Assembly (NCBI GenBank): GCA_902516285.1
Contig: CABXXT010000006.1
Span: 9,780-73,779, forward strand
Length of the DNA stretch: 64,000 nucleotides
DNA from: an uncultured SAR86 cluster bacterium
GTDB taxonomy: Bacteria; Pseudomonadota; Gammaproteobacteria; Magnimaribacterales; D2472
Reading direction: 5' to 3'
Part shown: one piece after another, positions 1 through 64,000 of the stretch
Position numbering within the stretch: position 1 is the first letter of the stretch
How the letters are laid out: every line of letters starts with the position of its first letter
Program-made: the position numbers and the translations under genes
The notes under the pieces: model-generated
Told to the model about the DNA's origin: nothing
Databases searched by the model: none
What the model saw: the letters and a program-made list of their open reading frames with translations, nothing else

Positions 1-1143
1 ATAAATAATAGAGATATACAACTTAAAGGAATAGGACAAACTCCTTTTTCAAGAAGAGGAGACGGAAAATCCTCTCTAGGACCAGTTTTGAGAGAATATG
101 TAATTAGTGAATTTATGCATACTTTAAATATTCCAACTACAAGAGCATTATTTGCTATTAAAACTAATGAGAACGTTATTCGAGAAACAAAACAACCTGG
201 AGGGGTATTAGTACGAGTAGCTAAAAGTCACATAAGAATTGGAACTTTTGAGTATGCTAGAGCTCAAAGCAATAAGGTACTTAAGTCTTTAGCTGATTAT
301 TCAATAAATAGGCACTTTCCAGAACTGAATAAAACTGAGAATAAATATTTAAGTTTCTTTGCAGCTGTTTGTGATAAGCAGGCATCTTTAATTTCAAAAT
401 GGATGAGTATTGGCTTTGTTCATGGTGTTATGAATACTGATAATATGACAATTTCGGGAGAAACAATTGATTACGGCCCTTGTGCTTTTATGGACGATTA
501 TGATCCAAAAACTGTTTTCAGTTCTATTGATCATCATGGAAGGTATGCATATAAAAATCAGCCCTCTATTATGGTATGGAATTTAACAAAATTTGCTGAA
601 TCTCTTATCCCTCTTATTCATGAAGAAACGGAAAAATCAGTGAAGCAGTTAACTGAGGTTTTACAGTTGGTAATGCCATCTTATAAAGAATATTTTTATA
701 AAGAATTCTCAAAAAAACTTGGTTTAAGTAAAATGGATAATAAAGAAATCAAAATAATTGAAGATTATTTAAAAATTCTGAAGTCTCATTCAATTGACTT
801 TACTAAATCGTTCAAAGATCTTTCAAAAATTTATCTTAATATTATAGATGTAAAAGAATCAGTTTTCTTAAATGCAAAAGATTTTACTAATTGGTACAAA
901 GAATGGAATCATAGATTAGATCCAAAAATCATAAAAAAAATTGATGGCATTAATCCATCTTATATTCCAAGAAATCATATTATTGAAAATGCATTGATGC
1001 ATTCAATAAATAATGATGATTCAAAAATAAGAGAGCTTATTAAAGTCATAAGTCAACCATTTGAAGAAGTTTCTGGGTGCGAAGATTTCGCATCTCCATC
1101 AAAGATTAATAGGGGCAGGTATGTAACTTATTGCGGAACCTAG
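1..1143 (+). CDS. selO: Protein adenylyltransferase SelO/YdiU family (5' partial; frame is open from base 1)
   Basis: Frame 1 from base 1 reads ...DIQLKGIGQTPFSRRGDGKSSLGPVLREY..., followed by HIRIGTFEY, GFVHGVMNTDN, ETIDYGPCAF, NPSYIPRNH and C-terminal TYCGT, all SelO motifs. Confidence 0.95.
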   Translation: MNNRDIQLKGIGQTPFSRRGDGKSSLGPVLREYVISEFMHTLNIPTTRALFAIKTNENVIRETKQPGGVLVRVAKSHIRIGTFEYARAQSNKVLKSLADYSINRHFPELNKTENKYLSFFAAVCDKQASLISKWMSIGFVHGVMNTDNMTISGETIDYGPCAFMDDYDPKTVFSSIDHHGRYAYKNQPSIMVWNLTKFAESLIPLIHEETEKSVKQLTEVLQLVMPSYKEYFYKEFSKKLGLSKMDNKEIKIIEDYLKILKSHSIDFTKSFKDLSKIYLNIIDVKESVFLNAKDFTNWYKEWNHRLDPKIIKKIDGINPSYIPRNHIIENALMHSINNDDSKIRELIKVISQPFEEVSGCEDFASPSKINRGRYVTYCGT

Positions 1144-1970
1144 AATACTCCCAATGTCACCCTTGGGTGATTTTGAAAATCTTTAAGTATGCTAATATCT
1201 GAAAAATTATTTTCTTCAAAAATTTTTCTAACTTCGATAGATTGATTAAATCCGTGTTCAACAACTAAGATGCCATTTTTTTTTAGAATATTAGTTGCTT
1301 GTCTTGTAATTTTTTTTATATCGCATAAGCCGCTATCAGAAGATATTAAAGCCTCTCTTGGTTCATGAATTAGATTTTTTAAATGTTTATCTTCTTCACA
1401 TATGTATGGAGGATTACTAACAATTATGTCAAAAAAATTTTCTCTAAAGCATGATAACCAGTCAGCATTAATCAAATAAAAATTGTCTGAATTTAGTTCT
1501 TCTCTATTAATATCTGCAACCTTCAAAGCATTTAATGAATAATCAGAGCCATAGACATTTAATTGAGGGTTACTTAGTGCAATAGATATACCAATACAGC
1601 CAGAACCTGTCCCAATATCCAGAATTCTTGCTTTGTCTATAAATTCATAGTTATTTATATAGTCAACTAATATCTCTGTCTCTGGTCTAGGAATCAAAAC
1701 TCTTTGGTCTACATAAAATTCATTTTCATAAAATTTGGTTGAATTTAATATGTAATCTAATGGAAAATCATTCTGCTTTTTATTAATAAAATCTAATATT
1801 AAATCCTCTTCACCTGGTGATAAGTTTCTTTCCTTATCATTTATGTAAACATCACTATCTTTTAGATATAGCTTCTCTTTTAGAAAGAAAGTAAATTCTT
1901 TTTTTATAAGAATATTCCCTATGAAGGACTCATCAATAAGATTTTTATAATAACGTAAATTTTTAGACAA
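1140..1970 (-). CDS. prmC: Release factor glutamine methyltransferase PrmC/HemK
   Basis: VLIPRPETE, LDIGTGSGCI and NPPY motifs; directly downstream of prfA; TTG start. Confidence 0.95.
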   Translation of the reverse strand: MSKNLRYYKNLIDESFIGNILIKKEFTFFLKEKLYLKDSDVYINDKERNLSPGEEDLILDFINKKQNDFPLDYILNSTKFYENEFYVDQRVLIPRPETEILVDYINNYEFIDKARILDIGTGSGCIGISIALSNPQLNVYGSDYSLNALKVADINREELNSDNFYLINADWLSCFRENFFDIIVSNPPYICEEDKHLKNLIHEPREALISSDSGLCDIKKITRQATNILKKNGILVVEHGFNQSIEVRKIFEENNFSDISILKDFQNHPRVTLGVF

Positions 1971-3056
1971 TTATTCAGATTCGAGTTGAGAAAGCATAGC
2001 TAACTGATTCTCAGCTAATAATGCATCACATATAATTTTTATATCACCATCCATGATTTGTTCCAGATTATGTTGAGTGAGCTTTATTCTATGATCAGTC
2101 ATTCTACCTTGAGGAAAGTTATAAGTTCTTATTTTTTCACTTCTATCACCCGTTCCTACTAAAATTTTTCTCTCGCTGGCAATATTTTCTTGTTGGGTAT
2201 CTATCTCTTGTTGTTTTAATTTTGCTACTAATAAAGATAAAGCCTTTTCTTTATTTTTATGTTGAGATCTTCCATCTTGGCACTCAACAACAATTCCTGA
2301 TGGTATATGTGTTAAACGCACTGCGGAGTCAGTTTTATTAACATGTTGTCCTCCAGCACCGGATGCTCTAAAAGTATCAACTCTTAGATCATTCTTATCG
2401 ATATTAATATCTTGAACTTCCTCAATTTCAGGTAAAACTGCAACAGTACAAGTTGAGGTATGAACCCTACCTTGAGATTCTGTTTCTGGCACTCTTTGTA
2501 CCCTATGGACACCTGACTCAAATTTTAAGACCTTAAATACACTTTTACCTACAAGTTTTGCTACAACCTCTTTAAGACCACCTTGTTCTGATGGCTTAAT
2601 ATCAATTACTTCAAGATTCCAATTTTCCCTTTCTGAAAGACGTGTATACATTCTAAACAAATCTCCAGCAAAGATGCTTGCCTCATCACCACCTGCACCT
2701 GCTCTTATTTCAAGATATGCAGACCCATCGTCAGCAGAATCTTTTGGTAATAGCATGAGTTTTAATTCTTGTTCTAATTGAAAAGGTTTGTCCAAAGCTT
2801 CTTTTAATTCATCCTCTGCTAAAGTTTTAAGGTCAGCATCTCCAGATTCGATGATTTCATTTGCATCTTCAATACGCTTGATAGTTTTATTATATTCACC
2901 AAACTTTTCTACAATTGGCTTAAGGTCTGAAAATTCTTTATTCAGCAGGGTATAATTTTCTATGTCTTTTAATGTTTCAGAATCAAGAAGTAAATTTTCT
3001 ATCTCTTTTACTCTAATTTGAAGTTGATCAAGCTTCTTCATCATTGAGTCATGCAT
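1971..3056 (-). CDS. prfA: Peptide chain release factor 1
   Basis: HRVQRVPET (PxT) and GAGGQHVN motifs; hemA-prfA-prmC order; start placed at ATG 3056. Confidence 0.97.
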   Translation of the reverse strand: MHDSMMKKLDQLQIRVKEIENLLLDSETLKDIENYTLLNKEFSDLKPIVEKFGEYNKTIKRIEDANEIIESGDADLKTLAEDELKEALDKPFQLEQELKLMLLPKDSADDGSAYLEIRAGAGGDEASIFAGDLFRMYTRLSERENWNLEVIDIKPSEQGGLKEVVAKLVGKSVFKVLKFESGVHRVQRVPETESQGRVHTSTCTVAVLPEIEEVQDINIDKNDLRVDTFRASGAGGQHVNKTDSAVRLTHIPSGIVVECQDGRSQHKNKEKALSLLVAKLKQQEIDTQQENIASERKILVGTGDRSEKIRTYNFPQGRMTDHRIKLTQHNLEQIMDGDIKIICDALLAENQLAMLSQLESE

Positions 3057-4281
3057 TATCAAAATACCTTTTGATCATAGATTCTATTACATGTTCTTCA
3101 ATACTTTTTAGGTCTTCAAAATTATTAAAGTTAGAATCTTTAATATTCATTGTTTTTATACTTTTTACTAATTCTAAAAAATTATTACTTTGTTTAAATT
3201 GTGCAATCTCTTCTTTAGATAAATTTCTTAAGAACTCGGTAAGTTGTTCATTTAGATTATCTTTTATTGTTTTATTATTTATTGATTCAAGTGCTGTTTT
3301 TGCATCTAAAACAATTATTTTCATTGCTTTATCAGCTTCAATTGATCTTTGGCCAAAATTTTCTTGAGTGATTTTTTCAATATCATCAATAGAATATAAA
3401 TAAACCTGTTCTATTTCTCTTATTTCATCTTCAATATTTCTAGGTACCCCGAGATCAATAATTAATATGGGTTTATTTGATCTTTTCTTTAATGCATTTT
3501 CTATTGCGCCTTTGCCTACTAAGGGAAGTTCTGTTATGCAAGATGCTATTAGAATATCAGAATATTCAAGTTCATCATAAAGAGTATCTAATGTTGATGA
3601 AAAGATTTCGTAGTCGTTTGAGATTTGTATTTTTTTAATTGATCTATTTACCGATTTTATATTTGTAATACCCTGTTTATATAGGTTCTGCATTAAATTA
3701 ATGCCCATATAACCCGCACCTAATACTAGTACATTTTGTTGATTTGGGTGTTCAAAAATATTACTTAATAATTTAAGAGCAAGACCGTTTATAGATAGAG
3801 AGTTTAATCCTATATCAGTCTCAGTTCTGGCTTTTTTGGAAATTTCAATAACTTTATTGGAGATTTGTAGAAGTTTGCCTTTTAAAATTTTAATATTTTT
3901 TGCATTCTTTAAAGATTGTTTAAATTGGCCAAAAATTTCTTGCTCACCTAATACTTGCGAGTCTATTCCAGATGCAACTTTACACATATGGACAAGGGCA
4001 TCATGATTATCAAGAAAGTAAAATTTATCCCTCGGAATCTCCCTTATACCAAGAACTTTAAAAACTTCTTTAAAAACTTTATTTAATATTCCAGATGCAC
4101 CATAAATGTATACTTCAGTCCTATTACAGGTTGATAGGCAAAAAAATGATTTTAATTTGTTACCAAAAATTAATTTAAAATGATTATCTAATAAAATTTG
4201 GTCAGACTCATTTATAATAAAACTTTCTCGTTCAGAAACACTAGAAGTTTTATGATTTATGCCAAATAACTGCAGTTCCAT
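3049..4281 (-). CDS. hemA: Glutamyl-tRNA reductase
   Basis: GINHKT, STCNRTE (catalytic Cys), SGIDSQVLGEQEIFGQ, IDLGVPRNIE. Confidence 0.95.
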   Translation of the reverse strand: MELQLFGINHKTSSVSERESFIINESDQILLDNHFKLIFGNKLKSFFCLSTCNRTEVYIYGASGILNKVFKEVFKVLGIREIPRDKFYFLDNHDALVHMCKVASGIDSQVLGEQEIFGQFKQSLKNAKNIKILKGKLLQISNKVIEISKKARTETDIGLNSLSINGLALKLLSNIFEHPNQQNVLVLGAGYMGINLMQNLYKQGITNIKSVNRSIKKIQISNDYEIFSSTLDTLYDELEYSDILIASCITELPLVGKGAIENALKKRSNKPILIIDLGVPRNIEDEIREIEQVYLYSIDDIEKITQENFGQRSIEADKAMKIIVLDAKTALESINNKTIKDNLNEQLTEFLRNLSKEEIAQFKQSNNFLELVKSIKTMNIKDSNFNNFEDLKSIEEHVIESMIKRYFDNA

Positions 4282-4774
4282 TTTTAAATTAATTTTATGT
4301 GTTTATTTAATATTTTCATTTTCTTCATGTGCAAATATTAACCAAATTGAATCTCAAACAGAGATTTATAATGCAAAAGTTAAAATTTTTAACGATTCCA
4401 ATATATATAAGTCCAACATTATAGTTTTTAAAGATAATATCATTATACAGTTTAATGAGTTTTTTTTAGGCAATGTCTCAAAACTAGAGCTTTCTTCAAA
4501 TGGAAGTATTAAATCAAATATATTATTGAACAATGAAAGGGATAAATATCTAGATGAGTTATCTGAGAATTTTTCACCAGAATATTTTGTTTTGTTTTAT
4601 AGATGTCTTATGCTCAATGATATTAACTATGAAGATAAAATTGTGAAAATTATATGCGATAAATATGGTCGTATTCTTTTTAGACTAATTGAGTATCAAC
4701 AAGATATTAATATCAAGTTATTGGTATCAAGAAAAATAGAAAGAGCCAAAAAAACTCCAACCGAAATCAAATAA
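4259..4774 (+). CDS. Putative lipoprotein, probably a divergent LolB
   Basis: Hydrophobic signal plus lipobox-like FSSC (Cys24); lies in the hemA<>lolB-ispE position; stop overlaps ispE start (TAATG); I cannot see direct sequence similarity to LolB. Confidence 0.55.
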   Translation: MPNNCSSIFKLILCVYLIFSFSSCANINQIESQTEIYNAKVKIFNDSNIYKSNIIVFKDNIIIQFNEFFLGNVSKLELSSNGSIKSNILLNNERDKYLDELSENFSPEYFVLFYRCLMLNDINYEDKIVKIICDKYGRILFRLIEYQQDINIKLLVSRKIERAKKTPTEIK

Positions 4775-5583
4775 TGTCGAATCTTCATACAAAATCTCCA
4801 GCTAAAGTAAATTTGCATTTAAAGATTCTTAAAAAACTTCATGATGGTTATCATGAATTAGATACTTCATTTCAATTAATAGATTTGTACGATGAAATCA
4901 GTTTTAAAAAAATAAATAAAGGAATTTCAGTGAATTGCAATATTAAAAATATCAATCAAAGTAAAAATATTGTCTATAACATTGCTTCTGATCTTCAAAA
5001 AGGTGGAAATAGCCCTGGAATAGAGATAAAAATAAAGAAAAATATTCCTATTGGCTCAGGCTTGGGTGGGGGAAGTTCAAATGCAGCATCAACAATTATT
5101 GCATTGAATAATATTTGGAATTTAAATCTCAATAAAATTGACATCTTTGAGTATGGTAAAAGTATTGGTGCTGATATTCCATTCTTTTTATATGGTAAAA
5201 ATGCATATGGTTATGGAATTGGAGATAAATTAAAATATAAAAGATCAATAACTAAAAAATTATTACTTATCGATCCTAAAATTCATAATTCCTCAAAAAA
5301 AATGTTTGATATTTATGATAAAAAGAAAATCAAAGAAGAAATAAAATCAAACTCTTTTCAAAACTCATTTTGGGAAATATATCTTAGTAATGAAAAGATT
5401 GTAAAAGATTTTTATGACGAGAATATCAACGATTTTGAAATAAGTCTTTCAGGAAGTGGATCTTGTATGTATGTGACATATAACGAAAGGAAAGAAATAG
5501 ATAAATTAGTTAAAAAAATTCCAAGTAATTGGAGATTCTTTTTCTGTAAACCATTACAATATTCGCCGATACGTCTCTTATAA
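4774..5583 (+). CDS. ispE: 4-diphosphocytidyl-2C-methyl-D-erythritol kinase
   Basis: SPAKVNLHL, GYHEL, KNIPIGSGLGGGSSNAA, GADIPFF, LSGSGS. Confidence 0.95.
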   Translation: MSNLHTKSPAKVNLHLKILKKLHDGYHELDTSFQLIDLYDEISFKKINKGISVNCNIKNINQSKNIVYNIASDLQKGGNSPGIEIKIKKNIPIGSGLGGGSSNAASTIIALNNIWNLNLNKIDIFEYGKSIGADIPFFLYGKNAYGYGIGDKLKYKRSITKKLLLIDPKIHNSSKKMFDIYDKKKIKEEIKSNSFQNSFWEIYLSNEKIVKDFYDENINDFEISLSGSGSCMYVTYNERKEIDKLVKKIPSNWRFFFCKPLQYSPIRLL

Positions 5584-5589
5584 ATGCTT

Positions 5590-5664
5590 TGGGGTGTAGC
5601 CAAGCGGTAAGGCAACGGGTTTTGATCCCGTCATGCGTAGGTTCGAATCCTACCACCCCAGCCA
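5590..5664 (+). tRNA. tRNA-Gln (anticodon TTG)
   Basis: Acceptor TGGGGTG/CACCCCA, anticodon arm ACGGG-TTTTGAT-CCCGT, GTTCGAATC T-loop, encoded CCA; usual ispE-tRNAGln-prs position. Confidence 0.97.
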
Positions 5665-5691
5665 TCTTTTATGATGTATCATGGTGCAATA

Positions 5692-6645
5692 ATGAATAAA
5701 CAAAATTTAGATATTTTTACTGGTACTGCTAACCCAGATTTTGCAAAAGAAGTTTCAGATCTTCTTGGAATTAAAATTTCATCCGCTGATGTTGGATATT
5801 TTTCTGATGGTGAGTTAAGAGTTGAAATTGAAGAGAACGTAAGAGGACATGATACATTCATTATTCAATCAACCTGTTCTCCAACAAATAAGAATGTAAT
5901 GGAAATTATGCTAATTGCTGATGCACTTAAAAGATCCTCAGCATCAAAAATTACAGCTGTTGTGCCATATTATGGTTATGCTAGACAAGACAGAAGAGTA
6001 AGATCAGCCAGGGTTCCAATAAGTGCTAAAGTTGTCGCAGATATGTTTAGGTCTGTTGGAATTGATAGAGTTTTAACGATTGATCTTCATTCAGAAACTA
6101 TTCAAGGCTTTTTTGATATGCCAGCAGATAATGTTTATGCAACAAAATTAATGGTTGATGATATTAAGTCAAATAATGAAAGAATTGAAATTGTTGTTGT
6201 GTCACCTGATGTTGGAGGAGTTGTAAGATCACGTGCATTAGCAAAGCTTTTAGATCAAACTGATTTAGCAATTATTGATAAAAGAAGAGCTGCTGCAAAT
6301 CAATCTGAAGTAATGAATATTATTGGAGAAGTTGAGGGGAAGGTATGTATTGTTCCTGATGATATTATTGATACAGCTGGAACGCTGTGCAATGCTGCAA
6401 ATGCCCTCAAAGAAAAAGGTGCAAAAGCTGTTAAAGCATACATTACACATCCAGTTTTATCAGGACCAGCTATCGAAAGGTTAGAAAAATCTGAAATTGA
6501 TGAACTTGTTGTAACAAATTCTATTCCGCTATCCCCAGATGCTAAAAAATGCAGTAAAATACGCGTCATTTCATTAGGTTCAACAATTGCTGAATGTATA
6601 AAAAGACTTAGTAATGAAGAATCTTTAAGTGAAATGTTTTTATAG
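5692..6645 (+). CDS. prs: Ribose-phosphate pyrophosphokinase
   Basis: [33 protein letters not shown]; start may instead be 5671. Confidence 0.97.
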
Positions 6646-6653
6646 AGGAAATT

Positions 6654-7370
6654 ATGTCAGATCAAATTATACTAAATGCAGATATAAGAGAAAGAACAGG
6701 ATCTAATAAAGCAAGAGTGATACGCAAAATTGACGGAATGGTTCCTGCAATTGTTTATGGTGATGAAAAAGAAACATTAAATATCAAATTAAAATTAAAT
6801 GAACTGACTAAAGCTTCAGAAAATGAGCTTTTTTATACACAAGTTCTTCTAATTAAAACAGGTGAAGATGAAGAAAAAGTTGTTTTGAAAGAGCTCCAAA
6901 AAGATCCAGCAAAAGGCAAGTTTTTACATGCTGACTTTCAAAGGGTATCAAGAAAAACAAAATTGAAAGTTGTTATACCTGTTAACTTTCTTAATGAAGA
7001 GGAATGTGTTGGCATTAGAGAAGATGGTGGAGTTGTTGCAAAAGCTATAAGAGAAACAGAGATTATGTGTTTAGCTGGAAACATTCCTGAAGCAATTGAA
7101 GTTGACATAGAAAATCTTCATCTTGGTGAATCAATAAGGCTTACAGAAATTTCACTTCCAGAGGGATCTGAAGTCCCTGGCTTAACTGAAGAAACTGATC
7201 AAATGGTTGTTTCAGTAAATGCACCTAAGGCTGTAGAAGAAGATCCTATTATTGAAGAAGATACTGAAGATGGCGAAGCTGCAGAACAAGATGATTCATC
7301 TTCAGATGGGGAAGATTCTAGTTCTGAAAAGTCTGAAGAAACCAAAGAAGATAACTCTGAAGAGAGTTAA
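6654..7370 (+). CDS. rplY: 50S ribosomal protein bL25 (Ctc type) with acidic C-terminal tail
   Basis: VPAIVYG and HADFQR motifs; prs-rplY-pth order; SD GAGGA. Confidence 0.95.
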   Translation: MSDQIILNADIRERTGSNKARVIRKIDGMVPAIVYGDEKETLNIKLKLNELTKASENELFYTQVLLIKTGEDEEKVVLKELQKDPAKGKFLHADFQRVSRKTKLKVVIPVNFLNEEECVGIREDGGVVAKAIRETEIMCLAGNIPEAIEVDIENLHLGESIRLTEISLPEGSEVPGLTEETDQMVVSVNAPKAVEEDPIIEEDTEDGEAAEQDDSSSDGEDSSSEKSEETKEDNSEES

Positions 7371-7372
7371 AA

Positions 7373-7939
7373 ATGTACAGGCTTTGTATCATTGGACTAG
7401 GTAATCCTGATGCAAAATATCAAGGAACTCGCCATAATATTGGCAAAGATTGGTTAATTAAAAAATCTAGTCAATTCTTTAAGGAATTTACTTCTAAAAA
7501 AAAATTAAAATCTGAAATTGGTAAATCTCATTCAGATGAAATTTTATGGTCAATACCTAAAAATTTTATGAATGAATCTGGAGAAACAGTTCTAGCAATT
7601 TTAAAGTCAACAAATATTTCTACAGATATGCTTATAGTAATTCATGATGATTTAGATTTAAATTTAGGTGATATTCGAATCAAAAAAGGTGGCGGACACG
7701 GTGGACACAATGGTCTTAGGGATATTATAAATAAAATTGGTAAGGATAACTTTATCAGGATAAGGATTGGAATTGGGCATCCTGGAAACAAAGAAGATGT
7801 AACTAATTGGGTTTTAAACAAATTTTCACCTGACGAAAAAATTACTCTTGATAGAGTATATTTACAATTTGCTGAAATATTTGAATTAATATGTAATGAT
7901 CAAATAGACAAAGCTCAAAAAATTCTTCATACAAATTAA
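7373..7939 (+). CDS. pth: Peptidyl-tRNA hydrolase
   Basis: GLGNP, TRHNIG, FMNESG, HDDLD, GGHNGL. Confidence 0.97.
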   Translation: MYRLCIIGLGNPDAKYQGTRHNIGKDWLIKKSSQFFKEFTSKKKLKSEIGKSHSDEILWSIPKNFMNESGETVLAILKSTNISTDMLIVIHDDLDLNLGDIRIKKGGGHGGHNGLRDIINKIGKDNFIRIRIGIGHPGNKEDVTNWVLNKFSPDEKITLDRVYLQFAEIFELICNDQIDKAQKILHTN

Positions 7940-7943
7940 TATA

Positions 7944-9032
7944 ATGGGTTTTAAGTGTGGAATTATTGGACTTCCAAATGTTGGGAAATCAACTTTATTT
8001 AATGCCCTAACAAAATCTAAAATTCCTGCTGAAAACTTTCCTTTCTGTACTATTGATCCAAATGTTGGGAAAGTTTTACTCCCTGACAATAGACTTAATC
8101 AAATTAATAAAATTGTTAATACTGAAAAAATTATCCCAGCTGTTCTAGACTTAGTAGATATTGCTGGTCTCGTTAAAGGGGCGTCAGATGGTGAGGGCTT
8201 GGGCAATTCATTTTTATCTAATATAAGAGAAATGACAGCATTAGCTCATGTTGTTAGATGCTTTGAAGATAACAATATTTCACATGTAAATGGTTCTGTG
8301 GATCCTAAAAGAGATGTTGAAATAATCAATTTAGAGTTAATACTTGCTGATTTAGAATCGGTAAGTAAAAGAATATTGAGAGCTGAAAAATTACTAAAAA
8401 CTAATGATAAAGAAAATAAAATTCGCTATGAGCTGTTACATTCTATAAAAAATGAACTTGAGCTTGGAAAGCTAATAAATCTTGAGGATTATGAGCTTTC
8501 TAATCAAAAAATTATAAAGGAATTTCAATTACTAACATCAAAACCAACTTTTTTTGTTGCCAATGTTGATGAATCAGAAGATTCAAAACTTCATCTTGAA
8601 AGGCTCAAAAAAATTGCAGCGAATATAGGAGCGTCCGTTATACCGGCATCAATAAAAATTGAGCAAGAAATATCATTGCTTAGAGATGAAGAAAAATCAG
8701 AGTATTTAGAGCTTCTTGGAATGAGTGAACCAGTGCTAAACAAAATTATTTTTGAAGGATACAGAATTCTTGGTTTAAAAACTTTCTTTACAGCAGGTCC
8801 AAAAGAAATAAGAGCATGGACGATTAAAAATGGATATTCTGCACCAAATGCTGCGGGAGTTATTCATACTGATTTTGAAAAAGGTTTTATAAAAGCTGAG
8901 GTTATAGATTTTAAAGATTTTATAGAATGTAATGGTGAGCTAAAAGCTAAAGAAAAAGGAAAACTCAGACTAGAGGGTAAAGATTATATAGTTAAAGATG
9001 GAGATATCATTCATTTTAAATTTAATGTGTGA
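7944..9032 (+). CDS. ychF: Ribosome-binding ATPase YchF
   Basis: [31 protein letters not shown]-terminal TGS domain ending FKFNV. Confidence 0.97.
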
Positions 9033-9039
9033 AAATTAA

Positions 9040-9067
9040 TTGACTCTTAATATTTTGATATTATCAT
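9040..9067 (+). promoter_or_regulatory. Sigma70-type promoter for tRNA-Met
   Basis: TTGACT (9040-9045), 16 nt spacer, TATCAT (9062-9067), 9 nt before the tRNA. Confidence 0.65.
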
Positions 9068-9076
9068 TCAACGATT

Positions 9077-9153
9077 GGCTATGTAGCTCAGATGGTTAGA
9101 GCACAGCACTCATAACGCTGGGGTCGGTGGTTCAATTCCACCCATAGCCACCA
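9077..9153 (+). tRNA. tRNA-Met (elongator, anticodon CAT)
   Basis: GGCTATG/CATAGCC acceptor, CTCATAA loop, CCA end; resembles E. coli metT and lacks the initiator GGG/CCC anticodon stem. Confidence 0.93.
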
Positions 9154-9159
9154 TTTTTT

Positions 9160-9396
9160 CTATTTTTTATTAATTAAGAAAATAATTATTAAAGAAACCA
9201 GTGCAACAATGCCATTATCTCCAATGGCATCTAAGATTGTAATTAAATTTGAATAGACAATACCAACAAATGGAGCATCAACTCCAAATATTATTCCAAG
9301 TAATAAAGCAACAGCAATAACTGATAAAAGAACGTCTGTAGCTTGCTTTAAATAACTTTTTATTTTATTTAATGAATAAAAAAAATCTATTTTCAT
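9160..9396 (-). CDS. Small hypothetical membrane protein (78 aa), paralog of the upstream gene
   Basis: Two hydrophobic segments; aligns by eye with 9450-9668 (GIIFG/GIVFG, F.G.V..NL, IGDNGIVAL/LGDAGLVGL). Confidence 0.8.
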   Translation of the reverse strand: MKIDFFYSLNKIKSYLKQATDVLLSVIAVALLLGIIFGVDAPFVGIVYSNLITILDAIGDNGIVALVSLIIIFLINKK

Positions 9397-9410
9397 GAGA
9401 ATATTTTAAA

Positions 9411-9438
9411 TCAAAGGGAGATAAATATCTCCCTTTGA
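9411..9438 (-). terminator. Intrinsic terminator-like hairpin between the two small paralogs
   Basis: Perfect 12-bp stem TCAAAGGGAGAT/ATCTCCCTTTGA with a 4-nt loop, 11 nt after the stop of the 72-aa gene; only a short U tract follows on the minus strand. Confidence 0.75.
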
Positions 9439-9449
9439 AAAGTAAATGA

Positions 9450-9668
9450 TTACTTAAGTAACCCTATTAAGATTGCAGCTACTAGCAAACCAACAAGACC
9501 CGCATCACCAAGTGAAGAAACTACACCAAGTAGATTTGTGAGTACATCGCCGAAGAACCAAGTATCGCCAAAAACGATACCAGCTACAACACCTAATCCG
9601 ATAACAGCAACAAGGATCTTTGTAAGACTTGATACTATATCGCCAATCATTTTCATTGCATTATCCAT
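9450..9668 (-). CDS. Small hypothetical membrane protein (72 aa), probably highly expressed
   Basis: Strong SD (AGGGGGGAG) before ATG; 4 of 7 Ile codons are ATC and 2 of 3 Phe codons are TTC despite the AT-rich background; Gly-rich hydrophobic helices. Confidence 0.88.
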   Translation of the reverse strand: MDNAMKMIGDIVSSLTKILVAVIGLGVVAGIVFGDTWFFGDVLTNLLGVVSSLGDAGLVGLLVAAILIGLLK

Positions 9669-9822
9669 AATAACTCCCCCCTATTAAGGTTTATTTATGT
9701 TTTGCACTTTCAATCAGAACACAAAATATGGAGGGAATCAAATTCTGTTAACAAATTTAAGACACAATATTTGACTTTTTGAATTTTATCTAATAAAAGA
9801 TAAATATGTGTATTATTTATAC

Positions 9823-11919
9823 TTAATCAGCTTTATTTGCTAAAGCTTTCATTGATAATTTCATCTTTCCTCTATCAAATCCTATTAGCTTTACTTCAAT
9901 TTCTTGACCTTCTTCAAGTACATCATTTACATTTTCTGTTCTTTCCTCTGAGATTTCTGAAATATGCAGCAACCCATCTTTGCCAGGTAAAATATTTACA
10001 AATGCTCCAAATTCAACAATCTTAACTACCTTTCCCTTATACACTTTATCTAGCTCAGGTTCTTCAAGTATTCCTTCAATTATAGCTAAGCATTCTTTCA
10101 TTGATTTTTGGTTTTGACCAAATACCGATACCACTCCATCATCATTAATATCAACAGTAGCACCAGTCTTTTCTTGCATTGATTTTATAACTGCTCCACC
10201 TTTTCCAATAATTTCTTTTATTTTATCCTTATCAACCATAAATGATTTCATTGATGGAGCATTCTCAGATAATTCTTTTGGAGAAGAAAGTACATCATTC
10301 ATAATCCCAAGAATATGATTCCTGGCCGATTTTGCTTTAATGAGTGCAGATTCCATGATTGATTCGTCTATTCCAGATATTTTAATATCCATCTGAAGTG
10401 CAGTAATTCCTGTTTCAGTTCCAGCAACTTTAAAATCCATGTCACCAAGATGATCTTCATCTCCTAAAATATCTGTCAAAACTGCAAAATCATCTCCTTC
10501 CTTTATAAGACCCATAGCGATACCTGCAACTGGGCTTGTCAATGGAACACCAGCATCCATTAATGATAATGAGGTTCCACAGACTGATGCCATTGAACTT
10601 GAGCCGTTTGATTCGGTTATTTCTGATACAACTCTCATGGTATAACCAAATTCATCAACATCTGGCAATACTGCTTTTATAGCTCTTTTAGCAAGATTTC
10701 CATGTCCTATTTCACGTCTTTTAGGACCCATCGGCATTCCTATTTCTCCTACACTGTAAGCAGGAAAATTATAATGAAGCATAAAATTATCAGAGCCCTC
10801 ACCCTCGATTGATTCAATTCTTTGCGCATCTCTTGAGGAACCCAATGTTGCTACTACCATAGCTTGTGTTTCACCTCTTGTAAATAAAGCTGAACCATGT
10901 GTACCTGGAAGCACATTTGTTTCTACAAAAATAGGTCTAACTGTATCTAGATCTCTTCCATCTATTCTTGGCAAATTATTGAGGATATTCCCACGAACAA
11001 TATTTTTCTCTAATTCCTTAAATGAATTAAGCGCCTTTCCCATCTCAATTTCATCTAATTCTTCGTAATCTTCAGTAATCAATTTTTTAACATCTGATAG
11101 AGTATTGTTTCGCTCTGCTTTATTAGAAATTTTAAATGCCTCAGTTATTTGTTCTTTATATTTAGTTTCGATTTCAAAATAATAATTATTTGTATTTTTT
11201 TCCTCTTGAATAACCCATTCTTCATTTCCAGTTAAACCTTTTAGTTCATTACATGCGTTAATGACGGCTTTCATTTCTTGATGTCCAAATAAAACTGCCC
11301 CAAGCATAAGATCTTCATTCAATTCTTTTGCTTCAGACTCAACCATTAAAACTGCTTTATCAGTTCCAGCAACAACCATATCCAAATATGATTCATCTAA
11401 TTCTTCATAAGACGGATTTAAAATATATTCTCCATCTATGAAACCAACACGTGCAGCCCCCATAGGCCCATCAAAGGGAACTCCTGAGATAGTTAACGCT
11501 GCTGATGCACCTATCATTGCAGCTATGTCAGGATTTTGCTTTTTATCAGATGACATAACAGTGCAGAATATCTGTATTTCGTTTGTAAAATTGTCAGGGA
11601 ACATTGGTCTAATAGGACGATCTATTAATCTAGATGTTAACGTCTCTCTTTCTGTTGGACGTGCCTCTCTTTTGAAGAAACCACCTGGAATTCTACCAGT
11701 TGCGTAAAACTTTTCTTGGTAAAAGACAGCTAATGGGAAAAATCCTTTGTTTGGATCTGCTTCTTTTTTTGCAACTACAGTAGTCAGTACTACTAGATCT
11801 CCTATGGTGACCATTACTGCAGCTGTAGCCTGTCTCGCAACTTTATTTGTTTCTATTTTTACTTTTTGATTTCCGTACTGGAATTCTACACTTGTAGATT
11901 CTAATTTATTATTTTCCAC
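9823..11919 (-). CDS. pnp: Polyribonucleotide nucleotidyltransferase
   Basis: [41 protein letters not shown] and S1 domains; GTG start. Confidence 0.98.
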
Positions 11920-11947
11920 GATTTTCCTTTAAATTATAAAAATGGTA

Positions 11948-12217
11948 TTAACCTCTTAGATTTAGTTTTTTTACTAAATCTGAATAACTGTTAGCATCTT
12001 TCCTTTTTAAATAGGCTAAAAGCTTTCTTCTTAGATTAACCATTCTGATAAGACCAGTTCTGGAGTGATGGTCTTTGTTATGATTTTTGAAATGATTTTG
12101 AAGTTTATTAATATTTTCTGTTAAAAGCGCTATTTGCACTTCTGGTGATCCAGTATCACCCTCATTTCTTTTAAATTTATTAACTATACTTGCTTTCTCT
12201 TCAGTTAATAGTGCCAT
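11948..12217 (-). CDS. rpsO: 30S ribosomal protein uS15
   Basis: [30 protein letters not shown]. Confidence 0.98.
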
Positions 12218-12288
12218 ATTGTTATCCTTGTAATGTAATTAATGAGCCGCAAACCTCTCATTACTGAAGTAAGCGATCGAATATTATA
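12218..12288 (-). promoter_or_regulatory. rpsO promoter -10 and structured 5' leader (candidate S15 autoregulatory element)
   Basis: TATAAT at 12283-12288 (minus); leader has GATCGCT and hairpin TAATGAG-10nt-CTCATTA (12240-12263) before SD AAGGA. Confidence 0.5.
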
Positions 12289-12301
12289 ACTTATTAATGA
12301 T

Positions 12302-13141
12302 TTAAACAAGCTGTTTATGTTTTAAACACTCATTGTTTACTTCTCCAATCCCAATAAAAGTGTTATTTTGATCAATAATTTTATAAATATTTGTTAATTC
12401 AGTCCTATTTATAAGCTTTCGCCCATTTGAAAAAAATTTAAGTTCGTTTGAGTTTAACTCTAATGTTTCTAAATTTTGAAAAGCATCCTCAATGGGAATT
12501 ATGTGTCTTACTTTAAGTTCACCTAGCAATCTCGAATCTTCAATGCTGAAGTTATCCTGTGAAATTCTTTTCAATGATTTCATATGTGCTCCACATCCCA
12601 ATTTTTCTCCAAGATCCCTTGCTATTGATCTAATATATGTCCCTTTTGAACAATTTATATTGAAAGAACAAATATTATTAATTACATTGATATTATTGAT
12701 ATTTTTTATATCTATTTTTCGTGGCTCTTTTTCAATCAAATTTCCTTTTCTTGCATATTTATATAATGGCTTTCCTTTATGCTTTAGAGCTGAAAAAAAT
12801 GGAGGTTTTTGCATTGAAATCCCTTTAAATTTTTGAATTTCTTCTATTATTTTTTGCTTTTTTGGAATATTTTGTGATTCATAAATTACCTCTCCTGTTG
12901 CATCATCAGTGTTAGTTGAAATACCAAGTTCGACTGAAACATCATAAGACTTATCTGCATTTAAAAAGTAATTAGAAAATTTTGTTGCTCTATTGATTGC
13001 AATAATTAATAATCCTTCTGCAGCAGGATCAAGGGTTCCCAAGTGTCCTACCTTTTTAAAAGAGAAAGTTTTTTTTATTTTTTGAACAACAAAATTTGAT
13101 GAGTCACCATACTCTTTATTAACTAAAAAAAAACCGTTCAT
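12302..13141 (-). CDS. truB: tRNA pseudouridine(55) synthase
   Basis: KVGHLGTLDP, QKPPFFSALK, CSKGTYIRSIARDLG. Confidence 0.96.
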   Translation of the reverse strand: MNGFFLVNKEYGDSSNFVVQKIKKTFSFKKVGHLGTLDPAAEGLLIIAINRATKFSNYFLNADKSYDVSVELGISTNTDDATGEVIYESQNIPKKQKIIEEIQKFKGISMQKPPFFSALKHKGKPLYKYARKGNLIEKEPRKIDIKNINNINVINNICSFNINCSKGTYIRSIARDLGEKLGCGAHMKSLKRISQDNFSIEDSRLLGELKVRHIIPIEDAFQNLETLELNSNELKFFSNGRKLINRTELTNIYKIIDQNNTFIGIGEVNNECLKHKQLV

Positions 13142-13143
13142 AG

Positions 13144-13491
13144 TTATTTGAGATCTTTGAGCAGCTCTTCTATATTTCTAGAGTATTCAATGCTCTCATC
13201 AAACTTAAATATAATTTTAGGAATCCTTCTGATCTGGATGCTTTTTGAGAGCTTAGATCTTATCATTCCAGAAAGCTTTTTAAGGAGTCTTTCCTCAATC
13301 ATACTCTCATTTTTTTTTATAGATTTTCCAACGATTGTATAGTAAATGTATGCAATGCCAATATCATCTGTGACCTTTACAGTCGTTATATTTAAGTTTT
13401 GAAATCTAGGATCTTTAACATCCTTATTTATAATAAGAGAGACTTCTCTTTTAAGTAAATCTGCAATTTTTTCAGACCTGTTTGATGTCAT
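13144..13491 (-). CDS. rbfA: Ribosome-binding factor A
   Basis: VKDPR and IRRIPKIIFKFDES motifs; infB-rbfA-truB order. Confidence 0.93.
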   Translation of the reverse strand: MTSNRSEKIADLLKREVSLIINKDVKDPRFQNLNITTVKVTDDIGIAYIYYTIVGKSIKKNESMIEERLLKKLSGMIRSKLSKSIQIRRIPKIIFKFDESIEYSRNIEELLKDLK

Positions 13492-13497
13492 AAATTA

Positions 13498-15759
13498 TTA
13501 AATTACTTGAGCTTCTTCCTTTCTATCAAATACCTCAATTTTATCTCCAGGTTTTATATCTTTATAATTTTTAATTCCCATACCACATTCATTGCCGTTT
13601 TTGACTTCATTTACATCCTCTTTGAACCTTCTTAGCGAATTTAACTCTCCTTCAAAAATAACAATTTCATCTCTTAAGACTCTAACGGGCTTATTTCTTA
13701 AAACATTTCCTTCAATAACATTGCAACCAGCAACTTGTCCAAATTTCGGTGAATTAAATACTTCTAATACTTCTGCTGTCCCAACAATAATTTCTTTTAC
13801 AATTGGATCTAAAAGTCCACTCATTCTAGCCTTAACATCATCTAGTAGTTCATAAATTATGCTGTGATAACTAAGTGGAATTGATTCGGATTCAATAATT
13901 TTTTTTGCTGTATTGTCAGCTCTTACATTAAAACCAATAATTATCGAGTCAACTGCCACAGCAAGATTAGCATCTGATTCGCTAATACCTCCAACACCAC
14001 TAGAAACAATTTTTACTTTTGCTTTTTCATTGCCAAGTTCAAATAATGCAGAATTTATTGCTTCACATGTTCCACCAACGTCGGTTTTAATAATTACATT
14101 AAGAACCTTCCTTTGTTCTTGCCCCAAAGTTTCAAAAAGATCACCTACTGATTCATCTTTTTGTTTTAAAAGTTTTTTCTCTTTCTCTTTTATAACTCTA
14201 AACTCTGCAATTTCACGAGCTTGTTTTTCGTTTTTAACAACCTGAAATTGATCTCCAGAAGTTGGTACACTATTAAGTCCGAGTACTTCTACAGCTGCTG
14301 ATGGTCCAGCTGTTTTAATTTTTTGGCCATCACTATTAACAATACTTTTAATTTTTCCAATTGTGTTTCCAGAAACAACCAAGTCTCCAACTTTAAGAGT
14401 TCCATTTTGAATAAGAAGTGTTGATACAGCTCCTCTAAATTTATCTAATTCTGATTCAATTACAACTCCTTGAGCTGCTCCTTCATAATGAGCTTTCAAT
14501 TCAAGAAGTTCTGCCTCTAAAGAAATACTTTCTAAAAGCTCTTCAATACCATCACCTTTGAGAGCCGATATTGGTTTCATCTGTATATTCCCACCCCAAT
14601 CCTCTGGTGTTAAGTCTTTGCTTGCCAAGTCACCTTTGACTTTTTCAATATCTGCGCCATCTAAGTCAACTTTATTTATAGCTACTACAATCGAAACTCC
14701 TGCAGCCTTTGCATGATTAATTGCTTCTTCGGTTTGTGGCTTAATACCGTCATTTGCAGCTACAACTAAAACTACAATATCAGTGGTATTTGCACCTCTG
14801 GCTCGCATCGACGAGAAAGCAGCATGACCAGGTGTATCAATAAAAGTAAGTCTTCCTTTTGAAGTCTTAACCTCATATGCGCCAATATGTTGTGTTATTC
14901 CTCCTGCCTCTCCATCTACAACTTTTGTTTTTCTTATAAAATCTAATAAAGTGGTTTTACCATGGTCAACATGACCCATGACTGTTATTACTGCAGGTCT
15001 GGATTTGGCTTCATCTTTATATTGGATTAAATTAGCCATATCTTCTTCTAAATTTTCTTCTTTAATTGCGATTCCATTATGTCCAATCTCCTCAACAACC
15101 AAAATTGCTGTTTCTTGATCAATAAAATCATTAATGTTTGCTACTACGCCTAAACTCATTAAGTTTTTTACAACTTCGCCACCTTTTACAGCCATGGATT
15201 TAGCTAGATCACCAACTTGAACTGTTTCAGGTACTTCTACATCTTTCTTTATAAATTCTTTTGGCGGTTCGAATTGATGTTTTGAATCATCAAAGTTGAT
15301 TTCCTTTTTCTTGTAAGCATTTACAGCGCTTGATAATTGGTCTTTTACATTTACTGGAGTAATTTGTTGAACATCAGTTTTTTTAAATTTAGATTTTCTA
15401 TTTTCTTGCTTTTGCTTGACAGCTTCTTTGAGTTGTTCTTCCCTTTTAATTTGTTGCTCTTTAAGCTGCTCTGATGCTGCTGCCCTTTTTGCCTCAATAT
15501 TATCTGAATAACTCTTCTTTGAAGAAGTCGATAAAGATGCTTTTCCTTTTGATGTAACTTTTACACCCGATTCTGAAGTCACAGATTTTGATGGTGTTGA
15601 TTTTGCTCCTTTTAAAAATTTAAGTAAAGCTTGTTTATCAGCAGGTGTTATTTCATCTGATTCTTTACTATGGCTTAAGCCTGCCTTTTGCATTCTATCA
15701 ATTAAAGCTTTATCACTGATCTTTAATGTTTTTGCAAAGTCTTTTACTGTGATAGCCAA
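13498..15759 (-). CDS. infB: Translation initiation factor IF-2 (short N-terminal region)
   Basis: MGHVDHGKTTLLD, GGITQHIGAY, DTPGHAAF, NKVD; TTG start with SD GGAG. Confidence 0.98.
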   Translation of the reverse strand: MAITVKDFAKTLKISDKALIDRMQKAGLSHSKESDEITPADKQALLKFLKGAKSTPSKSVTSESGVKVTSKGKASLSTSSKKSYSDNIEAKRAAASEQLKEQQIKREEQLKEAVKQKQENRKSKFKKTDVQQITPVNVKDQLSSAVNAYKKKEINFDDSKHQFEPPKEFIKKDVEVPETVQVGDLAKSMAVKGGEVVKNLMSLGVVANINDFIDQETAILVVEEIGHNGIAIKEENLEEDMANLIQYKDEAKSRPAVITVMGHVDHGKTTLLDFIRKTKVVDGEAGGITQHIGAYEVKTSKGRLTFIDTPGHAAFSSMRARGANTTDIVVLVVAANDGIKPQTEEAINHAKAAGVSIVVAINKVDLDGADIEKVKGDLASKDLTPEDWGGNIQMKPISALKGDGIEELLESISLEAELLELKAHYEGAAQGVVIESELDKFRGAVSTLLIQNGTLKVGDLVVSGNTIGKIKSIVNSDGQKIKTAGPSAAVEVLGLNSVPTSGDQFQVVKNEKQAREIAEFRVIKEKEKKLLKQKDESVGDLFETLGQEQRKVLNVIIKTDVGGTCEAINSALFELGNEKAKVKIVSSGVGGISESDANLAVAVDSIIIGFNVRADNTAKKIIESESIPLSYHSIIYELLDDVKARMSGLLDPIVKEIIVGTAEVLEVFNSPKFGQVAGCNVIEGNVLRNKPVRVLRDEIVIFEGELNSLRRFKEDVNEVKNGNECGMGIKNYKDIKPGDKIEVFDRKEEAQVI

Positions 15760-15767
15760 TTTAACTC

Positions 15768-17234
15768 CTACTCCTCTTTAAACCAATGTTCTCTGGCCTT
15801 CATGATCATTGAAGAGGCCTCATCATTAGAAATATCAATGATGTCTTTTAATTCATCTACTGAAAGTTCTGCAAGATCGTCTTTATTCTTTATACCTTTA
15901 TTAGAAAGTTTTTGTATATTTTCGTCTTCCAGGTTTAAATCTGAAAGTGATTCAATATTTTCTTCTTCCTCAGAAACAGCTCCCATTGCCTCCACTAAGG
16001 CAGCATCTTCAGCAGCGAGTTTAATTCTATTAATTTCATCTTCACTTTCAATAAAGTCAGAAAAAATATCATTATTAGCATAAGCTATCCCATCAAAAGA
16101 GCTTAATCCTGTAGATATTATTTTTTCACCCACCTCATCTGATATATCAAGATTATCAATAATTTTTGCTAAGAATTCAGTTTCATCAACTTTCACTTTT
16201 GCTTCAGCCTCATCATTACTTATAACGTTGAGATTCCAACCAGCTAACTTTGATGCAAGTCTTATGTTTTGACCTCGAGATCCAATTGCCAATGCAAGAT
16301 TATCCTCATTCACAGCAATCTCCATTGATCTAGATTCTTCATCCATAACAATTGACTCAACTTTAGCAGGAGATAATGCATTAATAACTAATTGGGCAGG
16401 GTTGTCATCATATATAATAATATCTATTCTTTCATTGCCCAACTCAGATGAAACAGCCTGGACTCTTGAGCCTCTCATCCCAACACAGGCTCCAACAGGA
16501 TCAATCCTTCCATCATTTGTTTTAACAGCTATTTTTGATCTAGACCCGGCATCTCTAGCCACTCCCCTAATTTCGATAACATCTTCATTTATCTCTGGAA
16601 CTTCAATACTAAATAATTCTGTAACCATCTCTGGACATGATCTATTTAAAAGTAATTGCGGACCTCTGCCTTCAATCTCAGTAATTTGAAGCACTGCACG
16701 AATCCTGTCATTAATTTTATATATTTCACCTGGCATTAGCTTATCTCTTGGTAAAAGGGCCTCTGCCTCTTGAGAAATATCAACAATAATATTGTCTCTA
16801 GTAACTCTTTTTACAGTACCAGAAACAAGTTTATTATTTTGTGATTTAAATTGTTCAACAACTTTTTCTCTCTCTGCTTCACGAACTTTTTGAAGCATTA
16901 CTTGCCTTGCTGCTTGAGTTTCTATCCTACCAAAAATGACATTCTCCTGTTTTACAGTCATGATTTCGCCTATTTCTAATTTTGAATCATCAGTGGTTGT
17001 GTGGGTTTCGTGATGAAACTCCTCATTATTTTTATCAAATACAATCCAATTCCTATGAGTAGAATATTCACCAGTATTTCTATCTATTTCCACAAATAAA
17101 TCAGCATCCTCATGAAAATGTCGTTGAGACGCGGATGCAATTGCGATTTCTATTGCTTTAAAAATAATATCTTTATCAAGGCCTTTCTCTGTTGAAACAG
17201 AATCAACAACAGTTAAAATTTCGTTACTTTGCAT
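15768..17234 (-). CDS. nusA: Transcription termination/antitermination factor NusA
   Basis: FGRIETQAARQ, DPVGACVGMRGSRVQ, AIGSRGQNIRLAS, C-terminal acidic repeats. Confidence 0.97.
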   Translation of the reverse strand: MQSNEILTVVDSVSTEKGLDKDIIFKAIEIAIASASQRHFHEDADLFVEIDRNTGEYSTHRNWIVFDKNNEEFHHETHTTTDDSKLEIGEIMTVKQENVIFGRIETQAARQVMLQKVREAEREKVVEQFKSQNNKLVSGTVKRVTRDNIIVDISQEAEALLPRDKLMPGEIYKINDRIRAVLQITEIEGRGPQLLLNRSCPEMVTELFSIEVPEINEDVIEIRGVARDAGSRSKIAVKTNDGRIDPVGACVGMRGSRVQAVSSELGNERIDIIIYDDNPAQLVINALSPAKVESIVMDEESRSMEIAVNEDNLALAIGSRGQNIRLASKLAGWNLNVISNDEAEAKVKVDETEFLAKIIDNLDISDEVGEKIISTGLSSFDGIAYANNDIFSDFIESEDEINRIKLAAEDAALVEAMGAVSEEEENIESLSDLNLEDENIQKLSNKGIKNKDDLAELSVDELKDIIDISNDEASSMIMKAREHWFKEE

Positions 17235-17706
17235 AATTATTTTCCTTAATTAATTTTTTAAAATTTGGTTTTAATTTGCATAAATCGATATCATTAAAAT
17301 TAAAATTCATAACTTTGTTTTCAACTACTATAGAGAACATATCCTCTTTACATTTTGAAAGTTTTCCAGAAAAAATTCTTTTTCCATTATGCAGCTCCTT
17401 AGACTTGAGTAACAAATCTTCACCAATATAATCATTTAATTGATTGATTTCAAAGAATTTTCTGTCGATACCTGGAGTTGAAACTTCCAAAATATAGTTA
17501 TCACCAAGGCTCAAATCAAGATTTGGTTCATATTTCAAGTCTTTTGATATATTTTCACAATCATTTATATCGACGCCATTATCAGAATCAATAAATATTC
17601 TTAAAGTAGTATTTTTTTTACCTCTTAAAATTTCAATACCCCATAAGAAACAATTATTGTCGTTAATGACTGGTTTAACTATCTTTTCTATATCCTTTTT
17701 CAACAT
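17224..17706 (-). CDS. rimP: Ribosome maturation factor RimP
   Basis: LRIFID, DCENIS, YILEVSTPGIDR; start placed at ATG 17706. Confidence 0.93.
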   Translation of the reverse strand: MLKKDIEKIVKPVINDNNCFLWGIEILRGKKNTTLRIFIDSDNGVDINDCENISKDLKYEPNLDLSLGDNYILEVSTPGIDRKFFEINQLNDYIGEDLLLKSKELHNGKRIFSGKLSKCKEDMFSIVVENKVMNFNFNDIDLCKLKPNFKKLIKENNYAK

Positions 17707-17717
17707 ATTTTTTATAC

Positions 17718-17736
17718 AAAAAAAGGGCAATTGCCC
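17718..17736 (-). terminator. rimP-leader GGGC...GCCC hairpin with U tract
   Basis: Minus strand GGGCAATTGCCC followed by TTTTTTT between tRNA-fMet and rimP; matches the conserved rimP leader terminator-like motif. Confidence 0.75.
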
Positions 17737-17755
17737 CACAAAATTTATCTAACTT

Positions 17756-17832
<77 letters not shown>

Positions 17833-17847
17833 ACGCAGCGAACATGA

Positions 17848-17876
17848 AGTTTATGAAAGTAAGGATGATTGGTCAA
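17848..17876 (-). promoter_or_regulatory. Sigma70 promoter for the tRNA-fMet-rimP-nusA-infB operon
   Basis: TTGACC (17871-17876), 17 nt spacer, TAAACT (17848-17853) on the minus strand. Confidence 0.7.
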
Positions 17877-17905
17877 GCTTATTTTATGTTTGTTGTTAAC
17901 AAAGT

Positions 17906-17914
17906 TGTTATAAT
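17906..17914 (+). promoter_or_regulatory. Extended -10 promoter for tRNA-Leu
   Basis: TGTTATAAT (TGn plus TATAAT) ending 10 nt before the tRNA. Confidence 0.65.
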
Positions 17915-17924
17915 CACGCAATTT

Positions 17925-18011
17925 GCCGAAGTGGTGGAATTGGTAGACACGCTAGCTTGAGGGGCTAGTGAGCGAAAGCTCGTGCGGGTTCAAGTCCCGC
18001 TTTCGGCACCA
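17925..18011 (+). tRNA. tRNA-Leu (anticodon GAG)
   Basis: GCCGAAG/TTTCGGC acceptor, CTAGC-TTGAGGG-GCTAG anticodon arm, long variable arm GAGC-GAAA-GCTC, CCA end. Confidence 0.96.
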
Positions 18012-18020
18012 TTATTATTT

Positions 18021-18332
18021 TTAATCTAAAGGAATTTCGTCTGAAAAACTATCTTCTGTAGCCTCTTCAATTAATGGGGTATCAAAAATGATTTCTGAGT
18101 TCTCATTTTTATATAGATATGCCAAGAGCATAGACAATATGAGCCAGATAGTAACAAGAATATATGTAATTTTTCCAAGAAAATTAGATGGGCCTAGAGC
18201 TCCAAACATTGAATTTGAAGATCCTCCTCCAAAAGCAGAACCAAGATCTGAACCCTTTCCTTGTTGGAGTAAAACTAATCCTATAATGACTATAGCAAGA
18301 ACTATACAAATTACTTTAATAAATATAATCAT
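18021..18332 (-). CDS. secG: Preprotein translocase subunit SecG
   Basis: VLLQQGKGSDLGSAFGGG, two TM segments; ATGA overlap with tpiA. Confidence 0.95.
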   Translation of the reverse strand: MIIFIKVICIVLAIVIIGLVLLQQGKGSDLGSAFGGGSSNSMFGALGPSNFLGKITYILVTIWLILSMLLAYLYKNENSEIIFDTPLIEEATEDSFSDEIPLD

Positions 18333-19069
18333 TTATAACTTCCATTAAAACTTTTAACAATATTAGCAAAACTGGTTCCCTCTAAAGAAGCTCCACCAAT
18401 TAATGCACCATCAATAAATTCACAATTAAAAAAATCTTTACAATTATCAACATTCACACTTCCGCCATATAAAACATGGGGTATCAATGAATTTATTGAA
18501 GAGGATTGTACAACATCTTTAATAAATTTATGAATTTCATTCACTTCTTCTTTTAAAGGCGTCTTACCTGTTCCTATTGCCCAAACAGGCTCATATGCAA
18601 TAACAATTTCGTTTTGAAAATTTAAACCTTCAAGAACTCTCAATTGTTTAGATATTACTTCTTCAATTAAATTATTCTTATTTTCTTCAAACGTTTCACC
18701 AACACATAAAATAGGAGTGGCTACATCAATCAATTTATGAATTTTTTCTTTTATAGAAGAGTTTTTTTCATCAAAATATTGTCTTCTCTCCGAATGTCCA
18801 ACTATAGAAAAATTACATTCATAATCTAAAATCATTTCAGCTGAAATTGCACCTGTCATCGCACCACTTGCAGCATCCAAATCTTGAGTTCCCAGTTTTA
18901 TTCCTAGAGATTTTTCAGAAATGATTCGTTTTACATATTCCAGGTATATTGTTGGTGGTGCAATACCTATATAAGAACTTTCTTTAGAAATGTAGTTCTT
19001 TACAAATTCTTCAAACCACGTGAAGATCATTTGTTTACTACCATTACACTTCCAATTTGCAATTATCAT
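18329..19069 (-). CDS. tpiA: Triosephosphate isomerase
   Basis: ANWK, GHSERR, IAYEPVWAIGTG, LYGGSV, GALIGGASL. Confidence 0.97.
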   Translation of the reverse strand: MIIANWKCNGSKQMIFTWFEEFVKNYISKESSYIGIAPPTIYLEYVKRIISEKSLGIKLGTQDLDAASGAMTGAISAEMILDYECNFSIVGHSERRQYFDEKNSSIKEKIHKLIDVATPILCVGETFEENKNNLIEEVISKQLRVLEGLNFQNEIVIAYEPVWAIGTGKTPLKEEVNEIHKFIKDVVQSSSINSLIPHVLYGGSVNVDNCKDFFNCEFIDGALIGGASLEGTSFANIVKSFNGSYK

Positions 19070-20392
19070 TTAAGCCTTTGACTTGATGAGCTTTTCAATA
19101 TCAGATGCAAATTTTTCTGCAACATTTCCCTCTGATGCTTCAATCATTATTCTTATTTTTGATTCTGTGCCTGATGCCCTTAATAGAACTCTTTCTACCG
19201 TTATATCAGATTCAATATCTTTAATTATTGAGTTTATATCTTTATCATTTACTATATCTTTATTTTTAACTTGAACAGCTTTATTTACTTGAGGTATCTT
19301 AATAAGATTTCTTAAGACTTCGCTTGGTGTCTTTTCAAGAAGTAAAAGAGAGGAGATAACCTTTAAGGCTGCAATTGTTCCATCACCAGTACTTACTAAA
19401 TCTTTACATATAATGTGGCCTGAGGTTTCTCCTCCAAGCATCCAACCTTTTTTTGTAAGCATTTCACTTACATGTTTATCTCCGACATCAGCTCGTAAAA
19501 ATTTATATCCAAGCTTTTTAATTCCATTTTCAAGGCCTGAGTTACTCATTATAGTTCCAACAACACCAGACCAAGGACCAGTTCTATTTGGATTTGCAAA
19601 TGCCAATATATATAGAAGATCATCGCCGTCAAGAATATTTCCTTTCTCATCAACCAAGATAACTCTATCACCATCACCATCCAGAGAAATTCCATAATCT
19701 GCTCTATGATCGATAACAGCTTTCTTAACCACTTCTGGATTTGTTGAACCACAATTTTTGTTAATATTATAACCATCAGGTTCATTGCCAATAATTATTA
19801 CCTCAGCACCTAATTCTTCAAAAATTTCCGGACTAACCTTATAACAAGCACCGTTTGCACAATCAATAACTATTCTTAGTGAAGAAAATGATATATCGGA
19901 TGGAACTGTTGACTTACAAAATTCAATGTATCTTGGACCTGATTCATCAAACCTGAATGCTTTGCCTATTTCAGATGTCTCAACTGTTGATAGATTTGAT
20001 GATAAATACTTTTCTATTCTTCGTTCTATATCTCTTGAAATTTTTTCTCCATCTTCATTGAAAATTTTTATCCCATTATCCAAAAAATCATTATGAGATG
20101 CGCTTATTACAACACCAAATTTATTTCTTAGAGTCTTTGTAAGATAAGCAACACCGGGAGTTGGTAACGGCCCAAGAAGTCGAACATTTACGCCTGAAGC
20201 AATGAAGCCTGCTTGAAGAGCAGCTTCTAGCATATAACCAGATATTCTTGTATCTTTGCCAATAACAACAGTTTTCCAACCTAGCTCTTTCATAACTAAG
20301 CCAGTTGCATGACCTATTTTTAGACAAGCTTCAGGTGTTATTAAGCTTTCAACGGGGCCTCTGATTCCGTCAGTGCCAAATTTTAAATTCAT
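19070..20392 (-). CDS. glmM: Phosphoglucosamine mutase
   Basis: FGTDGIRG, GKDTRISGY, ISASHN, DGDGDR, GGETSGH, RASGTE. Confidence 0.96.
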   Translation of the reverse strand: MNLKFGTDGIRGPVESLITPEACLKIGHATGLVMKELGWKTVVIGKDTRISGYMLEAALQAGFIASGVNVRLLGPLPTPGVAYLTKTLRNKFGVVISASHNDFLDNGIKIFNEDGEKISRDIERRIEKYLSSNLSTVETSEIGKAFRFDESGPRYIEFCKSTVPSDISFSSLRIVIDCANGACYKVSPEIFEELGAEVIIIGNEPDGYNINKNCGSTNPEVVKKAVIDHRADYGISLDGDGDRVILVDEKGNILDGDDLLYILAFANPNRTGPWSGVVGTIMSNSGLENGIKKLGYKFLRADVGDKHVSEMLTKKGWMLGGETSGHIICKDLVSTGDGTIAALKVISSLLLLEKTPSEVLRNLIKIPQVNKAVQVKNKDIVNDKDINSIIKDIESDITVERVLLRASGTESKIRIMIEASEGNVAEKFASDIEKLIKSKA

Positions 20393-20401
20393 CAAAGAGT
20401 A

Positions 20402-22312
20402 TTATAACTCTTCTGCAGTCCCTTTTATTGAAGTTTTTTTAGAAGACTTCCCTTTGGGTGAATCGTCATCTGACCATCCTTTAGGCTCTCTAGGTGTTGC
20501 ACCAGCCATAATATCATCTATCTGTTCAACCCCTATAGTCTCATATTTAAGAAGAGCATCTGCCATGACATTAAGTTTATCAAGATTTTCTTTGAGAATT
20601 GTTTCTGCTTTTGAATAGCAGCTATCAATAATTGACTTAACCTCTTTATCAATTAGTTTAGCTGTCTCCTCACTCATATTTTGAGATGGAGCTGCTGCAC
20701 TTCTCCCTAAAAATGGGCTACCTTCATCTTCACCATATTTTAAGGGGCCAATTGACTTAGATAACCCCCACTTAGTAACCATATTTGTCGCAATGTTTGT
20801 TGCTACTTCAATATCATTTGAAGCACCAGTTGTTATACCTTTATCACCGTTAATGATACTTTCAGCAATTCTACCTCCAAATAGAGCTGCAATTCTTCCT
20901 TGGAGATATTCCTTGCTTTGCATGTATGTATCTTCTTCAGGTAAAAACATTGTTACGCCAAGCGCTCTTCCTCTTGGGATTATTGTAACTTTATATACAG
21001 GATCATGTTTTGGAGATAATCTTCCAACAATTGCATGACCTGCCTCATGATAAGCTGTAATTCTTTTTTGCTCCTCGCTTAGAATCATAGATTTTCTTTC
21101 TGCGCCCATCATTATTTTATCTTTAGCTAAATCAAGATGTGATTGATCAATTTTCTTATCAGAATATCTTGCTGCAAATAAAGCTGCCTCATTGATTAAG
21201 TTTGCAAGATCTGCTCCTGAGAAGCCTGGTGTGCCTCTAGCGATAACAAGAGGATCGACATCTGCGTCAAGAGGTACTTTTCTCATATGCACTTTAAGAA
21301 TTGCCTCTCTTCCTCTAATATCAGGAAGATCAACAACAACTTGTCTATCAAATCTACCTGGTCTTAATAATGCTGGATCAAGCACATCTGGTCTATTAGT
21401 TGCTGCAATAACAATAACTCCATCATTTCCTTCAAAACCATCCATTTCAACCAGTAGTTGATTTAATGTTTGCTCTCTTTCATCATGTCCTCCGCCAAGG
21501 CCTGCACCTCTATGTCTACCAACTGCATCTATTTCATCAATGAAGACAATACATGGAGATTGTTTTTTGGCCTGTTCAAACATGTCTCTGACACGTGATG
21601 CTCCAACACCAACAAACATTTCAACAAAATCTGATCCAGAAATTGTAAAAAAAGGAACCTTTGCTTCACCAGCAACTGCACGCGCAATTAAAGTCTTACC
21701 TGTACCTGGAGGACCAACCATAAGAACACCTCTTGGAATCTTTCCACCAAGTTTTTGAAATTTTGTTGGATCTTTTAAGAAATCGACAAGCTCTTGAACA
21801 TCTTGCTTCGCTTCTTCACATCCAGCCACATCTTTAAATGTTGTCTTTACTTTTCCACCTTCCATTAGTTTAGCCTTACTTCTTCCAAAAGACATAGGGC
21901 CACCTTTTCCAGAAATCCCACCTTGCATTTGTCTCATAAAGAAAAAGAAAATAGCTAAGAGTAATATTATTGGGAAAGCCCCAACTAATAATTGTGAAAA
22001 TAATGATGGTTGCTCTATTTTTTCGTAAACAGCAATAATGCCATTTTCTTCAATTGCATTATCAACCATCTCATCTTTTTTAAAAATAGGATGTGTTGTT
22101 TCGAATTTAGAACCATCGAGTCTGTCACCAATGATTGTCATTTGGTCACCTTTATATACAACCTTAGCAACTCTATCAGAGAGTATATCTTGCCTAAATT
22201 GACTGTAACTTATTTGTTCTCTTGCAGTGCTATTTTCAATGTTATTAAACACATAAATCATCAGAGAGCCTAAGACTACCCAAACTAATATATTTCTCAT
22301 AAAACTATTCAT
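20402..22312 (-). CDS. ftsH: ATP-dependent zinc metalloprotease FtsH
   Basis: Two N-terminal TM segments, [29 protein letters not shown]. Confidence 0.98.
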
Positions 22313-22314
22313 AA

Positions 22315-22881
22315 CTATTTAACTCCGTACAAGTATATTTCACCTGATTGCTTTTTTGACGCAGCAGGTTTATAAGTTTGAACCATATCAAAATATATTG
22401 CCATATTTTCTCTTAAAATTTTTAACATATTGTTTTGAAATGTTTTCATAATAAAACAGCCATTTGTTTTTTGTAAGTATCTTTTGGCTATGGATATAGT
22501 TAAAATATTTAATTCATAAACATTTTCTATATCAACTGCGTTTATACCTGTAAGGTTTGGGGCAATGTCAGAAATTACAAGCTCAAAACTACCTTTATTT
22601 TTATACAGAGTTTCAATTTCATCAATATTATGAATATCTTCTTTTACAAAAAATACTCCATCTATCGACTTCATATCCAATACATCAATTGCATAGACTT
22701 CTTTTTTCGGATAATTCCTAATAATATACTGAGACCATCCACCTGGTGAAGAGCCAATATCTAAGACTTTGCCATCTGTATTTTCAAATTTTATCTTCCT
22801 TAAAATTTCTTCTAGCTTAAAAACAGCTCTTGAGCGATAACCATGATCCTTTGCCTTTTTTGCCCAGCTATCCAGATGCAT
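22315..22881 (-). CDS. rlmE: 23S rRNA Um2552 methyltransferase RlmE
   Basis: [29 protein letters not shown]; upstream of ftsH. Confidence 0.93.
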
Positions 22882-22882
22882 T

Positions 22883-23359
22883 TTATTTATGCTTAACTTC
22901 TAGAATTTCGTAATCTATTTGTCCAGATGGAGTTTTGATATTTATCTCATCATCTACATGTTTACCAACAAGCCCTTTTGCAATAGGTGTTTCGATTGAA
23001 ATTACGCCGTTTTCAGGATCAGATTCTAGATTACCAACAATCTTATAAATAATTTCTTTATCATTTTTAATATCATAAACTTTAACGGTTGATCCAAAAA
23101 CTACTCTGCCTGTTTCAGGAATATCTCTTACATCGATTACTTGCGCATTTGCAAGAGCATTCTCGATTTCACTTATTTTTGCCTCAGAAAGACCTTGAAG
23201 TTCTTTTGCAGCATGATATTCAGCATTTTCTTTAAGGTCTCCATGGGCTCTTGCCTCAGCAATTGCCTGTGAGATTTGAGGTCTCTCTACAAACTTAAGG
23301 TTTGAAAGTTTTTCTTTAAGTAATATTTCACCCTCTTTTGTAAGTGGTACTCTGCTCAT
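22883..23359 (-). CDS. greA: Transcription elongation factor GreA
   Basis: [36 protein letters not shown]. Confidence 0.97.
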
Positions 23360-23365
23360 AAAGGC

Positions 23366-23374
23366 ATTATAACA
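23366..23374 (-). promoter_or_regulatory. Extended -10 element 6 nt upstream of the greA ATG (leaderless type)
   Basis: Minus strand TGTTATAAT-gccttt-ATG, no SD. Confidence 0.6.
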
Positions 23375-23385
23375 ATTTAGAAATA

Positions 23386-26300
23386 TTAATTATTTATTTC
23401 TTGGAGTGACGAATAAGTCCAATCATCCTCACTTCCCTGAAGAGCTTCCATTGCAGCAAATGCTCCAAACATTGTTGTTGTGCAAAAAATTTTATTTCGA
23501 AGAGCGCTCTGTCTTATTGATGCTGAATCTTTAATTGATTGTGAACCTTCAGTAGTATTTATGACAATATCAATTTCATTATTGAGTAAACTATCAACAA
23601 CATGAGGTCTTCCTTCCATAACTTTGTTTATTCTTTTAACATCATAACCAAGCTTGTCGATATATTTTGCTGTAGATGTCGTGGCAACGATACTAAAACC
23701 ATAATTACTTATTATTGGTATTAATTGATCAAGGTATTTTTTATCTGTATCTTTAACGCTAATAAAAATTACTCCAGACCTTCTAAGACTTTTGTTTGCA
23801 GCTTTTTGAGCTTTAGAATATGCCTCTCCAAAGTTTGGACCAATACCCATAACTTCTCCAGTTGATTTCATTTCTGGTCCAAGAATTGGATCAACATGTG
23901 GAAATTTATCAAATGGCATCACAGCCTCTTTTACAAATGATAAATTCTCAGGAAGTTTAGAAGAAAAATTTTGATCCTTTAAACTTTTACCAATCATGCA
24001 CTTTGATGCTACTTTAGCTAGGGAGTTACCTATCGCTTTTGATATAAATGGAACAGTTCTAGATGCTCTAGGATTAACTTCAATTATGTAAACTTCTTCA
24101 TTTTTAATGGCAAATTGAATATTCATAAGTCCAATAATGCAAAGTTCCTTAGCTATATTCTTTGCTTGAGAAGACATTTTTTCCTGTATTTTCTCTGACA
24201 AGCTATATGGCGGCAATGAGCATGCTGAGTCTCCTGAGTGTATACCGGCTTGTTCAATATGTTGAAGTATTCCTCCTATTTCAATATTTTTTCCGTCTGA
24301 AACTACGTCTACGTCTACTTCGATTGCATCTGTTAAGTAGCTATCAAGTAATATAGGTTTGCTGTTAGAAACTTCTACAGCCTCATTTAGGTATTTTTCA
24401 AGCTCTTGTATGTTGTTTACCAATTGCATAGCCCTTCCACCAAGTACATATGAAGGCCTCACTACAATTGGAAATCCAATATCTATTGCATTTTTTAGCG
24501 CCTCATCCATATTTCTTGCTGTTGCATTTGATGGTTGTTTTAAATTTAGTTTGTTTACAAGCTCCTGAAATCTTTCACGATCTTCAGATCTGTCTATTGC
24601 ATCAACATTAGTTCCCAAAATATTTACATTTTTTTGAGACAACACATCTGCTAACTTTAGTGGAGTTTGTCCTCCAAATTGAATTATGACCCCATTGGGT
24701 TTTTCAATATCTATAATATCAAGAATTTTTTCTGTAGTTATTGGTTCGAAATAAAGTCTATTTGAAACATCATAATCTGTTGAAACAGTTTCTGGATTAC
24801 AATTTACCATTATTGATTCATATCCTTCTTCCTGCATTGCTAAAGATGCATGGACACAACAGTAATCAAACTCAATTCCTTGACCAATTCTGTTGGGGCC
24901 ACTCCCCAATACAAGAATTTTGTCTTTAGAAGATGGGTTGCTTTCACATTGTTCTCCATAAGATGAATACATATAACATGTTGATGTAGAAAATTCTGCT
25001 GCACACGTATCAACTCTTCTAAAAATAGGAGTGACTCCTAATTTTTTTCTTATATTTCTTACTATGTCTTCATCATGGTTTGTAAGATAGGCGATTCGAC
25101 AATCAGAGAACCCTTTCTCTTTTAATGATAAAAGACTTTCTCTATCTAAAGTATCTAAATTGGAATCAAGTAATTTTTTCTCCATTTCTAAAAGCTCAGC
25201 GATTTGATCTAAAAACCAGTAATCAATCATTGTTAGTTTATGTATTTTTTCAAGCGACCATTTTTTTCTGATTGCATCAGCAACATAAAAAAGTCTTTTT
25301 GGTCCTGGTATAGTTAATTCATTTAAAATTTCCTCATCTGGAATTGATTCAACTTTGTCATTAGTGCTGTTTAAGCCATTCAATCCCTCTTCCATGCTGC
25401 ATAATGCTTTTTGAAGTGATTCTTGAAAATTTGACCCTATCGACATTACCTCACCAACTGATTTCATTTGTGTTGTTAATTTAGGACTGGCTTGTGGGAA
25501 CTTTTCAAAAGCAAACTTTGGAATTTTTGTAACTATATAATCAATCGAAGGTTCAAATGATGCGGGAGTAAGTCCTCCAGTAATGTCATTTTTAAGTTCA
25601 TCAAGGGTGAATCCAACCGATAGAAGTGCTGCTACTTTTGCAATTGGGAATCCTGTTGCTTTCGATGCTAATGCAGACGACCTGCTTACTCTAGGATTCA
25701 TTTCAATTACAACCATTTTTCCATTTTTGGGATTCACAGCAAATTGAACATTTGAACCTCCAGTATCAACACCAATTTCTCTTAAAATTTTAAAAGATGC
25801 ATTTCGCATAATTTGAAATTCTTTGTCAGTGAGTGTTTGTGCAGGCGCAATTGTTATCGAATCCCCAGTATGAATACCCATAGGATCAAAATTTTCAATA
25901 GAACAGACGATTATGCAATTATCCTCGCAATCTCTCACGACCTCCATTTCAAATTCCTTCCACCCAATTAATGATTCATCAATCAGCAATTCATTAGTAG
26001 GAGATAACTCAAGACCTTTTTCACATATATTCTTAAATTCAGAAATGTTGTATGCAATTCCACCACCTGTTCCTCCCATTGTAAAAGATGGTCTTATAAT
26101 GCAAGGAAACCCAATTTCTTTCTGTACTTTAAGTGCATCCTCCATTGAGTGAGCTATTCCTGAGGCAGGCGTCGCTAGATTAATTCCTTGCATGGTCTCA
26201 TCAAAAAGCTGTCTATCCTCTGCTTTATCAATTGCTTCTCTATTTGCGCCAATTAAGATTGTATTGTGCTTTTTTAAAACTCCTTTCTTATCTAATGTAA

Positions 26301-26598
26301 GTGCTGTATTTAAAGCTGTTTGTCCTCCCATTGTAGGAAGAATTGCATCAGGTTTTTCCTTTTCAATGATTTTTTCAACTGATTTCCAATGAATAGGTTC
26401 AATGTAAGTTGCATCAGCCAATAAAGGATCAGTCATAATCGTAGCGGGATTAGAATTTACTAGAATAACTCTAAATCCTTCCTCTTTTAAAGCTTTGCAG
26501 GCTTGAGCACCAGAATAATCAAACTCACATGCTTGACCAATAATGATCGGCCCTGCTCCAATAATTAAAATTGAAGAAATATCTTTACGACGAGGCAT
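23386..26598 (-). CDS. carB: Carbamoyl-phosphate synthase large chain
   Basis: [17 protein letters not shown], duplicated ATP-grasp halves, [16 protein letters not shown]-like C-terminus. Confidence 0.98.
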
Positions 26599-27706
26599 GT
26601 TCTGCTACCATTTTTTTAAACTTTTTAAACAATATTTTTATCTCTTGAGGTCCGGGACTAGCTTCTGGATGACCTTGAAAACTAAAAGCAGGTGCATCAT
26701 TAAATTCTATACCTTGGAGAGAGTTGTCAAATAATGATAAATGTGTAACTTTGATATTTTTTGGTAGAGAATCTATATCTACTGCAAAACCATGATTTTG
26801 ACTAGTTATAAATACTTCATTAGTGGAAATATCTTGTACTGGATGATTTGCTCCGTGATGGCCAAATTTCATCTTATATGTTTTTGCACCTCCAGCTAGA
26901 GCTAAAAGTTGATGACCTAAGCAAATTCCAAAAACTGGAATCTTTTTTTTAAGAAATTTTGTAATATTTTTTATTGCATAATCGCATGGTTCAGGATCAC
27001 CTGGCCCATTAGATAAAAAAATACCTTTTGGGGATAGTTTTATTATTTCTTCGAATGGCGTTTCAGCATTTACAACTTTTACATCTCCAACTTGCTCTGA
27101 TAGAAGTCTTAATATATTTTTTTTGATACCAAAATCATATGCGATTACAGAATTTGATTTCTCATTTCTTTTAAATTCTGGCCATGTTCCCTCATTCCAG
27201 TGATATTCATTTTGAGTTGTTACAACTTTTGCTAAGTCCATACCTTTAAGTCCCATAAACTCTTTTGCATGTTGAATTGCTTCATCTCTTGTAATCTTTG
27301 ATAATGCAGCAATACAACAATTAAGTGATCCTTTCTCTCTAAGCAATTGAGTAATACTTCTGGTATCAAGCTTTGAAATTCCAATTACATCATTTTTAAT
27401 TAAAAAGTCATTCAATGTCATTGAAGATCTCCAATTGCTTGGTTTTTCACAATAATTTCTTACAACTATTCCTGAGGCATGAATTTTCTTAGATTCATTA
27501 TCATCATTGTTTATACCTGTATTTCCAATATGCGGATGAGTAAAAGTAATAATTTGTTTTTTGTAGGATGGATCGGTAATTATTTCTTGATAACCTGACA
27601 TTGAAGTATTAAATACGATTTCTCCAATATCGTATTTTTCTTTACCAAAGCCCTCACCCTGGAATACACTACCATCTTCAAAAGCTAAAATTGCTGGAAA
27701 AGACAC
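26585..27706 (-). CDS. carA: Carbamoyl-phosphate synthase small chain
   Basis: [36 protein letters not shown]; GTG start with SD GGAG. Confidence 0.97.
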
Positions 27707-27859
27707 TAATTTATCTCCAACAACATAGAAGTTTTTAAGAAAATTTTGGGTAAACTTATGAAAGAATTTTTGTTATTTAATGAGCTAAAATTACATGCTG
27801 ACATTAAAATTGTACTTTATAGACTAAGTTGTCTTATGTCTATATAAAAACTAAAAAAA

Positions 27860-28642
27860 ATGAAAATATCTATTAAATCTGAAAATGAAATAAGTAAAAT
27901 GAGGGTTGCTGGTAGATTAGCAGCTGACGTCCTTGAGATGATAACACCATATGTAACTCCTGGGATTTCAACTGGCGAATTAGACAAAATCTGTTATGAA
28001 TATATAGTTAATGTTCAAAATGCAATACCTGCAAATGTAGGATATAAAGGTTATGAGAAGACGATCTGTTCAAGTTTAAATCAGGTTATTTGTCATGGAA
28101 TTCCAGATAATAATAAGATCTTAAAAAATGGTGACATTTTAAATATTGACGTAACAGTTATTAAAGATGGTTGGCATGGCGATACATCAAAGATGTTTCT
28201 AGTTGGAGAATGTGCTCCTCATAATAAAAGACTTGTCAAAGTCACTCAGGAGTGTCTTTACAAAGGAATAGATGCAGTTAAACCTGGTGCATTTTTTGGT
28301 GATATAGGACATGCAATCCAAAAACATGCCGAGGAAAACTACTACAGTGTTGTTGAAGATTATTGTGGTCATGGTATTGGAACTGTATATCATGAGGAAC
28401 CTCAGATACTTCATTTTGGAAAAAAAGGCACAGGTATTAAAATTCAAGAAGGAATGTGTTTCACAATTGAACCAATGATTAATCAAGGTGTTAAGTATTC
28501 TAAAACGTTAAGAGATGGATGGACTGTCGAAACAAAAGATGGAAGAAACTCAGCACAGTGGGAACATACAATAGCTGTATGCAAAAATGGAGCAGAGGTT
28601 CTTACGAAAAGGAATGATGAGTTTGATTTGAATGAAAACTAA
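27860..28642 (+). CDS. map: Methionine aminopeptidase type I
   Basis: ICHGIP, NIDVT, GDTS, CGHGIG, TIEPMIN, AQWEHT. Confidence 0.97.
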   Translation: MKISIKSENEISKMRVAGRLAADVLEMITPYVTPGISTGELDKICYEYIVNVQNAIPANVGYKGYEKTICSSLNQVICHGIPDNNKILKNGDILNIDVTVIKDGWHGDTSKMFLVGECAPHNKRLVKVTQECLYKGIDAVKPGAFFGDIGHAIQKHAEENYYSVVEDYCGHGIGTVYHEEPQILHFGKKGTGIKIQEGMCFTIEPMINQGVKYSKTLRDGWTVETKDGRNSAQWEHTIAVCKNGAEVLTKRNDEFDLNEN

Positions 28643-31136
28643 TTCAGAAAATTTGAATGAAAAGTTTTTATCTGATTTCAAAAAAATATATTTAAATCCC
28701 TCAAAAATAGACTATTTTTTAAAGAACAATTCAGATTATATTGAGGAGGATATCAAGAGAAAATTTAAAAAACTAAATCTTGATCATAATTTTGCAATTT
28801 ACAGCATTGGTGGTTTTGGTAGAGGTGAAATATTTCCCTCCTCAGATGTTGATATTTCAATTATTGAAACAAATCGTCCCAAAAATTATAGTAATTTAGA
28901 AATATTTATATCTTCTTTGTGGGATGAGGGATATAAGGTTGGTCACTCGGTAAGATCAATAAAAGATATTAAGAAAATAACTAAAAGTGACTTAAGCGAA
29001 TTCACTTCTTATTTAACCAGAAAGCCAATTTTGTCAGACAGAAATCTTGATAATTTAGTCTCCAAAACGTTATCAAGTCTTTGGACATCAGCTAAATTTT
29101 ACAAAGCGAAGTTTTTAGAACAAAACAACCGTCATAGAGAGTTCTTTTTATCATCATCAAATTTAGAGCCTGATTTGAAAGAATCACCAGGATCATTAAG
29201 AGATTTTCACTCTGCATTATGGATTCTTCAGCACTGCTACGGTCTAAAAACTGTTAATGACATCTTAAATTTTAGTTTTTTTAAGGATGAATTTTTAATT
29301 GCAAGAAATGCATACAACTTTATTAAAGTTTTGAGATTTATTACAAATCTTTTTACAAAAAATAATAAGTTAGATTTTGAAACTCAAATTGAAATTGCAA
29401 AAAGAACTGCTTCTGGAAAATTAAATCTATCTAACAAGGCTTTAGTTGAAAGAATGATGGCTAAATATTACGAGCATGCGCATTACATATCTCATTTTAA
29501 TACTTTGGTTTATCAGTTTTTTGAAGAGAAAAAATATTCTTTCAAGAACAAAAAGGGTTTATACAGAAATGGTAGCAAAGTTGGATTTGCAAATGTGAGT
29601 CTAGAAGAAAATAAAGAATTGATTTTTAAAGTTTTTCTTGAGATAGGGAACAACAAAAAAATCAATGCTGTAGATGTGCAAACTTCGATAGTGCTAAAGA
29701 AAAATAATTCTTTAATTGACAATGATTTTAGAAAGAATGCTCATTTTGCAGAACAATTCTTAAACATTTTAAAATCCAAATACAACTTATCCTCAATTTT
29801 AAAAGCAATGAGAGATTTAGGATTATTACAAAGATATATTCCAGAATTTTCACGTGTCGTTGGTCAAATGCAATTTGATCTATTCCATATTTATACTGTT
29901 GATGAGCATACTTTTAAGGTTGTAAGGAATATGAGGCAAATGAAGATATTTAATCAGAAAGGCTTTGAACTTGAACATGAATTAATTAATAAGTTGCCAA
30001 AAATAGAACTACTTTTTATCGCAGGTTTATTTCATGATCTTGGTAAGGGTAAGGGTGGTGATCATTCAAAAATTGGAAGTAAGGCATGTTATAAATTTTC
30101 TAGAAGACTTGGATTATCAAAAGTTGACTCAAATTTGACATCTTGGCTTGTTGAAAAGCACCTTGAAATGTCATCAGTTTCTCAAAAAAAAGATATCTCT
30201 GAACAAGAGACCATAAAAGATTTTGCTGAAACAGTAATGCATTCAGAAAGACTAGATTATCTCTATCTTTTAACAATTAACGATATTAGAGCTACAAATC
30301 CATCCTTATGGAATGGTTGGAAGCATCAACTTTTAAGGGAACTTTATTCTAAAACAAGATTAAAAATTAATAAGGAGCCAATTCAAACATCAAATGAAAT
30401 CACAATAGAAAAGAAAAAGTACATTATTGAACAGTTGGATGAAAGCAAAATAAAAATGATAAAACATTACTTATCTTTATTTGACAACAGTTATTTTAAT
30501 AAAAACTCTATAGACTCTCTTCAATGGCAAGTTAAATTATATACCTCATATCCAGACCAAGATTTAATAATTGAATGCAGAAAAATATTTCAAAATTTAG
30601 TTGAGATATTTATAAAAGCGCAAAATACTGATGGCCTTTTTTATAATTTAACAAGAGCTCTTGAGGAATCTGGTCTTGATGTAATTGATGCAAATATATT
30701 TACTTCAAATGATGAATCTTTTGCAGCAAATACTTTCATTACAAAAAATATTTATCACAGCAGAGAATTTACAAAGTTTGAATTGACTGATCTTGCTGAG
30801 AGGATTAGAAAGAATTTAGAAAAAAAACATAATAAATTAAAAACTCCTAGAAAAATTGAAAAAAAATCAAAATTTGAAAAAGTTGTAAAAATATCTGATT
30901 CAATAATTCAAGACAAGAACAAAAATATAATTACCATTGAAACCGCTAATAAATCAGGCTTACTATCAAAAATTGCAAGTATTTTTTTTGAAAATAAAAT
31001 ATCTATTTTTTCAGCAAGAATTAATACTTTAGGTGAAAGAGTTGAAGATACTTTTGAAATCTCTAATCTCGATAAATCTGTAATTAAGAAAAATAAGATC
31101 AAAAAAATAATAGATGCTTTGCATGAAGTTGTTTAA
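28632..31136 (+). CDS. glnD: Bifunctional uridylyltransferase/uridylyl-removing enzyme GlnD
   Basis: GGFGRGEIFPSSDVDI, LEPDLKESPGSLRD, QFDLFHIYTVDEH, HDLGKG, ACT domain TLGERVEDTF. Confidence 0.95.
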   Translation: MKTNSENLNEKFLSDFKKIYLNPSKIDYFLKNNSDYIEEDIKRKFKKLNLDHNFAIYSIGGFGRGEIFPSSDVDISIIETNRPKNYSNLEIFISSLWDEGYKVGHSVRSIKDIKKITKSDLSEFTSYLTRKPILSDRNLDNLVSKTLSSLWTSAKFYKAKFLEQNNRHREFFLSSSNLEPDLKESPGSLRDFHSALWILQHCYGLKTVNDILNFSFFKDEFLIARNAYNFIKVLRFITNLFTKNNKLDFETQIEIAKRTASGKLNLSNKALVERMMAKYYEHAHYISHFNTLVYQFFEEKKYSFKNKKGLYRNGSKVGFANVSLEENKELIFKVFLEIGNNKKINAVDVQTSIVLKKNNSLIDNDFRKNAHFAEQFLNILKSKYNLSSILKAMRDLGLLQRYIPEFSRVVGQMQFDLFHIYTVDEHTFKVVRNMRQMKIFNQKGFELEHELINKLPKIELLFIAGLFHDLGKGKGGDHSKIGSKACYKFSRRLGLSKVDSNLTSWLVEKHLEMSSVSQKKDISEQETIKDFAETVMHSERLDYLYLLTINDIRATNPSLWNGWKHQLLRELYSKTRLKINKEPIQTSNEITIEKKKYIIEQLDESKIKMIKHYLSLFDNSYFNKNSIDSLQWQVKLYTSYPDQDLIIECRKIFQNLVEIFIKAQNTDGLFYNLTRALEESGLDVIDANIFTSNDESFAANTFITKNIYHSREFTKFELTDLAERIRKNLEKKHNKLKTPRKIEKKSKFEKVVKISDSIIQDKNKNIITIETANKSGLLSKIASIFFENKISIFSARINTLGERVEDTFEISNLDKSVIKKNKIKKIIDALHEVV

Positions 31137-31165
31137 AAAAATACTAATTTAAATATAATGACGTC

Positions 31166-32074
31166 ATGAAAATTGAGGCAAAAGGGATTGCTAGCCTATC
31201 TCCTTCTGGAAATATCCTAGATGTATATTTCTTATACATAAACTTTGACAATAAAAAAGTTGGTGAAGAATCTGTCAAGGTTGACGATCAAAAAAAGAAA
31301 CTTATTGAAGTAAGCTGGGATGAATCTAATTTAAATGAGCCTGTTAAGGATATTGAAGGAGCTTATTTAAAATTACACCTAATCTCATATAAATTCGTTT
31401 TACCAAATTCTATCAATCTTGATGGAATATTTAATGTCCTACCAAATGTTGCTTGGACAAATATAGGTCCTATTGCAATTGAAGACATTGATAAAAGAAT
31501 GAATGAGTCAAAAAATTCAAACAATGATCTATATGTGCGTTCATTAGATAAATTTCCTTGCTTAACAGACTACATCATTCCCAAAAATGTTCGTATTGCA
31601 GATACATCAAGGGTTAGACTTGGAGCTTATTTAAGTGAAGGAACCACAATAATGCATGAAGGTTTTGTTAATTTCAATGCTGGAACTTTAGGAAAAGCAA
31701 TGATAGAGGGAAGAATTTCAGCGGGTGTTGTTATAGGAGATAATTCTGATTTAGGAGGTGGAGCCAGTACTATGGGAACTCTTTCTGGAGGGAACGAAGT
31801 TAAAATTTCAGTGGGAAAAAATTGTTTACTGGGTGCTAATTCGGGGTTAGGAATCCCAATTGGAGATAACTGTACTCTTGAGGCAGGCCTTTATCTTACA
31901 GCTGGAACAAAAGTTCTTATGTTAAATAAAACTTCATCGAAGGTTGTTAAAGCCTCTGAGCTTTCTGGGAGTTCAGATCTGCTTTTTTATAGAGATTCAA
32001 CAAACGGACAAGTTATTGCTAAAATGAATACCAAAGTTTCTAAACTAAATGAGGATCTTCATATAAATGATTGA
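31166..32074 (+). CDS. dapD: Tetrahydrodipicolinate N-succinyltransferase (Pseudomonas/actinobacterial type)
   Basis: YLKLHLIS, DKFP, VRIADTSRVRLGAYL, MHEGFVNFNAGT, EGRISAGV. Confidence 0.95.
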   Translation: MKIEAKGIASLSPSGNILDVYFLYINFDNKKVGEESVKVDDQKKKLIEVSWDESNLNEPVKDIEGAYLKLHLISYKFVLPNSINLDGIFNVLPNVAWTNIGPIAIEDIDKRMNESKNSNNDLYVRSLDKFPCLTDYIIPKNVRIADTSRVRLGAYLSEGTTIMHEGFVNFNAGTLGKAMIEGRISAGVVIGDNSDLGGGASTMGTLSGGNEVKISVGKNCLLGANSGLGIPIGDNCTLEAGLYLTAGTKVLMLNKTSSKVVKASELSGSSDLLFYRDSTNGQVIAKMNTKVSKLNEDLHIND

Positions 32075-33194
32075 GTTGTTACAAAATCTTGTGAAAATTG
32101 AATCCATATCACCAAAGGATATGGGGTGCTTTGATATTATTGAGAATGAGTTAACGGATCTCAATTTTAATTGTGAAAGAATTAATTATTTAAATGTTGA
32201 AAACCTATATGCCACTATTGGAACTAAAGGAAAATTGTTTTGTTTTTTAGGTCATACTGACGTTGTTCCAACTGGTCCGGAAGAGAATTGGAAATATCCA
32301 CCCTTCTCAGCTCAAATTGACGGTGACATAATGTATGGACGAGGAACTGCAGATATGAAGGCATCTATTGCAGCTTTTGTAGAATCAGTAAAAGAATTTT
32401 TAGCTCAAACTCAAGAATTAAATTTTAGATTAGCCATCTTGCTAACATCTAACGAAGAGGGAAGTTCACATGACGGTTTTATAGACAAGATTGTTGAAAA
32501 AATGATGGATAATGACGAGCTTATTGACTATTGTTTAGTGGGTGAACCAACTTCTAATAAAAAAGTTGCTGATAGCGCAAGAATAGGCAGAAGAGGTTCT
32601 TTAGGTGGTCATTTACAAATATTTGGCAAACAAGGACATGTTGCATACCCTGAAAATGTTGAGAATCCGATCTTTTTATCTAGTGATTTAATTACAGATC
32701 TTAAAAATAAAAAATGGGACAATGGAAATGCGATATTTGATCCAACAAGTTTTCAAATATCAAATATTCACTCTGGTACTGGAGCGCACAACGTTGTTCC
32801 AGGAGAATTAGATCTCTATTTTAATTTTAGGTATTCAACTGAATCTACAGAAGAAAGCCTCAAATCTGAATTTGAAAATATTATTAAAAATCTTAATTTA
32901 AAATATGACCTTAAATGGAATTTAAATGGAAATCCTTATCTTACTGAAAATAAATTTCTTAAAGAAATAATTGTAAGTGCATGTGAAGAAGTAAATGGTT
33001 ACAAGCCCGATTTAAATGCTAAAGGCGGCACGTCTGATGGTAGGTTTATTGCAAAGATGAAGACTGAAATTATTGAGTTAGGACCAATAAACGAATCAAT
33101 TCATCAAATTGATGAAAATATTAAGATTAGCGAACTTTGGATACTTAAGGATATTTATACAAAAGTTTTATTTAAGCTTAATCAACATCTTTAA
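32067..33194 (+). CDS. dapE: Succinyl-diaminopimelate desuccinylase
   Basis: GHTDVVP, GRGTADMK, VGEPT, GRRGSL, QGHVAYP, GGTSDGRF, IHQIDE. Confidence 0.96.
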   Translation: MIELLQNLVKIESISPKDMGCFDIIENELTDLNFNCERINYLNVENLYATIGTKGKLFCFLGHTDVVPTGPEENWKYPPFSAQIDGDIMYGRGTADMKASIAAFVESVKEFLAQTQELNFRLAILLTSNEEGSSHDGFIDKIVEKMMDNDELIDYCLVGEPTSNKKVADSARIGRRGSLGGHLQIFGKQGHVAYPENVENPIFLSSDLITDLKNKKWDNGNAIFDPTSFQISNIHSGTGAHNVVPGELDLYFNFRYSTESTEESLKSEFENIIKNLNLKYDLKWNLNGNPYLTENKFLKEIIVSACEEVNGYKPDLNAKGGTSDGRFIAKMKTEIIELGPINESIHQIDENIKISELWILKDIYTKVLFKLNQHL

Positions 33195-33303
33195 TTTTTT
33201 TCTTTCTAGTATATTTTGTTTTATCTCTGTGAGTTTTAGGCTTATGGAATTTGTCCATATTTTTTTTTACAGGATTTTTTTTGCTTATTTTTCTCAACTT
33301 CAA
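33178..33303 (-). CDS. Unannotated 41-aa basic small protein, ArfA-like
   Basis: Hand-translated from TTG: MKLRKISKKNPVKKNMDKFHKPKTHRDKTKYTRKKKIKDVD*; fills the dapE-POT gap, starts 8 nt after the POT stop and overlaps the dapE 3' end by 17 nt. Confidence 0.7.
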   Translation of the reverse strand: MKLRKISKKNPVKKNMDKFHKPKTHRDKTKYTRKKKIKDVD

Positions 33304-33311
33304 AATCTATT

Positions 33312-34796
33312 TTATCTAGGTATGGCCTCTGTTTCTTTTTTACTTTTTAATAAGAATGAAAGGCCAACTAAAATAATTCCGATAACTAGATAGTATTGAA
33401 TCATAAAAGTGAATATCGGCTGAACGGAGTCCAAGCCATCAGAAGTTGCATCGCCTCCAAGCAATCCAGCTAAAACTCCGCCTATTGCAGAAGCTAAAAA
33501 CCATAATCCGAACATCTGGCCGATATATCTTTTTGGAGAATATTTTGAAAATGCTGAAAGTCCAATTGGTGACAAGGCAAGCTCACCCCAAGTTTGGAGT
33601 AAGTATGTGATTAAAAGCCATTGCATACCTACGGGGGCAGATTCCATAGCCAATCCAACTGCAAAGACCATAACCATAAAACTTATAGCCATAAAAAATA
33701 AACCTATAGCAAACTTTATTGGCAAAGATGGATCCATGTTTCTTCTTGCTAAATTAGCCCATATGCCAGCAAAAATTGGTGCAAAAGTTACAACAAATAT
33801 GGGATTTGCAAACTGCAACCATCCAATTGGTATGATGTAACCTGCAACAGACAAGTCAGTAAAATCTCTTGCAAAAATACTTAATGAACTCGCTGACTGA
33901 TCAAAACCAGACCAAAAAGCAGCAGCTCCTACAAATAGAACAAATAATAATAATAGGTTACGTTTTTCATTAAAATCCAATCCTGCAAAAAAATATAAAT
34001 ATAAAAAGTATATTCCTGCCACTATTGTTAAAAAATATGCAAAATTTTCAGCAAAAGTTCTTGGATCGATAGAAATGATGCCAAATAATCCTAATGCAAT
34101 AACTATGAACATTAAAGCTAGACTATTTTTTGTCCATTTGATTAGCTTATTTCTTTTAATATCCTCCATATCATTGGGCTTTTCACCTGCATCGCCTAAC
34201 AAATGCTTGAACTTTAGATATTGATATACTCCTAATACCATTCCGACCCCTGCAGCACCAAACCCATAATGCCAACCTATTTTTTCACCCAACCAGGCAC
34301 AAATTAAGAATCCAAGAGTTGATCCAATATTTATGGACATATAAAAAATTGTGTAGCCAGAATCTCTTCTTGTATCATCATCAGAATATAACTTCCCAAC
34401 AATTGTTGATATATTTCCTTTGAGCAATCCAGTACCTAAAACTACTAAAATTAAACCAAGAAAAAAAGTTTGCTCAAGAGGTATTGCAAGAGTGAAGTGA
34501 CCTAACGCAATAATTATCGCTCCAATTAATACTGCTTTTTGATGTCCTAAAATATTATCAGCAATCCAACCACCAGGTACGACCATAAAATAAACAAAAC
34601 CAACATAAATACCATATATTGCATTTGCATCTATTGCTGACATTCCCATTCCAGGGTTAAATCCAGTGATGGAGCCAGTCATATATAAAACCAATAAGGC
34701 TCTCATGCCATAGTAAGACATCCTCTCCCACATCTCTGTTAAGAACAATGTTCTTAGACCGATAGGATGCCCAAAGAAACTTTTATCTGTATTCAT
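33312..34796 (-). CDS. Proton-dependent oligopeptide (POT/PTR2) MFS transporter
   Basis: FFGHP, ExxERxSYYG (EMWERMSYYG), GGWIAD, FYMSINIGS, GELALSPIGLS. Confidence 0.93.
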   Translation of the reverse strand: MNTDKSFFGHPIGLRTLFLTEMWERMSYYGMRALLVLYMTGSITGFNPGMGMSAIDANAIYGIYVGFVYFMVVPGGWIADNILGHQKAVLIGAIIIALGHFTLAIPLEQTFFLGLILVVLGTGLLKGNISTIVGKLYSDDDTRRDSGYTIFYMSINIGSTLGFLICAWLGEKIGWHYGFGAAGVGMVLGVYQYLKFKHLLGDAGEKPNDMEDIKRNKLIKWTKNSLALMFIVIALGLFGIISIDPRTFAENFAYFLTIVAGIYFLYLYFFAGLDFNEKRNLLLLFVLFVGAAAFWSGFDQSASSLSIFARDFTDLSVAGYIIPIGWLQFANPIFVVTFAPIFAGIWANLARRNMDPSLPIKFAIGLFFMAISFMVMVFAVGLAMESAPVGMQWLLITYLLQTWGELALSPIGLSAFSKYSPKRYIGQMFGLWFLASAIGGVLAGLLGGDATSDGLDSVQPIFTFMIQYYLVIGIILVGLSFLLKSKKETEAIPR

Positions 34797-34835
34797 AGTA
34801 ATTTATTTTTTTTAATAATCTTGTACTATAGCAAA

Positions 34836-35246
34836 ATGAATAATAAATCATATATCGTATTTCCTTTGAGAAGGATTGCAGCTGCGGTTTATGATATTTT
34901 TTTATTGCTTGGAGTATGGTTCTTAGTAGGTTCAATTGGAGTTTGGATTAATGGGGGTATTATTGAAAATAAATTTATAGGACCAATACTTGTGTTAATT
35001 AGCACATGGGCCTTTTATATATATTTTTGGACTCATGGAGGTAAAACACTAGGAATGGCTGTTTGGAATTTTGAGATATATAGTCTTGATAATAAAAAAA
35101 TCGGTTTTAAAAAAGCATCTATAAGATTTGCCTTCAATTTGATAACTGTTTTACTTTGCGGCCTTCCATTGATACTAATATATTTAACAGAAAAAAGTCT
35201 TTCTTTGAGTGATTACCTTTCAAAAACCTCATATAGAAAGATCTAA
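34836..35246 (+). CDS. RDD family membrane protein
   Basis: RRIAAAVYD, GGKTLGM, SIRFA, LSDYLSKT; convergent with lptG; start placed at ATG 34836. Confidence 0.85.
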   Translation: MNNKSYIVFPLRRIAAAVYDIFLLLGVWFLVGSIGVWINGGIIENKFIGPILVLISTWAFYIYFWTHGGKTLGMAVWNFEIYSLDNKKIGFKKASIRFAFNLITVLLCGLPLILIYLTEKSLSLSDYLSKTSYRKI

Positions 35247-36292
35247 ATATTTTTATAAAGCCTTAAACTTAATATTATTAAGATCATTGAGGGCAATGCT
35301 ATTCCGATAACAACAGGTAGGTTATAGGATATAAATACGCTTGTAGATAAGTCTTGTATTAATCGATAAATAAATGCACCAACTATAGATATTATTATTT
35401 TACCTCCAATAGTTGTTTCCCTTAGAGAAGTAAAGACTAAAGATCCAAAAAATACTATAAGTAAAAAAATTGAAATTGGTAAAAAAAGCTTTTTATAAAA
35501 ATATTTGTCTATATGAGATTTAAAAGTAATATCTTTTTTCAAAGTGCTGTTTGAAAATAATTTTTTATATGAATATAAATCGATGATTCCAAGATTATTA
35601 ATATTATCAAGAGTTATTTTTGATCTGAGCGGTATATCGAAGTTAACATATTCTTTAATCTCAGTGTTATCTAAAAAATTCTTATACACTGCATTATCAA
35701 AAGTAATTTTGTCTCCATCTAAAACAGCTGAATCTGAAATAATTGAATGTGAGAGCTTTTTATCTTTAAATTTCAAAAAACGAACCTTGTATATCTTGTT
35801 GTCTAAAATATCATGGAAGTTTAAGTATGAATCTCCTGATTTTACCCATTTGGATTGAGTATTAGATGTATTATTTCTATTTACAACAAAATTCTTGCTT
35901 GCTTCCGCGTTAAGAAATAGATTTCTAAAGCTTATTTCGTCAAGAAATATTAAAGATAGCGTTAAAAAAATTGCACCCAATGAACTTAATGCAACTATTT
36001 TGAATGGAGAGGAACCAGATGATCTAAGAACATTTAAATTACCCTCTTGATGAGATAAACCTAATGAAATCATTAGACCTAAAAGACATGACCCTTCAAC
36101 AAAGTCGATTAGACGATGAGGCATAGAAAAAAATACGTATTTAAGGATATTTGCAAACTTATATTCATTAGTAATGTTTTCTAATTCTGAGATCAACATA
36201 AAGACTGAGTCTAAAAGCCCAAAAATAATTAAGATTAAAAACGAAAAATAAAAGGAGCGTTTTATTAAATATCTGTAAAATATCTTTGTCAT
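35243..36292 (-). CDS. lptG: LPS export ABC transporter permease LptG
   Basis: YjgP/Q-type layout of 3 TM, periplasmic domain, 3 TM; LNVLRSSGSSP; follows lptF. Confidence 0.85.
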   Translation of the reverse strand: MTKIFYRYLIKRSFYFSFLILIIFGLLDSVFMLISELENITNEYKFANILKYVFFSMPHRLIDFVEGSCLLGLMISLGLSHQEGNLNVLRSSGSSPFKIVALSSLGAIFLTLSLIFLDEISFRNLFLNAEASKNFVVNRNNTSNTQSKWVKSGDSYLNFHDILDNKIYKVRFLKFKDKKLSHSIISDSAVLDGDKITFDNAVYKNFLDNTEIKEYVNFDIPLRSKITLDNINNLGIIDLYSYKKLFSNSTLKKDITFKSHIDKYFYKKLFLPISIFLLIVFFGSLVFTSLRETTIGGKIIISIVGAFIYRLIQDLSTSVFISYNLPVVIGIALPSMILIILSLRLYKNI

Positions 36293-37449
36293 CTAAAGAT
36301 CCAAAGAGATAGTAATCCAAACAAAAATCCTAAAATAACTTTTGAGAAAATATTGATTTTAAGAATATTTTTTAAATCTAACTCAAAATTGCTCTGTTCT
36401 TTTAATAGCAAGAAAAATCCGAGTATTAAGAAAAATAAATGTACAAACCAAATATAATCTGAAGAAATCAATATATCATCTTTAGATGAATCTCTTGCAA
36501 GGATCAGTAAGCTCAAATATAAAATATAAATAAATATAGATGGCAAAACAACTGATAGCCTTCCCTGTCTAGGCTGAACTTTTGACAAACTTACAGCCAA
36601 CAAAAGAAAAATAAAGATTGTTAAAGGTACAGAAATATTCCATTGCATTTGAGACTTTGATGACTTTACAGAAAAATCAAATAACTTACTAAAAGAAAGG
36701 CCTTTTAGGATTGTCACCTCTTTACCAGCCGGTATTTTTAAATCACCAAATTGAGTAATGACTGATGCATCTCTATTAAAAATATTTTGATAAATAGAAC
36801 CATTTTCAAAATTTAATTCTATTGACGATTCAGTTTCAAAATATTTTAGTCTTGATGCGCGAACTAAAGAAGAATTATTATCACTACCATCAAAGACAAC
36901 CACATTATCAAAAGAGCTCTTTTCTTTATCCTCAATATATATAAAGCTTCCATTATCATCAAAAAATATAAGCTCTTTAGGTTTTATAGAAGCAAGTTTT
37001 TCTTGAATTGTATCAACAGAGATTATTTCTTTTGAAAGCTCTTTTGTATATGGTGCTATATAAATACTAAGTACTAAAGTAATTAAAAAAAATAGAAGTG
37101 ACTGAGGGATTAAATATCTTATTAGATCAATTGGAGATAAGCCACCAGATATATATCCATAAATTTCTCTATCAGAATAAAGTCTGCTGATTGTAATAAC
37201 TAAACCAAGGAAGAAAGATAATGGTATCAATAAAGTAACAAAGTCCGGAAACCTCAAGGCAACTGCTTTATATATGATGTTTGGATCTATAAGTCCTTCA
37301 GCCGATTGTTCAAAATATCCTATCATTCTCGACCCAACAACTAACATAAATAAAATTGCAAGAATGCCTAAAGTCGATTTAAAGACTTCATTGTTTAAGC
37401 TTCTAAAAAGAATATTTCTTTTATACATGCCTTGTGAACTATGATGCAT
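36289..37449 (-). CDS. lptF: LPS export ABC transporter permease LptF
   Basis: LIPLSFFLG, RLYSDREI, LSKVQPRQGR; divergent from pepA; start may be 37428. Confidence 0.9.
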   Translation of the reverse strand: MHHSSQGMYKRNILFRSLNNEVFKSTLGILAILFMLVVGSRMIGYFEQSAEGLIDPNIIYKAVALRFPDFVTLLIPLSFFLGLVITISRLYSDREIYGYISGGLSPIDLIRYLIPQSLLFFLITLVLSIYIAPYTKELSKEIISVDTIQEKLASIKPKELIFFDDNGSFIYIEDKEKSSFDNVVVFDGSDNNSSLVRASRLKYFETESSIELNFENGSIYQNIFNRDASVITQFGDLKIPAGKEVTILKGLSFSKLFDFSVKSSKSQMQWNISVPLTIFIFLLLAVSLSKVQPRQGRLSVVLPSIFIYILYLSLLILARDSSKDDILISSDYIWFVHLFFLILGFFLLLKEQSNFELDLKNILKINIFSKVILGFLFGLLSLWIFR

Positions 37450-37495
37450 TACAATAAATATCTTACCAGCATTGAATTAAAAAGGAGAAAAGAAA

Positions 37496-39043
37496 ATGGT
37501 ATATAAAGTTTTAAATAACATAGCTTTAAAGAATGTTAATAATAATATAATTTCTAACATTGCAACTGATTTGCTAGTAATACCAGTAAATCAGAAAGTC
37601 ACTTCGTCATCCGAATTTAAAGAATTAGATAAGAAATCAAAGGGATACCTATTAAAATCATCAAAGGATGCACTTAATCCAGGTAATCAAAATCATCTAG
37701 TGTCTTCATTAGAAGGAATCAAAGCCAAAAAAATACTCCTTATTCAAGATCTTAACGAAAAAGATGATATCTATCTTTGGTTAAATAAATACAAGTACAT
37801 TGCCAAAGTTGCTAATTCAATGAACTGTAAAAGTATGGCGATACTTGATGGTAAGTGTTATCCAAAAGGAAAAGATCAGTCATGGTTTTTAGAAATGATT
37901 TCTAGATCCATTGAGTCGGGGGCATACATTTTCTCTACAACAAAAAATAAGACTGCAAAAACTGAGAAAGTTGGTAAGCAAGTAGTTTCAAGTCAAGTTT
38001 CACTCAAAAATGTATCAATTATTACATCTAAACTTTCCTCAACCGAAATTAAAAAAGCAAAGACTGCAATTCTAAGAGGTTTCTCTGTCGGTGAGGGTAT
38101 TAATACTGCAAAACATCTTGGTGATTTACCTGCCAATCATGCAACACCTAAGTTGATAGATAAAATAGTAAAAAATACAACTAAACAATATTCAGGTCTT
38201 AAGGTTAAAACATTGAATGAAAAAGACTTAGCAAAACTAAAAATGGGTTCTTATCTGAGTGTGTCTAAAGGAAGTGATGAGCCACCAAGAATGATCATTA
38301 TTGAATATAAGGGTGGTAATAAAAGTGAAAAGCCAGTAGCTCTTGTTGGAAAAGGCATTACTTTTGATACTGGAGGAATTTCAATAAAACCCAGCTCAGG
38401 GATGGATGAGATGAAATGGGATATGTGTGGTGCTGGAACTGTGTTTGGAGTGATGTGTTCTCTTGCAAGAATAAAAGCCAATGTTAATGTTGTAGGAATT
38501 ATGGCCTGTGCAGAAAACATGCCTTCAGCAAGAGCAACAAAACCGGGAGATGTTGTTACATCTATGTCAGGCCAAACCATTGAAGTTCTAAACACTGATG
38601 CAGAAGGTAGATTAGTTCTCGCAGATGCTCTTACCTATGTTGGGAGGTACAATCCCTCCTATGTTATAGATATGGCTACATTAACAGGTGCTGTTGTTAT
38701 TGCTCTAGGTAGCCATGCAAGTGGTGTAATGGCTAATGATCAATTTCTAGCAGATAAAATCATTGAGTCTGGAGAAGAAACCGGTGATAGAGCTTGGCAA
38801 TTACCACTTTGGAATGAGTATAAATCATGCACAAAAACTAATTTTGCTGATCTTGCAAATATTGGTGGAGGAAGAGAGGCTGGAACTATTCATGCTGCTG
38901 CGTTTCTATCTAAATTTGCTGAAGACTATAAATGGGCGCATATGGATATTGCTGCTTCAGCATGGTCAAGCTCTCCAAAAGGTGGAACGGGAAGACCAGT
39001 TTCTTTAATATGTGATTTAATTTTAAATAAGAAACTAAAATAG
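37496..39043 (+). CDS. pepA: Cytosol leucyl aminopeptidase (M17)
   Basis: VGKGITFDTGG, MKWDM, NTDAEGRL, ATLTGA; SD AAGGAG. Confidence 0.96.
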   Translation: MVYKVLNNIALKNVNNNIISNIATDLLVIPVNQKVTSSSEFKELDKKSKGYLLKSSKDALNPGNQNHLVSSLEGIKAKKILLIQDLNEKDDIYLWLNKYKYIAKVANSMNCKSMAILDGKCYPKGKDQSWFLEMISRSIESGAYIFSTTKNKTAKTEKVGKQVVSSQVSLKNVSIITSKLSSTEIKKAKTAILRGFSVGEGINTAKHLGDLPANHATPKLIDKIVKNTTKQYSGLKVKTLNEKDLAKLKMGSYLSVSKGSDEPPRMIIIEYKGGNKSEKPVALVGKGITFDTGGISIKPSSGMDEMKWDMCGAGTVFGVMCSLARIKANVNVVGIMACAENMPSARATKPGDVVTSMSGQTIEVLNTDAEGRLVLADALTYVGRYNPSYVIDMATLTGAVVIALGSHASGVMANDQFLADKIIESGEETGDRAWQLPLWNEYKSCTKTNFADLANIGGGREAGTIHAAAFLSKFAEDYKWAHMDIAASAWSSSPKGGTGRPVSLICDLILNKKLK

Positions 39044-39054
39044 ACAAATTAGCG

Positions 39055-41274
39055 ATGGATAAGAGGTACAACCCTATTGATGTTGAAGAGAAATGGGTTG
39101 ATATTTGGTCAAAGAAAGTTTTCCTTAATAAAGATGGGAATGATTCTTTCTCTTTGGTAATTCCTCCACCAAATGTAACAGGAACACTGCATATGGGGCA
39201 TAGCTTTCAATATGCGATTATGGATTTTTATACTAGATATAATCATATGTCTGGCAAGAGGGTGCATTGGCAGGTTGGAACAGATCATGCAGGGATAGCT
39301 ACTCAACTAGTTGTTGAAAATAATTTATCAAAAAAAGGTACTAATAAAAAAGAAATTGGTAGAGAAGATTTTCTCGATGAAGTATGGAAATGGAAGGATT
39401 TCTCAGAGGATAAAATACAAACACAAATAAAAAGATTGGGGTCATCAGTTGATTGGAGTAAATATAGATTTACTCTTGATGATGGTTTTTCAAAAGCAGT
39501 AAATAAGGCGTTTATTGAGCTGTATCGACAAAATAAAATTTATAGAGGATATAGATTGGTCAATTGGGATCCGTCTTTAAAAACTGCTGTTTCTGATCTT
39601 GAAGTAGTAAGACAAGAAAAAAAGGGCCTTATTTGGCAAATAAAATATCCCATTGTCGACTCAGATGAATTTGTGACAGTAGCAACAACAAGGCCCGAAA
39701 CTATGTTTGGTGATATGGCAATTGCAGTCAATCCAAAAGATTCAAGATATAAATCATTAGTTGGAAAATATGCTCTACTGCCATTTATAAAAAGAAAAAT
39801 TCCAATTATTGGCGACAATTATGTAGATATGGAATTTGGGACTGGGTGTTTAAAAGTTACTCCTGGTCATGATTTTAATGATTATGAGATTGGGAAAAAA
39901 TATGCCTTGCATGAAAAAAATGAAATAGTTCATACTTCAGATGATCTTAATGATTTTAAACCAATTAATATTTTTAACGATGAGGCTTGGACAAATGAAA
40001 ATGTACCAGAACCCTTTAACAATTTGGATAGATTTAAAGCTAGAAAACTTGTACTAGAAAAACTTTCTGAACTCAAACTTCTCACCAAGGAAAAAGAGTG
40101 TGATCTGAGTATTCCGAGAGGAGAAAGATCTAATATTGTTATTGAACCAAAATTAAGTAATCAATGGTATGTGAAAACTTCAGGTATGGCCGAAAAAGCT
40201 AATGAAGAGGTAAGGAAAGGAAATATTAAGTTTCATCCCAAAAACTGGATTAAAACATATTTTAACTGGATGGATAATATTGAAGATTGGTGTATAAGTA
40301 GGCAAATTTGGTGGGGGCATAGAATCCCAGCTTGGTATGATCAAAATGGAAATATTTATGTTGGTGAAAATGAGGAAGATGTCAGGAATCACTATAAGTT
40401 AAAAGATACAAACCTCATACAGGATGAAGATGTACTTGATACATGGTTTTCTTCGAGCCTGTGGCCATTTGGATCACTAGGTTGGCCTGAAGAAAGTAAA
40501 GATTATAAAGAATTTTTTCCAACTTCTCTTTTAGTGACAGGCTTTGACATAATTTTCTTTTGGGTTGCCAGAATGATGATGATGAGTATAGAGTTTACTG
40601 GAAAAATCCCCTTTAAAGATATATATGTTACAGGTTTAATCCGTGACGAAAATGGTCAAAAAATGTCAAAATCTAAAGGCAACATTATAGATCCAGTTGA
40701 TTTAATTTATGGCATAACAATTGATGATCTAATTAAAAAAAGAACGTCAAACTTGATGCAGGAAGGCCTTGCTGAAAAAATTGAGAGAAAAACTAGAAAA
40801 CAGTTTCCAAATGGTATTGATTCTTATGGCACAGATGCTCTGAGGATGACATTCTTCTCATTAGCAACTCACACTAAAGATATAAGTTTTGAGTTTGGTA
40901 GACTAAAGGGATATAGAAATTTTTGTACTAAGATATGGAATGCTGCAAGATTTATCGATGGCTACCCCAAGGAAAGAGATGCCTTTGTAAAGGAAAATGA
41001 TAATGATAAATGGATCTATGATGAATTTTCTAAAACAAAAACTCAAATAAATAGGAATATTTCTAATTATAGGTTAGATTTTGCTGTTAATGAAATATAT
41101 GAATTTTTTTGGAGTAAATTTTGTGATGTTTACATTGAAGAGTGTAAAAAATCAGGAAATACTGCAAATTTAAGGCCTCTTCTAAAAGAAATCGTAAATG
41201 TACTTCACCCTTTTGCACCTTTTATTACCGAAGAAATAAGCAGTTTGTTGTTTAATGAAAGAATTATTTTGTAA
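39055..41274 (+). CDS. valS: Valine--tRNA ligase, C-terminally shortened (739 aa)
   Basis: PPPNVTG-LHMGH, DHAGIATQ, VATTRPET, DWCISRQIWWGHRIP, KMSKS; ends shortly after LHPFAPFITEE. Confidence 0.95.
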   Translation: MDKRYNPIDVEEKWVDIWSKKVFLNKDGNDSFSLVIPPPNVTGTLHMGHSFQYAIMDFYTRYNHMSGKRVHWQVGTDHAGIATQLVVENNLSKKGTNKKEIGREDFLDEVWKWKDFSEDKIQTQIKRLGSSVDWSKYRFTLDDGFSKAVNKAFIELYRQNKIYRGYRLVNWDPSLKTAVSDLEVVRQEKKGLIWQIKYPIVDSDEFVTVATTRPETMFGDMAIAVNPKDSRYKSLVGKYALLPFIKRKIPIIGDNYVDMEFGTGCLKVTPGHDFNDYEIGKKYALHEKNEIVHTSDDLNDFKPINIFNDEAWTNENVPEPFNNLDRFKARKLVLEKLSELKLLTKEKECDLSIPRGERSNIVIEPKLSNQWYVKTSGMAEKANEEVRKGNIKFHPKNWIKTYFNWMDNIEDWCISRQIWWGHRIPAWYDQNGNIYVGENEEDVRNHYKLKDTNLIQDEDVLDTWFSSSLWPFGSLGWPEESKDYKEFFPTSLLVTGFDIIFFWVARMMMMSIEFTGKIPFKDIYVTGLIRDENGQKMSKSKGNIIDPVDLIYGITIDDLIKKRTSNLMQEGLAEKIERKTRKQFPNGIDSYGTDALRMTFFSLATHTKDISFEFGRLKGYRNFCTKIWNAARFIDGYPKERDAFVKENDNDKWIYDEFSKTKTQINRNISNYRLDFAVNEIYEFFWSKFCDVYIEECKKSGNTANLRPLLKEIVNVLHPFAPFITEEISSLLFNERIIL

Positions 41275-41275
41275 T

Positions 41276-41725
41276 TTAGATATACATTTGTATATGATCA
41301 ATATCATCCTCTAAATATACTTCTCCTCTTGATCTAAATCCCAAGTTCACATAAAAACTCTCTAGCCTATGTTGAGCTGAAATAATTATTTCATTTTTTG
41401 GGTACTTTCCTTTTAAAAAATCTATGCCATAAAGAGTTATTAGTTTGCCATAGTCTTTGTTCCTATTTTTTTCGGAAACAACTATTCTACCCATTGATGA
41501 TTCCTTATATTTTACATTTGGAGAAAAAGCTCTCAAGTATGCAACAAGATCATTATTTTCATATCCTAGTAAATGGAATGCATCTTGATCAAAATAATCT
41601 GCATCTAGATATGGACAATTTTGTTCAACAACAAAAACTTGTTGCCTTAGATTTAAAATTGCATATAAATCATCAATTGATAGATCTGAAAATTCTTTAA
41701 ATAAAAGTCTTATATTATCAGTCAC
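41276..41725 (-). CDS. elaA: ElaA-family GNAT N-acetyltransferase
   Basis: LYAILNLRQQVFVVEQNCPYLDAD, ISAQ, YLEDDIDHIQM. Confidence 0.88.
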   Translation of the reverse strand: MTDNIRLLFKEFSDLSIDDLYAILNLRQQVFVVEQNCPYLDADYFDQDAFHLLGYENNDLVAYLRAFSPNVKYKESSMGRIVVSEKNRNKDYGKLITLYGIDFLKGKYPKNEIIISAQHRLESFYVNLGFRSRGEVYLEDDIDHIQMYI

Positions 41726-41793
41726 TATAAATTAGTTTATTTTGTCTATACTTATATAATGTTAAGACATTTTCGCATACATATTAAAATTTT

Positions 41794-42273
41794 ATGAAAA
41801 CTATTTATTCTTTTTCAGTTAAGGATGCAGATCTTAATGAGGTTTCATTGAAAACTTTTAAAAATAAAGTTCTTTTAATTGTTAACGTTGCCAGTTTTTG
41901 TGGGCTCACCTATCAATACAAAGGATTAGAAAATATTTATAAAAAATATGCAAATAAGGGTCTAGAAATTTTAGGTTTTCCTTGTAATCAGTTTGCATTC
42001 CAAGAGCCTGGAACAAATGAGGAAATTAAAGATTTTTGTGAATCAAATTATGGAGTTACATTTAAGATTATGAATAAAATAAATGTAAATGGAGCAAATG
42101 CAGATCCTCTTTATAACTTTCTTAAAGAACAAAAACCTGGTGTAATTGAAACTCCTCAAATAAAGTGGAATTTTACAAAATTTTTGATAAGTAGAGATGG
42201 GTTCGTTATTGAGCGCTTTAGTCCTCAAACTGAGATTGAGGAAATTGAGACAAAAATTTTAGATCTTATTTAG
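41794..42273 (+). CDS. Glutathione peroxidase family protein (Cys type)
   Basis: VNVASFCG, LGFPCNQF-QEPG, IKWNFTKFL. Confidence 0.95.
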   Translation: MKTIYSFSVKDADLNEVSLKTFKNKVLLIVNVASFCGLTYQYKGLENIYKKYANKGLEILGFPCNQFAFQEPGTNEEIKDFCESNYGVTFKIMNKINVNGANADPLYNFLKEQKPGVIETPQIKWNFTKFLISRDGFVIERFSPQTEIEEIETKILDLI

Positions 42274-42711
42274 TCATATCTCTAAACTCATCAGAATTGC
42301 ATCATCAGGATTATCACCGGAATAATAATCAACTCTTAATGCATCTTCTATAAATTTGTATTTTTTATAAAAAAATAATGCTTTTTGATTTTTTGATCTT
42401 ACCTCAAGAAAAATTTTTTTTGCTCCTAAGACTTTACACTGTTTTATTAGTGATTCTAATAACAAACTTCCTGCCCCTTTATTTTGCCAATCTTTAATGA
42501 TTCCAATATTAAGCAAATGAGCTTCTCTTTTAATAATAGAAAAAATAATAAACCCAATAAGTTGGGAATCAGCCTTACATACTAGTGAGTGATGTCCGAT
42601 TTCAAATGATGAATAAAAGTTTTCTTTTGACCATGGAGTTGGGTTAACCTGTTTCTCAATTTTGTATGCCTCATCTAAATCAGATTGATCCATTAATGAT
42701 ATCTTTAGCAT
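42274..42711 (-). CDS. rimI: Ribosomal-protein-alanine N-acetyltransferase RimI
   Basis: PWS, EAHLLNIGI, FLEVRSKN, R-DYY, DAILM. Confidence 0.92.
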   Translation of the reverse strand: MLKISLMDQSDLDEAYKIEKQVNPTPWSKENFYSSFEIGHHSLVCKADSQLIGFIIFSIIKREAHLLNIGIIKDWQNKGAGSLLLESLIKQCKVLGAKKIFLEVRSKNQKALFFYKKYKFIEDALRVDYYSGDNPDDAILMSLEI

Positions 42712-42714
42712 TTT

Positions 42715-43155
42715 TTATAGACTTAATTTTTCTTTGATATTAAGCCAAAGATCTTTTTTGGATTCTTTATTATTAGTTAATTGATTCAAGGTTGGAGCTT
42801 CTATTAGTTCTAAATCCATCATGTGATCATAAGATAAATTCCCAAATTGGATTGTGAGTTTTATTTTGTATTTTTCAAAGATTTCTTTTTTTAAATCATT
42901 TTTTGAAGAGTAAATAATTGTTTTATATACCTCGGCACCATTATCAAGCTTTGTTGAGCTTAAAATTGCTTGGACAAGCTCCTGATCTTGTTTAATAAAA
43001 TTTTCAAAAGGCTTATCAAGTAATGCTAGAATGTGCCCCTTTTGATAAAAATGAAGACTTTTTTGAGAAGATTTAGTTGACTTAGACCTTAATGAATATC
43101 TTTTAATGCCAATCTCTTTTAATATAAGATTAGTTTTTATTTCAGGAGAGAGCAT
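42715..43155 (-). CDS. Probable divergent DNA polymerase III psi subunit (HolD-like)
   Basis: N-terminal LKEIGIKRYSLR and C-terminal PTLNQLTNNKESKKDLW resemble the ends of psi; immediately upstream of rimI as in holD-rimI. Confidence 0.65.
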   Translation of the reverse strand: MLSPEIKTNLILKEIGIKRYSLRSKSTKSSQKSLHFYQKGHILALLDKPFENFIKQDQELVQAILSSTKLDNGAEVYKTIIYSSKNDLKKEIFEKYKIKLTIQFGNLSYDHMMDLELIEAPTLNQLTNNKESKKDLWLNIKEKLSL

Positions 43156-43186
43156 AAATAACATAATAACATTTAGTTTATAAACA

Positions 43187-44845
43187 ATGGATAATCCAAC
43201 TGATAAATATAGAGCTTTTGAGCCAATCAATCTTGAAAATAGACAATGGCCGAGTAGACTTATTAAAAAAGCGCCTAAATGGTGCTCTGTCGATCTAAGA
43301 GATGGTAATCAAGCACTAATTGAACCTATGGGAGCTGAGAGAAAAAATAGGATGTTTGATTTGCTTTGTAAACTTGGCTTTAAAGAAATCGAAGTTGGTT
43401 TTCCATCAGCTTCTCAAACAGATTATGATTTTGTCACAAGTCTAATTGAAAATAAGAAGATTCCTTCTGATGTCAATATTCAAGTTTTAACTCAGGCAAG
43501 AGAAGAGTTAATTAAAAAAACTTTCGAATCTCTCAAAGGCGCATCAAAAGGAATTATTCATTTTTATAACTCAACTTCAACATTACAGAGACGTGTTGTT
43601 TTTAAACAAGATAGAGAAGGCATTAAGAAAATTGCAACTAATGCTGCTAAATTAATTAAAGAATTAGCTCTTCAAAATTCTGATACCGAGTGGACATTTG
43701 AATACTCACCTGAAAGCTTTACAGGAACCGAGTTAGATTATGCAAGGGAGGTATGTGATGAAGTTGTCAGTATATTAAAATCAGCATCTAGTAATAAAAT
43801 TATAATTAACCTACCTGCAACAGTAGAAATGTCCACGCCAAATATTTATGGTGATCAAATTGAATGGATGCATAATAATTTAAAAACAAGAAATGATATT
43901 TGCCTAAGTCTTCATCCCCATAATGATAGAGGCACAGCAGTAGCTGCTTCAGAGTTTGGTTTGATGGCTGGAGCAGACAGAGTTGAGGGAACATTATTTG
44001 GAAATGGGGAGAGAACAGGTAATGTTGACATAGTAACATTAGCTTTAAATATGCTGACTCAAGGTGTTGAACCAAATCTAGACTTCTCAAACATTAACTC
44101 TGTAATGAGAGAGGTTGAATATTGTAATCAACTACCAGTTCATCCAAGGCATCCTTATGCAGGAGATCTTGTTTTTACAGCTTTTTCAGGCTCTCATCAA
44201 GATGCTATAAAAAAAGGTTTTCAGGCTATTAAACAATCAAATGATCCTCAGTGGGAGGTTCCTTATCTGCCAATTGATCCAGCAGACTTAGGGAGAAATT
44301 ATGAAGCAGTTGTTAGAATTAATTCACAGTCAGGAAAAGGTGGTGTAGCCTTTCTCTTAGAAAAAGATCATGGAGTTTCTTTGCCAAGAAGGCTCCAAAT
44401 CAGCTTAAGTCAAAAAATTCAAAAATTAGCAGATGAATCTGGAAAAGAGATAAGTAGTCCTGAAATATGGAAAACCTTTGAGGAAAATTATTTAAAACCT
44501 ATAAATAATTTTTCATATGTAAAACATTCATCAACTACTAGTGATGATATGCACTCTTTAGAACTAACTATGATAATTAATGGTAATGAGAAAAAAATAA
44601 AAGGCTCAGGGAATGGCCCAATTGATTCATTTATAAGTGGACTATCAAGCAATTTAGATATTTCAATTAAAGTTTCAGATTACCAGCAATCTGCAATATC
44701 GTCAGGATCTGATGCAAAGGCCGCTGCTTACATTGAGCTTGAAAAAGATGGTAAAACTTTCTGGGGAGTAGGAATTCATCCAAATACGACAAGAGCCTCA
44801 TTTGATGCAATTATTGTTGGTCTTAGCAAGCTTTTAGAATATTAA
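43187..44845 (+). CDS. leuA: 2-isopropylmalate synthase (yeast/Pseudomonas-type LeuA)
   Basis: WCSVDLRDGNQAL, KEIEVGFPSAS, LSLHPHNDRG, GNGERTGN, AFSGSHQDAIKK, regulatory domain GNGPID. Confidence 0.97.
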   Translation: MDNPTDKYRAFEPINLENRQWPSRLIKKAPKWCSVDLRDGNQALIEPMGAERKNRMFDLLCKLGFKEIEVGFPSASQTDYDFVTSLIENKKIPSDVNIQVLTQAREELIKKTFESLKGASKGIIHFYNSTSTLQRRVVFKQDREGIKKIATNAAKLIKELALQNSDTEWTFEYSPESFTGTELDYAREVCDEVVSILKSASSNKIIINLPATVEMSTPNIYGDQIEWMHNNLKTRNDICLSLHPHNDRGTAVAASEFGLMAGADRVEGTLFGNGERTGNVDIVTLALNMLTQGVEPNLDFSNINSVMREVEYCNQLPVHPRHPYAGDLVFTAFSGSHQDAIKKGFQAIKQSNDPQWEVPYLPIDPADLGRNYEAVVRINSQSGKGGVAFLLEKDHGVSLPRRLQISLSQKIQKLADESGKEISSPEIWKTFEENYLKPINNFSYVKHSSTTSDDMHSLELTMIINGNEKKIKGSGNGPIDSFISGLSSNLDISIKVSDYQQSAISSGSDAKAAAYIELEKDGKTFWGVGIHPNTTRASFDAIIVGLSKLLEY

Positions 44846-45615
44846 TCAAAATTTGGCTCTCTTTTTTCAAAAAAAGCTTTTACAGCTTCTCTGTTTTGAT
44901 CACTTGTCGTTAGTTCATTCTGAATATCTGCTTCATTATGAAAAGTATCCCAATATCCCTCTGACAATGATTTTCTCATAAGTATTTTTGTATGATTCAA
45001 TGATTGAGATGATCTTTTTGCCAATTTACTTGCCCACTCATAAGTTTTAGATTCAAGATCATCATTTGATACGATCTTATTTGCAATTCCGAACTTATAA
45101 CACTCTTCAGCACTAATTTTTTTTGCTTCAATTGCATATTCATAAGCTTTTGAGAAACCCATATATTTTGGTAAATACCATGATAAGCCTCCATCTGGAA
45201 CTAAAGCAATATTGGAAAATACTGAAATAATATAGCTATCCTCTGACATTATCCTCAAGTCACAAGACAAAGCTATTGCAGCACCCACTCCAGCTGCTGG
45301 TCCTGAAATTGATCCAATTACTGGCTTAGGCATATTTATGATATTTTCAAAAAAAGGTTTATAACCTCTTAAAAGAGCATCCTTTGAGCCTTCCCAACTT
45401 GAATCTCTTTCACCTAAATCTGCACCAGAAGAAAAACCTCTTCCTGAGCCCTTAAGAATAACTACTTTAATTGTTTCATCATTCTTTGCATCATTTGTTA
45501 CTCTTTGAAAATCCCAAATTAGTTGTTCATTAAAAGCATTTAACAAATTTGGTCGATTTAATACAATTGTTGCAAGGTTATTTTCTTTTATATATTGGAT
45601 TGTCTCTAGGTCCAT
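44842..45615 (-). CDS. Enoyl-CoA hydratase/isomerase family protein
   Basis: LNRPNLLNAF, FSSGADL, PKPVI-GPAAGVG, LVPDGG, FFEKREPNF. Confidence 0.92.
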   Translation of the reverse strand: MDLETIQYIKENNLATIVLNRPNLLNAFNEQLIWDFQRVTNDAKNDETIKVVILKGSGRGFSSGADLGERDSSWEGSKDALLRGYKPFFENIINMPKPVIGSISGPAAGVGAAIALSCDLRIMSEDSYIISVFSNIALVPDGGLSWYLPKYMGFSKAYEYAIEAKKISAEECYKFGIANKIVSNDDLESKTYEWASKLAKRSSQSLNHTKILMRKSLSEGYWDTFHNEADIQNELTTSDQNREAVKAFFEKREPNFD

Positions 45616-45627
45616 ATTTGCTCCTAT

Positions 45628-46584
45628 TTATTTAGAGGATATTAGAATTTTACCTTTTTGAAAAGTTACCTTACCAGGTTTTTCAGCATTGTCTGCTCTT
45701 GACCATGTTACTTCAGATTTTGGTCCAGGATTTGAATCAATAAAAGTTTTTAAAATTTCATCCAATATTTTTTTGTTTGGAACCGCTAAATTAGATTTCT
45801 TAATTGAAAGCCTTAAGATATCTTTTATGATTGATCTTGGAATTTCCTTTAAACTTCTTACTGAAATAGTACTGCCAATTAACTTTTTGTATTCAGTTTC
45901 TAACAAAGACTTATATGAATAATTTCTATCCTTCATTATTTGTGAAGTCTGAAAAATTCTTTCAGAGAAACTGGGCCATCTAGATTCGATTAATGGAAAA
46001 ATTTTATTTCTTAGTAAATTCCTATCAAAGGTATTATCAGAATTTGAGTCATCTTTAATATACTTAATATTATTATTTTTAAGATATTTAAGTATTTCTT
46101 TTTTTGAAACTTCTAGTAATGGTCTTATTAGAACACCATCCCCAATTGGCCTTTTGCTGGGTGGTCCCTCAAGTCCGTCAGCTCCTGTTCCTCTAAGCAA
46201 TCTTAATACAATTGTTTCGGACACATCATCAAGATGATGGCCCATTAAAAGCTGCGAATCTTTTGACAAAACGGTTTCAAATACTTTATATCTTTTATTT
46301 CGAGCTTCAGACTCTAGCCCTCCTCTATTCGAGTAAACCTTTACTGACTTTGTAATTAAATTAATACCTAAAGATGAGCAAACCTCATTGCAATGCTTTT
46401 CCCATTTTTTGGAATCTTTTGAGAGGTTATGATTTACATGAATAGCTTCAACATTTAATTTATTTGAACTCATCAGATCAGCAAAGATATGAATTAATGC
46501 TGTGGAGTCTGGACCACCACTATAAGCAATATATATTTTCTTTTGTAAGTCAATTAGATCTTCAATTTTATCCCTTGAAAGCAA
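45628..46584 (-). CDS. tilS: tRNA(Ile)-lysidine synthetase, short form (318 aa)
   Basis: AYSGGPDS, HVNH, ARNKRY, HHLDD-ET, IRPLL, DDSN-RN. Confidence 0.93.
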   Translation of the reverse strand: MLSRDKIEDLIDLQKKIYIAYSGGPDSTALIHIFADLMSSNKLNVEAIHVNHNLSKDSKKWEKHCNEVCSSLGINLITKSVKVYSNRGGLESEARNKRYKVFETVLSKDSQLLMGHHLDDVSETIVLRLLRGTGADGLEGPPSKRPIGDGVLIRPLLEVSKKEILKYLKNNNIKYIKDDSNSDNTFDRNLLRNKIFPLIESRWPSFSERIFQTSQIMKDRNYSYKSLLETEYKKLIGSTISVRSLKEIPRSIIKDILRLSIKKSNLAVPNKKILDEILKTFIDSNPGPKSEVTWSRADNAEKPGKVTFQKGKILISSK

Positions 46585-46586
46585 CT

Positions 46587-47534
46587 TTATGATCCGATAC
46601 TTAAAATTCTTTTGTATCTTCTCTCTAGTAAATCTTCAATCGATAACTTATTCAAAATAGATAGATTTCTAATTAGCGAACCTTTGATGTTTTCTGACAT
46701 TAGATCGTAATCTCTATGCGCTCCACCAAGCGGTTCTTGTATGATTTCATCAACAATATTAATCTTTTTTAATTCTGATGATGATACTTTCATAGCTTCA
46801 GCAGCATCAGGTGCTTTTTCTGATGATCTCCAAATTATAGATGCGCAAGCTTCCGGTGATGCTACAGAATAAATTGAATACTCAAGCATAGAAAGATGAT
46901 CACCAACACTTATTGCAAGAGCTCCACCAGAGCCACCTTCTCCAGATACTATAACTAATATGGGAGTCTTTAGTTCAGACATAGTAGCTAAATTTCTAGC
47001 AATAGCTTCACTTTGACACCTTTCTTCCCCCTCTACGCCAGGATAGGCGCCAGCAGTATCAACAAAAGTTACAACTGGTAAAGAGAATTGTTCTGCAAGG
47101 TTCATAAGTCGCTTTGCTTTTCTGTAGCCTTCAGGGTTTGTCATTCCAAAATTTCTTTTGACTTTTTCATCAGTATCTCTTCCTTTCTCATGACCAATCA
47201 CCATTACAGGAATATTTTCCAACAAACCAATACCTCCAATTATCGAAGCATCATCTCCAAATTGTCTGTCTCCATGAAGTTCATCGAAGTCATCAAATAT
47301 CCTTTTTATATAATCTGATGTATGAGGCCTATTTGGATGTCGAGCAACTTGAACAATCTGCCATGTATCAAGTTTAGAATATATTTTTTTTGTTAAAGAC
47401 TTATTCTCTTTTTCGAGATTTAATATTTCATTGTTTAATGATGGAGAATCTATTGCAGCTGCCCTCAAAGCACTAAGCTTTTGAGCTAACTCCTTAATAG
47501 GCTCTTCAAAGTTTAAAAATTTTTCTTCTTCCAT
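46587..47534 (-). CDS. accA: Acetyl-CoA carboxylase carboxyltransferase alpha
   Basis: ARHPNRP, LHGDR, PEGYRKA, DTAGAYPG, GEGGSGGALA. Confidence 0.97.
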   Translation of the reverse strand: MEEEKFLNFEEPIKELAQKLSALRAAAIDSPSLNNEILNLEKENKSLTKKIYSKLDTWQIVQVARHPNRPHTSDYIKRIFDDFDELHGDRQFGDDASIIGGIGLLENIPVMVIGHEKGRDTDEKVKRNFGMTNPEGYRKAKRLMNLAEQFSLPVVTFVDTAGAYPGVEGEERCQSEAIARNLATMSELKTPILVIVSGEGGSGGALAISVGDHLSMLEYSIYSVASPEACASIIWRSSEKAPDAAEAMKVSSSELKKINIVDEIIQEPLGGAHRDYDLMSENIKGSLIRNLSILNKLSIEDLLERRYKRILSIGS

Positions 47535-47565
47535 TTTAATTTTTCTGAGAATTTATTTTTAGCGT

Positions 47566-50500
47566 CTACAATTCTAGAACATTTTTACCAAAAATATCTT
47601 CAAGAATGAATAAGTTTTTTATTGATGGTCTAAATTTAAAATTTTCTCCTAAATCTATTATAGCCTCTGACAAACCTGTATTTACTCTAACATTTAGTTT
47701 ACATGATCCATCAAGCCAAAATTCCTTATCAATTTTCTCTAATTTATTTGAAAAATCTTCTAGAGATACTGCTGAAGATTTTTCAATATCAATTGTAGCT
47801 TCTTCGATCTTTTTTACTAATTCGTTATCAATATTTTCTGCTTCTCTTACTCTCATTCTAAACATCAAAGCTCCGATATCGTTGGTTTTATAATCATCCA
47901 CTTCGATATTACCTTTAAGGCAAACAATTTGACCCTCTTTGAGGATATCATGACATTTTTCAAGGACTTCACTTCCTACTATACCGTCCATTGTTCCTGT
48001 TCCATCATCAAAGTTTACAAAAGTAAGAGGTTTTCCCTGCCTATCCTTAATTTGTCTTACATTATTAAGCAAACATACAATTGAGGCTTTTTTAGTATCG
48101 TTACTTAATTGATTTATTTTCTTTGAGCTTATTTTTGTAATCTTATTTTTTAAAGCAATAACTGGATGTCCAGATAGATAATATCCTAGAGATTTTTTTT
48201 CTAAATCTAATTTATCACTTAGGGTTAATTTTTGAATATTTTTATATTTCTCGTATGGATCAAAACTTTCCTGTTGTGATGAGAAAAGATCACCGCTCTT
48301 AAAATTTCTGTCATTGACAACATCTTTTAACATATCTGAGACACATGCTATTGAAATACTTCTCGAGGGAGCAATTTCATCAAATGCTCCTGATTGAGAT
48401 AGCGCTTCTAATGATTTTTTTCCACCAAGCTTGATATCAACTTTCTTTGAAAAATCCCACAAATCATTAAAATTATTTTTTTTTCTAATCTCGCACAAGT
48501 GCTTGATGAATATATCTGCCACTCCTTTAATTGCTCCTAAACCATATTCAATATTGGAATCTTGATTTACTAAAAATCTTTTTGTACTTGTTAAAATGTT
48601 TGGTTTTAATACCTTGATGCCAAGTCTTTCACATTCTTGTTTTAATGCATAAATTTTATCTGTATTACCAAGTTCCGATGACATAGCTGCTGCCATAAAA
48701 TGTTCAGGAAAATATGTCTTTAAATATGCAGTTTGATAGGATATTAGAGCGTATGCTGCTGAGTGAGATTTATTAAACCCATATTCTGCGAATTGGTTTA
48801 TCAAGTCAAATATTTGCTCTGCATTTTTTGATTTTATTCCGTTTTTCTCACAACCCTTTACAAAAATCTCTCTTTGTTCTTCCATTTCTTCTTTCTTCTT
48901 TTTACCCATCGCTCTTCTTAAAATATCTGCTTGACCAAGTGAAAAACCAGCAAGTACTCTTGCTGCCTCCATCACCTGTTCTTGATAAACAATTACTCCA
49001 TATGTTTCATCTAAAACAGATTCTAAAAGTTTGTGTGGATACGTAACTGGACTAACTCCATGTTTTCTATCCACAAACTCATCATGCATTCCTGAATTTA
49101 AAGGCCCAGGTCTATAAAGAGCAAGAAGTGCGGTAATTTCCTCAAACTTTGTGGGCTTTAGTCTTTTAATTAAATCTCTCATACCTGCCGACTCTAACTG
49201 AAATATTGCCATTGTCTTTCCAGACGAAAGTAGATCAAAAACTTTTGAATCATCTAAAGGTATGGAGTCAATATTAAAATTGTCTTTATCTTTATTTGAA
49301 TCATTTATTGACTTAACTGCCCTATCAATAACTGTTAAAGTACGTAATCCTAAAAAATCAAATTTCACTAACCCAATTTTTTCAACATCATCTTTGTCAT
49401 ATTGTGTCATTACTGATTCAGACTGACGATCAACATAAACTGGGCAGAAATCTGAGATACTTCCAGGCGCTATAACCACACCTCCCGCATGTTTACCAAC
49501 ATTTCTTGCAATGCCTTCTAACTTATATGACAAGTTAACAATTTCTCTCACCTCAGAATCATTCTTTATTGATTGAGCAAATAAAGGTTGATCAGCTTTT
49601 GCTTTATCAAGAGTCATACCAGGAGAAAAGGGTATCATTTTAGAAATTCTATCACCTAGCGCATATGGCTTACCAAGAGCTCTTGCAACATCTCTAACAA
49701 CAGCTCTTGCAGCCATAGTTCCAAATGTAGCAATTTGAGAAACAGCATCGGACCCATATTTATTACTCACGTAATCTATAACCTGGTCTCTTTTTTCCAT
49801 ACAAAAGTCGATGTCAAAATCAGGCATCGATAGTCTTTCAGGATTTAGAAATCTCTCAAATAACAATCCATGATCGATTGGATCTAAGGTTGTTATACCT
49901 AATGCAAAAGCAACCAACGAACCTGCTCCAGAGCCTCTTCCAGGACCAACAGGAACATCATTATTTTTTGACCACTTTATGAAATCATAAACAATTAAAA
50001 AATAACTCGAAAAACCCATATTTTTTATTTGATCTAACTCGTATTTTAGCCTTGTCTTATAGTCTTCTTTACTATCCTTGGCAAAACCTTTGATATATTT
50101 TTCTAGTCTTTCATGAGCAAGTTCATTCAGATATGAGTCAAAATTATGTTCTTTTGGAACGGGATACTCGGGTAAAAAATATCCCTTTGTCTTTAAAGAA
50201 ACATTACATTTCTTAGCTACTTCATTAGTATTGTCAATTAGACATGAAAAGTCTTTGAATAATCCAATCATTTCTTTGGGTGATTTAAAATACTGCTCAT
50301 CAGAAAAATATTTTTCACGATTTGGATCATTCAATGTCTTACCTGTATTAATGCAAACTTTTGTTTCATGAGTCTCATAATCATCTTTGGATGAGAATAA
50401 AATGTCGTTTGTGGCTATAACAGGGATTCCTTTTTCAACAGATAATGGAATAACATTTTTAAAATAATCAAACTCATCAATTCTATTTGTTTTTTGAACT

Positions 50501-50997
50501 TCTAAAAGAAAATCTTCATCAAAAGCTTTTCTAAAAACTTCTATCTTTTTATTTGCCTCATCAATATTATCTCGCCTTAGATATTCGTATATGTGACTAC
50601 CCTTACCACCTGAAATCACAACAATATCATCTTTAAGTTGGGATAAGTTTTCAAATTGAATAATTGGAGTATTGAAAGAACTATTACTATGAGCAGTAGA
50701 AATTATTTTCATTAAATTTTTGTGACCATCATTAGTTTTTGCTAGACAAAGAACTTCAAATGAGCTTTCATCCTCATTAAATATTAATTGAATAGAGGCG
50801 CCCGATATTGGTTTTATTCCAGCCGATTCACATTTATTAAAGAATTTAACCAAGCCAAACATGTTAGATTTATCTGTAAGTGCTACTGAAGGAACTTCAA
50901 AACGAGATGCATTCTCAACGATTTGATCAATTGTTAAAAGGCCTTGCGTAATGCTGTACTCTGATGAAACTCTCAAATGTGAAAAAGTTTGACTCAA
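47566..50997 (-). CDS. dnaE: DNA polymerase III alpha subunit
   Basis: PHP domain, GPGRGSGAGS, FERFLNPER-SMPDFDIDF, KFDFLGL, YGFNKSHS, OB fold. Confidence 0.98.
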   Translation of the reverse strand: MSQTFSHLRVSSEYSITQGLLTIDQIVENASRFEVPSVALTDKSNMFGLVKFFNKCESAGIKPISGASIQLIFNEDESSFEVLCLAKTNDGHKNLMKIISTAHSNSSFNTPIIQFENLSQLKDDIVVISGGKGSHIYEYLRRDNIDEANKKIEVFRKAFDEDFLLEVQKTNRIDEFDYFKNVIPLSVEKGIPVIATNDILFSSKDDYETHETKVCINTGKTLNDPNREKYFSDEQYFKSPKEMIGLFKDFSCLIDNTNEVAKKCNVSLKTKGYFLPEYPVPKEHNFDSYLNELAHERLEKYIKGFAKDSKEDYKTRLKYELDQIKNMGFSSYFLIVYDFIKWSKNNDVPVGPGRGSGAGSLVAFALGITTLDPIDHGLLFERFLNPERLSMPDFDIDFCMEKRDQVIDYVSNKYGSDAVSQIATFGTMAARAVVRDVARALGKPYALGDRISKMIPFSPGMTLDKAKADQPLFAQSIKNDSEVREIVNLSYKLEGIARNVGKHAGGVVIAPGSISDFCPVYVDRQSESVMTQYDKDDVEKIGLVKFDFLGLRTLTVIDRAVKSINDSNKDKDNFNIDSIPLDDSKVFDLLSSGKTMAIFQLESAGMRDLIKRLKPTKFEEITALLALYRPGPLNSGMHDEFVDRKHGVSPVTYPHKLLESVLDETYGVIVYQEQVMEAARVLAGFSLGQADILRRAMGKKKKEEMEEQREIFVKGCEKNGIKSKNAEQIFDLINQFAEYGFNKSHSAAYALISYQTAYLKTYFPEHFMAAAMSSELGNTDKIYALKQECERLGIKVLKPNILTSTKRFLVNQDSNIEYGLGAIKGVADIFIKHLCEIRKKNNFNDLWDFSKKVDIKLGGKKSLEALSQSGAFDEIAPSRSISIACVSDMLKDVVNDRNFKSGDLFSSQQESFDPYEKYKNIQKLTLSDKLDLEKKSLGYYLSGHPVIALKNKITKISSKKINQLSNDTKKASIVCLLNNVRQIKDRQGKPLTFVNFDDGTGTMDGIVGSEVLEKCHDILKEGQIVCLKGNIEVDDYKTNDIGALMFRMRVREAENIDNELVKKIEEATIDIEKSSAVSLEDFSNKLEKIDKEFWLDGSCKLNVRVNTGLSEAIIDLGENFKFRPSIKNLFILEDIFGKNVLEL

Positions 50998-51542
50998 CTT
51001 AAGACTCCGTTGAAAGATTTTCTATGTATAACAGAATACTTATTATTCTTTAAAGCCTCTAAATGATCTCTAGTTCCATAGCCTTTATTTTTATCGAGAT
51101 TAAACTTTGTATATTTTTTACTATATTCAATCATTAAATTATCCCTGTAAACTTTTGCAATTATTGATGCCGCACTAATTTCAGAATGTTTTGAATCCCC
51201 ACCAATTACAGCCATCATTTGAGTCTTTAAATTAGGTTTAAATTTACCATCAACCAAAATCATATTGGGTTTAATTGGTAAATTAAGTATAGCTCTTTTC
51301 ATTGCTAACAAAGAAGCATTATGAATATTAATTTCATCTATTTCATGATGAGATGCTGAGCCAATAGCAAAGTAAGAATTTTTTTTTATTTTATTTGAAA
51401 GTTCGATTCTTTTTTTTTCAGGAATCTTTTTTGAATCTTTTAAGCCCTCGATATCTTTTTTTAAAATTACTGCTGCTGCAATAACTGGTCCTGCAAGAGC
51501 TCCTCTGCCAACCTCATCCACTCCAGCAATATTGTTGTTCAA
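50994..51542 (-). CDS. rnhB: Ribonuclease HII
   Basis: AGVDEVGRGALAGPV, DSKK, VDG, ISAASIIAKV, KGYGT, HRKSF. Confidence 0.96.
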   Translation of the reverse strand: MNNNIAGVDEVGRGALAGPVIAAAVILKKDIEGLKDSKKIPEKKRIELSNKIKKNSYFAIGSASHHEIDEINIHNASLLAMKRAILNLPIKPNMILVDGKFKPNLKTQMMAVIGGDSKHSEISAASIIAKVYRDNLMIEYSKKYTKFNLDKNKGYGTRDHLEALKNNKYSVIHRKSFNGVLS

Positions 51543-52657
51543 ATTTCTAGAATTAATTTAGAAGCACTTGCAAAGCCTTCTCCAGAAAGTTTCTCTTTAA
51601 GCTCATTTTGAATCTGTTTCATTTTTGGAGTAATCTGGTTAATCTCTTTTACAGCTTGTAACAAATTTTTTTGATTACATTGATTTTGAACAAGTTCAGG
51701 AAAAACGGCGTCTTCTAACAACAAATTTGGCAAGCCTATATTTTGAACTTTTAACATTCTAGAGATAATAAAATAATTTACAGGATTAGTTTTGTAGCAA
51801 ATTATTGGAGGACATCCAATAACAGCTGACTCCAAAGATGCAGTGCCTGATGTTACTAGAGAAAATTCTGATATAGAAAGAAATTCATTAATAGCAAAAG
51901 GTTTTACAACTACATTTTTTAGAGATTTCGTCATTTCACGAATTTTATTACATAGCTTTTTACTGCTTGCCGGAATCAAATAAACTGTTTCAGGATTAAG
52001 CATAGAGTAGTTTTCAATAAATTTTATATATGTCGTAAGCATATATTTTAATTCTGATTCTCTGCTTCCAGGAAGAATAGATATATATTTTTTATTATGA
52101 TCAAGTAAATATTTATCAAATATGTCTTTTTTAGTAGCTTTTTCTATAGTGTAAAACGGGTGTCCTAAATGAATACTTTTATGATTTATTTTTTTATAGA
52201 ATTCATGTTCAAAATGGAACAAACAAAGTGTTAAATCTATAAATTTCTTTATAAACTTAGTTCTATTTTGTCTCCAGGCCCAAACAGATGGACTAACGAG
52301 TTGTATATTTTTACATATATTTTTTTCTTTTAGAGACTTATGAATCTTTATATTAAAGTCTGGAGAATCAATACCAATAAATAAATCAACTTTACTGTTT
52401 ATAAATGATTCTGTTAATTTCTTTCTTCTCTTAGACAGATTTCTATAATTAAGAATTGGATCTACTATTCCCATTATTTGTAACTCTTCGTAATTAAATT
52501 GAGAATTTAAACCCAGACTTTCTAATTTTGGTCCACCAACACCATATAATTGAATGTCTTTATGTTTTTTTAATTCGCTAATAAGGTTGGCTCCTAATGC
52601 ATCTCCAGAGTGCTCACCACAAACAATTCCGATCTTTATAGGACTGTCTGTAATCAC
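51539..52657 (-). CDS. lpxB: Lipid-A-disaccharide synthase
   Basis: GEHSGD, GIDSPDFN, VSPSVWAWR, LPGSR, SGTASLE, PELVQ. Confidence 0.95.
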   Translation of the reverse strand: MITDSPIKIGIVCGEHSGDALGANLISELKKHKDIQLYGVGGPKLESLGLNSQFNYEELQIMGIVDPILNYRNLSKRRKKLTESFINSKVDLFIGIDSPDFNIKIHKSLKEKNICKNIQLVSPSVWAWRQNRTKFIKKFIDLTLCLFHFEHEFYKKINHKSIHLGHPFYTIEKATKKDIFDKYLLDHNKKYISILPGSRESELKYMLTTYIKFIENYSMLNPETVYLIPASSKKLCNKIREMTKSLKNVVVKPFAINEFLSISEFSLVTSGTASLESAVIGCPPIICYKTNPVNYFIISRMLKVQNIGLPNLLLEDAVFPELVQNQCNQKNLLQAVKEINQITPKMKQIQNELKEKLSGEGFASASKLILEI

Positions 52658-53437
52658 CTACCTGAGGATTCCTCTTTCAGAAGCCTGAATTGACTTTATA
52701 AAATTTTCTATGTGACTATCCTGAGTTTGCTCATAAAGTAAACTCAACTCCTTAAGGGCTTCTTCAATTTTTAAATTTTTTCTATATACCAGTTTATAGG
52801 CTTTTTTGATATTGGTAATTGTGTCATTGCTAATATTTTTTCTTGACATTCCTACAGAATTTATCCCAACAACTCTAGCTGGGTCAGATGCTACTTTTAC
52901 GTATGCAGGAACATCCATTGTGATTGATGAATTCATACCTGCAAAACAAAAATCACCTAATTTACAATGCTGATGAACAGTTGTAATTCCACCAATAGAT
53001 ACATTACTTCCAACATGAACATGCCCAGCGAGCGCTGCAAGATTAGCAAAAACATTATCATTTCCAACTTTACAATCATGAGCAACATGGGCAAACGGCA
53101 TGAATAAATTGTTTGATCCTATGGTTGTTACTGACTCGTCTTGAGTTGTTCCCCGATGTATTGTGACTCCCTCTCTAAAAATATTATTATTACCAATAAT
53201 TAGTTTTGTTTTTTCTCCTTTAAACTTTTTATCAGGCGTATCATCTCCAATAGTTGAGAATTGATAAATACAATTATTTTTTCCAATTACTGTGGGTCCT
53301 TTAATGACGGCATGACTAATAATCTTTGAGCCACTTTCAATCTCAACATCCTCTCCAATTGAACAAAATGGACCAATTTTCACATCACTAGCAATTTTTG
53401 CCGAAGGATCAATAATTGATGTTGGATGAATACTCAT
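52658..53437 (-). CDS. lpxA: UDP-N-acetylglucosamine acyltransferase
   Basis: IHPTSII, hexapeptide repeats, REGVTIHRGT, HVAHDC, LAGHV, VHQ. Confidence 0.96.
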   Translation of the reverse strand: MSIHPTSIIDPSAKIASDVKIGPFCSIGEDVEIESGSKIISHAVIKGPTVIGKNNCIYQFSTIGDDTPDKKFKGEKTKLIIGNNNIFREGVTIHRGTTQDESVTTIGSNNLFMPFAHVAHDCKVGNDNVFANLAALAGHVHVGSNVSIGGITTVHQHCKLGDFCFAGMNSSITMDVPAYVKVASDPARVVGINSVGMSRKNISNDTITNIKKAYKLVYRKNLKIEEALKELSLLYEQTQDSHIENFIKSIQASERGILR

Positions 53438-53877
53438 AAAGCTTTCCTATCTGCACATAGTATAGTTGCTGAACAGACTATCTCATTATTAAGCTCAGCT
53501 TTGCAATCAAATTTCCATATTCCTCTTTTTTCATTTACAACTTTACTAAACAAATCTATTGTATCTCCTGGTCTTACCCTCTTTCTGAATCTAACTTTGT
53601 CGACGCCTGCCAAGACATATATGGATCCCTCCTCTGGAGTTTTATTCATTATTGTAAAACCTAAAATTCCTGAAGCTTGGCCTAATGCTTCAATAATTAT
53701 AACTCCTGGAAAGATTGGATTTCCTGGAAAATGACCTTTCAAAAAATATTCATCTGATTTTATTAATTTTCTAGCATGTATAGTTTCATTGTTATTTATC
53801 TCCACTACTTCATCTATAAAAAGAAACGGCTCTCTGTGTGGAAGATATTTTTTAATATCATCTTGATTAAGGATCAT
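53434..53877 (-). CDS. fabZ: 3-hydroxyacyl-ACP dehydratase FabZ
   Basis: LPHREPFLFID, GHFPGNPIFPGVIIIEALGQ, VRFRKRVRPGD. Confidence 0.97.
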   Translation of the reverse strand: MILNQDDIKKYLPHREPFLFIDEVVEINNNETIHARKLIKSDEYFLKGHFPGNPIFPGVIIIEALGQASGILGFTIMNKTPEEGSIYVLAGVDKVRFRKRVRPGDTIDLFSKVVNEKRGIWKFDCKAELNNEIVCSATILCADRKAL

Positions 53878-54810
53878 TTTTGACCCTTATTTTTTATAAA
53901 AATTGATGACTTAGCCCATTCATTATGTTTTTGAGCTGGCATAATTCCAATATATTCTCCGGGTTCATTAATATTTTTTTGTTATCAGCGTATGAGCTCC
54001 AACTTTTACATCATTGCAAATTTCAAGGTGTCCCAAAACACCAGATAGGCCTCCCATTTGAAAGTTTTCACCAATGACTGAAGATCCTGCAATCGCACAA
54101 CAAGCTGCAATGGCTGAATTTTTTTGAATTACTACATTATGTGCAATGTGTACTTGATTATCTAGAATAACTCCATCATGAATTTCAGTATTATCTATAG
54201 TGCCTCTATCAATAGTACAATTTGAACCAATATGAACATTATTACCGATTTTAAGACCGCCTAACTGCTCTATTTTTTCATATCCATTTTTTGATGATGC
54301 AAATCCAAAACCATCGGATCCTAATACAGAACCACAGTCAATATAAGCATTTGATCCTATTGAGACATTTTCAACTATCGAAACATTAGCATTAATAACA
54401 ACGCCTGAACCAATATTACAATTTGGACCAATAAAAATATTTGGGCCAATGTAAACATTTTTATCAATAACTGAGCTCTTATCAATTATGGCAGTTTCAT
54501 GTATGAATGGTAATTTTTTTGTTCTGCTTGTTTTGAATACCTTTGTTAGCTTGGCAAAAGCAAGGTATGGGTTTTCCGATATTAAAAAATTTTTGCCGTT
54601 TGATATCTCAGCGTTCTTTTCAACTATTACCGCATTTGCACTTGTTTTAGATAACAAATGATTGTACTTTTTGTTTGCTACAAAAGTTATTGATGTTTTA
54701 TTTGCACATTGAATTGTTGCAATGTTATCTACTAAATCATCGTTGCCAACTAGTTTTGACCCAGTAATAGATGCTAATTCTGATAACCTAAAGCTTTTGG
54801 GCTTCGACAC
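53874..54810 (-). CDS. lpxD: UDP-3-O-acyl-glucosamine N-acyltransferase LpxD, frameshifted at an A7 run (53974-53980)
   Basis: NPYLAFAK, GSDGFGFA, TIDRG, LDNQVHIAHNV; the ORF stops at 53968, but the C-terminus NINEPGEYIGIMPAQKHNEWAK continues in the shifted frame to TGA at 53874. Confidence 0.9.
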
Positions 54811-55346
54811 TACTCAGATTGTGATGTGGGCTCAACAGCAGCAACATCTAACATAGAAGTAACGTCATCTGTAAGATCTAAAGCAGGATCACTAAAAAGC
54901 ATAGTTTCATTTTTAGCCAATAGAACCTTAATTTGTTTTGCTGCAATTAGTTCACCTATGATCTTTTGCATTGCTGGACCACTTTCGGTGAATATTTTTT
55001 GGGCCGTTTCTTCTTGAGCTTGTTGAATTTTACCTGCTAAGAATTCTAAGTCTTTACCTTTATCTTGAATATCTTTTTGCATTTTTGCAATTTCTTCTTG
55101 AGATAAAGTATCTAAATCTTTTTGAAGTTTTTCTGCAATGGATTGTCTTTCAGCCTGCAATGCCTGTGCTTCCTCTAAATTAGAAGCATAATCATCATCT
55201 TCTTCAAGTGCTTTAAATGCATCTGCAGCAGATTGTGTTGACAGAACAGCTGTTCTCATGTCAATTACTGCTACGCCATCAATAGCAAATATTGGTGATG
55301 CAATAAAGATAAAAGATATCACATAAAATTTAATTATATTTTTCAT
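54810..55346 (-). CDS. skp: Periplasmic chaperone Skp/OmpH
   Basis: Signal peptide, VAVID, long coiled coil, DLTDDV; located between bamA and lpxD. Confidence 0.88.
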   Translation of the reverse strand: MKNIIKFYVISFIFIASPIFAIDGVAVIDMRTAVLSTQSAADAFKALEEDDDYASNLEEAQALQAERQSIAEKLQKDLDTLSQEEIAKMQKDIQDKGKDLEFLAGKIQQAQEETAQKIFTESGPAMQKIIGELIAAKQIKVLLAKNETMLFSDPALDLTDDVTSMLDVAAVEPTSQSE

Positions 55347-55381
55347 AAGTACCCCTCAATGGTTTGAATATTTTATATTAA

Positions 55382-57814
55382 CTAGAAAACATTTCCTACT
55401 GTAAATTGGAATTCTTCCGTTCTCTCTTGAGGACCTGCATTAGTTGGTTTTGCAATAGCAAGACTCATTGGACCAAAGCCTGTAATCCATGTAACTCCAA
55501 CACCATAAGAGTATCTTAAATCATCAATTGATGGTTTGTAGCAATTAAATTGATACTCCTTACAGTTATTTGAGAATACATTACCAAAATCAAAGAAAAA
55601 TGCTGATCGCAATGATCTTTGATCTTCTATGAATGGAAGTCTAAAAATTAACTGGAGACTTCCCTCAATTTTTACATTCCCACCAATAGGAGGATCTCTA
55701 TACCTTGATCTTGAAGAGTATTGATTTGTAGCATATGGATTATAGTAAGGCGTATCTGGTTCGCCATCTCCATCTGTATCAAGTAAATTTGGGCAAGTTC
55801 CTTCTTCATAATTAAATTCATAACAAGGAGCATTTGTACTTCTAGGCCCCAAAGTATTTGATTCGAAACCTCTTAGAGACCTTGGTCCACCAGCATAGAA
55901 ATTTTGGAAAAATGGAGTTTCCTCTGTTTCCCCATAAGCATCTAAATAACCTAATTCTCCTTGAAAGCCAAAAACTAATTGAGATGATAATGGTTGATAA
56001 AATCTTTGTCTGATATTTGCTCTATAGTAGTTAATGTCACTTCCAGGAATAGTTGAAGTTAATGTAAAGGAAGTAGATGATCCGTCAGTTGGAAAAAGTC
56101 CTCTGTTTAAAGTAACTCTTTGCCATGTAAATCCCAAAGATAAAGTTTCAAAGACATTTCCTTCTGCAGCGACAAAATCATATATTTCTCTTGCAGGTAA
56201 TGTGCCTATATCTATATCAGTCTTATCATATGTCAAATTAAAGTTTAATCTTGTGATATCAGATATTGGATATCCAAATTGCAAACCTAAACCATTTGAA
56301 TTGGTTAAATAATTTGCAACATTAAATTCTCCATAGTCAGTTTCTCTAAAGTAAAGGTTGTACCCAAGGCTGACGCCATCTTTTGTTGCATAGGGATCAA
56401 GAAATGAAATATTGTATACCTCGCTATAAATATTCTTATTAATGCCAATACCTACTGTATTTCCAGATCCAAAAAAGTTTTGCTCTTGTAAATTAAAACC
56501 AAGCATTAACCCAAAATCGCTATATCCAATGTTTCCGCCTAAGCTCCCTGTAGTCTCTTCTTCAACTTCATATAAGATATCAATCTGATCATCTGTTCCT
56601 GGAACTGGAATTGTCTCAACATTTACTTCTTTAAAATATCCTAGTCTCTCAAGTCTTATTTTTCCTGCTTCGATACTATCATCAGAGCTCCATGCTCCTT
56701 CAAATTGCCTCATCTCTCTTCTTAATACATGATCTTGAGTTACCTGGTTTCCTGTGAAAAGGATCTTTCGTGTATACGTTTTTTTTCCAGGCTCTATAGA
56801 AAAAACTAACTTTACGTTATTAGTATCTTGATCTACTTCAGGATCTCCAGATACTTCTGCAAATGCATAACCTCTGTTTCCTAAAACACTAGTAAAAAAT
56901 TCTTCAATACTTGTAATTGTTGCTTGAGAGTATGTTTTATCAATCAAACTATTTATTATTTCAAGATAAACATCCTCTTCAAATGGTATTTCTCCAATTA
57001 CATTAACATCATTTATAGTATATTTTTTACCCTCAAAAACATTAAAAGTAATAAAAATACTTTTTTTATCTCTTGAAAGACTAATTTGCGAAGACTCAAT
57101 TGAAAACTTTAGATATCCTCTATCTCTGTAAAATGATTCTAATGTTTCAATATCTCCTTGTAACTTTTCTCTCGAATATTGATTATCGTTTGATAAAAAA
57201 GAAAATAGGGATCCCTCAGATAGCTCAAAACCATTTAATATTTCTTCATTTGTAAAAATTTCATTCCCAATAATATTTATCTTTTCGATCTTTGCACTAT
57301 TTCCTTCATCAACCTCAATAAAAATTTCAACTCTATTTCTTGGTTTAATAACTTCTTCGATATCAACGTTTGCGCCATATCTTCCATTTGAAGAATACGA
57401 CCTTACTAATTCTGATTTAACTTTCTCTAGCGTTGATCTTTTGTATACTTCTCCTTCTTTAATACCTACCCCGTCAAGACTTTCTAAAAGTTGTTCTGTC
57501 TTTAAAGCTTGATTGCCTGAAATATCAATTGAAGTTATTGAGGGTCTCTCAACAACACTTATTATAAGCGTGCTGCCATCTTTTCCAATTTGTATATCGT
57601 CAAATTGTTCAGTAGCAAATAAAGACTTAACAATATCATTAGATTTCCTTAAATTAATTTTATCCCCAACACTAATTGGTATAACATTAAAGATACTTCC
57701 TGTTGATACCCTTTGTAAGCCTATTATTCTTATATCACCTACGAGAAACTCATCAAATGCCGATAATTGAAAGCTCAAAATAAAAACAAGTATAGAAAGA
57801 CTGAATTTTTTCAT
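55382..57814 (-). CDS. bamA: Outer membrane protein assembly factor BamA
   Basis: POTRA repeats (GLQRV, LRREMRQ), FYAGG-SLRGF loop-6 motif, C-terminal FQFTVGNVF. Confidence 0.97.
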   Translation of the reverse strand: MKKFSLSILVFILSFQLSAFDEFLVGDIRIIGLQRVSTGSIFNVIPISVGDKINLRKSNDIVKSLFATEQFDDIQIGKDGSTLIISVVERPSITSIDISGNQALKTEQLLESLDGVGIKEGEVYKRSTLEKVKSELVRSYSSNGRYGANVDIEEVIKPRNRVEIFIEVDEGNSAKIEKINIIGNEIFTNEEILNGFELSEGSLFSFLSNDNQYSREKLQGDIETLESFYRDRGYLKFSIESSQISLSRDKKSIFITFNVFEGKKYTINDVNVIGEIPFEEDVYLEIINSLIDKTYSQATITSIEEFFTSVLGNRGYAFAEVSGDPEVDQDTNNVKLVFSIEPGKKTYTRKILFTGNQVTQDHVLRREMRQFEGAWSSDDSIEAGKIRLERLGYFKEVNVETIPVPGTDDQIDILYEVEEETTGSLGGNIGYSDFGLMLGFNLQEQNFFGSGNTVGIGINKNIYSEVYNISFLDPYATKDGVSLGYNLYFRETDYGEFNVANYLTNSNGLGLQFGYPISDITRLNFNLTYDKTDIDIGTLPAREIYDFVAAEGNVFETLSLGFTWQRVTLNRGLFPTDGSSTSFTLTSTIPGSDINYYRANIRQRFYQPLSSQLVFGFQGELGYLDAYGETEETPFFQNFYAGGPRSLRGFESNTLGPRSTNAPCYEFNYEEGTCPNLLDTDGDGEPDTPYYNPYATNQYSSRSRYRDPPIGGNVKIEGSLQLIFRLPFIEDQRSLRSAFFFDFGNVFSNNCKEYQFNCYKPSIDDLRYSYGVGVTWITGFGPMSLAIAKPTNAGPQERTEEFQFTVGNVF

Positions 57815-57819
57815 TTTAT

Positions 57820-59181
57820 TTAGAGAAATCTTGCAACATCATTAAAAATTGCAAAAATCATCAACATACCAACAAGAACTGTGCCACCAGCATAAATAAA
57901 ATTTTCCGCTTTTTCTGGTAATGGTTTTCCTCTTATCGCCTCAATACCAAGTAAAGTTAGTTGACCTCCATCAAGAACCGGTATTGGCAGCAAATTAATT
58001 ACAGCTAAACTTATGCTTAAAAGTGCCATAAGATACATAAATGGTAAAAATCCTGCTTGTGCAGTATTGCCTGCCATTTGGGCAATACCAATGGGCCCAC
58101 TTAAGTTTTCTGTTCCCATATTTCCAGTCAACATTTTTCCTATAAACTGAAGTGTTTTAAGGCTTAGATTATATGTTTCATAGGTTCCTTTAGATAAGGA
58201 TTGCATAAAAGTTCTAGAGGTTCCAAAAGAAACACCTAGTATTCCTTTATTCTCCAGTTCTTTTGATACAGAGCCAATATCAACATATAAACTTAAGTTC
58301 TGACCATCTCTTTGAACATAAAAGATCATAGTTTTATTAGGATTTAAAGATACAATTGATCTGATATCACTTGCGAAATTTATATTACTTTCATCTATTT
58401 TCAAAATTAAGTCATTTGCAACAATATTCGCTTTATCTGCAGCGCCACCAGGAATTACATTTCCAATAATTGGCTGCATTTCATATCTAAGATCAATGCC
58501 TATATGATCTGAGGGATTCTCTTGTGATTCAGAGGTAGGAAGGAAATCACTCACATATATAGATATATTCTCAAATTCATTAGTATTTAGTCTTTTTACT
58601 TTAAAATTTAACACACCTGAATATCCTGCATATGTTAAAAGCTCTAAACTAATATCTTTTGCATCTGAAACTCTTACATCATTAATTTCAATAATCTGAT
58701 CACCAGGTTTGAAAAAAACCTGGTTAGAGTAATTGATGGATTCTTTTCGAACTTCATTAACCACCACCAAAGTTTGAGGATCTGGTGTATTCAAAAAGAT
58801 TGTTGTGAAGATAAAAATAGATAAAAGAAAGTTTGCAAGAGGTCCAGCAACCATAATACAAGCTCTTTGCCACTTAGGTCTTGAATCAAAGGTCATTTTC
58901 AATTGATCTTCTGATAATTGATTTTTGATGTCTGGTTCAAGTTCAATAAGCTTATTGGTGATCATCGACACATAACCACCGAGTGGGATTGCAGATAATG
59001 CAAACTCTGTGCCATGTTTATCATATTTTTTATAAAAAACAGGCCCCATACCAATAGAGAATCTTTGAACATAAACATTGCACATTCTTGCAACAATGAA
59101 ATGTCCAAACTCATGAATAGTAACAAGAACACCAAGAAGAACCGCAAAGGCTAAAATGTATATTAAATATGTCATAAGCAA
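57820..59181 (-). CDS. rseP: RIP metalloprotease RseP
   Basis: HEFGH, PLGGYV, AGPLAN, two PDZ domains, NLLPIPVLDGG. Confidence 0.96.
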   Translation of the reverse strand: MLMTYLIYILAFAVLLGVLVTIHEFGHFIVARMCNVYVQRFSIGMGPVFYKKYDKHGTEFALSAIPLGGYVSMITNKLIELEPDIKNQLSEDQLKMTFDSRPKWQRACIMVAGPLANFLLSIFIFTTIFLNTPDPQTLVVVNEVRKESINYSNQVFFKPGDQIIEINDVRVSDAKDISLELLTYAGYSGVLNFKVKRLNTNEFENISIYVSDFLPTSESQENPSDHIGIDLRYEMQPIIGNVIPGGAADKANIVANDLILKIDESNINFASDIRSIVSLNPNKTMIFYVQRDGQNLSLYVDIGSVSKELENKGILGVSFGTSRTFMQSLSKGTYETYNLSLKTLQFIGKMLTGNMGTENLSGPIGIAQMAGNTAQAGFLPFMYLMALLSISLAVINLLPIPVLDGGQLTLLGIEAIRGKPLPEKAENFIYAGGTVLVGMLMIFAIFNDVARFL

Positions 59182-59187
59182 ATTATT

Positions 59188-60336
59188 TTAAGCAATCGAT
59201 TTTACCACCTTCTTCGCTTCAATGCGTGTCTCTTTATCAACAGAGTATATAGAATCAATTGACAAATCATTAGACATTATATTTTTATCAAAAGTTCGAT
59301 AAATAACCTCATAAATTTTGTCAAAATTTATTCTTCCATTCAAAAATTCTTCCACTGCTATTTCATTAGCAGCATTAAAAACAGTTCCAAGAAATCCTCC
59401 TTTATTGCATACCTCTCTGGCAATATTTTCAATATTTGATCTATCTTCTGGGAACTCTTGAAAGCTTAGGTTTAAAGAAGAAAATTCTATTGGATTAAAA
59501 TCAATAGCAAGTCTTCTGCCTTCAGATAAAGCATGTGCTATTGGAACTTTCATATCAGGCATCGAAAGTTGACAAATACTAGACCCATCTAAAAAAGTAA
59601 CTATTGAGTGAATAATACTTTGAGGATGTATTACAAGATCAAAAAATTTTTCTTCTAAATCAAATAAGTATTTGGCCTCAATCAATTCTAAACACTTGTT
59701 TACTAATGTTGCAGAATCAATTGTAATTTTTGATCCCATTTTCCAATTTGGATGATTAAGCGCTTCATTCACAGTGACCCTCTTTAGCTCAGAAATTGTT
59801 TTATTTAAAAAAGGGCCTCCTGACGCAGTTATGATAATTTTTTTAACATCTTTTGTGCCATTCTCACCTGATAGGCATTGAAAAATTGCATTATGTTCGC
59901 TGTCTATTGGAATAATTTCAGTATTATTTTTGTTAGCAATTGGTAAAATTATGTCTCCTCCTGCAACAACACTTTCTTTGTTTGCTAATAAGATTTTTTT
60001 TCCAGAACTCGCTGCCATGAAAGTTGTTTTTAATCCTGAAAAGCCTGATATCGCTGAAATAATAATATCAACATCTTTATGATTGATTAGATCATCAAGC
60101 TCATCATCATTGTTTAATAAAGAAATATCTTTTGATATCTTGTATTTTTGAAAACAACTTTTATCATGTATGAACACATATTTAGGTGAAAATTCATTTA
60201 TTATTTTGTTACATTTTTCAACGTTATTATTTATTGATATTCCAAATAAATTAAAGTCATTTCTATTTTGATCAATAACCTTAAGAGCACTTTTACCTAT
60301 ACTGCCAGTGGCGCCTAATAAGAGTATATTTTTCAT
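59188..60336 (-). CDS. dxr: 1-deoxy-D-xylulose 5-phosphate reductoisomerase
   Basis: LGATGSIG, LANKES, PIDSEH, TASGGPF, HPNWKMG-KITIDSAT, NAANE. Confidence 0.97.
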   Translation of the reverse strand: MKNILLLGATGSIGKSALKVIDQNRNDFNLFGISINNNVEKCNKIINEFSPKYVFIHDKSCFQKYKISKDISLLNNDDELDDLINHKDVDIIISAISGFSGLKTTFMAASSGKKILLANKESVVAGGDIILPIANKNNTEIIPIDSEHNAIFQCLSGENGTKDVKKIIITASGGPFLNKTISELKRVTVNEALNHPNWKMGSKITIDSATLVNKCLELIEAKYLFDLEEKFFDLVIHPQSIIHSIVTFLDGSSICQLSMPDMKVPIAHALSEGRRLAIDFNPIEFSSLNLSFQEFPEDRSNIENIAREVCNKGGFLGTVFNAANEIAVEEFLNGRINFDKIYEVIYRTFDKNIMSNDLSIDSIYSVDKETRIEAKKVVKSIA

Positions 60337-60980
60337 ATAATTAAAATAAAAAATATAACTGCAATTGGTGTTGCAATTAGATGAGAATCAAGTCTGTCTA
60401 AAATACCTCCATGACCTGGGAGGATCGATCCTGTATCTTTAATACCATTTTTTCTTTTCAAATAACTTATATAAATATCACCTATAAAAGCAAAGAAACT
60501 GCTTACAACAAAAGTTATTATCAACAAGCTTGAAAACTCAAAATATTTAAAAAGGATAAAACCATATAGTAAAGAAAAAAATAATCCTCCTAGCAATCCT
60601 TCTAAAGTTTTGTTTGGACTAATCTTTTTAGTTATTCTTATTTTGCCATATCTTGATCCAACTAAATATGCAAAAGAATCATATATTGATGTATTAAGAA
60701 TTATTAATAGAAAAATAATATATGAACTCACGTTAGGAACTACTTGTGTATTTACAAATAATATACAAGAAATAAGAAAGTTAATTATCAATAAAATACC
60801 AAAAAATAAATGTTTTAAATTATTTGTTACCCATTCATATACTGCAAAAATACATAAAAATGATAATGCAATTGAAAATATCCAGATATTTTCAATAAAC
60901 ACTATAAAAATAATCGGAAATATTAATGCAACTGCAGTTTTAGATCTTCTTAGTAAAATTAGATTATATTCTCTTTCCAA
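60333..60980 (-). CDS. cdsA: Phosphatidate cytidylyltransferase (start uncertain)
   Basis: DSFAYLVG, ISPNKTLEG, KRKNGIKDTGSILPGHGGILDRLDS; nearest plausible start is TTG at 60980. Confidence 0.9.
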   Translation of the reverse strand: MEREYNLILLRRSKTAVALIFPIIFIVFIENIWIFSIALSFLCIFAVYEWVTNNLKHLFFGILLIINFLISCILFVNTQVVPNVSSYIIFLLIILNTSIYDSFAYLVGSRYGKIRITKKISPNKTLEGLLGGLFFSLLYGFILFKYFEFSSLLIITFVVSSFFAFIGDIYISYLKRKNGIKDTGSILPGHGGILDRLDSHLIATPIAVIFFILII

Positions 60981-61689
60981 ACCTTCGACTCGCTTTTTTA
61001 AATGTACGCAAACAATTTTTATAATCTTCAACACTAAAATCAGGCCAAAACTTATCAATAAACATTATTTCTGCATATGCTATTTGAAATAGTAGAAAAT
61101 TGCTCACTCTTTTGTCACCACCTGTTCTAATTAAAAGATCAATATCTCCAACAGGTACCATCGAAAATTTCTCTATAGTCTTCTTGTCAATATCATTTGC
61201 TTTTAATTTTTTAGACAGAATCTGATTTGAAACATTTCTAACAATTTCAATGATATCTTGCTGACCGCCGTAACCAAGAGCAACATTAAGATCCAGTCTG
61301 CTATTTTTACAATTAGTTTCACTCTCAACTTTTGATATCTTATTTACAATTTTTTCTCCAAAATTGTCTATATCTCCAAAAAACCTTAGTTTCACTTTTT
61401 GCTCTTTTAGCTCTTGTGACTGATCATCAATAGCATTAATTATTAACTTTTTTATTGCATTAATTTCTGTTTTTGGTCTTTTCCAATTTTCAGAGCTAAA
61501 CGCATATAAAGTTAGAGACTTTATATCTTGTTTTACCGATTCTTCAACAATTTTTCTTACTACATTGACACCTCTCTTATGTCCTTCACTCACTTTAAAA
61601 GAATTTTTAAGAGCCCATCTTCCGTTGCCATCCATTATGATGCCAACATTTTTTAGTAAATTATTATTTTGTTTAATTAGCTTAGCCAT
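60964..61689 (-). CDS. uppS: Undecaprenyl diphosphate synthase
   Basis: IIMDGNGRWA, YAFSSENWKRP, DLLIRTGG-RVSNFLL, WPDF, RRFG. Confidence 0.97.
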   Translation of the reverse strand: MAKLIKQNNNLLKNVGIIMDGNGRWALKNSFKVSEGHKRGVNVVRKIVEESVKQDIKSLTLYAFSSENWKRPKTEINAIKKLIINAIDDQSQELKEQKVKLRFFGDIDNFGEKIVNKISKVESETNCKNSRLDLNVALGYGGQQDIIEIVRNVSNQILSKKLKANDIDKKTIEKFSMVPVGDIDLLIRTGGDKRVSNFLLFQIAYAEIMFIDKFWPDFSVEDYKNCLRTFKKASRRFGKRI

Positions 61690-61699
61690 AATTGGCTGA

Positions 61700-62254
61700 C
61701 TAGATTTCAAGTAGATCAGATTCTTTATTTTTTAATTCTGAATCAACTAAAGATATAAATTTATCAGTTTCCTTTTGAATTAGATCTCCTATTCCCCTAA
61801 GCTCATCCTCAGATATTTCAGATGATTGTTGTTTTTCCTTTGCTGTTTGATTTGCATCTCTTCTGATATTTCTTATAGATACTCTTGAGTTTTCTGCCTC
61901 AGACCTGGCTTGCTTGATATAGTCCTGCCTTGTTTCTTCAGTCAAAGCTGGCATTGTTACTCTTATCAAGTCTGAACTTGTGCTTGGATTCAAGCCCAGA
62001 TCTGAACTTAATATAGCTTTTTCGATTTCTGGAATCATTGTTTTATCCCACGGAGAAATTACCAAAGATCTCCCCTCCTCAACACTAATATTTGAAGTTT
62101 GATTTAGTGGAGTTTGATTTCCATAATAATCAATTGTTACATTATCCAACAATGAGGGATTTGCTCTTCCTGTTCTAATTTTATTAAACGCATTTTTTAA
62201 GGCTGTCAGAGACTTCTCCATTTTTGTGGAGACATCTTGTATTAAGTTTTCCAT
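61700..62254 (-). CDS. frr: Ribosome recycling factor
   Basis: IRTGRANP, DYYG, DLGLNP, PALTEETR, IRNIRRD. Confidence 0.97.
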   Translation of the reverse strand: MENLIQDVSTKMEKSLTALKNAFNKIRTGRANPSLLDNVTIDYYGNQTPLNQTSNISVEEGRSLVISPWDKTMIPEIEKAILSSDLGLNPSTSSDLIRVTMPALTEETRQDYIKQARSEAENSRVSIRNIRRDANQTAKEKQQSSEISEDELRGIGDLIQKETDKFISLVDSELKNKESDLLEI

Positions 62255-62255
62255 T

Positions 62256-62969
62256 TTATGATATAAGTGTACCTATTTTTTCTCCACAAATAATACTTTT
62301 TAAAGCATGTGTTTTGTTAACATTAAAAACATTTATTGGAACATTATGATCTCTAGCTAAGGTTAAAGCAGTAGCATCCATGACTTTTAAATTTTTTGAA
62401 ATAGCATCATCAAATGATAATGAATCAAAAAAGTTAGCATTTTTATTAATTTCAGGGTCAGAATCATAGACTCCATCAACCCTTGTTGCTTTGAGCATTA
62501 AGTTTGCTTGTATTTCAATTGCTCTAAGACATCCAGCAGTATCGGTGGTAAAGAATGGGTTTCCAGTACCTGCTGTAAAAATAACAACGTATCCATCTGA
62601 TAATAGCTGAATGGCTAATCTTCTGTCATAGTGCTCTACAATTCCAGACATAGAGATTGCAGACATTACTCTAGTTTTAATACCAGCTCTTTCTAGTGAA
62701 TCTCTTAAGGCAATTCCGTTCATAACTGTTGCTAACATTCCCATGTGGTCACCAGCTACTCTATCCATTCCTGCCTCGTTAAGTTTCTCACCCCTGAAAA
62801 GATTACCACCACCAATGACAACACCTATTTCAGCACCAATATCACTGCAAGATTTAACAGATGATGCCATTTCATCTAATATTTTTGGATCTATTCCATG
62901 ATCGTCATTACCAGCAACAGATTCTCCACTAAACTTAATGAGGATTCTTTTATGCTTTAGTTCAGACAT
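62256..62969 (-). CDS. pyrH: Uridylate kinase
   Basis: [40 protein letters not shown]. Confidence 0.97.
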
Positions 62970-62972
62970 GAT

Positions 62973-63830
62973 TTACTTTAACTGTTCAGCTACCTCTTCA
63001 GCAAAGTCCTTTGTTTCAACTTCAATCCCTTCTCCAACCTTTAATCTTACAAAAGCCTTAATTGTTGCTTTGTTTGAAGCAAGATATTCTTCTATAGTAA
63101 TCTCAGAATCTTTAACAAAACTCTGAGAAAGTAAAGAAACTTCAGATAAAAATCTCTTTATTTTTCCTTCAACCATTTTTTCCATAATTTCTTTAGGCTT
63201 TCCTGAATCTTTTGCTTGATTTTCAAATATGGCTTTCTCCCTTTCTAAAATATCAATACTTATGTCATCCTTTGAGAGACAAAGTGGATTGAAGGCAGCA
63301 ACATGCATTGCAATATCTTTTGCTACTTGTTCATTACCTCCATTAATTGAGACAATTGCTCCTAATTTTGAGTCTGAATGAAGATATGAACCAATATGCA
63401 TATCGCTAATATAGTTAATAGTCTCCACCCTTCTCAATTGTATATTTTCTCCAATTGTTTGAACTAGTGATTTTCTTTCTTCTTCTATTTTTGAATCTAA
63501 AAAGGCTGAAGGTTCTGTAATTTTATTCTCTGAAATATAATTTTTAACCTTTTCACCAAAAGCGAGGAAATTTGAATCTTTTGAGGCAAAATCTGTTTCA
63601 GAATTTAATTCAACTATAGAGGCATAGCCATCACCTGAAGATATGACTAAAATGCCATCAGCTGCAACACGAGAGGATTTTTTTTCTGCTTTTAAAGCAC
63701 TATTTGACCTCAGTAAATCTACAGCTTTTTCAATATCGCCATCGGATTCTACAAGTGCTTTTTTGCAATCCATCATTGCAACACCTGTCATATCTCTTAG
63801 TTCTTTTACTTGAGATGCTTTAATTTCCAT
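62973..63830 (-). CDS. tsf: Elongation factor Ts
   Basis: VKELRDMTG-MMDCKKAL, ELNSETDF, IAMHVAA, GEGIE. Confidence 0.97.
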   Translation of the reverse strand: MEIKASQVKELRDMTGVAMMDCKKALVESDGDIEKAVDLLRSNSALKAEKKSSRVAADGILVISSGDGYASIVELNSETDFASKDSNFLAFGEKVKNYISENKITEPSAFLDSKIEEERKSLVQTIGENIQLRRVETINYISDMHIGSYLHSDSKLGAIVSINGGNEQVAKDIAMHVAAFNPLCLSKDDISIDILEREKAIFENQAKDSGKPKEIMEKMVEGKIKRFLSEVSLLSQSFVKDSEITIEEYLASNKATIKAFVRLKVGEGIEVETKDFAEEVAEQLK

Positions 63831-63835
63831 AATTA

Positions 63836-64000
63836 TTATTCTTCACTCTGTTCTTGTTTATCATTACTCTCTTCAGAATTATCCTCACTAACATTTGTTT
63901 CTATTTTGACTTCTTCAAGTGATATTTCTTTCTCTACATTTTTAGCATCTTTAGATTCAGCAGGTTCATCATCTTTTTTTGCTTTTTGAATTACAGGGAT
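63836..64000 (-). CDS. 3' end of an upstream gene, probably 30S ribosomal protein uS2 (acidic tail)
   Basis: Open frame IPVIQKAKKDDEPAESKDAKNVEKEISLEEVKIETNVSEDNSEESNDKQEQSEE* ending 5 nt before tsf; identity rests on rpsB-tsf synteny only. Confidence 0.65.
   Translation of the reverse strand: MPVIQKAKKDDEPAESKDAKNVEKEISLEEVKIETNVSEDNSEESNDKQEQSEE

Follow-up and report, generated by a model that had tools for sequence, protein, structure and literature searches.

Why would an uncultured bacterium of the SAR86 cluster keep, side by side, two related genes for membrane proteins of fewer than 80 amino acids, with a strong RNA hairpin set between them? The pair lies in a 64,000-nucleotide stretch of contig CABXXT010000006.1, called the window below, where it is flanked by pnp, a tRNA-Met gene and ychF. 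The upstream gene is called A and the downstream gene B, and the features of the locus are as follows.

9669 to 9822, minus strand: spacer of 154 bp between pnp and gene A, probably holding the promoter and 5' UTR of the A-B unit
9674 to 9682, minus strand: Shine-Dalgarno (SD) sequence of gene A, AGGGGGGAG, 5 nt upstream of its ATG
9450 to 9668, minus strand: gene A, encoding a predicted helical-hairpin membrane protein of 72 amino acids; presumed major product
9411 to 9438, minus strand: intercistronic hairpin, 12-bp stem with a weak U tract; candidate leaky terminator, or else an element that stabilises the 3' end of A transcripts
9160 to 9396, minus strand: gene B, encoding a paralog of 78 amino acids whose N end is rich in K, whose loop reads FGP..PF.G and whose tail carries KK; presumed minor product
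9077 to 9153, plus strand: tRNA-Met (CAT), convergent, ending 6 nt from the stop codon of B; downstream border of the unit

A first-pass annotation, made from the letters of the window, had described tandem paralogs with a major and a minor product, and most of its description of the DNA stands. The two ORFs align along their length (20 of 59 positions identical, or 34%, with 63% positives and E 9e-10 by BLASTP with compositional adjustment), and HMM queries built from A find B in every genome that carries A. The spacer of about 150 bp that it had singled out upstream of A ranks third by size among 61 gaps, for which crude ORF calls give a median of 4 bp. The very strong SD and the perfect hairpin with a weak U tract after the first gene are likewise present where it had placed them.

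Conservation of the pair in SAR86

There are 58 SAR86-order genomes in the comparison and 55 of them carry the A-B pair, including 54 of the 57 whose completeness is at least 90%. Thus, the pair is nearly universal across the order and is, as had been proposed, kept among the core genes of a streamlined genome. It was also found in 36 of 41 relatives, each time as two adjacent matches. The order A-hairpin-B recurs in all 20 SAR86 loci examined, with a spacer of 35 to 68 nt, even where the flanking genes differ. The SAR86 neighbourhoods contain no conserved neighbour of either gene other than its pair partner.

A and B are real genes under strong purifying selection. Across seven close genome pairs, of which six are moderately diverged and one (L010/L015) is near-identical, omega ranges from 0.00 to 0.14 for A and from 0.02 to 0.18 for B. 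There are 136 homologs of B, all of about 78 amino acids, and 12 columns of their alignment are invariant.

The gene upstream of A varies among SAR86 families, being pnp in f1 and other genes in f3 and f4, and the A-B unit must therefore presumably carry its own promoter. An alignment of eight loci of the genus reveals conserved blocks within the pnp-A spacer, from which no -35/-10 pair can be fixed, and a promoter consensus scan upstream of A yields 9-of-12 matches at best. At the other end of the unit, an antisense tRNA-like sequence is also found 3' of B in f1 and f4 loci. A search of positions 8900 to 10000 with Rfam gave nothing above threshold except the tRNA.

The hairpin and the output of the two genes

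The hairpin in the window consists of a perfect 12-bp stem and a 4-nt loop, it is followed by the tail AUUUAAAAUAUU, and its end lies 14 nt from the start codon of B. A stretch of 76 nt that includes it has a minimum free energy of -21.1 kcal/mol (z -4.47), and none of 200 shuffled sequences folds equally well. There are 17 distinct A-B spacers among 20 related loci and a hairpin is found in every one of them (dG -16.6 to -22.6, z -4.4 to -8.1). At least six different stem sequences are represented, and the predicted hairpin is thus conserved as a structure and not as a sequence. Across these loci, the 3' foot of the stem is located 4 to 15 nt from the ATG of B.

A full T run follows the hairpin at L019 and L021. 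At most loci the U tract is weak, with 2 to 6 T per 10 nt, so that the role of the hairpin may be to stabilise 3' ends made by processing instead of terminating transcription. Another possibility is that it may be the ordinary terminator of A, with B transcribed from a promoter inside A.

A run of G nucleotides precedes the ATG of A in 12 of 13 loci from families f1, f3 and f4, and at the one f2 locus examined the 22 nt next to the called start of A contain no G-rich SD. Within the source genome, a G5 run located 3 to 12 nt before the start of an ORF of at least 50 codons occurs at only eight distinct sites, which comprise A, four TonB-dependent receptors (Pfam Plug/barrel) and three positions inside longer ORFs. 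At real gene starts, the SD of A is therefore common only to the four receptor genes. TonB-dependent receptors are among the highly expressed genes of SAR86 in the portion of one published study that we draw on (PMC4410273).

Two further claims of the first-pass annotation hold in part. It had called the C-ending codons of A unusual for this genome, which is correct for ATC (4 of 5) and TTC (2 of 3), codons that make up 15% and 16% of the respective choices in 836 long ORFs, but not for AAC (0 of 2) or GAC (0 of 5), so that the signal from the window is mixed. Summed over 15 loci, which are related and not independent, ATC accounts for 31 of 87 cases and TTC for 27 of 51 in the A orthologs, versus 14 of 94 and 13 of 81 in the B orthologs. 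The annotation had also noted that B has no SD, which is true in the window but not unusual here: an SD-like motif of any kind is present at no more than 150 of the 836 crudely called gene starts, and its absence thus says little alone about expression of B. Moreover, B has its own GGAG at the f2 locus L021 and AAGAGG at L008, and therefore does not lack an SD everywhere.

Synonymous sites of A also change more slowly. In the six moderately diverged genome pairs, dS is 0.33 to 0.70 for A versus 1.25 to 3.7 for B, and dN of A is likewise below that of B. The near-identical pair gives dS of 0.09 versus 0.20, and overall the dS of A is 2 to 6 times below that of B. The proposed major/minor layout thus gains comparative support from the conserved hairpin, the G-rich SD, a codon bias and slow dS that are restricted to A, and a start of B that lies near the stem. 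These features of the sequences suggest that A is probably a high-output gene and that B is sparingly made, and it is from them that we infer the ratio of A to B products.

Contigs from RNA libraries cover part of A in all four runs searched, which come from four studies. One such contig of 326 nt matches the window with no differences and spans B, the hairpin and A (9272 to 9597), although carry-over of DNA is possible. Summed contig depth, a quantity that, like the uncovered parts, cannot rank genes and is not taken as evidence here, is 225 to 2079 over parts of A, 0 to 34 over B, mostly 7 to 85 over pnp with single-bin spikes to 422, and near zero at 9699 to 9745. One X8 contig, from a single study, has a depth of 547 and stops at 9407, which is 4 nt beyond the stem. 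In two runs, contig ends at 9671/9672, between the SD and the ATG of A, are followed by adapter letters, and these ends are possibly artefacts at the G run.

Perhaps A and B are functionally independent, such that the hairpin is merely the terminator of A, B has a promoter of its own located inside A or 3' of it, and the two products neither meet nor are made in a fixed ratio. B does keep distinct invariant features, namely the K-rich N end, the FGP..PF.G loop and an alanine replacing the second G of the GxxG-L motif, and in some SAR86 families it has its own SD. In a quick tree, A and B each form one group (SH-aLRT 99 and 100, respectively) whose sister relation is unsupported; A is nested among members from outside SAR86, the branch leading to B is long, and a simple local duplication is therefore not supported there. 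In addition, the protein family works as a single gene outside SAR86, with two separate family ORFs in none of 80 Planctomycetota loci (the best 80 of 483). However, the A-hairpin-B order and its 35 to 68 nt spacer are constant in all 20 loci despite differing flanks, the gap of 4 to 15 nt between hairpin and B leaves no room for a promoter, and the 326-nt contig, if it derives from RNA, joins both genes in one molecule. We consider independence of the two genes unlikely, although it deserves to be kept in view.

Architecture of the proteins and candidate relatives

Judged by comparison of sequences, A and B belong to an undescribed family of proteins of about 75 to 80 amino acids, for which more than 2,000 member proteins were found. 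Members range from 72 to 80 amino acids and end 1 to 10 residues past the second hydrophobic helix. A scan of species genomes gave 483 confirmed stretches, the best 80 of which are almost all from Planctomycetota and all from uncultured genomes, and most members of the family are single-copy genes in that phylum. Only 4 of 301 sampled Gammaproteobacteria carry the family, and members are also found on phage contigs.

The first-pass annotation had regarded the proteins as uncharacterised, and no characterised family with an ordinary role was found for them in Pfam, NCBIfam, PHROG or PDB. There is no Pfam family above cut-off for A, B, 49 members or 15 Planctomycetota-type members; DUF4022 (PF13214) is matched by A only, with E 1.9 and a score of 9.3 bits, where the gathering cut-off is 25. 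NCBIfam has no match above cut-off to the family, PHROGs searched with A has no relative, and a sequence profile search of PDB gave a best E of 0.31. Foldseek against PDB yielded no match at E of 0.001 or less and the best score of the VIA wide search was Z 5.0, for helical proteins that are unrelated, its 50 rows including no pilin, both being comparisons in which helical hairpins are poorly discriminated. The matches in the ESM Atlas are unnamed clusters only. Full-text searches of the literature on small membrane or abundant proteins of SAR86 listed nothing on the family.

Both proteins begin with an amphipathic N-terminal helix that leads into the first hydrophobic helix and an aromatic/Pro/Gly loop, followed by a short amphipathic helix, a Gly kink (LGxxG), the second hydrophobic helix and a basic tail. 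The AF2 model of A (pLDDT 87.7) has helices at residues 2-33, 40-55 and 58-71, and that of B (pLDDT 75.3) has the same three-helix pattern. Four alignments place 1.6 to 4.4 K/R per protein at the N end and 0.9 to 2.8 in the C tail, and the loop together with the second helix carries 0.1 to 0.7 K/R and 1.3 to 2.3 D/E. With this charge pattern, the N and C termini would be cytoplasmic and the acidic loop periplasmic, and we infer that A and B are N-in/C-in helical-hairpin proteins of the inner membrane. The hydrophobic stretches are only about 15 to 17 residues long and each packs on the amphipathic stretch of the other arm in the AF2 hairpin, so that a simple picture of two spans may be wrong. 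A prediction of the A+B complex from both alignments scored 0.00 in both of its runs, which were made without controls and are evidence neither for nor against a complex.

One possibility is that the family forms a small tension- or ion-gated channel, either like a miniature MscL or like a viroporin or holin pore. In such a ring of hairpins, the pore would be lined by amphipathic helices, and interfacial helices on both leaflets would sense the state of the membrane. The order of elements would suit this role, because an interfacial helix at the N terminus, a TM1 that is rich in Gly/Ala and ends in FG, a periplasmic segment, TM2 and a basic tail follow one another as they do in MscL, from interfacial helix to basic stretch. 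The helices, otherwise hydrophobic, contain conserved polar residues (N45 and the D/E at the LGxxG kink), and the presence of a member on phage contigs is also consistent with a pore. However, the MscL proteins sampled have 128 to 148 amino acids, and MscL has a C-terminal cytoplasmic helix, whereas members of the A/B family have about half that length and do not have that helix. Only 1 of 49 members matches Pfam MscL (PF01741), at E 0.14, and hhalign against four MscL sequences gave a probability of 2% across 13 columns, a value not above that of the mirrored control; membership in MscL was dropped after these reversed-sequence comparisons. MscL is above the Pfam cut-off in none of 41 SAR86-order genomes, but it is also absent from 48 of 61 sampled Gammaproteobacteria and its absence from SAR86 thus carries little weight. 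Channels, moreover, are not typically expressed in bulk. We judge a channel to be quite improbable.

Two other comparisons with small membrane proteins were made. A relationship to TatA had been suggested by the hinge-like FGP..P..G loop, and this idea was dropped because the source genome has a canonical TatA and a TatB beside TatC on contig C2; Pfam TatA/B/E (PF02416) is matched by neither A, B nor any of 49 members. Pmp3/YqaE-type proteins are also small, have two hydrophobic helices and no operon partners, and occur in many lineages. The A/B family differs from them in its greater length, its conserved amphipathic helices and its LGxxG kink, and no Pmp3/YqaE-type family appears among the Pfam matches.

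Many bacterial proteins of fewer than 80 amino acids with one or two membrane spans are accessory subunits, and A and B might likewise serve a larger membrane complex encoded elsewhere, such as a transport or respiratory complex. The unusual SD that A has in common with TonB-dependent receptor genes could be taken to favour this. Against it, a conserved neighbour is absent both in SAR86, beyond the pair itself, and in 80 Planctomycetota loci (the best 80 of 483), where each neighbour cluster is found in 11 loci at most. The family is also scattered among few Gammaproteobacteria, hundreds of Planctomycetota and phage contigs, and therefore tracks no single complex that can be named. An accessory role is, in our estimation, slightly more doubtful still than a channel.

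Finally, the first-pass annotation had likened A and B to F/VirB2-type pilins, which would make them the major and minor conjugative (type IV secretion) pilins of an extracellular or periplasmic polymer. Mature conjugative pilins are of similar size and form a three-helix hairpin; VirB2/TraA pilins and TIGR03745 (Pfam DUF2976) proteins have about 70 to 75 residues when mature, with an amphipathic start and two hydrophobic helices. There are sub-threshold HMM matches to TIGR03745, weak and near full-length, in seven of eight alphaproteobacteria-like members (E 0.003 to 0.3; 11 to 17 bits against a cut-off of 52.5), the best in the family reaching E 0.0031 and 17.3 bits. These alignments cover approximately positions 30 to 102 of the 105 in the model, starting at 30 to 43 and thus past the leader of that family, and two of the seven genomes with a match carry TIGR03745 paralogs as adjacent pairs. 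Yet hhalign of 65 family sequences against seven TIGR03745 proteins gave a probability of 0.6% (E 0.09, 21 columns), which reversed-sequence controls equal (0.3 to 0.6%), and membership in TIGR03745 was dropped for this reason. Pfam TrbC (PF04956) is matched by neither A, B nor the family members searched.

Conjugative pilins also differ from A and B in possessing a leader, a basic loop and a type IV secretion ATPase. A and B have no leader peptide, being amphipathic from the start and helical from residue 2 in the AF2 models. Their loop is acidic, whereas those of TIGR03745 proteins read K-F-N-E-A-R-x-G-K/R with 3 to 4 K/R, which argues for the opposite orientation in the membrane. No VirB4 (PF03135) was found in the source genome (81% complete) or in five relatives that carry the pair (92 to 97% complete) by a search that gave a match in a control genome, nor was TrbC/VirB2 found in the source genome. 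The family gene is solitary in the 80 Planctomycetota loci (the best 80 of 483). The pilin reading is close to refuted.

A model for the pair and its significance

Our preferred reading, in which we have about even confidence, is that A and B are N-in/C-in hairpin proteins of the inner membrane that are made in a major/minor ratio by means of an attenuating hairpin and that self-associate without dedicated machinery. A promoter belonging to the unit and the very strong G-run ribosome-binding site would drive A, and the hairpin directly 3' of A would end or stabilise most transcripts. In RNA that reads through, a hairpin located 4 to 15 nt from the start codon of B would hinder the loading of ribosomes on B as well, and the net output would be much A and little B. 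The proteins would presumably act within the inner membrane itself as small subunits, needing no dedicated export or assembly machine. By conjecture alone, A might form homo-oligomers in which B is a rarer variant.

This layout resembles the photosynthetic puf operon and the fimbrial pap/fim operons, in which a strongly translated first gene, a stable stem-loop and one or more weak downstream genes share one promoter, and in which the hairpin that follows the first gene keeps its bulk product in large excess over the later ones. The proteins encoded there are unrelated to A and B. In SAR86, unlike in these operons, the second gene is paralogous to the first, and the ratio of A to B is the one presumed above.

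A bolder version of the preferred reading, which we regard as speculative and rather unlikely, holds that A ranks with the most abundant proteins of the SAR86 inner membrane and forms a hitherto undescribed homo-oligomeric ring, pore or lattice without helpers. B, in sub-stoichiometric amounts, would then nucleate, cap or tune this assembly, and the same kind of protein would be used as a single gene in hundreds of Planctomycetota species and borrowed by marine phages. If true, the family would be a new class of membrane-organising protein and not a subunit of a known system.

In the surface ocean SAR86 belongs to the most abundant groups of bacteria, and very little in its genomes (1.0 to 1.8 Mb) is dispensable. 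The presence of the pair in 15 of 16 genera and an SD otherwise confined to TonB-dependent receptor genes suggest that its products probably constitute a major component of the membrane. The family is so far nameless and is represented neither by a model in Pfam or NCBIfam nor by a structure; once it is defined, thousands of 'hypothetical proteins' would be named. If the ratio holds, the A-B pair is a compact natural case in which an intercistronic hairpin sets the proportion of two paralogs. More broadly, the family may be a hint that bacteria build or condition their inner membranes in a way not yet recognised.

Layout and conservation of the gene pair

Genes A and B are paralogs, with 34% identity across 59 aligned residues (E 9e-10), and they lie in the following setting.

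Features around genes A and B (window positions)
9823..11919, minus strand: pnp, located with truB and rpsO (also minus strand) upstream of A and B
9669-9822, minus strand: 154-bp spacer upstream of A
5 nt before the ATG of A, minus strand: SD of A, AGGGGGGAG
9450..9668, minus strand: gene A, ORF of 72 aa
9411-9438: hairpin with a 12-bp perfect stem and a 4-nt loop, followed by a weak U tract
9160..9396, minus strand: gene B, ORF of 78 aa
9077-9153, plus strand: tRNA-Met, convergent to B and ending 6 nt from the stop codon of B (9160-9162)
ychF: convergent (head-on) to the A-B pair, as is tRNA-Met

The first-pass annotation had correctly described the ORF pair, its homology, the strong SD, the hairpin with its weak U tract and the large upstream spacer, and its layout is amended here only in strand, as both ORFs are on the minus strand. 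The spacer is the third largest among 61 gaps in the window, where the median gap is 4 bp. It contains near-invariant blocks, such as AGTCAAATATTGTG and CA-N-AATTTGAT, in eight loci of the genus (the window plus loci L003, L004, L009, L010, L012, L015 and L016). No promoter, operator or RNA element could be assigned to these blocks, and there is no match in Rfam.

The genome from which the window is derived (G000; 1.08 Mb, 31.96% GC, 81% complete) carries exactly two copies of the family, A and B. When A is used as query, matches are found in 36 of 41 related genomes, and in all 36 there are two adjacent genes in the order A then B. Close homologs are all annotated 'hypothetical protein' and come from sources named 'SAR86 cluster bacterium' or 'Gammaproteobacteria bacterium'. 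Among genomes of the SAR86 order that are at least 90% complete, plus G000, the family profile matches 55 of 58 (54 of 57 without G000) and 15 of 16 genera, with at least two matches in each of the 55. Matches are lacking in the two genomes of genus g3 (97% and 93% complete) and in one of the three of genus g9. Five genomes of family f1 (G254, G257, G264, G265 and G266) have one or two extra, mostly weaker matches located on different contigs or far away, mostly at E 1e-6 to 8e-4 and in one case, in G264, at E 2e-18.

The genes upstream of A vary among SAR86 families, and thus the A-B pair moves as an independent unit. In families f1 and f4, loci have an antisense tRNA-like sequence after B, despite their differing upstream genes. 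Pairwise dN/dS values for seven close genome pairs are 0.00-0.14 for A and 0.02-0.18 for B, and the homologs of B (n=136) are of near-constant length with 12 invariant columns. As judged by sequence comparison, A and B are real genes and constitute a conserved unit under selection.

The intercistronic hairpin and the expression of A

A 76-nucleotide stretch that includes the window's hairpin has an MFE of -21.1 kcal/mol (z -4.47), and equally good folds were obtained for none of 200 shuffles. We collected 20 related loci, 16 through a motif filter and the other four handled separately, which yielded 17 distinct A-B spacers of 35-68 nucleotides. A stable stem-loop is predicted in all 17, with dG values from -16.6 to -22.6 kcal/mol and z from -4.4 to -8.1 relative to mononucleotide shuffles, and the stem sequences are of at least six unrelated kinds. 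These predicted folds indicate that it is the structure of the hairpin that is conserved. A full T run follows it in some spacers (L019 and L021), but in most the 10 nucleotides past the stem contain only 2-6 T. The stem ends 4-15 nucleotides from the start codon of B across loci (14 before the ATG in the window), and therefore overlaps the region needed by an initiating ribosome.

Of the 13 loci shown from families f1, f3 and f4, 12 have a G-rich SD upstream of A; L021, the sole f2 locus examined, has none within 22 nucleotides upstream of the called A start. Throughout G000, five or more consecutive G residues located 3-12 nucleotides before the start of an ORF of at least 50 aa occur at eight distinct sites. 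These are A, three sites inside longer ORFs, and four TonB-dependent receptor genes with Pfam Plug and/or barrel domains (L152-L155; G000 contig positions C1:4303-7236, C4:92554-95481, C4:34982-37417 and C7:55456-58563). A passage of PMC4410273 names TonB-dependent receptors first among highly expressed SAR86 genes. A G5 run used as ribosome-binding site may be a mark of the top-expression class in this AT-rich genome. The lack of an SD before B, which had been pointed out in the first-pass annotation, is true but unremarkable, as an SD-like motif is present at only 150 of 836 crude gene starts of the genome.

The C-ending codons previously ascribed to A are borne out for Ile (ATC, 4/5) and Phe (TTC, 2/3) but not for Asn (0/2) or Asp (0/5), where the genome-wide background for ATC and TTC is 15-16%. 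Sums over 15 loci, which are related to each other and hence do not amount to a statistical test, give ATC 31/87 and TTC 27/51 for A orthologs versus ATC 14/94 and TTC 13/81, equal to the genome background, for B orthologs. In six moderately diverged genome pairs, dS is 0.33-0.70 for A versus 1.25-3.7 for B, and A also has a several-fold lower dN; for the near-identical pair L010/L015, dS is 0.09 for A versus 0.20 for B. Such low values are the pattern expected for a heavily expressed gene.

Part of A is covered by contigs from four RNA libraries of four studies, with contig depths that cannot rank genes, and a single 326-nucleotide RNA-library contig spans B, the hairpin and A with no differences. 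Contigs from two runs of different studies (X1 and X10) stop at 9671-9672, between the SD and the ATG of A, and continue as sequencing-adapter letters. These ends may reflect a real RNA end or a G-run artefact.

Collectively, the sequence features make A, the hairpin and B a self-contained selected unit, with strong translation signals and expression-type signatures on A only. The hairpin would end or stabilise most transcripts past A and would hinder initiation on B, such that much A and little B are produced. We consider this major/minor layout probable.

Family extent and protein architecture

The A/B family has no significant match in Pfam, NCBIfam, PHROG or PDB sequences. A search with A among 1.84 billion cluster representatives found only 102 at E <= 0.001, and a profile built from distant hits recovered at least 2,161 proteins at this threshold among 8,000 candidates scored. 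The profile matches listed are 75-106 aa long (mostly 77-85), lack Pfam domains, and nearly all of the named ones are 'hypothetical'. When one genome per species was scanned, at least 483 of 600 pattern matches were confirmed. The best 80 of these comprise 79 from Planctomycetota (Pirellulales, Phycisphaerae and Sedimentisphaerales) and one from Candidatus Aegiribacteria, and the gene is single in these loci, 79 having one matching ORF and one having none under the ORF calling used. One Pirellulales locus among the 79 (L060:3779-4237) has two copies in a single frame across unknown bases, probably representing a tandem pair split by a gap in the assembly, the sole such case among the best 80. 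No recurrent neighbour cluster is present in more than 11 of these 80 loci. Among 301 evenly drawn Gammaproteobacteria, matches are restricted to four genomes: two from SAR86 and two others, each of the latter with a single copy.

Family members are also present on twelve IMG/VR contigs. In L143 (4887-5204; likewise in L144 and L145) the member (HMM E 1.4e-23) resides in a phage replication module, flanked by genes for a PHROGs single-strand DNA-binding protein and a UvsX-like recombinase, with a DNA polymerase, dCMP deaminase, exonuclease and DnaB-like helicase nearby. Five other contigs have a single A-like gene (47-62% identical) and, adjoining or within ~1.1 kb, a gene for a ~200-aa protein (L134:5309-5908, L135:5291-5893, L140:5291-5893, L136:4266-4874 and L139:3209-3865). 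All five of these proteins resemble an ORF on contig C15 of G000, Pfam Gcw_chp (PF09694) is matched by two of three that were tested (E 3e-7 and 3e-5), and several further ORFs on the same contigs are similar to G000 cellular genes.

The family consensus begins with an amphipathic helix (conserved K, W, T and E), a hydrophobic helix ending in FG and a P-F-F-G loop, followed by an amphipathic helix with an invariant N, an LGxxG kink, a second hydrophobic helix and a basic tail. AlphaFold2 places helices of A at 2-33, 40-55 and 58-71 (pLDDT 87.7) and predicts the same pattern for B (pLDDT 75.3). K and R residues are located in the N end and C tail, and the loop and second helix are acidic, a charge pattern that under the positive-inside rule predicts a cytoplasmic location for both termini. 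In a quick tree, the A sequences and the B sequences are each recovered as a single group (SH-aLRT 99 and 100, respectively); A is nested among non-SAR86 members and B is on a long branch, and thus this tree does not show the two as sisters. A model of the Planctomycetota type scores B slightly above A (median 56.8 versus 48.5 bits).

Channel and pilin comparisons and the likely role

The order of elements in the family recalls MscL. An hhalign comparison with MscL gave 2% over 13 columns, and MscL (PF01741) exceeds the Pfam cut-off in none of 41 SAR86-order genomes (G000-G040), 22 of which are at least 90% complete. Among 61 Gammaproteobacteria sampled across the class, MscL is present in 13 and missing from 48.

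The first-pass annotation had likened the layout to F/VirB2-type pilins or small oligomeric membrane proteins. Some alphaproteobacteria-like members have weak, near full-length NCBIfam matches (E 0.003-0.3; 11-17 bits against a cut-off of 52.5) to TIGR03745, a membrane protein of integrating conjugative elements. However, hhalign comparison of the family with seven TIGR03745 proteins (loci of an unpublished genome left out) gave a probability of 0.6% (E 0.09, 21 columns), equivalent to the 0.3-0.6% of reversed-sequence controls. Both the leader and the basic loop of TIGR03745 proteins are missing from the A/B family. Searches for a VirB4-type ATPase in G000 and five pair-carrying relatives (92-97% complete), and for TrbC/VirB2 in G000, found none. 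We therefore reject TIGR03745 or pilin membership and regard a pilus-like mode of action as very unlikely. Of the seven Gammaproteobacteria with a TIGR03745 match, two have these genes side by side as a pair of paralogs (L106/L110 on G088:C72 and L105/L111 on G220:C438). The FGP..P..G loop recalls the TatA hinge, and TatA identity was dropped because the genome has its own tatABC.

As far as the sequence, structure and literature searches reach, the protein family is undescribed and without detectable relatives, and the logic of the operon, in which an intercistronic hairpin would set a ratio, is of an already known kind. The products are predicted to be small helical-hairpin membrane proteins whose ratio would be set by this hairpin. 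Both would adopt an N-in/C-in topology in the inner membrane and function within it, presumably as self-associating subunits without helper machinery, where oligomerisation is the tentative part of the proposal. The chances of the whole explanation, a ratio-setting unit coupled with N-in/C-in self-associating inner-membrane proteins, are about even. A channel is our second choice of function, and an abundant small membrane protein with a structural or conditioning role seems most likely.

Follow-up and report, generated by a model that had tools for sequence, protein, structure and literature searches.

The window, the whole stretch of 64,000 nucleotides of DNA that was analysed, carries a small gene for a very basic peptide between a POT-family symporter gene and a dapE gene (Table 1). 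The two neighbours were identified by matches to Pfam PTR2 (212 bits) and NCBIfam TIGR00924 (400.5 bits) for the POT gene, and to NCBIfam NF009557 (478 bits) for dapE. The minus-strand frame had been picked out in a sequence-only reading of this DNA, and our translation is identical to the one given there, with the first residue being a methionine read from TTG. The gap of 8 nt between the POT stop codon and this TTG is confirmed, and the A8 and A9 runs noted in that reading are both present and in frame. The 3' end of dapE covers the last 17 nt of the small gene. A hand count from the translation gives 15 lysines and 3 arginines against 4 aspartates.

Table 1. Features at the small-gene locus (window coordinates)
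Feature	Position	Strand	Remarks
dapE (succinyl-diaminopimelate desuccinylase)	32067..33194	plus	convergent with the small gene
Shadow ORF	33109..33393	plus	94 aa
Small gene	33178..33303, stop codon included	minus	41 codons, TTG start, basic DUF7230 peptide
Probable TTG start codon	33301..33303	minus	second in-frame TTG at 33295..33297
POT-family oligopeptide:H+ symporter gene	33312..34796	minus	upstream, same strand as the small gene

An in-frame TAG is found two codons upstream, so that an ATT and two TTG codons are the only possible starts. An internal ATG, which would give a 26-aa product, was considered as the start and rejected, because the residues that precede it, N-P-V-K-K-N, are conserved as protein. 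A TTG start located 4–14 nt past the POT stop is seen at 4 of the 22 loci of the genus, the window included, and an ATG start overlapping the POT end by 14 nt at 18 of 22; it should be mentioned that one ATG-start locus, in which an ambiguous base is present, overlaps the POT gene by 35 nt. The 8-nt gap shows no promoter-like site on the minus strand, and the small gene is probably co-transcribed with the POT gene. One contig from an RNA library spans the POT end and the start of the ORF, which indicates presence only. RNA-library contigs from three studies cover the ORF partially, some of them coming from a relative whose N-terminus is of the ATG type; these contigs are uninformative on transcription, strand and ends, and the parts of the ORF that they leave uncovered carry no weight.

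The small gene is real and strongly conserved. Among 24 congeneric genomes other than the window's own, 23 have an open frame of 39–44 codons, and the slot between POT and dapE is occupied at all 22 same-genus loci, with the order and strand of the POT gene and the small gene kept and with a convergent dapE overlap of 17–23 nt at every one of them. Over 35 aligned codons, the variable columns at codon positions 1, 2 and 3 number 9, 13 and 33, and the median pairwise dN/dS is 0.081 at a median dS of 1.04 (21 sequences; 183 usable pairs out of 209). The database search returned 102 homologs of the ORF, many of which have the N-P-V...F...D-K...Y-x-R-K pattern in common. Lack of conservation at this locus in relatives, lack of purifying selection or lack of homologs sharing that pattern would, by its own terms, have refuted the sequence-only reading; none of these outcomes occurred. 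A chance open frame in an AT-rich, A-run-rich spacer, to which the genome GC of ~31%, an antisense frame open in 21 of 21 relatives and a TTG start with no obvious Shine-Dalgarno sequence could be thought to point, is refuted by these conservation data and by a Pfam score over the cut-off (see below), as far as computation can refute it.

It is also very improbable that the ORF serves in the regulation or coupling of the POT operon, for instance as an attenuator-type peptide or a translated 3' leader, and that its product is functionless. The start of the ORF directly past the POT stop, or overlapping the POT end in most congeners, would suit an element of this kind, as would the lack of a promoter-like site of its own. 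However, selection has acted on the amino-acid sequence, and in other lineages the peptide family has unrelated neighbours, being located beside mnmG or rdgC, past tatC, or between a dsbA-like and a PALP gene. At several loci of the long forms described below there is no same-strand gene downstream. As a clue to function, the gene neighbourhood gave no partner conserved across lineages.

The peptide is a member of Pfam PF23876 (DUF7230). The match scores 33.1 bits against a gathering cut-off of 27 (E 6.3e-8), with residues 7–38 aligned to model positions 2–33 of 42, and a six-frame search of the genome gives 31.9 bits for the same family. All 34 aligned relatives also match PF23876. The sequence-only reading, which had suggested an HMM search, was unaware that the family is already present in Pfam, where it stands without a described function; the search did return a small DUF family, but not Pfam ArfA. 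A full-text literature search for 'DUF7230' found no paper. At E ≤ 10 no other Pfam family matches the window peptide, and searches of PDB sequences with the DUF7230 alignment and with two individual members (L017 and L048) yielded nothing; NCBIfam shows no match for the peptide or for three long forms. Look-alikes of the peptide in the ESM Atlas belong to unnamed clusters only (0.90–0.91). With its 41 aa the window copy belongs to the short forms of DUF7230, whereas the long forms, found in Methylococcales and others, have 52–76 aa; three of the long forms (L079, L082 and L083) come from records of cultured Methylotuvimicrobium/Methylomicrobium strains. It is noted that one row (L070) of the 34-row DUF7230 alignment was trimmed at the wrong end, and that this alignment was used for hhalign, the Pfam ArfA search, the PDB search and complex prediction; the corrected L070 ORF was used in the cross-family BLASTP and in the hairpin counts.

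Every bacterium must release ribosomes stuck on mRNAs that have no stop codon. To our knowledge, the known back-up rescue factors are few, namely ArfA, ArfB, ArfT and BrfA, and the peptide had been called ArfA-like in the sequence-only reading. ArfA is an RF2-dependent factor of Gamma- and Betaproteobacteria that recruits RF2 to nonstop ribosomes and whose loss is synthetically lethal with that of ssrA. Both are small and very basic peptides whose motifs are collinear: an asparagine close to the N-terminus, an aromatic residue within a basic stretch, and then K-K...Y-x-R-K-x-K(H). ArfA occurs in the same bacterial class as DUF7230. The window peptide is nevertheless not a member of Pfam ArfA (PF03889), for which neither the peptide nor any of the 34 DUF7230 members gives a match at E ≤ 10. 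In BLASTP against 20 ArfA sequences the best score is 13.5 bits, the shuffled median being 13.1, and an ArfA-core HMM built here scores 2.4 bits on the peptide. When the DUF7230 and ArfA alignments are compared by hhalign, D-K-T-K-Y-x-R-K is paired with K-G-K-G-S-Y-x-R-K over 16 columns, at a probability of only 0.74% (E 0.076), which is not significant; with trimmed cores the probability is 2.2%. K-G-K-G is invariant in 20 of the 20 ArfA sequences aligned, and a passage of PMC6299226 describes a conserved K-G-K-G-S motif in the ArfA tail that enters the mRNA channel. This motif is absent from the window peptide, which has D-K-T-K-Y at the corresponding place.

As the window peptide has no significant direct similarity to ArfA, the link between them has to be made in several moderate steps. 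The order of the window includes a genus (g4) in which two genomes, G036 and G027, carry a small gene after tatC; their TatC proteins are 53% identical. The two small proteins match each other with an E value of 2e-6. The best Pfam match of the G036 protein is DUF7230 (26.4 bits), while that of the G027 protein is ArfA, at 15.1 bits and E 0.016 among 24,736 families; this score is below the cut-off of 25.5, and the match covers model positions 10–43 of 44. Aligned with a bona fide ArfA (L044, 39 bits on PF03889), the G027 protein is 47% identical over 30 residues and scores 25.4 bits, where none of 300 shuffles exceeds 20.0 bits. The single gap in this alignment, of 3 residues, lies exactly at GKG, in keeping with the earlier description of the peptide as an ArfA pattern without the GKGS insert.

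The same connection was looked at with larger sets. An HMM of seven bridging proteins exceeds the 99th percentile of shuffles for 27 of 34 core DUF7230 members and for 14 of 20 ArfA sequences; on the window peptide its score is only 5.6 bits, the 99th percentile being 5.0. The DUF7230 cut-off of 27 bits is narrowly missed by two bridging proteins (26.4 and 26.7 bits). Cross-family BLASTP gives 53 of 720 DUF7230-ArfA pairs at 18 bits or more, compared with a mean of 2.95 pairs for shuffled and 9 for reversed ArfA, where both nulls mimic lysine-rich low-complexity sequence imperfectly and the family members are not independent. As judged by sequence comparison, the bridging group in the window's order joins DUF7230 to ArfA above the nulls. 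The term ArfA-like is thus supported in part: it agrees with what is seen at the level of the family, but not with any significant direct similarity of the window peptide itself.

A further resemblance lies in the layout of the long-form genes. Each of the 14 long-form DUF7230 genes, which represent about six or seven lineages, has a hairpin with an energy of -24 to -50 kcal/mol, beginning 4–14 codons past the conserved tyrosine. The stop codon is 3' of the hairpin in 9 of them, within it in 5 and before it in none. A hairpin at least as strong as -22 kcal/mol is found in 18 of 20 ArfA controls, and in 19 of the 20 the stop codon comes after or within the hairpin. The long-form hairpin covaries, with 16 of 20 pairs changed on both sides and 94.5% of cells paired, against 70.1% when shuffled (0 of 500 shuffles reach 94.5%); the covariation score of 0.722 compares with 0.234 for shuffled sequences and at most 0.134 with slid partners. 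The tails encoded past the hairpin are often hydrophobic and variable, so much so that their sequence and even their frame differ between close relatives. By eye, a U-tract after the hairpin is absent in most long forms. Searches of Rfam with four long-form loci returned only a chance-level match of one hairpin to a plant miRNA (27.4 bits, where the gathering score is 90). According to a passage in PMC3989581, arfA is regulated by an RNase III stem-loop in the 3' part of its ORF, which leads to a nonstop mRNA and tmRNA tagging, and the hydrophobic C-terminus of ArfA is unstable and dispensable. The hairpin and tail of the long-form DUF7230 genes constitute this arfA nonstop-mRNA layout.

Unlike ArfA and the long forms, the window copy has neither an in-ORF hairpin nor a hydrophobic tail, and ends in a normal stop codon, which falls where the long-form hairpin begins. 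The best hairpin after its tyrosine, of -5.6 kcal/mol, is located past the stop codon, so the gene does not have the features of one read from a nonstop mRNA; no strong RNA structure was found in the window copy (fold z = 0.09), and Rfam has no match in the window region. The earlier remark that the peptide is free of the hydrophobic tail agrees with the comparison to the long-form relatives, which possess both the arfA-type hairpin and the tail that the window copy lacks.

We have also compared the peptide with the other rescue factors. ArfT of Francisella tularensis is of nearly the same size (40 aa, against 41 aa here), and both have a basic tail; in the part of PMC6299226 that deals with it, ArfT was found as an unannotated small ORF without ArfA-type RNase III regulation, two traits shared with the window gene, and recruits RF1 or RF2. 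Its tail motif K-K-G-G-S-T-N-K-K (PMC6299226, same part) is absent from the window peptide, for which DUF7230 is the only Pfam family at E ≤ 10, and the peptide is thus not placed in the ArfT or KGG-repeat family. That family is described by Burroughs and Aravind, in a passage of PMC6514570, as broadly distributed, with 1–8 copies of a charged alpha-helix. ArfB, recognized by NF006718 and a GGQ-bearing RF-1 domain with a basic tail, does not correspond to the peptide, which has no RF-1 domain. The RF2-dependent BrfA of Bacillus subtilis resembles the long-form DUF7230 genes in having an RNA element in its ORF, nonstop mRNA and tmRNA control, being regulated like ArfA as far as a passage in PMC11633108 describes it; BrfA belongs to a different phylum, and the likeness is one of regulatory principle. 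A predicted complex of the peptide with RF2 of the genome (an RF2 alignment of 25 rows) scored 0.00 and 0.01, the mark being 0.32, and was counted neither way.

The genome of the window encodes tmRNA, SmpB, RF1 and RF2. In this assembly, which is 81% complete, no match to ArfA was seen at E ≤ 10 and ArfB was not found, the only two RF-1-domain genes being prfA and prfB with no third one present. Nine of 10 DUF7230-bearing genomes checked likewise have only two RF-1-domain genes. In the samples searched, DUF7230 is confined to the class of ArfA, with 3 of 301 members of a phylum sample having it, all from this class. The two families occur together in 0 genomes, where only ~0.14 of 400 would be expected, and ArfB is carried by 1 of 9 DUF7230 genomes (1 of 7 by genus) against 191 of 400 overall, a comparison weakened by the fact that small genomes often have no ArfB anyway; these co-occurrence counts are too small to decide the matter. 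Exclusion between ArfA and ArfB is not to be expected, since 4 of 6 ArfA genomes carry ArfB. A back-up factor is not obligatory in the order, because five relatives without DUF7230 have neither ArfA nor ArfB.

Considering the sequence bridge to ArfA and the arfA-type layout of the long forms, we propose, with a probability of about 50%, that the window copy is a constitutively made, GKG-less, ArfA-like putative rescue factor. DUF7230 would then be a remote ArfA-type branch acting in release-factor-dependent rescue without the GKG(S) loop. The N-terminal half (N-P-V...K-F) may keep a class I release factor, RF2 and possibly RF1, in its active shape, and the release factor so held would hydrolyse peptidyl-tRNA in the absence of a stop codon. 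The long forms are apparently made, as ArfA is, from mRNA that is cut or terminated at the in-ORF hairpin, and would therefore be held low by tmRNA. Since the window copy is tailless and ends at the point where that hairpin would begin, constitutive synthesis is proposed for it. For the peptide itself we infer ribosome binding, recruitment of a release factor, rescue activity and constitutive expression.

The chief competing explanation, to which we give a smaller but still substantial chance, is that this small basic protein acts on the ribosome or on RNA for another purpose, with no recruitment of a release factor. Candidate roles would be those of an RNA chaperone or of a peptide of the accessory ribosomal or hibernation type, the likeness to ArfA reflecting convergent lysine-rich composition. 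The hairpin of the long forms would then act in stability or termination, or would switch a different stress factor in a tmRNA-dependent manner. The gene is constrained, yet its direct homology to ArfA is below significance, the KGKGS motif is absent, the short forms do not bear the nonstop-mRNA signature, and the need for a back-up is not obvious when close relatives do without DUF7230, ArfA and ArfB alike. This explanation is less at ease with a covarying hairpin that lies within the ORF or across its stop codon in all of the long forms and precedes a tail that is not conserved, an unusual layout known, in the passages of PMC3989581 and PMC11633108 that bear on it, for the release-factor-dependent ArfA and BrfA. 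Nor does it account readily for a bridging ortholog whose top Pfam match is ArfA, collinear over the whole core.

If the window copy is a GKG-less rescue factor as proposed, a wider and more tentative reading of the sequence data is that DUF7230 may represent an unrecognised GKG-less ArfA-type lineage, in which the short forms have dropped the nonstop-mRNA/tmRNA loop that the long forms kept. On the same reading, the family would be spread in Methylococcales and in several uncultured marine gammaproteobacterial groups that surveys have scored as ArfA-negative; in a recent survey of more than 15,000 genomes, as a passage of PMC11633108 gives it, ArfA is limited to Gammaproteobacteria, some Betaproteobacteria and the B. 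subtilis group. The short forms of streamlined marine genomes, the window copy among them, would be the smallest known constitutive rescue peptides that recruit a release factor, possibly with a relaxed preference between RF1 and RF2. A role would be assigned to a domain of unknown function, and the series of long regulated forms, short unregulated forms and GKG-containing ArfA would reveal which parts of ArfA are dispensable. Lineages at present counted as relying on tmRNA only, including abundant streamlined marine bacteria and model methanotrophs, would thereby gain a back-up pathway.

The minus-strand frame between the POT-family transporter gene and dapE was re-read from the sequence and found as the sequence-only reading had described it, with the A8 and A9 runs both in frame. 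Its TTG start lies 8 nt downstream of the POT stop, an in-frame TAG two codons 5' of the TTG marks the boundary of the frame, and the convergent dapE overlaps the final 17 nt. The GC content of the window is ~30-34%. Terminator-like and promoter-like sites were looked for in the flanks of the gene on its own strand, and none was found.

Features at the small-gene locus, with the RF1 gene of the same window
Feature	Coordinates	Strand	Basis
Small gene, 41 codons, TTG start	33178..33303	-	ORF and translation
POT-family gene, oligopeptide:H+ symporter	33312..34796	-	NCBIfam, 400.5 bits
dapE, succinyl-diaminopimelate desuccinylase	32067..33194	+	NCBIfam, 478 bits
"Shadow" ORF, 94 aa, antisense to the small gene	33109..33393	+	Open frame
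prfA (RF1), ~30 kb from the small gene	1971..3062	-	NCBIfam NF001859, 495 bits

The small gene is almost certainly real. Its peptide matches PF23876 (DUF7230) in Pfam (hmmscan), scoring 33.1 bits where the gathering score is 27, and has no match in NCBIfam. Searching relatives with the DUF7230 model revealed the gene, once per genome, in 33 of 41 genomes including the window's own; the family is present in 23 of the 24 other genomes of the genus, and in 2/6, 5/5 and 2/5 genomes of the order's other families. The gene follows POT on the same strand at each of the 22 loci fetched from the genus, and the converging dapE overlaps it by 17-23 nt. The start is an ATG overlapping the end of POT in 18 loci and a TTG 4-14 nt past the POT stop in four, the window among them. 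Over 35 aligned codons from 21 distinct sequences, 9, 13 and 33 columns vary at codon positions 1, 2 and 3, and the median pairwise dN/dS is 0.081 at a median dS of 1.04 (183 usable of 209 pairs). Retention of the ORF at this locus and purifying selection on it, which the sequence-only reading had left to be checked in relatives, are thus both borne out.

Parts of the small ORF are covered by RNA-library contigs from three studies, a record of presence only. Two of these contigs (runs X1 and X4) match the ORF to 33280 and then switch to the ATG-type N-terminus of most congeners; the seawater samples concerned therefore contain sister strains that have the other start type. It is noted that the shadow ORF is open in all 21 relatives across the shared stretch, which is no evidence for a gene because AAA-rich lysine codons give TTT on the opposite strand.

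Among 5.8 billion proteins searched, 102 of 104 candidates were homologs at E ≤ 0.001, each unnamed or "hypothetical" and many labelled PF23876. Among the 50%-identity representatives, 70 clusters matched, with no E-value below 1e-10, as expected for 41 residues. Named records place the relatives in metagenome-assembled genomes (MAGs) of marine Gammaproteobacteria and in Methylococcales, including, among the latter, cultured strains of Methylotuvimicrobium and Methylomicrobium as well as MAGs labelled Methylomonas and Methylocaldum. With even sampling, 9 of 400 genomes of the class carried DUF7230, as did 3 of 301 of the phylum, all three belonging to the same class. Records titled Terriglobia, Opitutia and Bacteroidetes (L073, L084, L095) carry copies much like the marine gammaproteobacterial gene, lie on contigs of about 6 kb, and include one identical to another fetched sequence (L095 to L094); they are probably binning errors rather than cross-phylum transfers. 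The neighbourhoods vary by lineage (POT/dapE, dsbA-like/PALP, DUF3604/steroid dehydrogenase, tatC, mnmG/dksA-like, rdgC), and DUF7230 is a stand-alone gene.

The sequence-only reading had proposed a resemblance to ArfA and, as a possibility, a minimal rescue or ribosome-binding factor. Direct comparison places the product in DUF7230 and not in Pfam ArfA (PF03889). None of 34 DUF7230 members matched the Pfam ArfA model at E ≤ 10, and the HMM-HMM comparison failed to join the families: hhalign of the 34 DUF7230 against 20 ArfA sequences gave a probability of 0.74% (E 0.076), with an alignment limited to D-K-T-K-Y-x-R-K opposite K-G-K-G-S-Y-x-R-K, and trimmed cores gave 2.2%. The window's peptide scored no better than shuffles against the ArfA sequences.

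Bridging proteins from the window's order point to a probable remote homology between the two families. In genus g4, a small gene directly follows tatC in two genomes, G036 and G027, whose TatC proteins are 53% identical and whose small proteins (L017 and L132, respectively) match each other at E 2e-6. The top Pfam match of the G036 protein is DUF7230, at 26.4 bits slightly below the cut-off, and its database relatives are labelled PF23876.2. For the G027 protein, the top match over all Pfam is ArfA (15.1 bits, E 0.016, model positions 10-43 of 44). It is 47% identical over 30 residues (BLASTP) to a bona fide ArfA, L044 (39 bits on PF03889), with one gap only, of 3 residues, exactly at the G-K-G of ArfA; the score is 25.4 bits against 20.0 for the best of 300 shuffles, each compared with all 20 ArfA sequences. 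With an HMM built from seven bridging proteins, 27 of the 34 core DUF7230 sequences exceeded the 99th percentile of shuffles (top 19.8; shuffle maximum 10.7; reversed maximum 2.3), as did 14 of 20 ArfA sequences (top scores 23.6, 14.4 and 11.9; shuffle maximum 8.6; reversed maximum 11.0); the window's peptide reached 5.6, where the 99th percentile was 5.0. In BLASTP of 720 non-independent DUF7230-ArfA pairs, 53 reached at least 18 bits and 21 at least 20 bits, compared with means of 2.95 and 0.90 for shuffled ArfA and counts of 9 and 3 for reversed ArfA, nulls that are imperfect for lysine-rich sequence. The most fitting description of DUF7230 is ArfA-like, lacking the GKG(S) loop; the pattern that the sequence-only reading had seen in the window's peptide finds support through the G027 protein, but not in that peptide's own comparison with ArfA. 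A borderline DUF7230 protein, L053 from genome G358 (26.7 bits), carries an ArfA-like T-P-R-F-R-P-R stretch.

DUF7230 genes occur as short forms of 36-55 aa, which stop ~10 codons past the conserved Y-x-R-K, and long forms of 52-76 aa with a variable, often hydrophobic C-terminal tail. In each of the 14 long forms examined there is a hairpin, ranging from -24 to -50 kcal/mol and starting 4-14 (mostly 7-9) codons past the conserved Y; the stop codon is 3' of the hairpin in nine, within its 3' arm in five and before it in none. With the same script, 20 ArfA control genes from the genomes searched with the Pfam model showed a hairpin at least as strong as -22 kcal/mol in 18, and a stop after or inside the hairpin in 19. 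The consensus long-form hairpin has 20 pairs, 16 of which are changed on both sides among 12 sequences. Its cells are paired in 94.5% of cases versus 70.1% after column shuffling (none of 500 shuffles as high), and the covariation score is 0.722 versus 0.234 shuffled and ≤0.134 with partners slid. In two congeneric genomes the stem is kept by compensatory changes, yet the tail is encoded in different frames. Most hairpins, judged by eye, have no U-run after them and thus do not resemble ordinary intrinsic terminators in appearance. This layout is the one published for arfA, in which RNase III cleavage or transcription stop at a stem-loop in the 3' ORF yields a nonstop mRNA under tmRNA control, the full-length protein being destabilised by its hydrophobic C-terminus (PMC3989581); regulation of BrfA follows that principle too (PMC11633108). 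Two more variants, L134 (genome G745) and L133 (genome G640), were seen: a 66-aa protein that ends in a long acidic tail and contains S-P-A-F-R, a stretch resembling ArfA, and a 76-aa protein whose tail is hydrophobic and whose gene has a modest hairpin only (-20 kcal/mol).

The window carries a short form, with an mRNA region that is unstructured (z = 0.09). The strongest hairpin past the Y is -5.6 kcal/mol and located 3' of the stop. The ORF closes with an ordinary TAA that follows an acidic K-D-V-D, and the hydrophobic tail is absent, as the sequence-only reading had it.

Genes for tmRNA (178.6 bits), SmpB, RF1 and RF2 are present in the window's genome. In its assembly (1.08 Mb, 30 contigs, 81% complete), no Pfam ArfA match at E ≤ 10 and no third RF-1-domain gene (possible ArfB) were found; four congeners, 91-97% complete, have two RF-1-domain genes each, as do 9 of 10 DUF7230-bearing genomes checked. 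Of the 400 genomes in the class sample, 191 had ArfB over cut-off (187 of 396 without G077, G154, G298 and G308, flagged unpublished); so did 4 of 6 ArfA genomes and 1 of 9 DUF7230 genomes (G358; by genus 1 of 7). A rough binomial for 1/9 at 48% gives 0.03, or 0.08 by genus, without phylogenetic correction, so this scarcity is only a hint. ArfA and DUF7230 were never found together (6 and 9 of 400 genomes; 17 and 1 of 61), with an expected overlap well under one. Five DUF7230-less relatives in the order showed no ArfB and no over-cut-off ArfA match. The prfB gene was compared between the window's genome (L102, G000:C7:6623-7717) and its relatives (loci L103-L131). In the window's genome and 21 congeners fetched, it is one unbroken 365-codon ORF; in the order's other families the match begins only at residue 18-34 or has stops. 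This suggests that the usual programmed +1 frameshift of prfB was lost in the window's genus.

In the literature searched (subscription journals outside scope), there was no sign of DUF7230 by name, of DUF7230 as an ArfA-like rescue factor, or of "alternative ribosome rescue" together with SAR86; "ArfA-like" appeared only in the ArfT paper, and KGKGS in a rescue context, by title, only in that paper and one review.

An ArfA-like rescue function is the best-supported explanation for the small gene, with a probability of about one half, because of the family-level hairpin architecture and the sequence bridge and not the window's own sequence. ArfA contacts RF2 through residues 15-31, where an aromatic residue occupies a pocket of RF2, and its K-G-K-G-S tail sits in the channel (PMC6299226); DUF7230 retains an aromatic residue (K-F) followed by the Y-x-R-K tail, in the same order. 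On a ribosome stalled at the mRNA 3' end, the basic tail would fill the empty mRNA channel, and the N-terminal half would place a class I release factor so that hydrolysis can proceed independently of a stop codon. If DUF7230 acts like ArfA, the window's copy would be equivalent to the processed, active part alone, made constitutively with the POT transcript.
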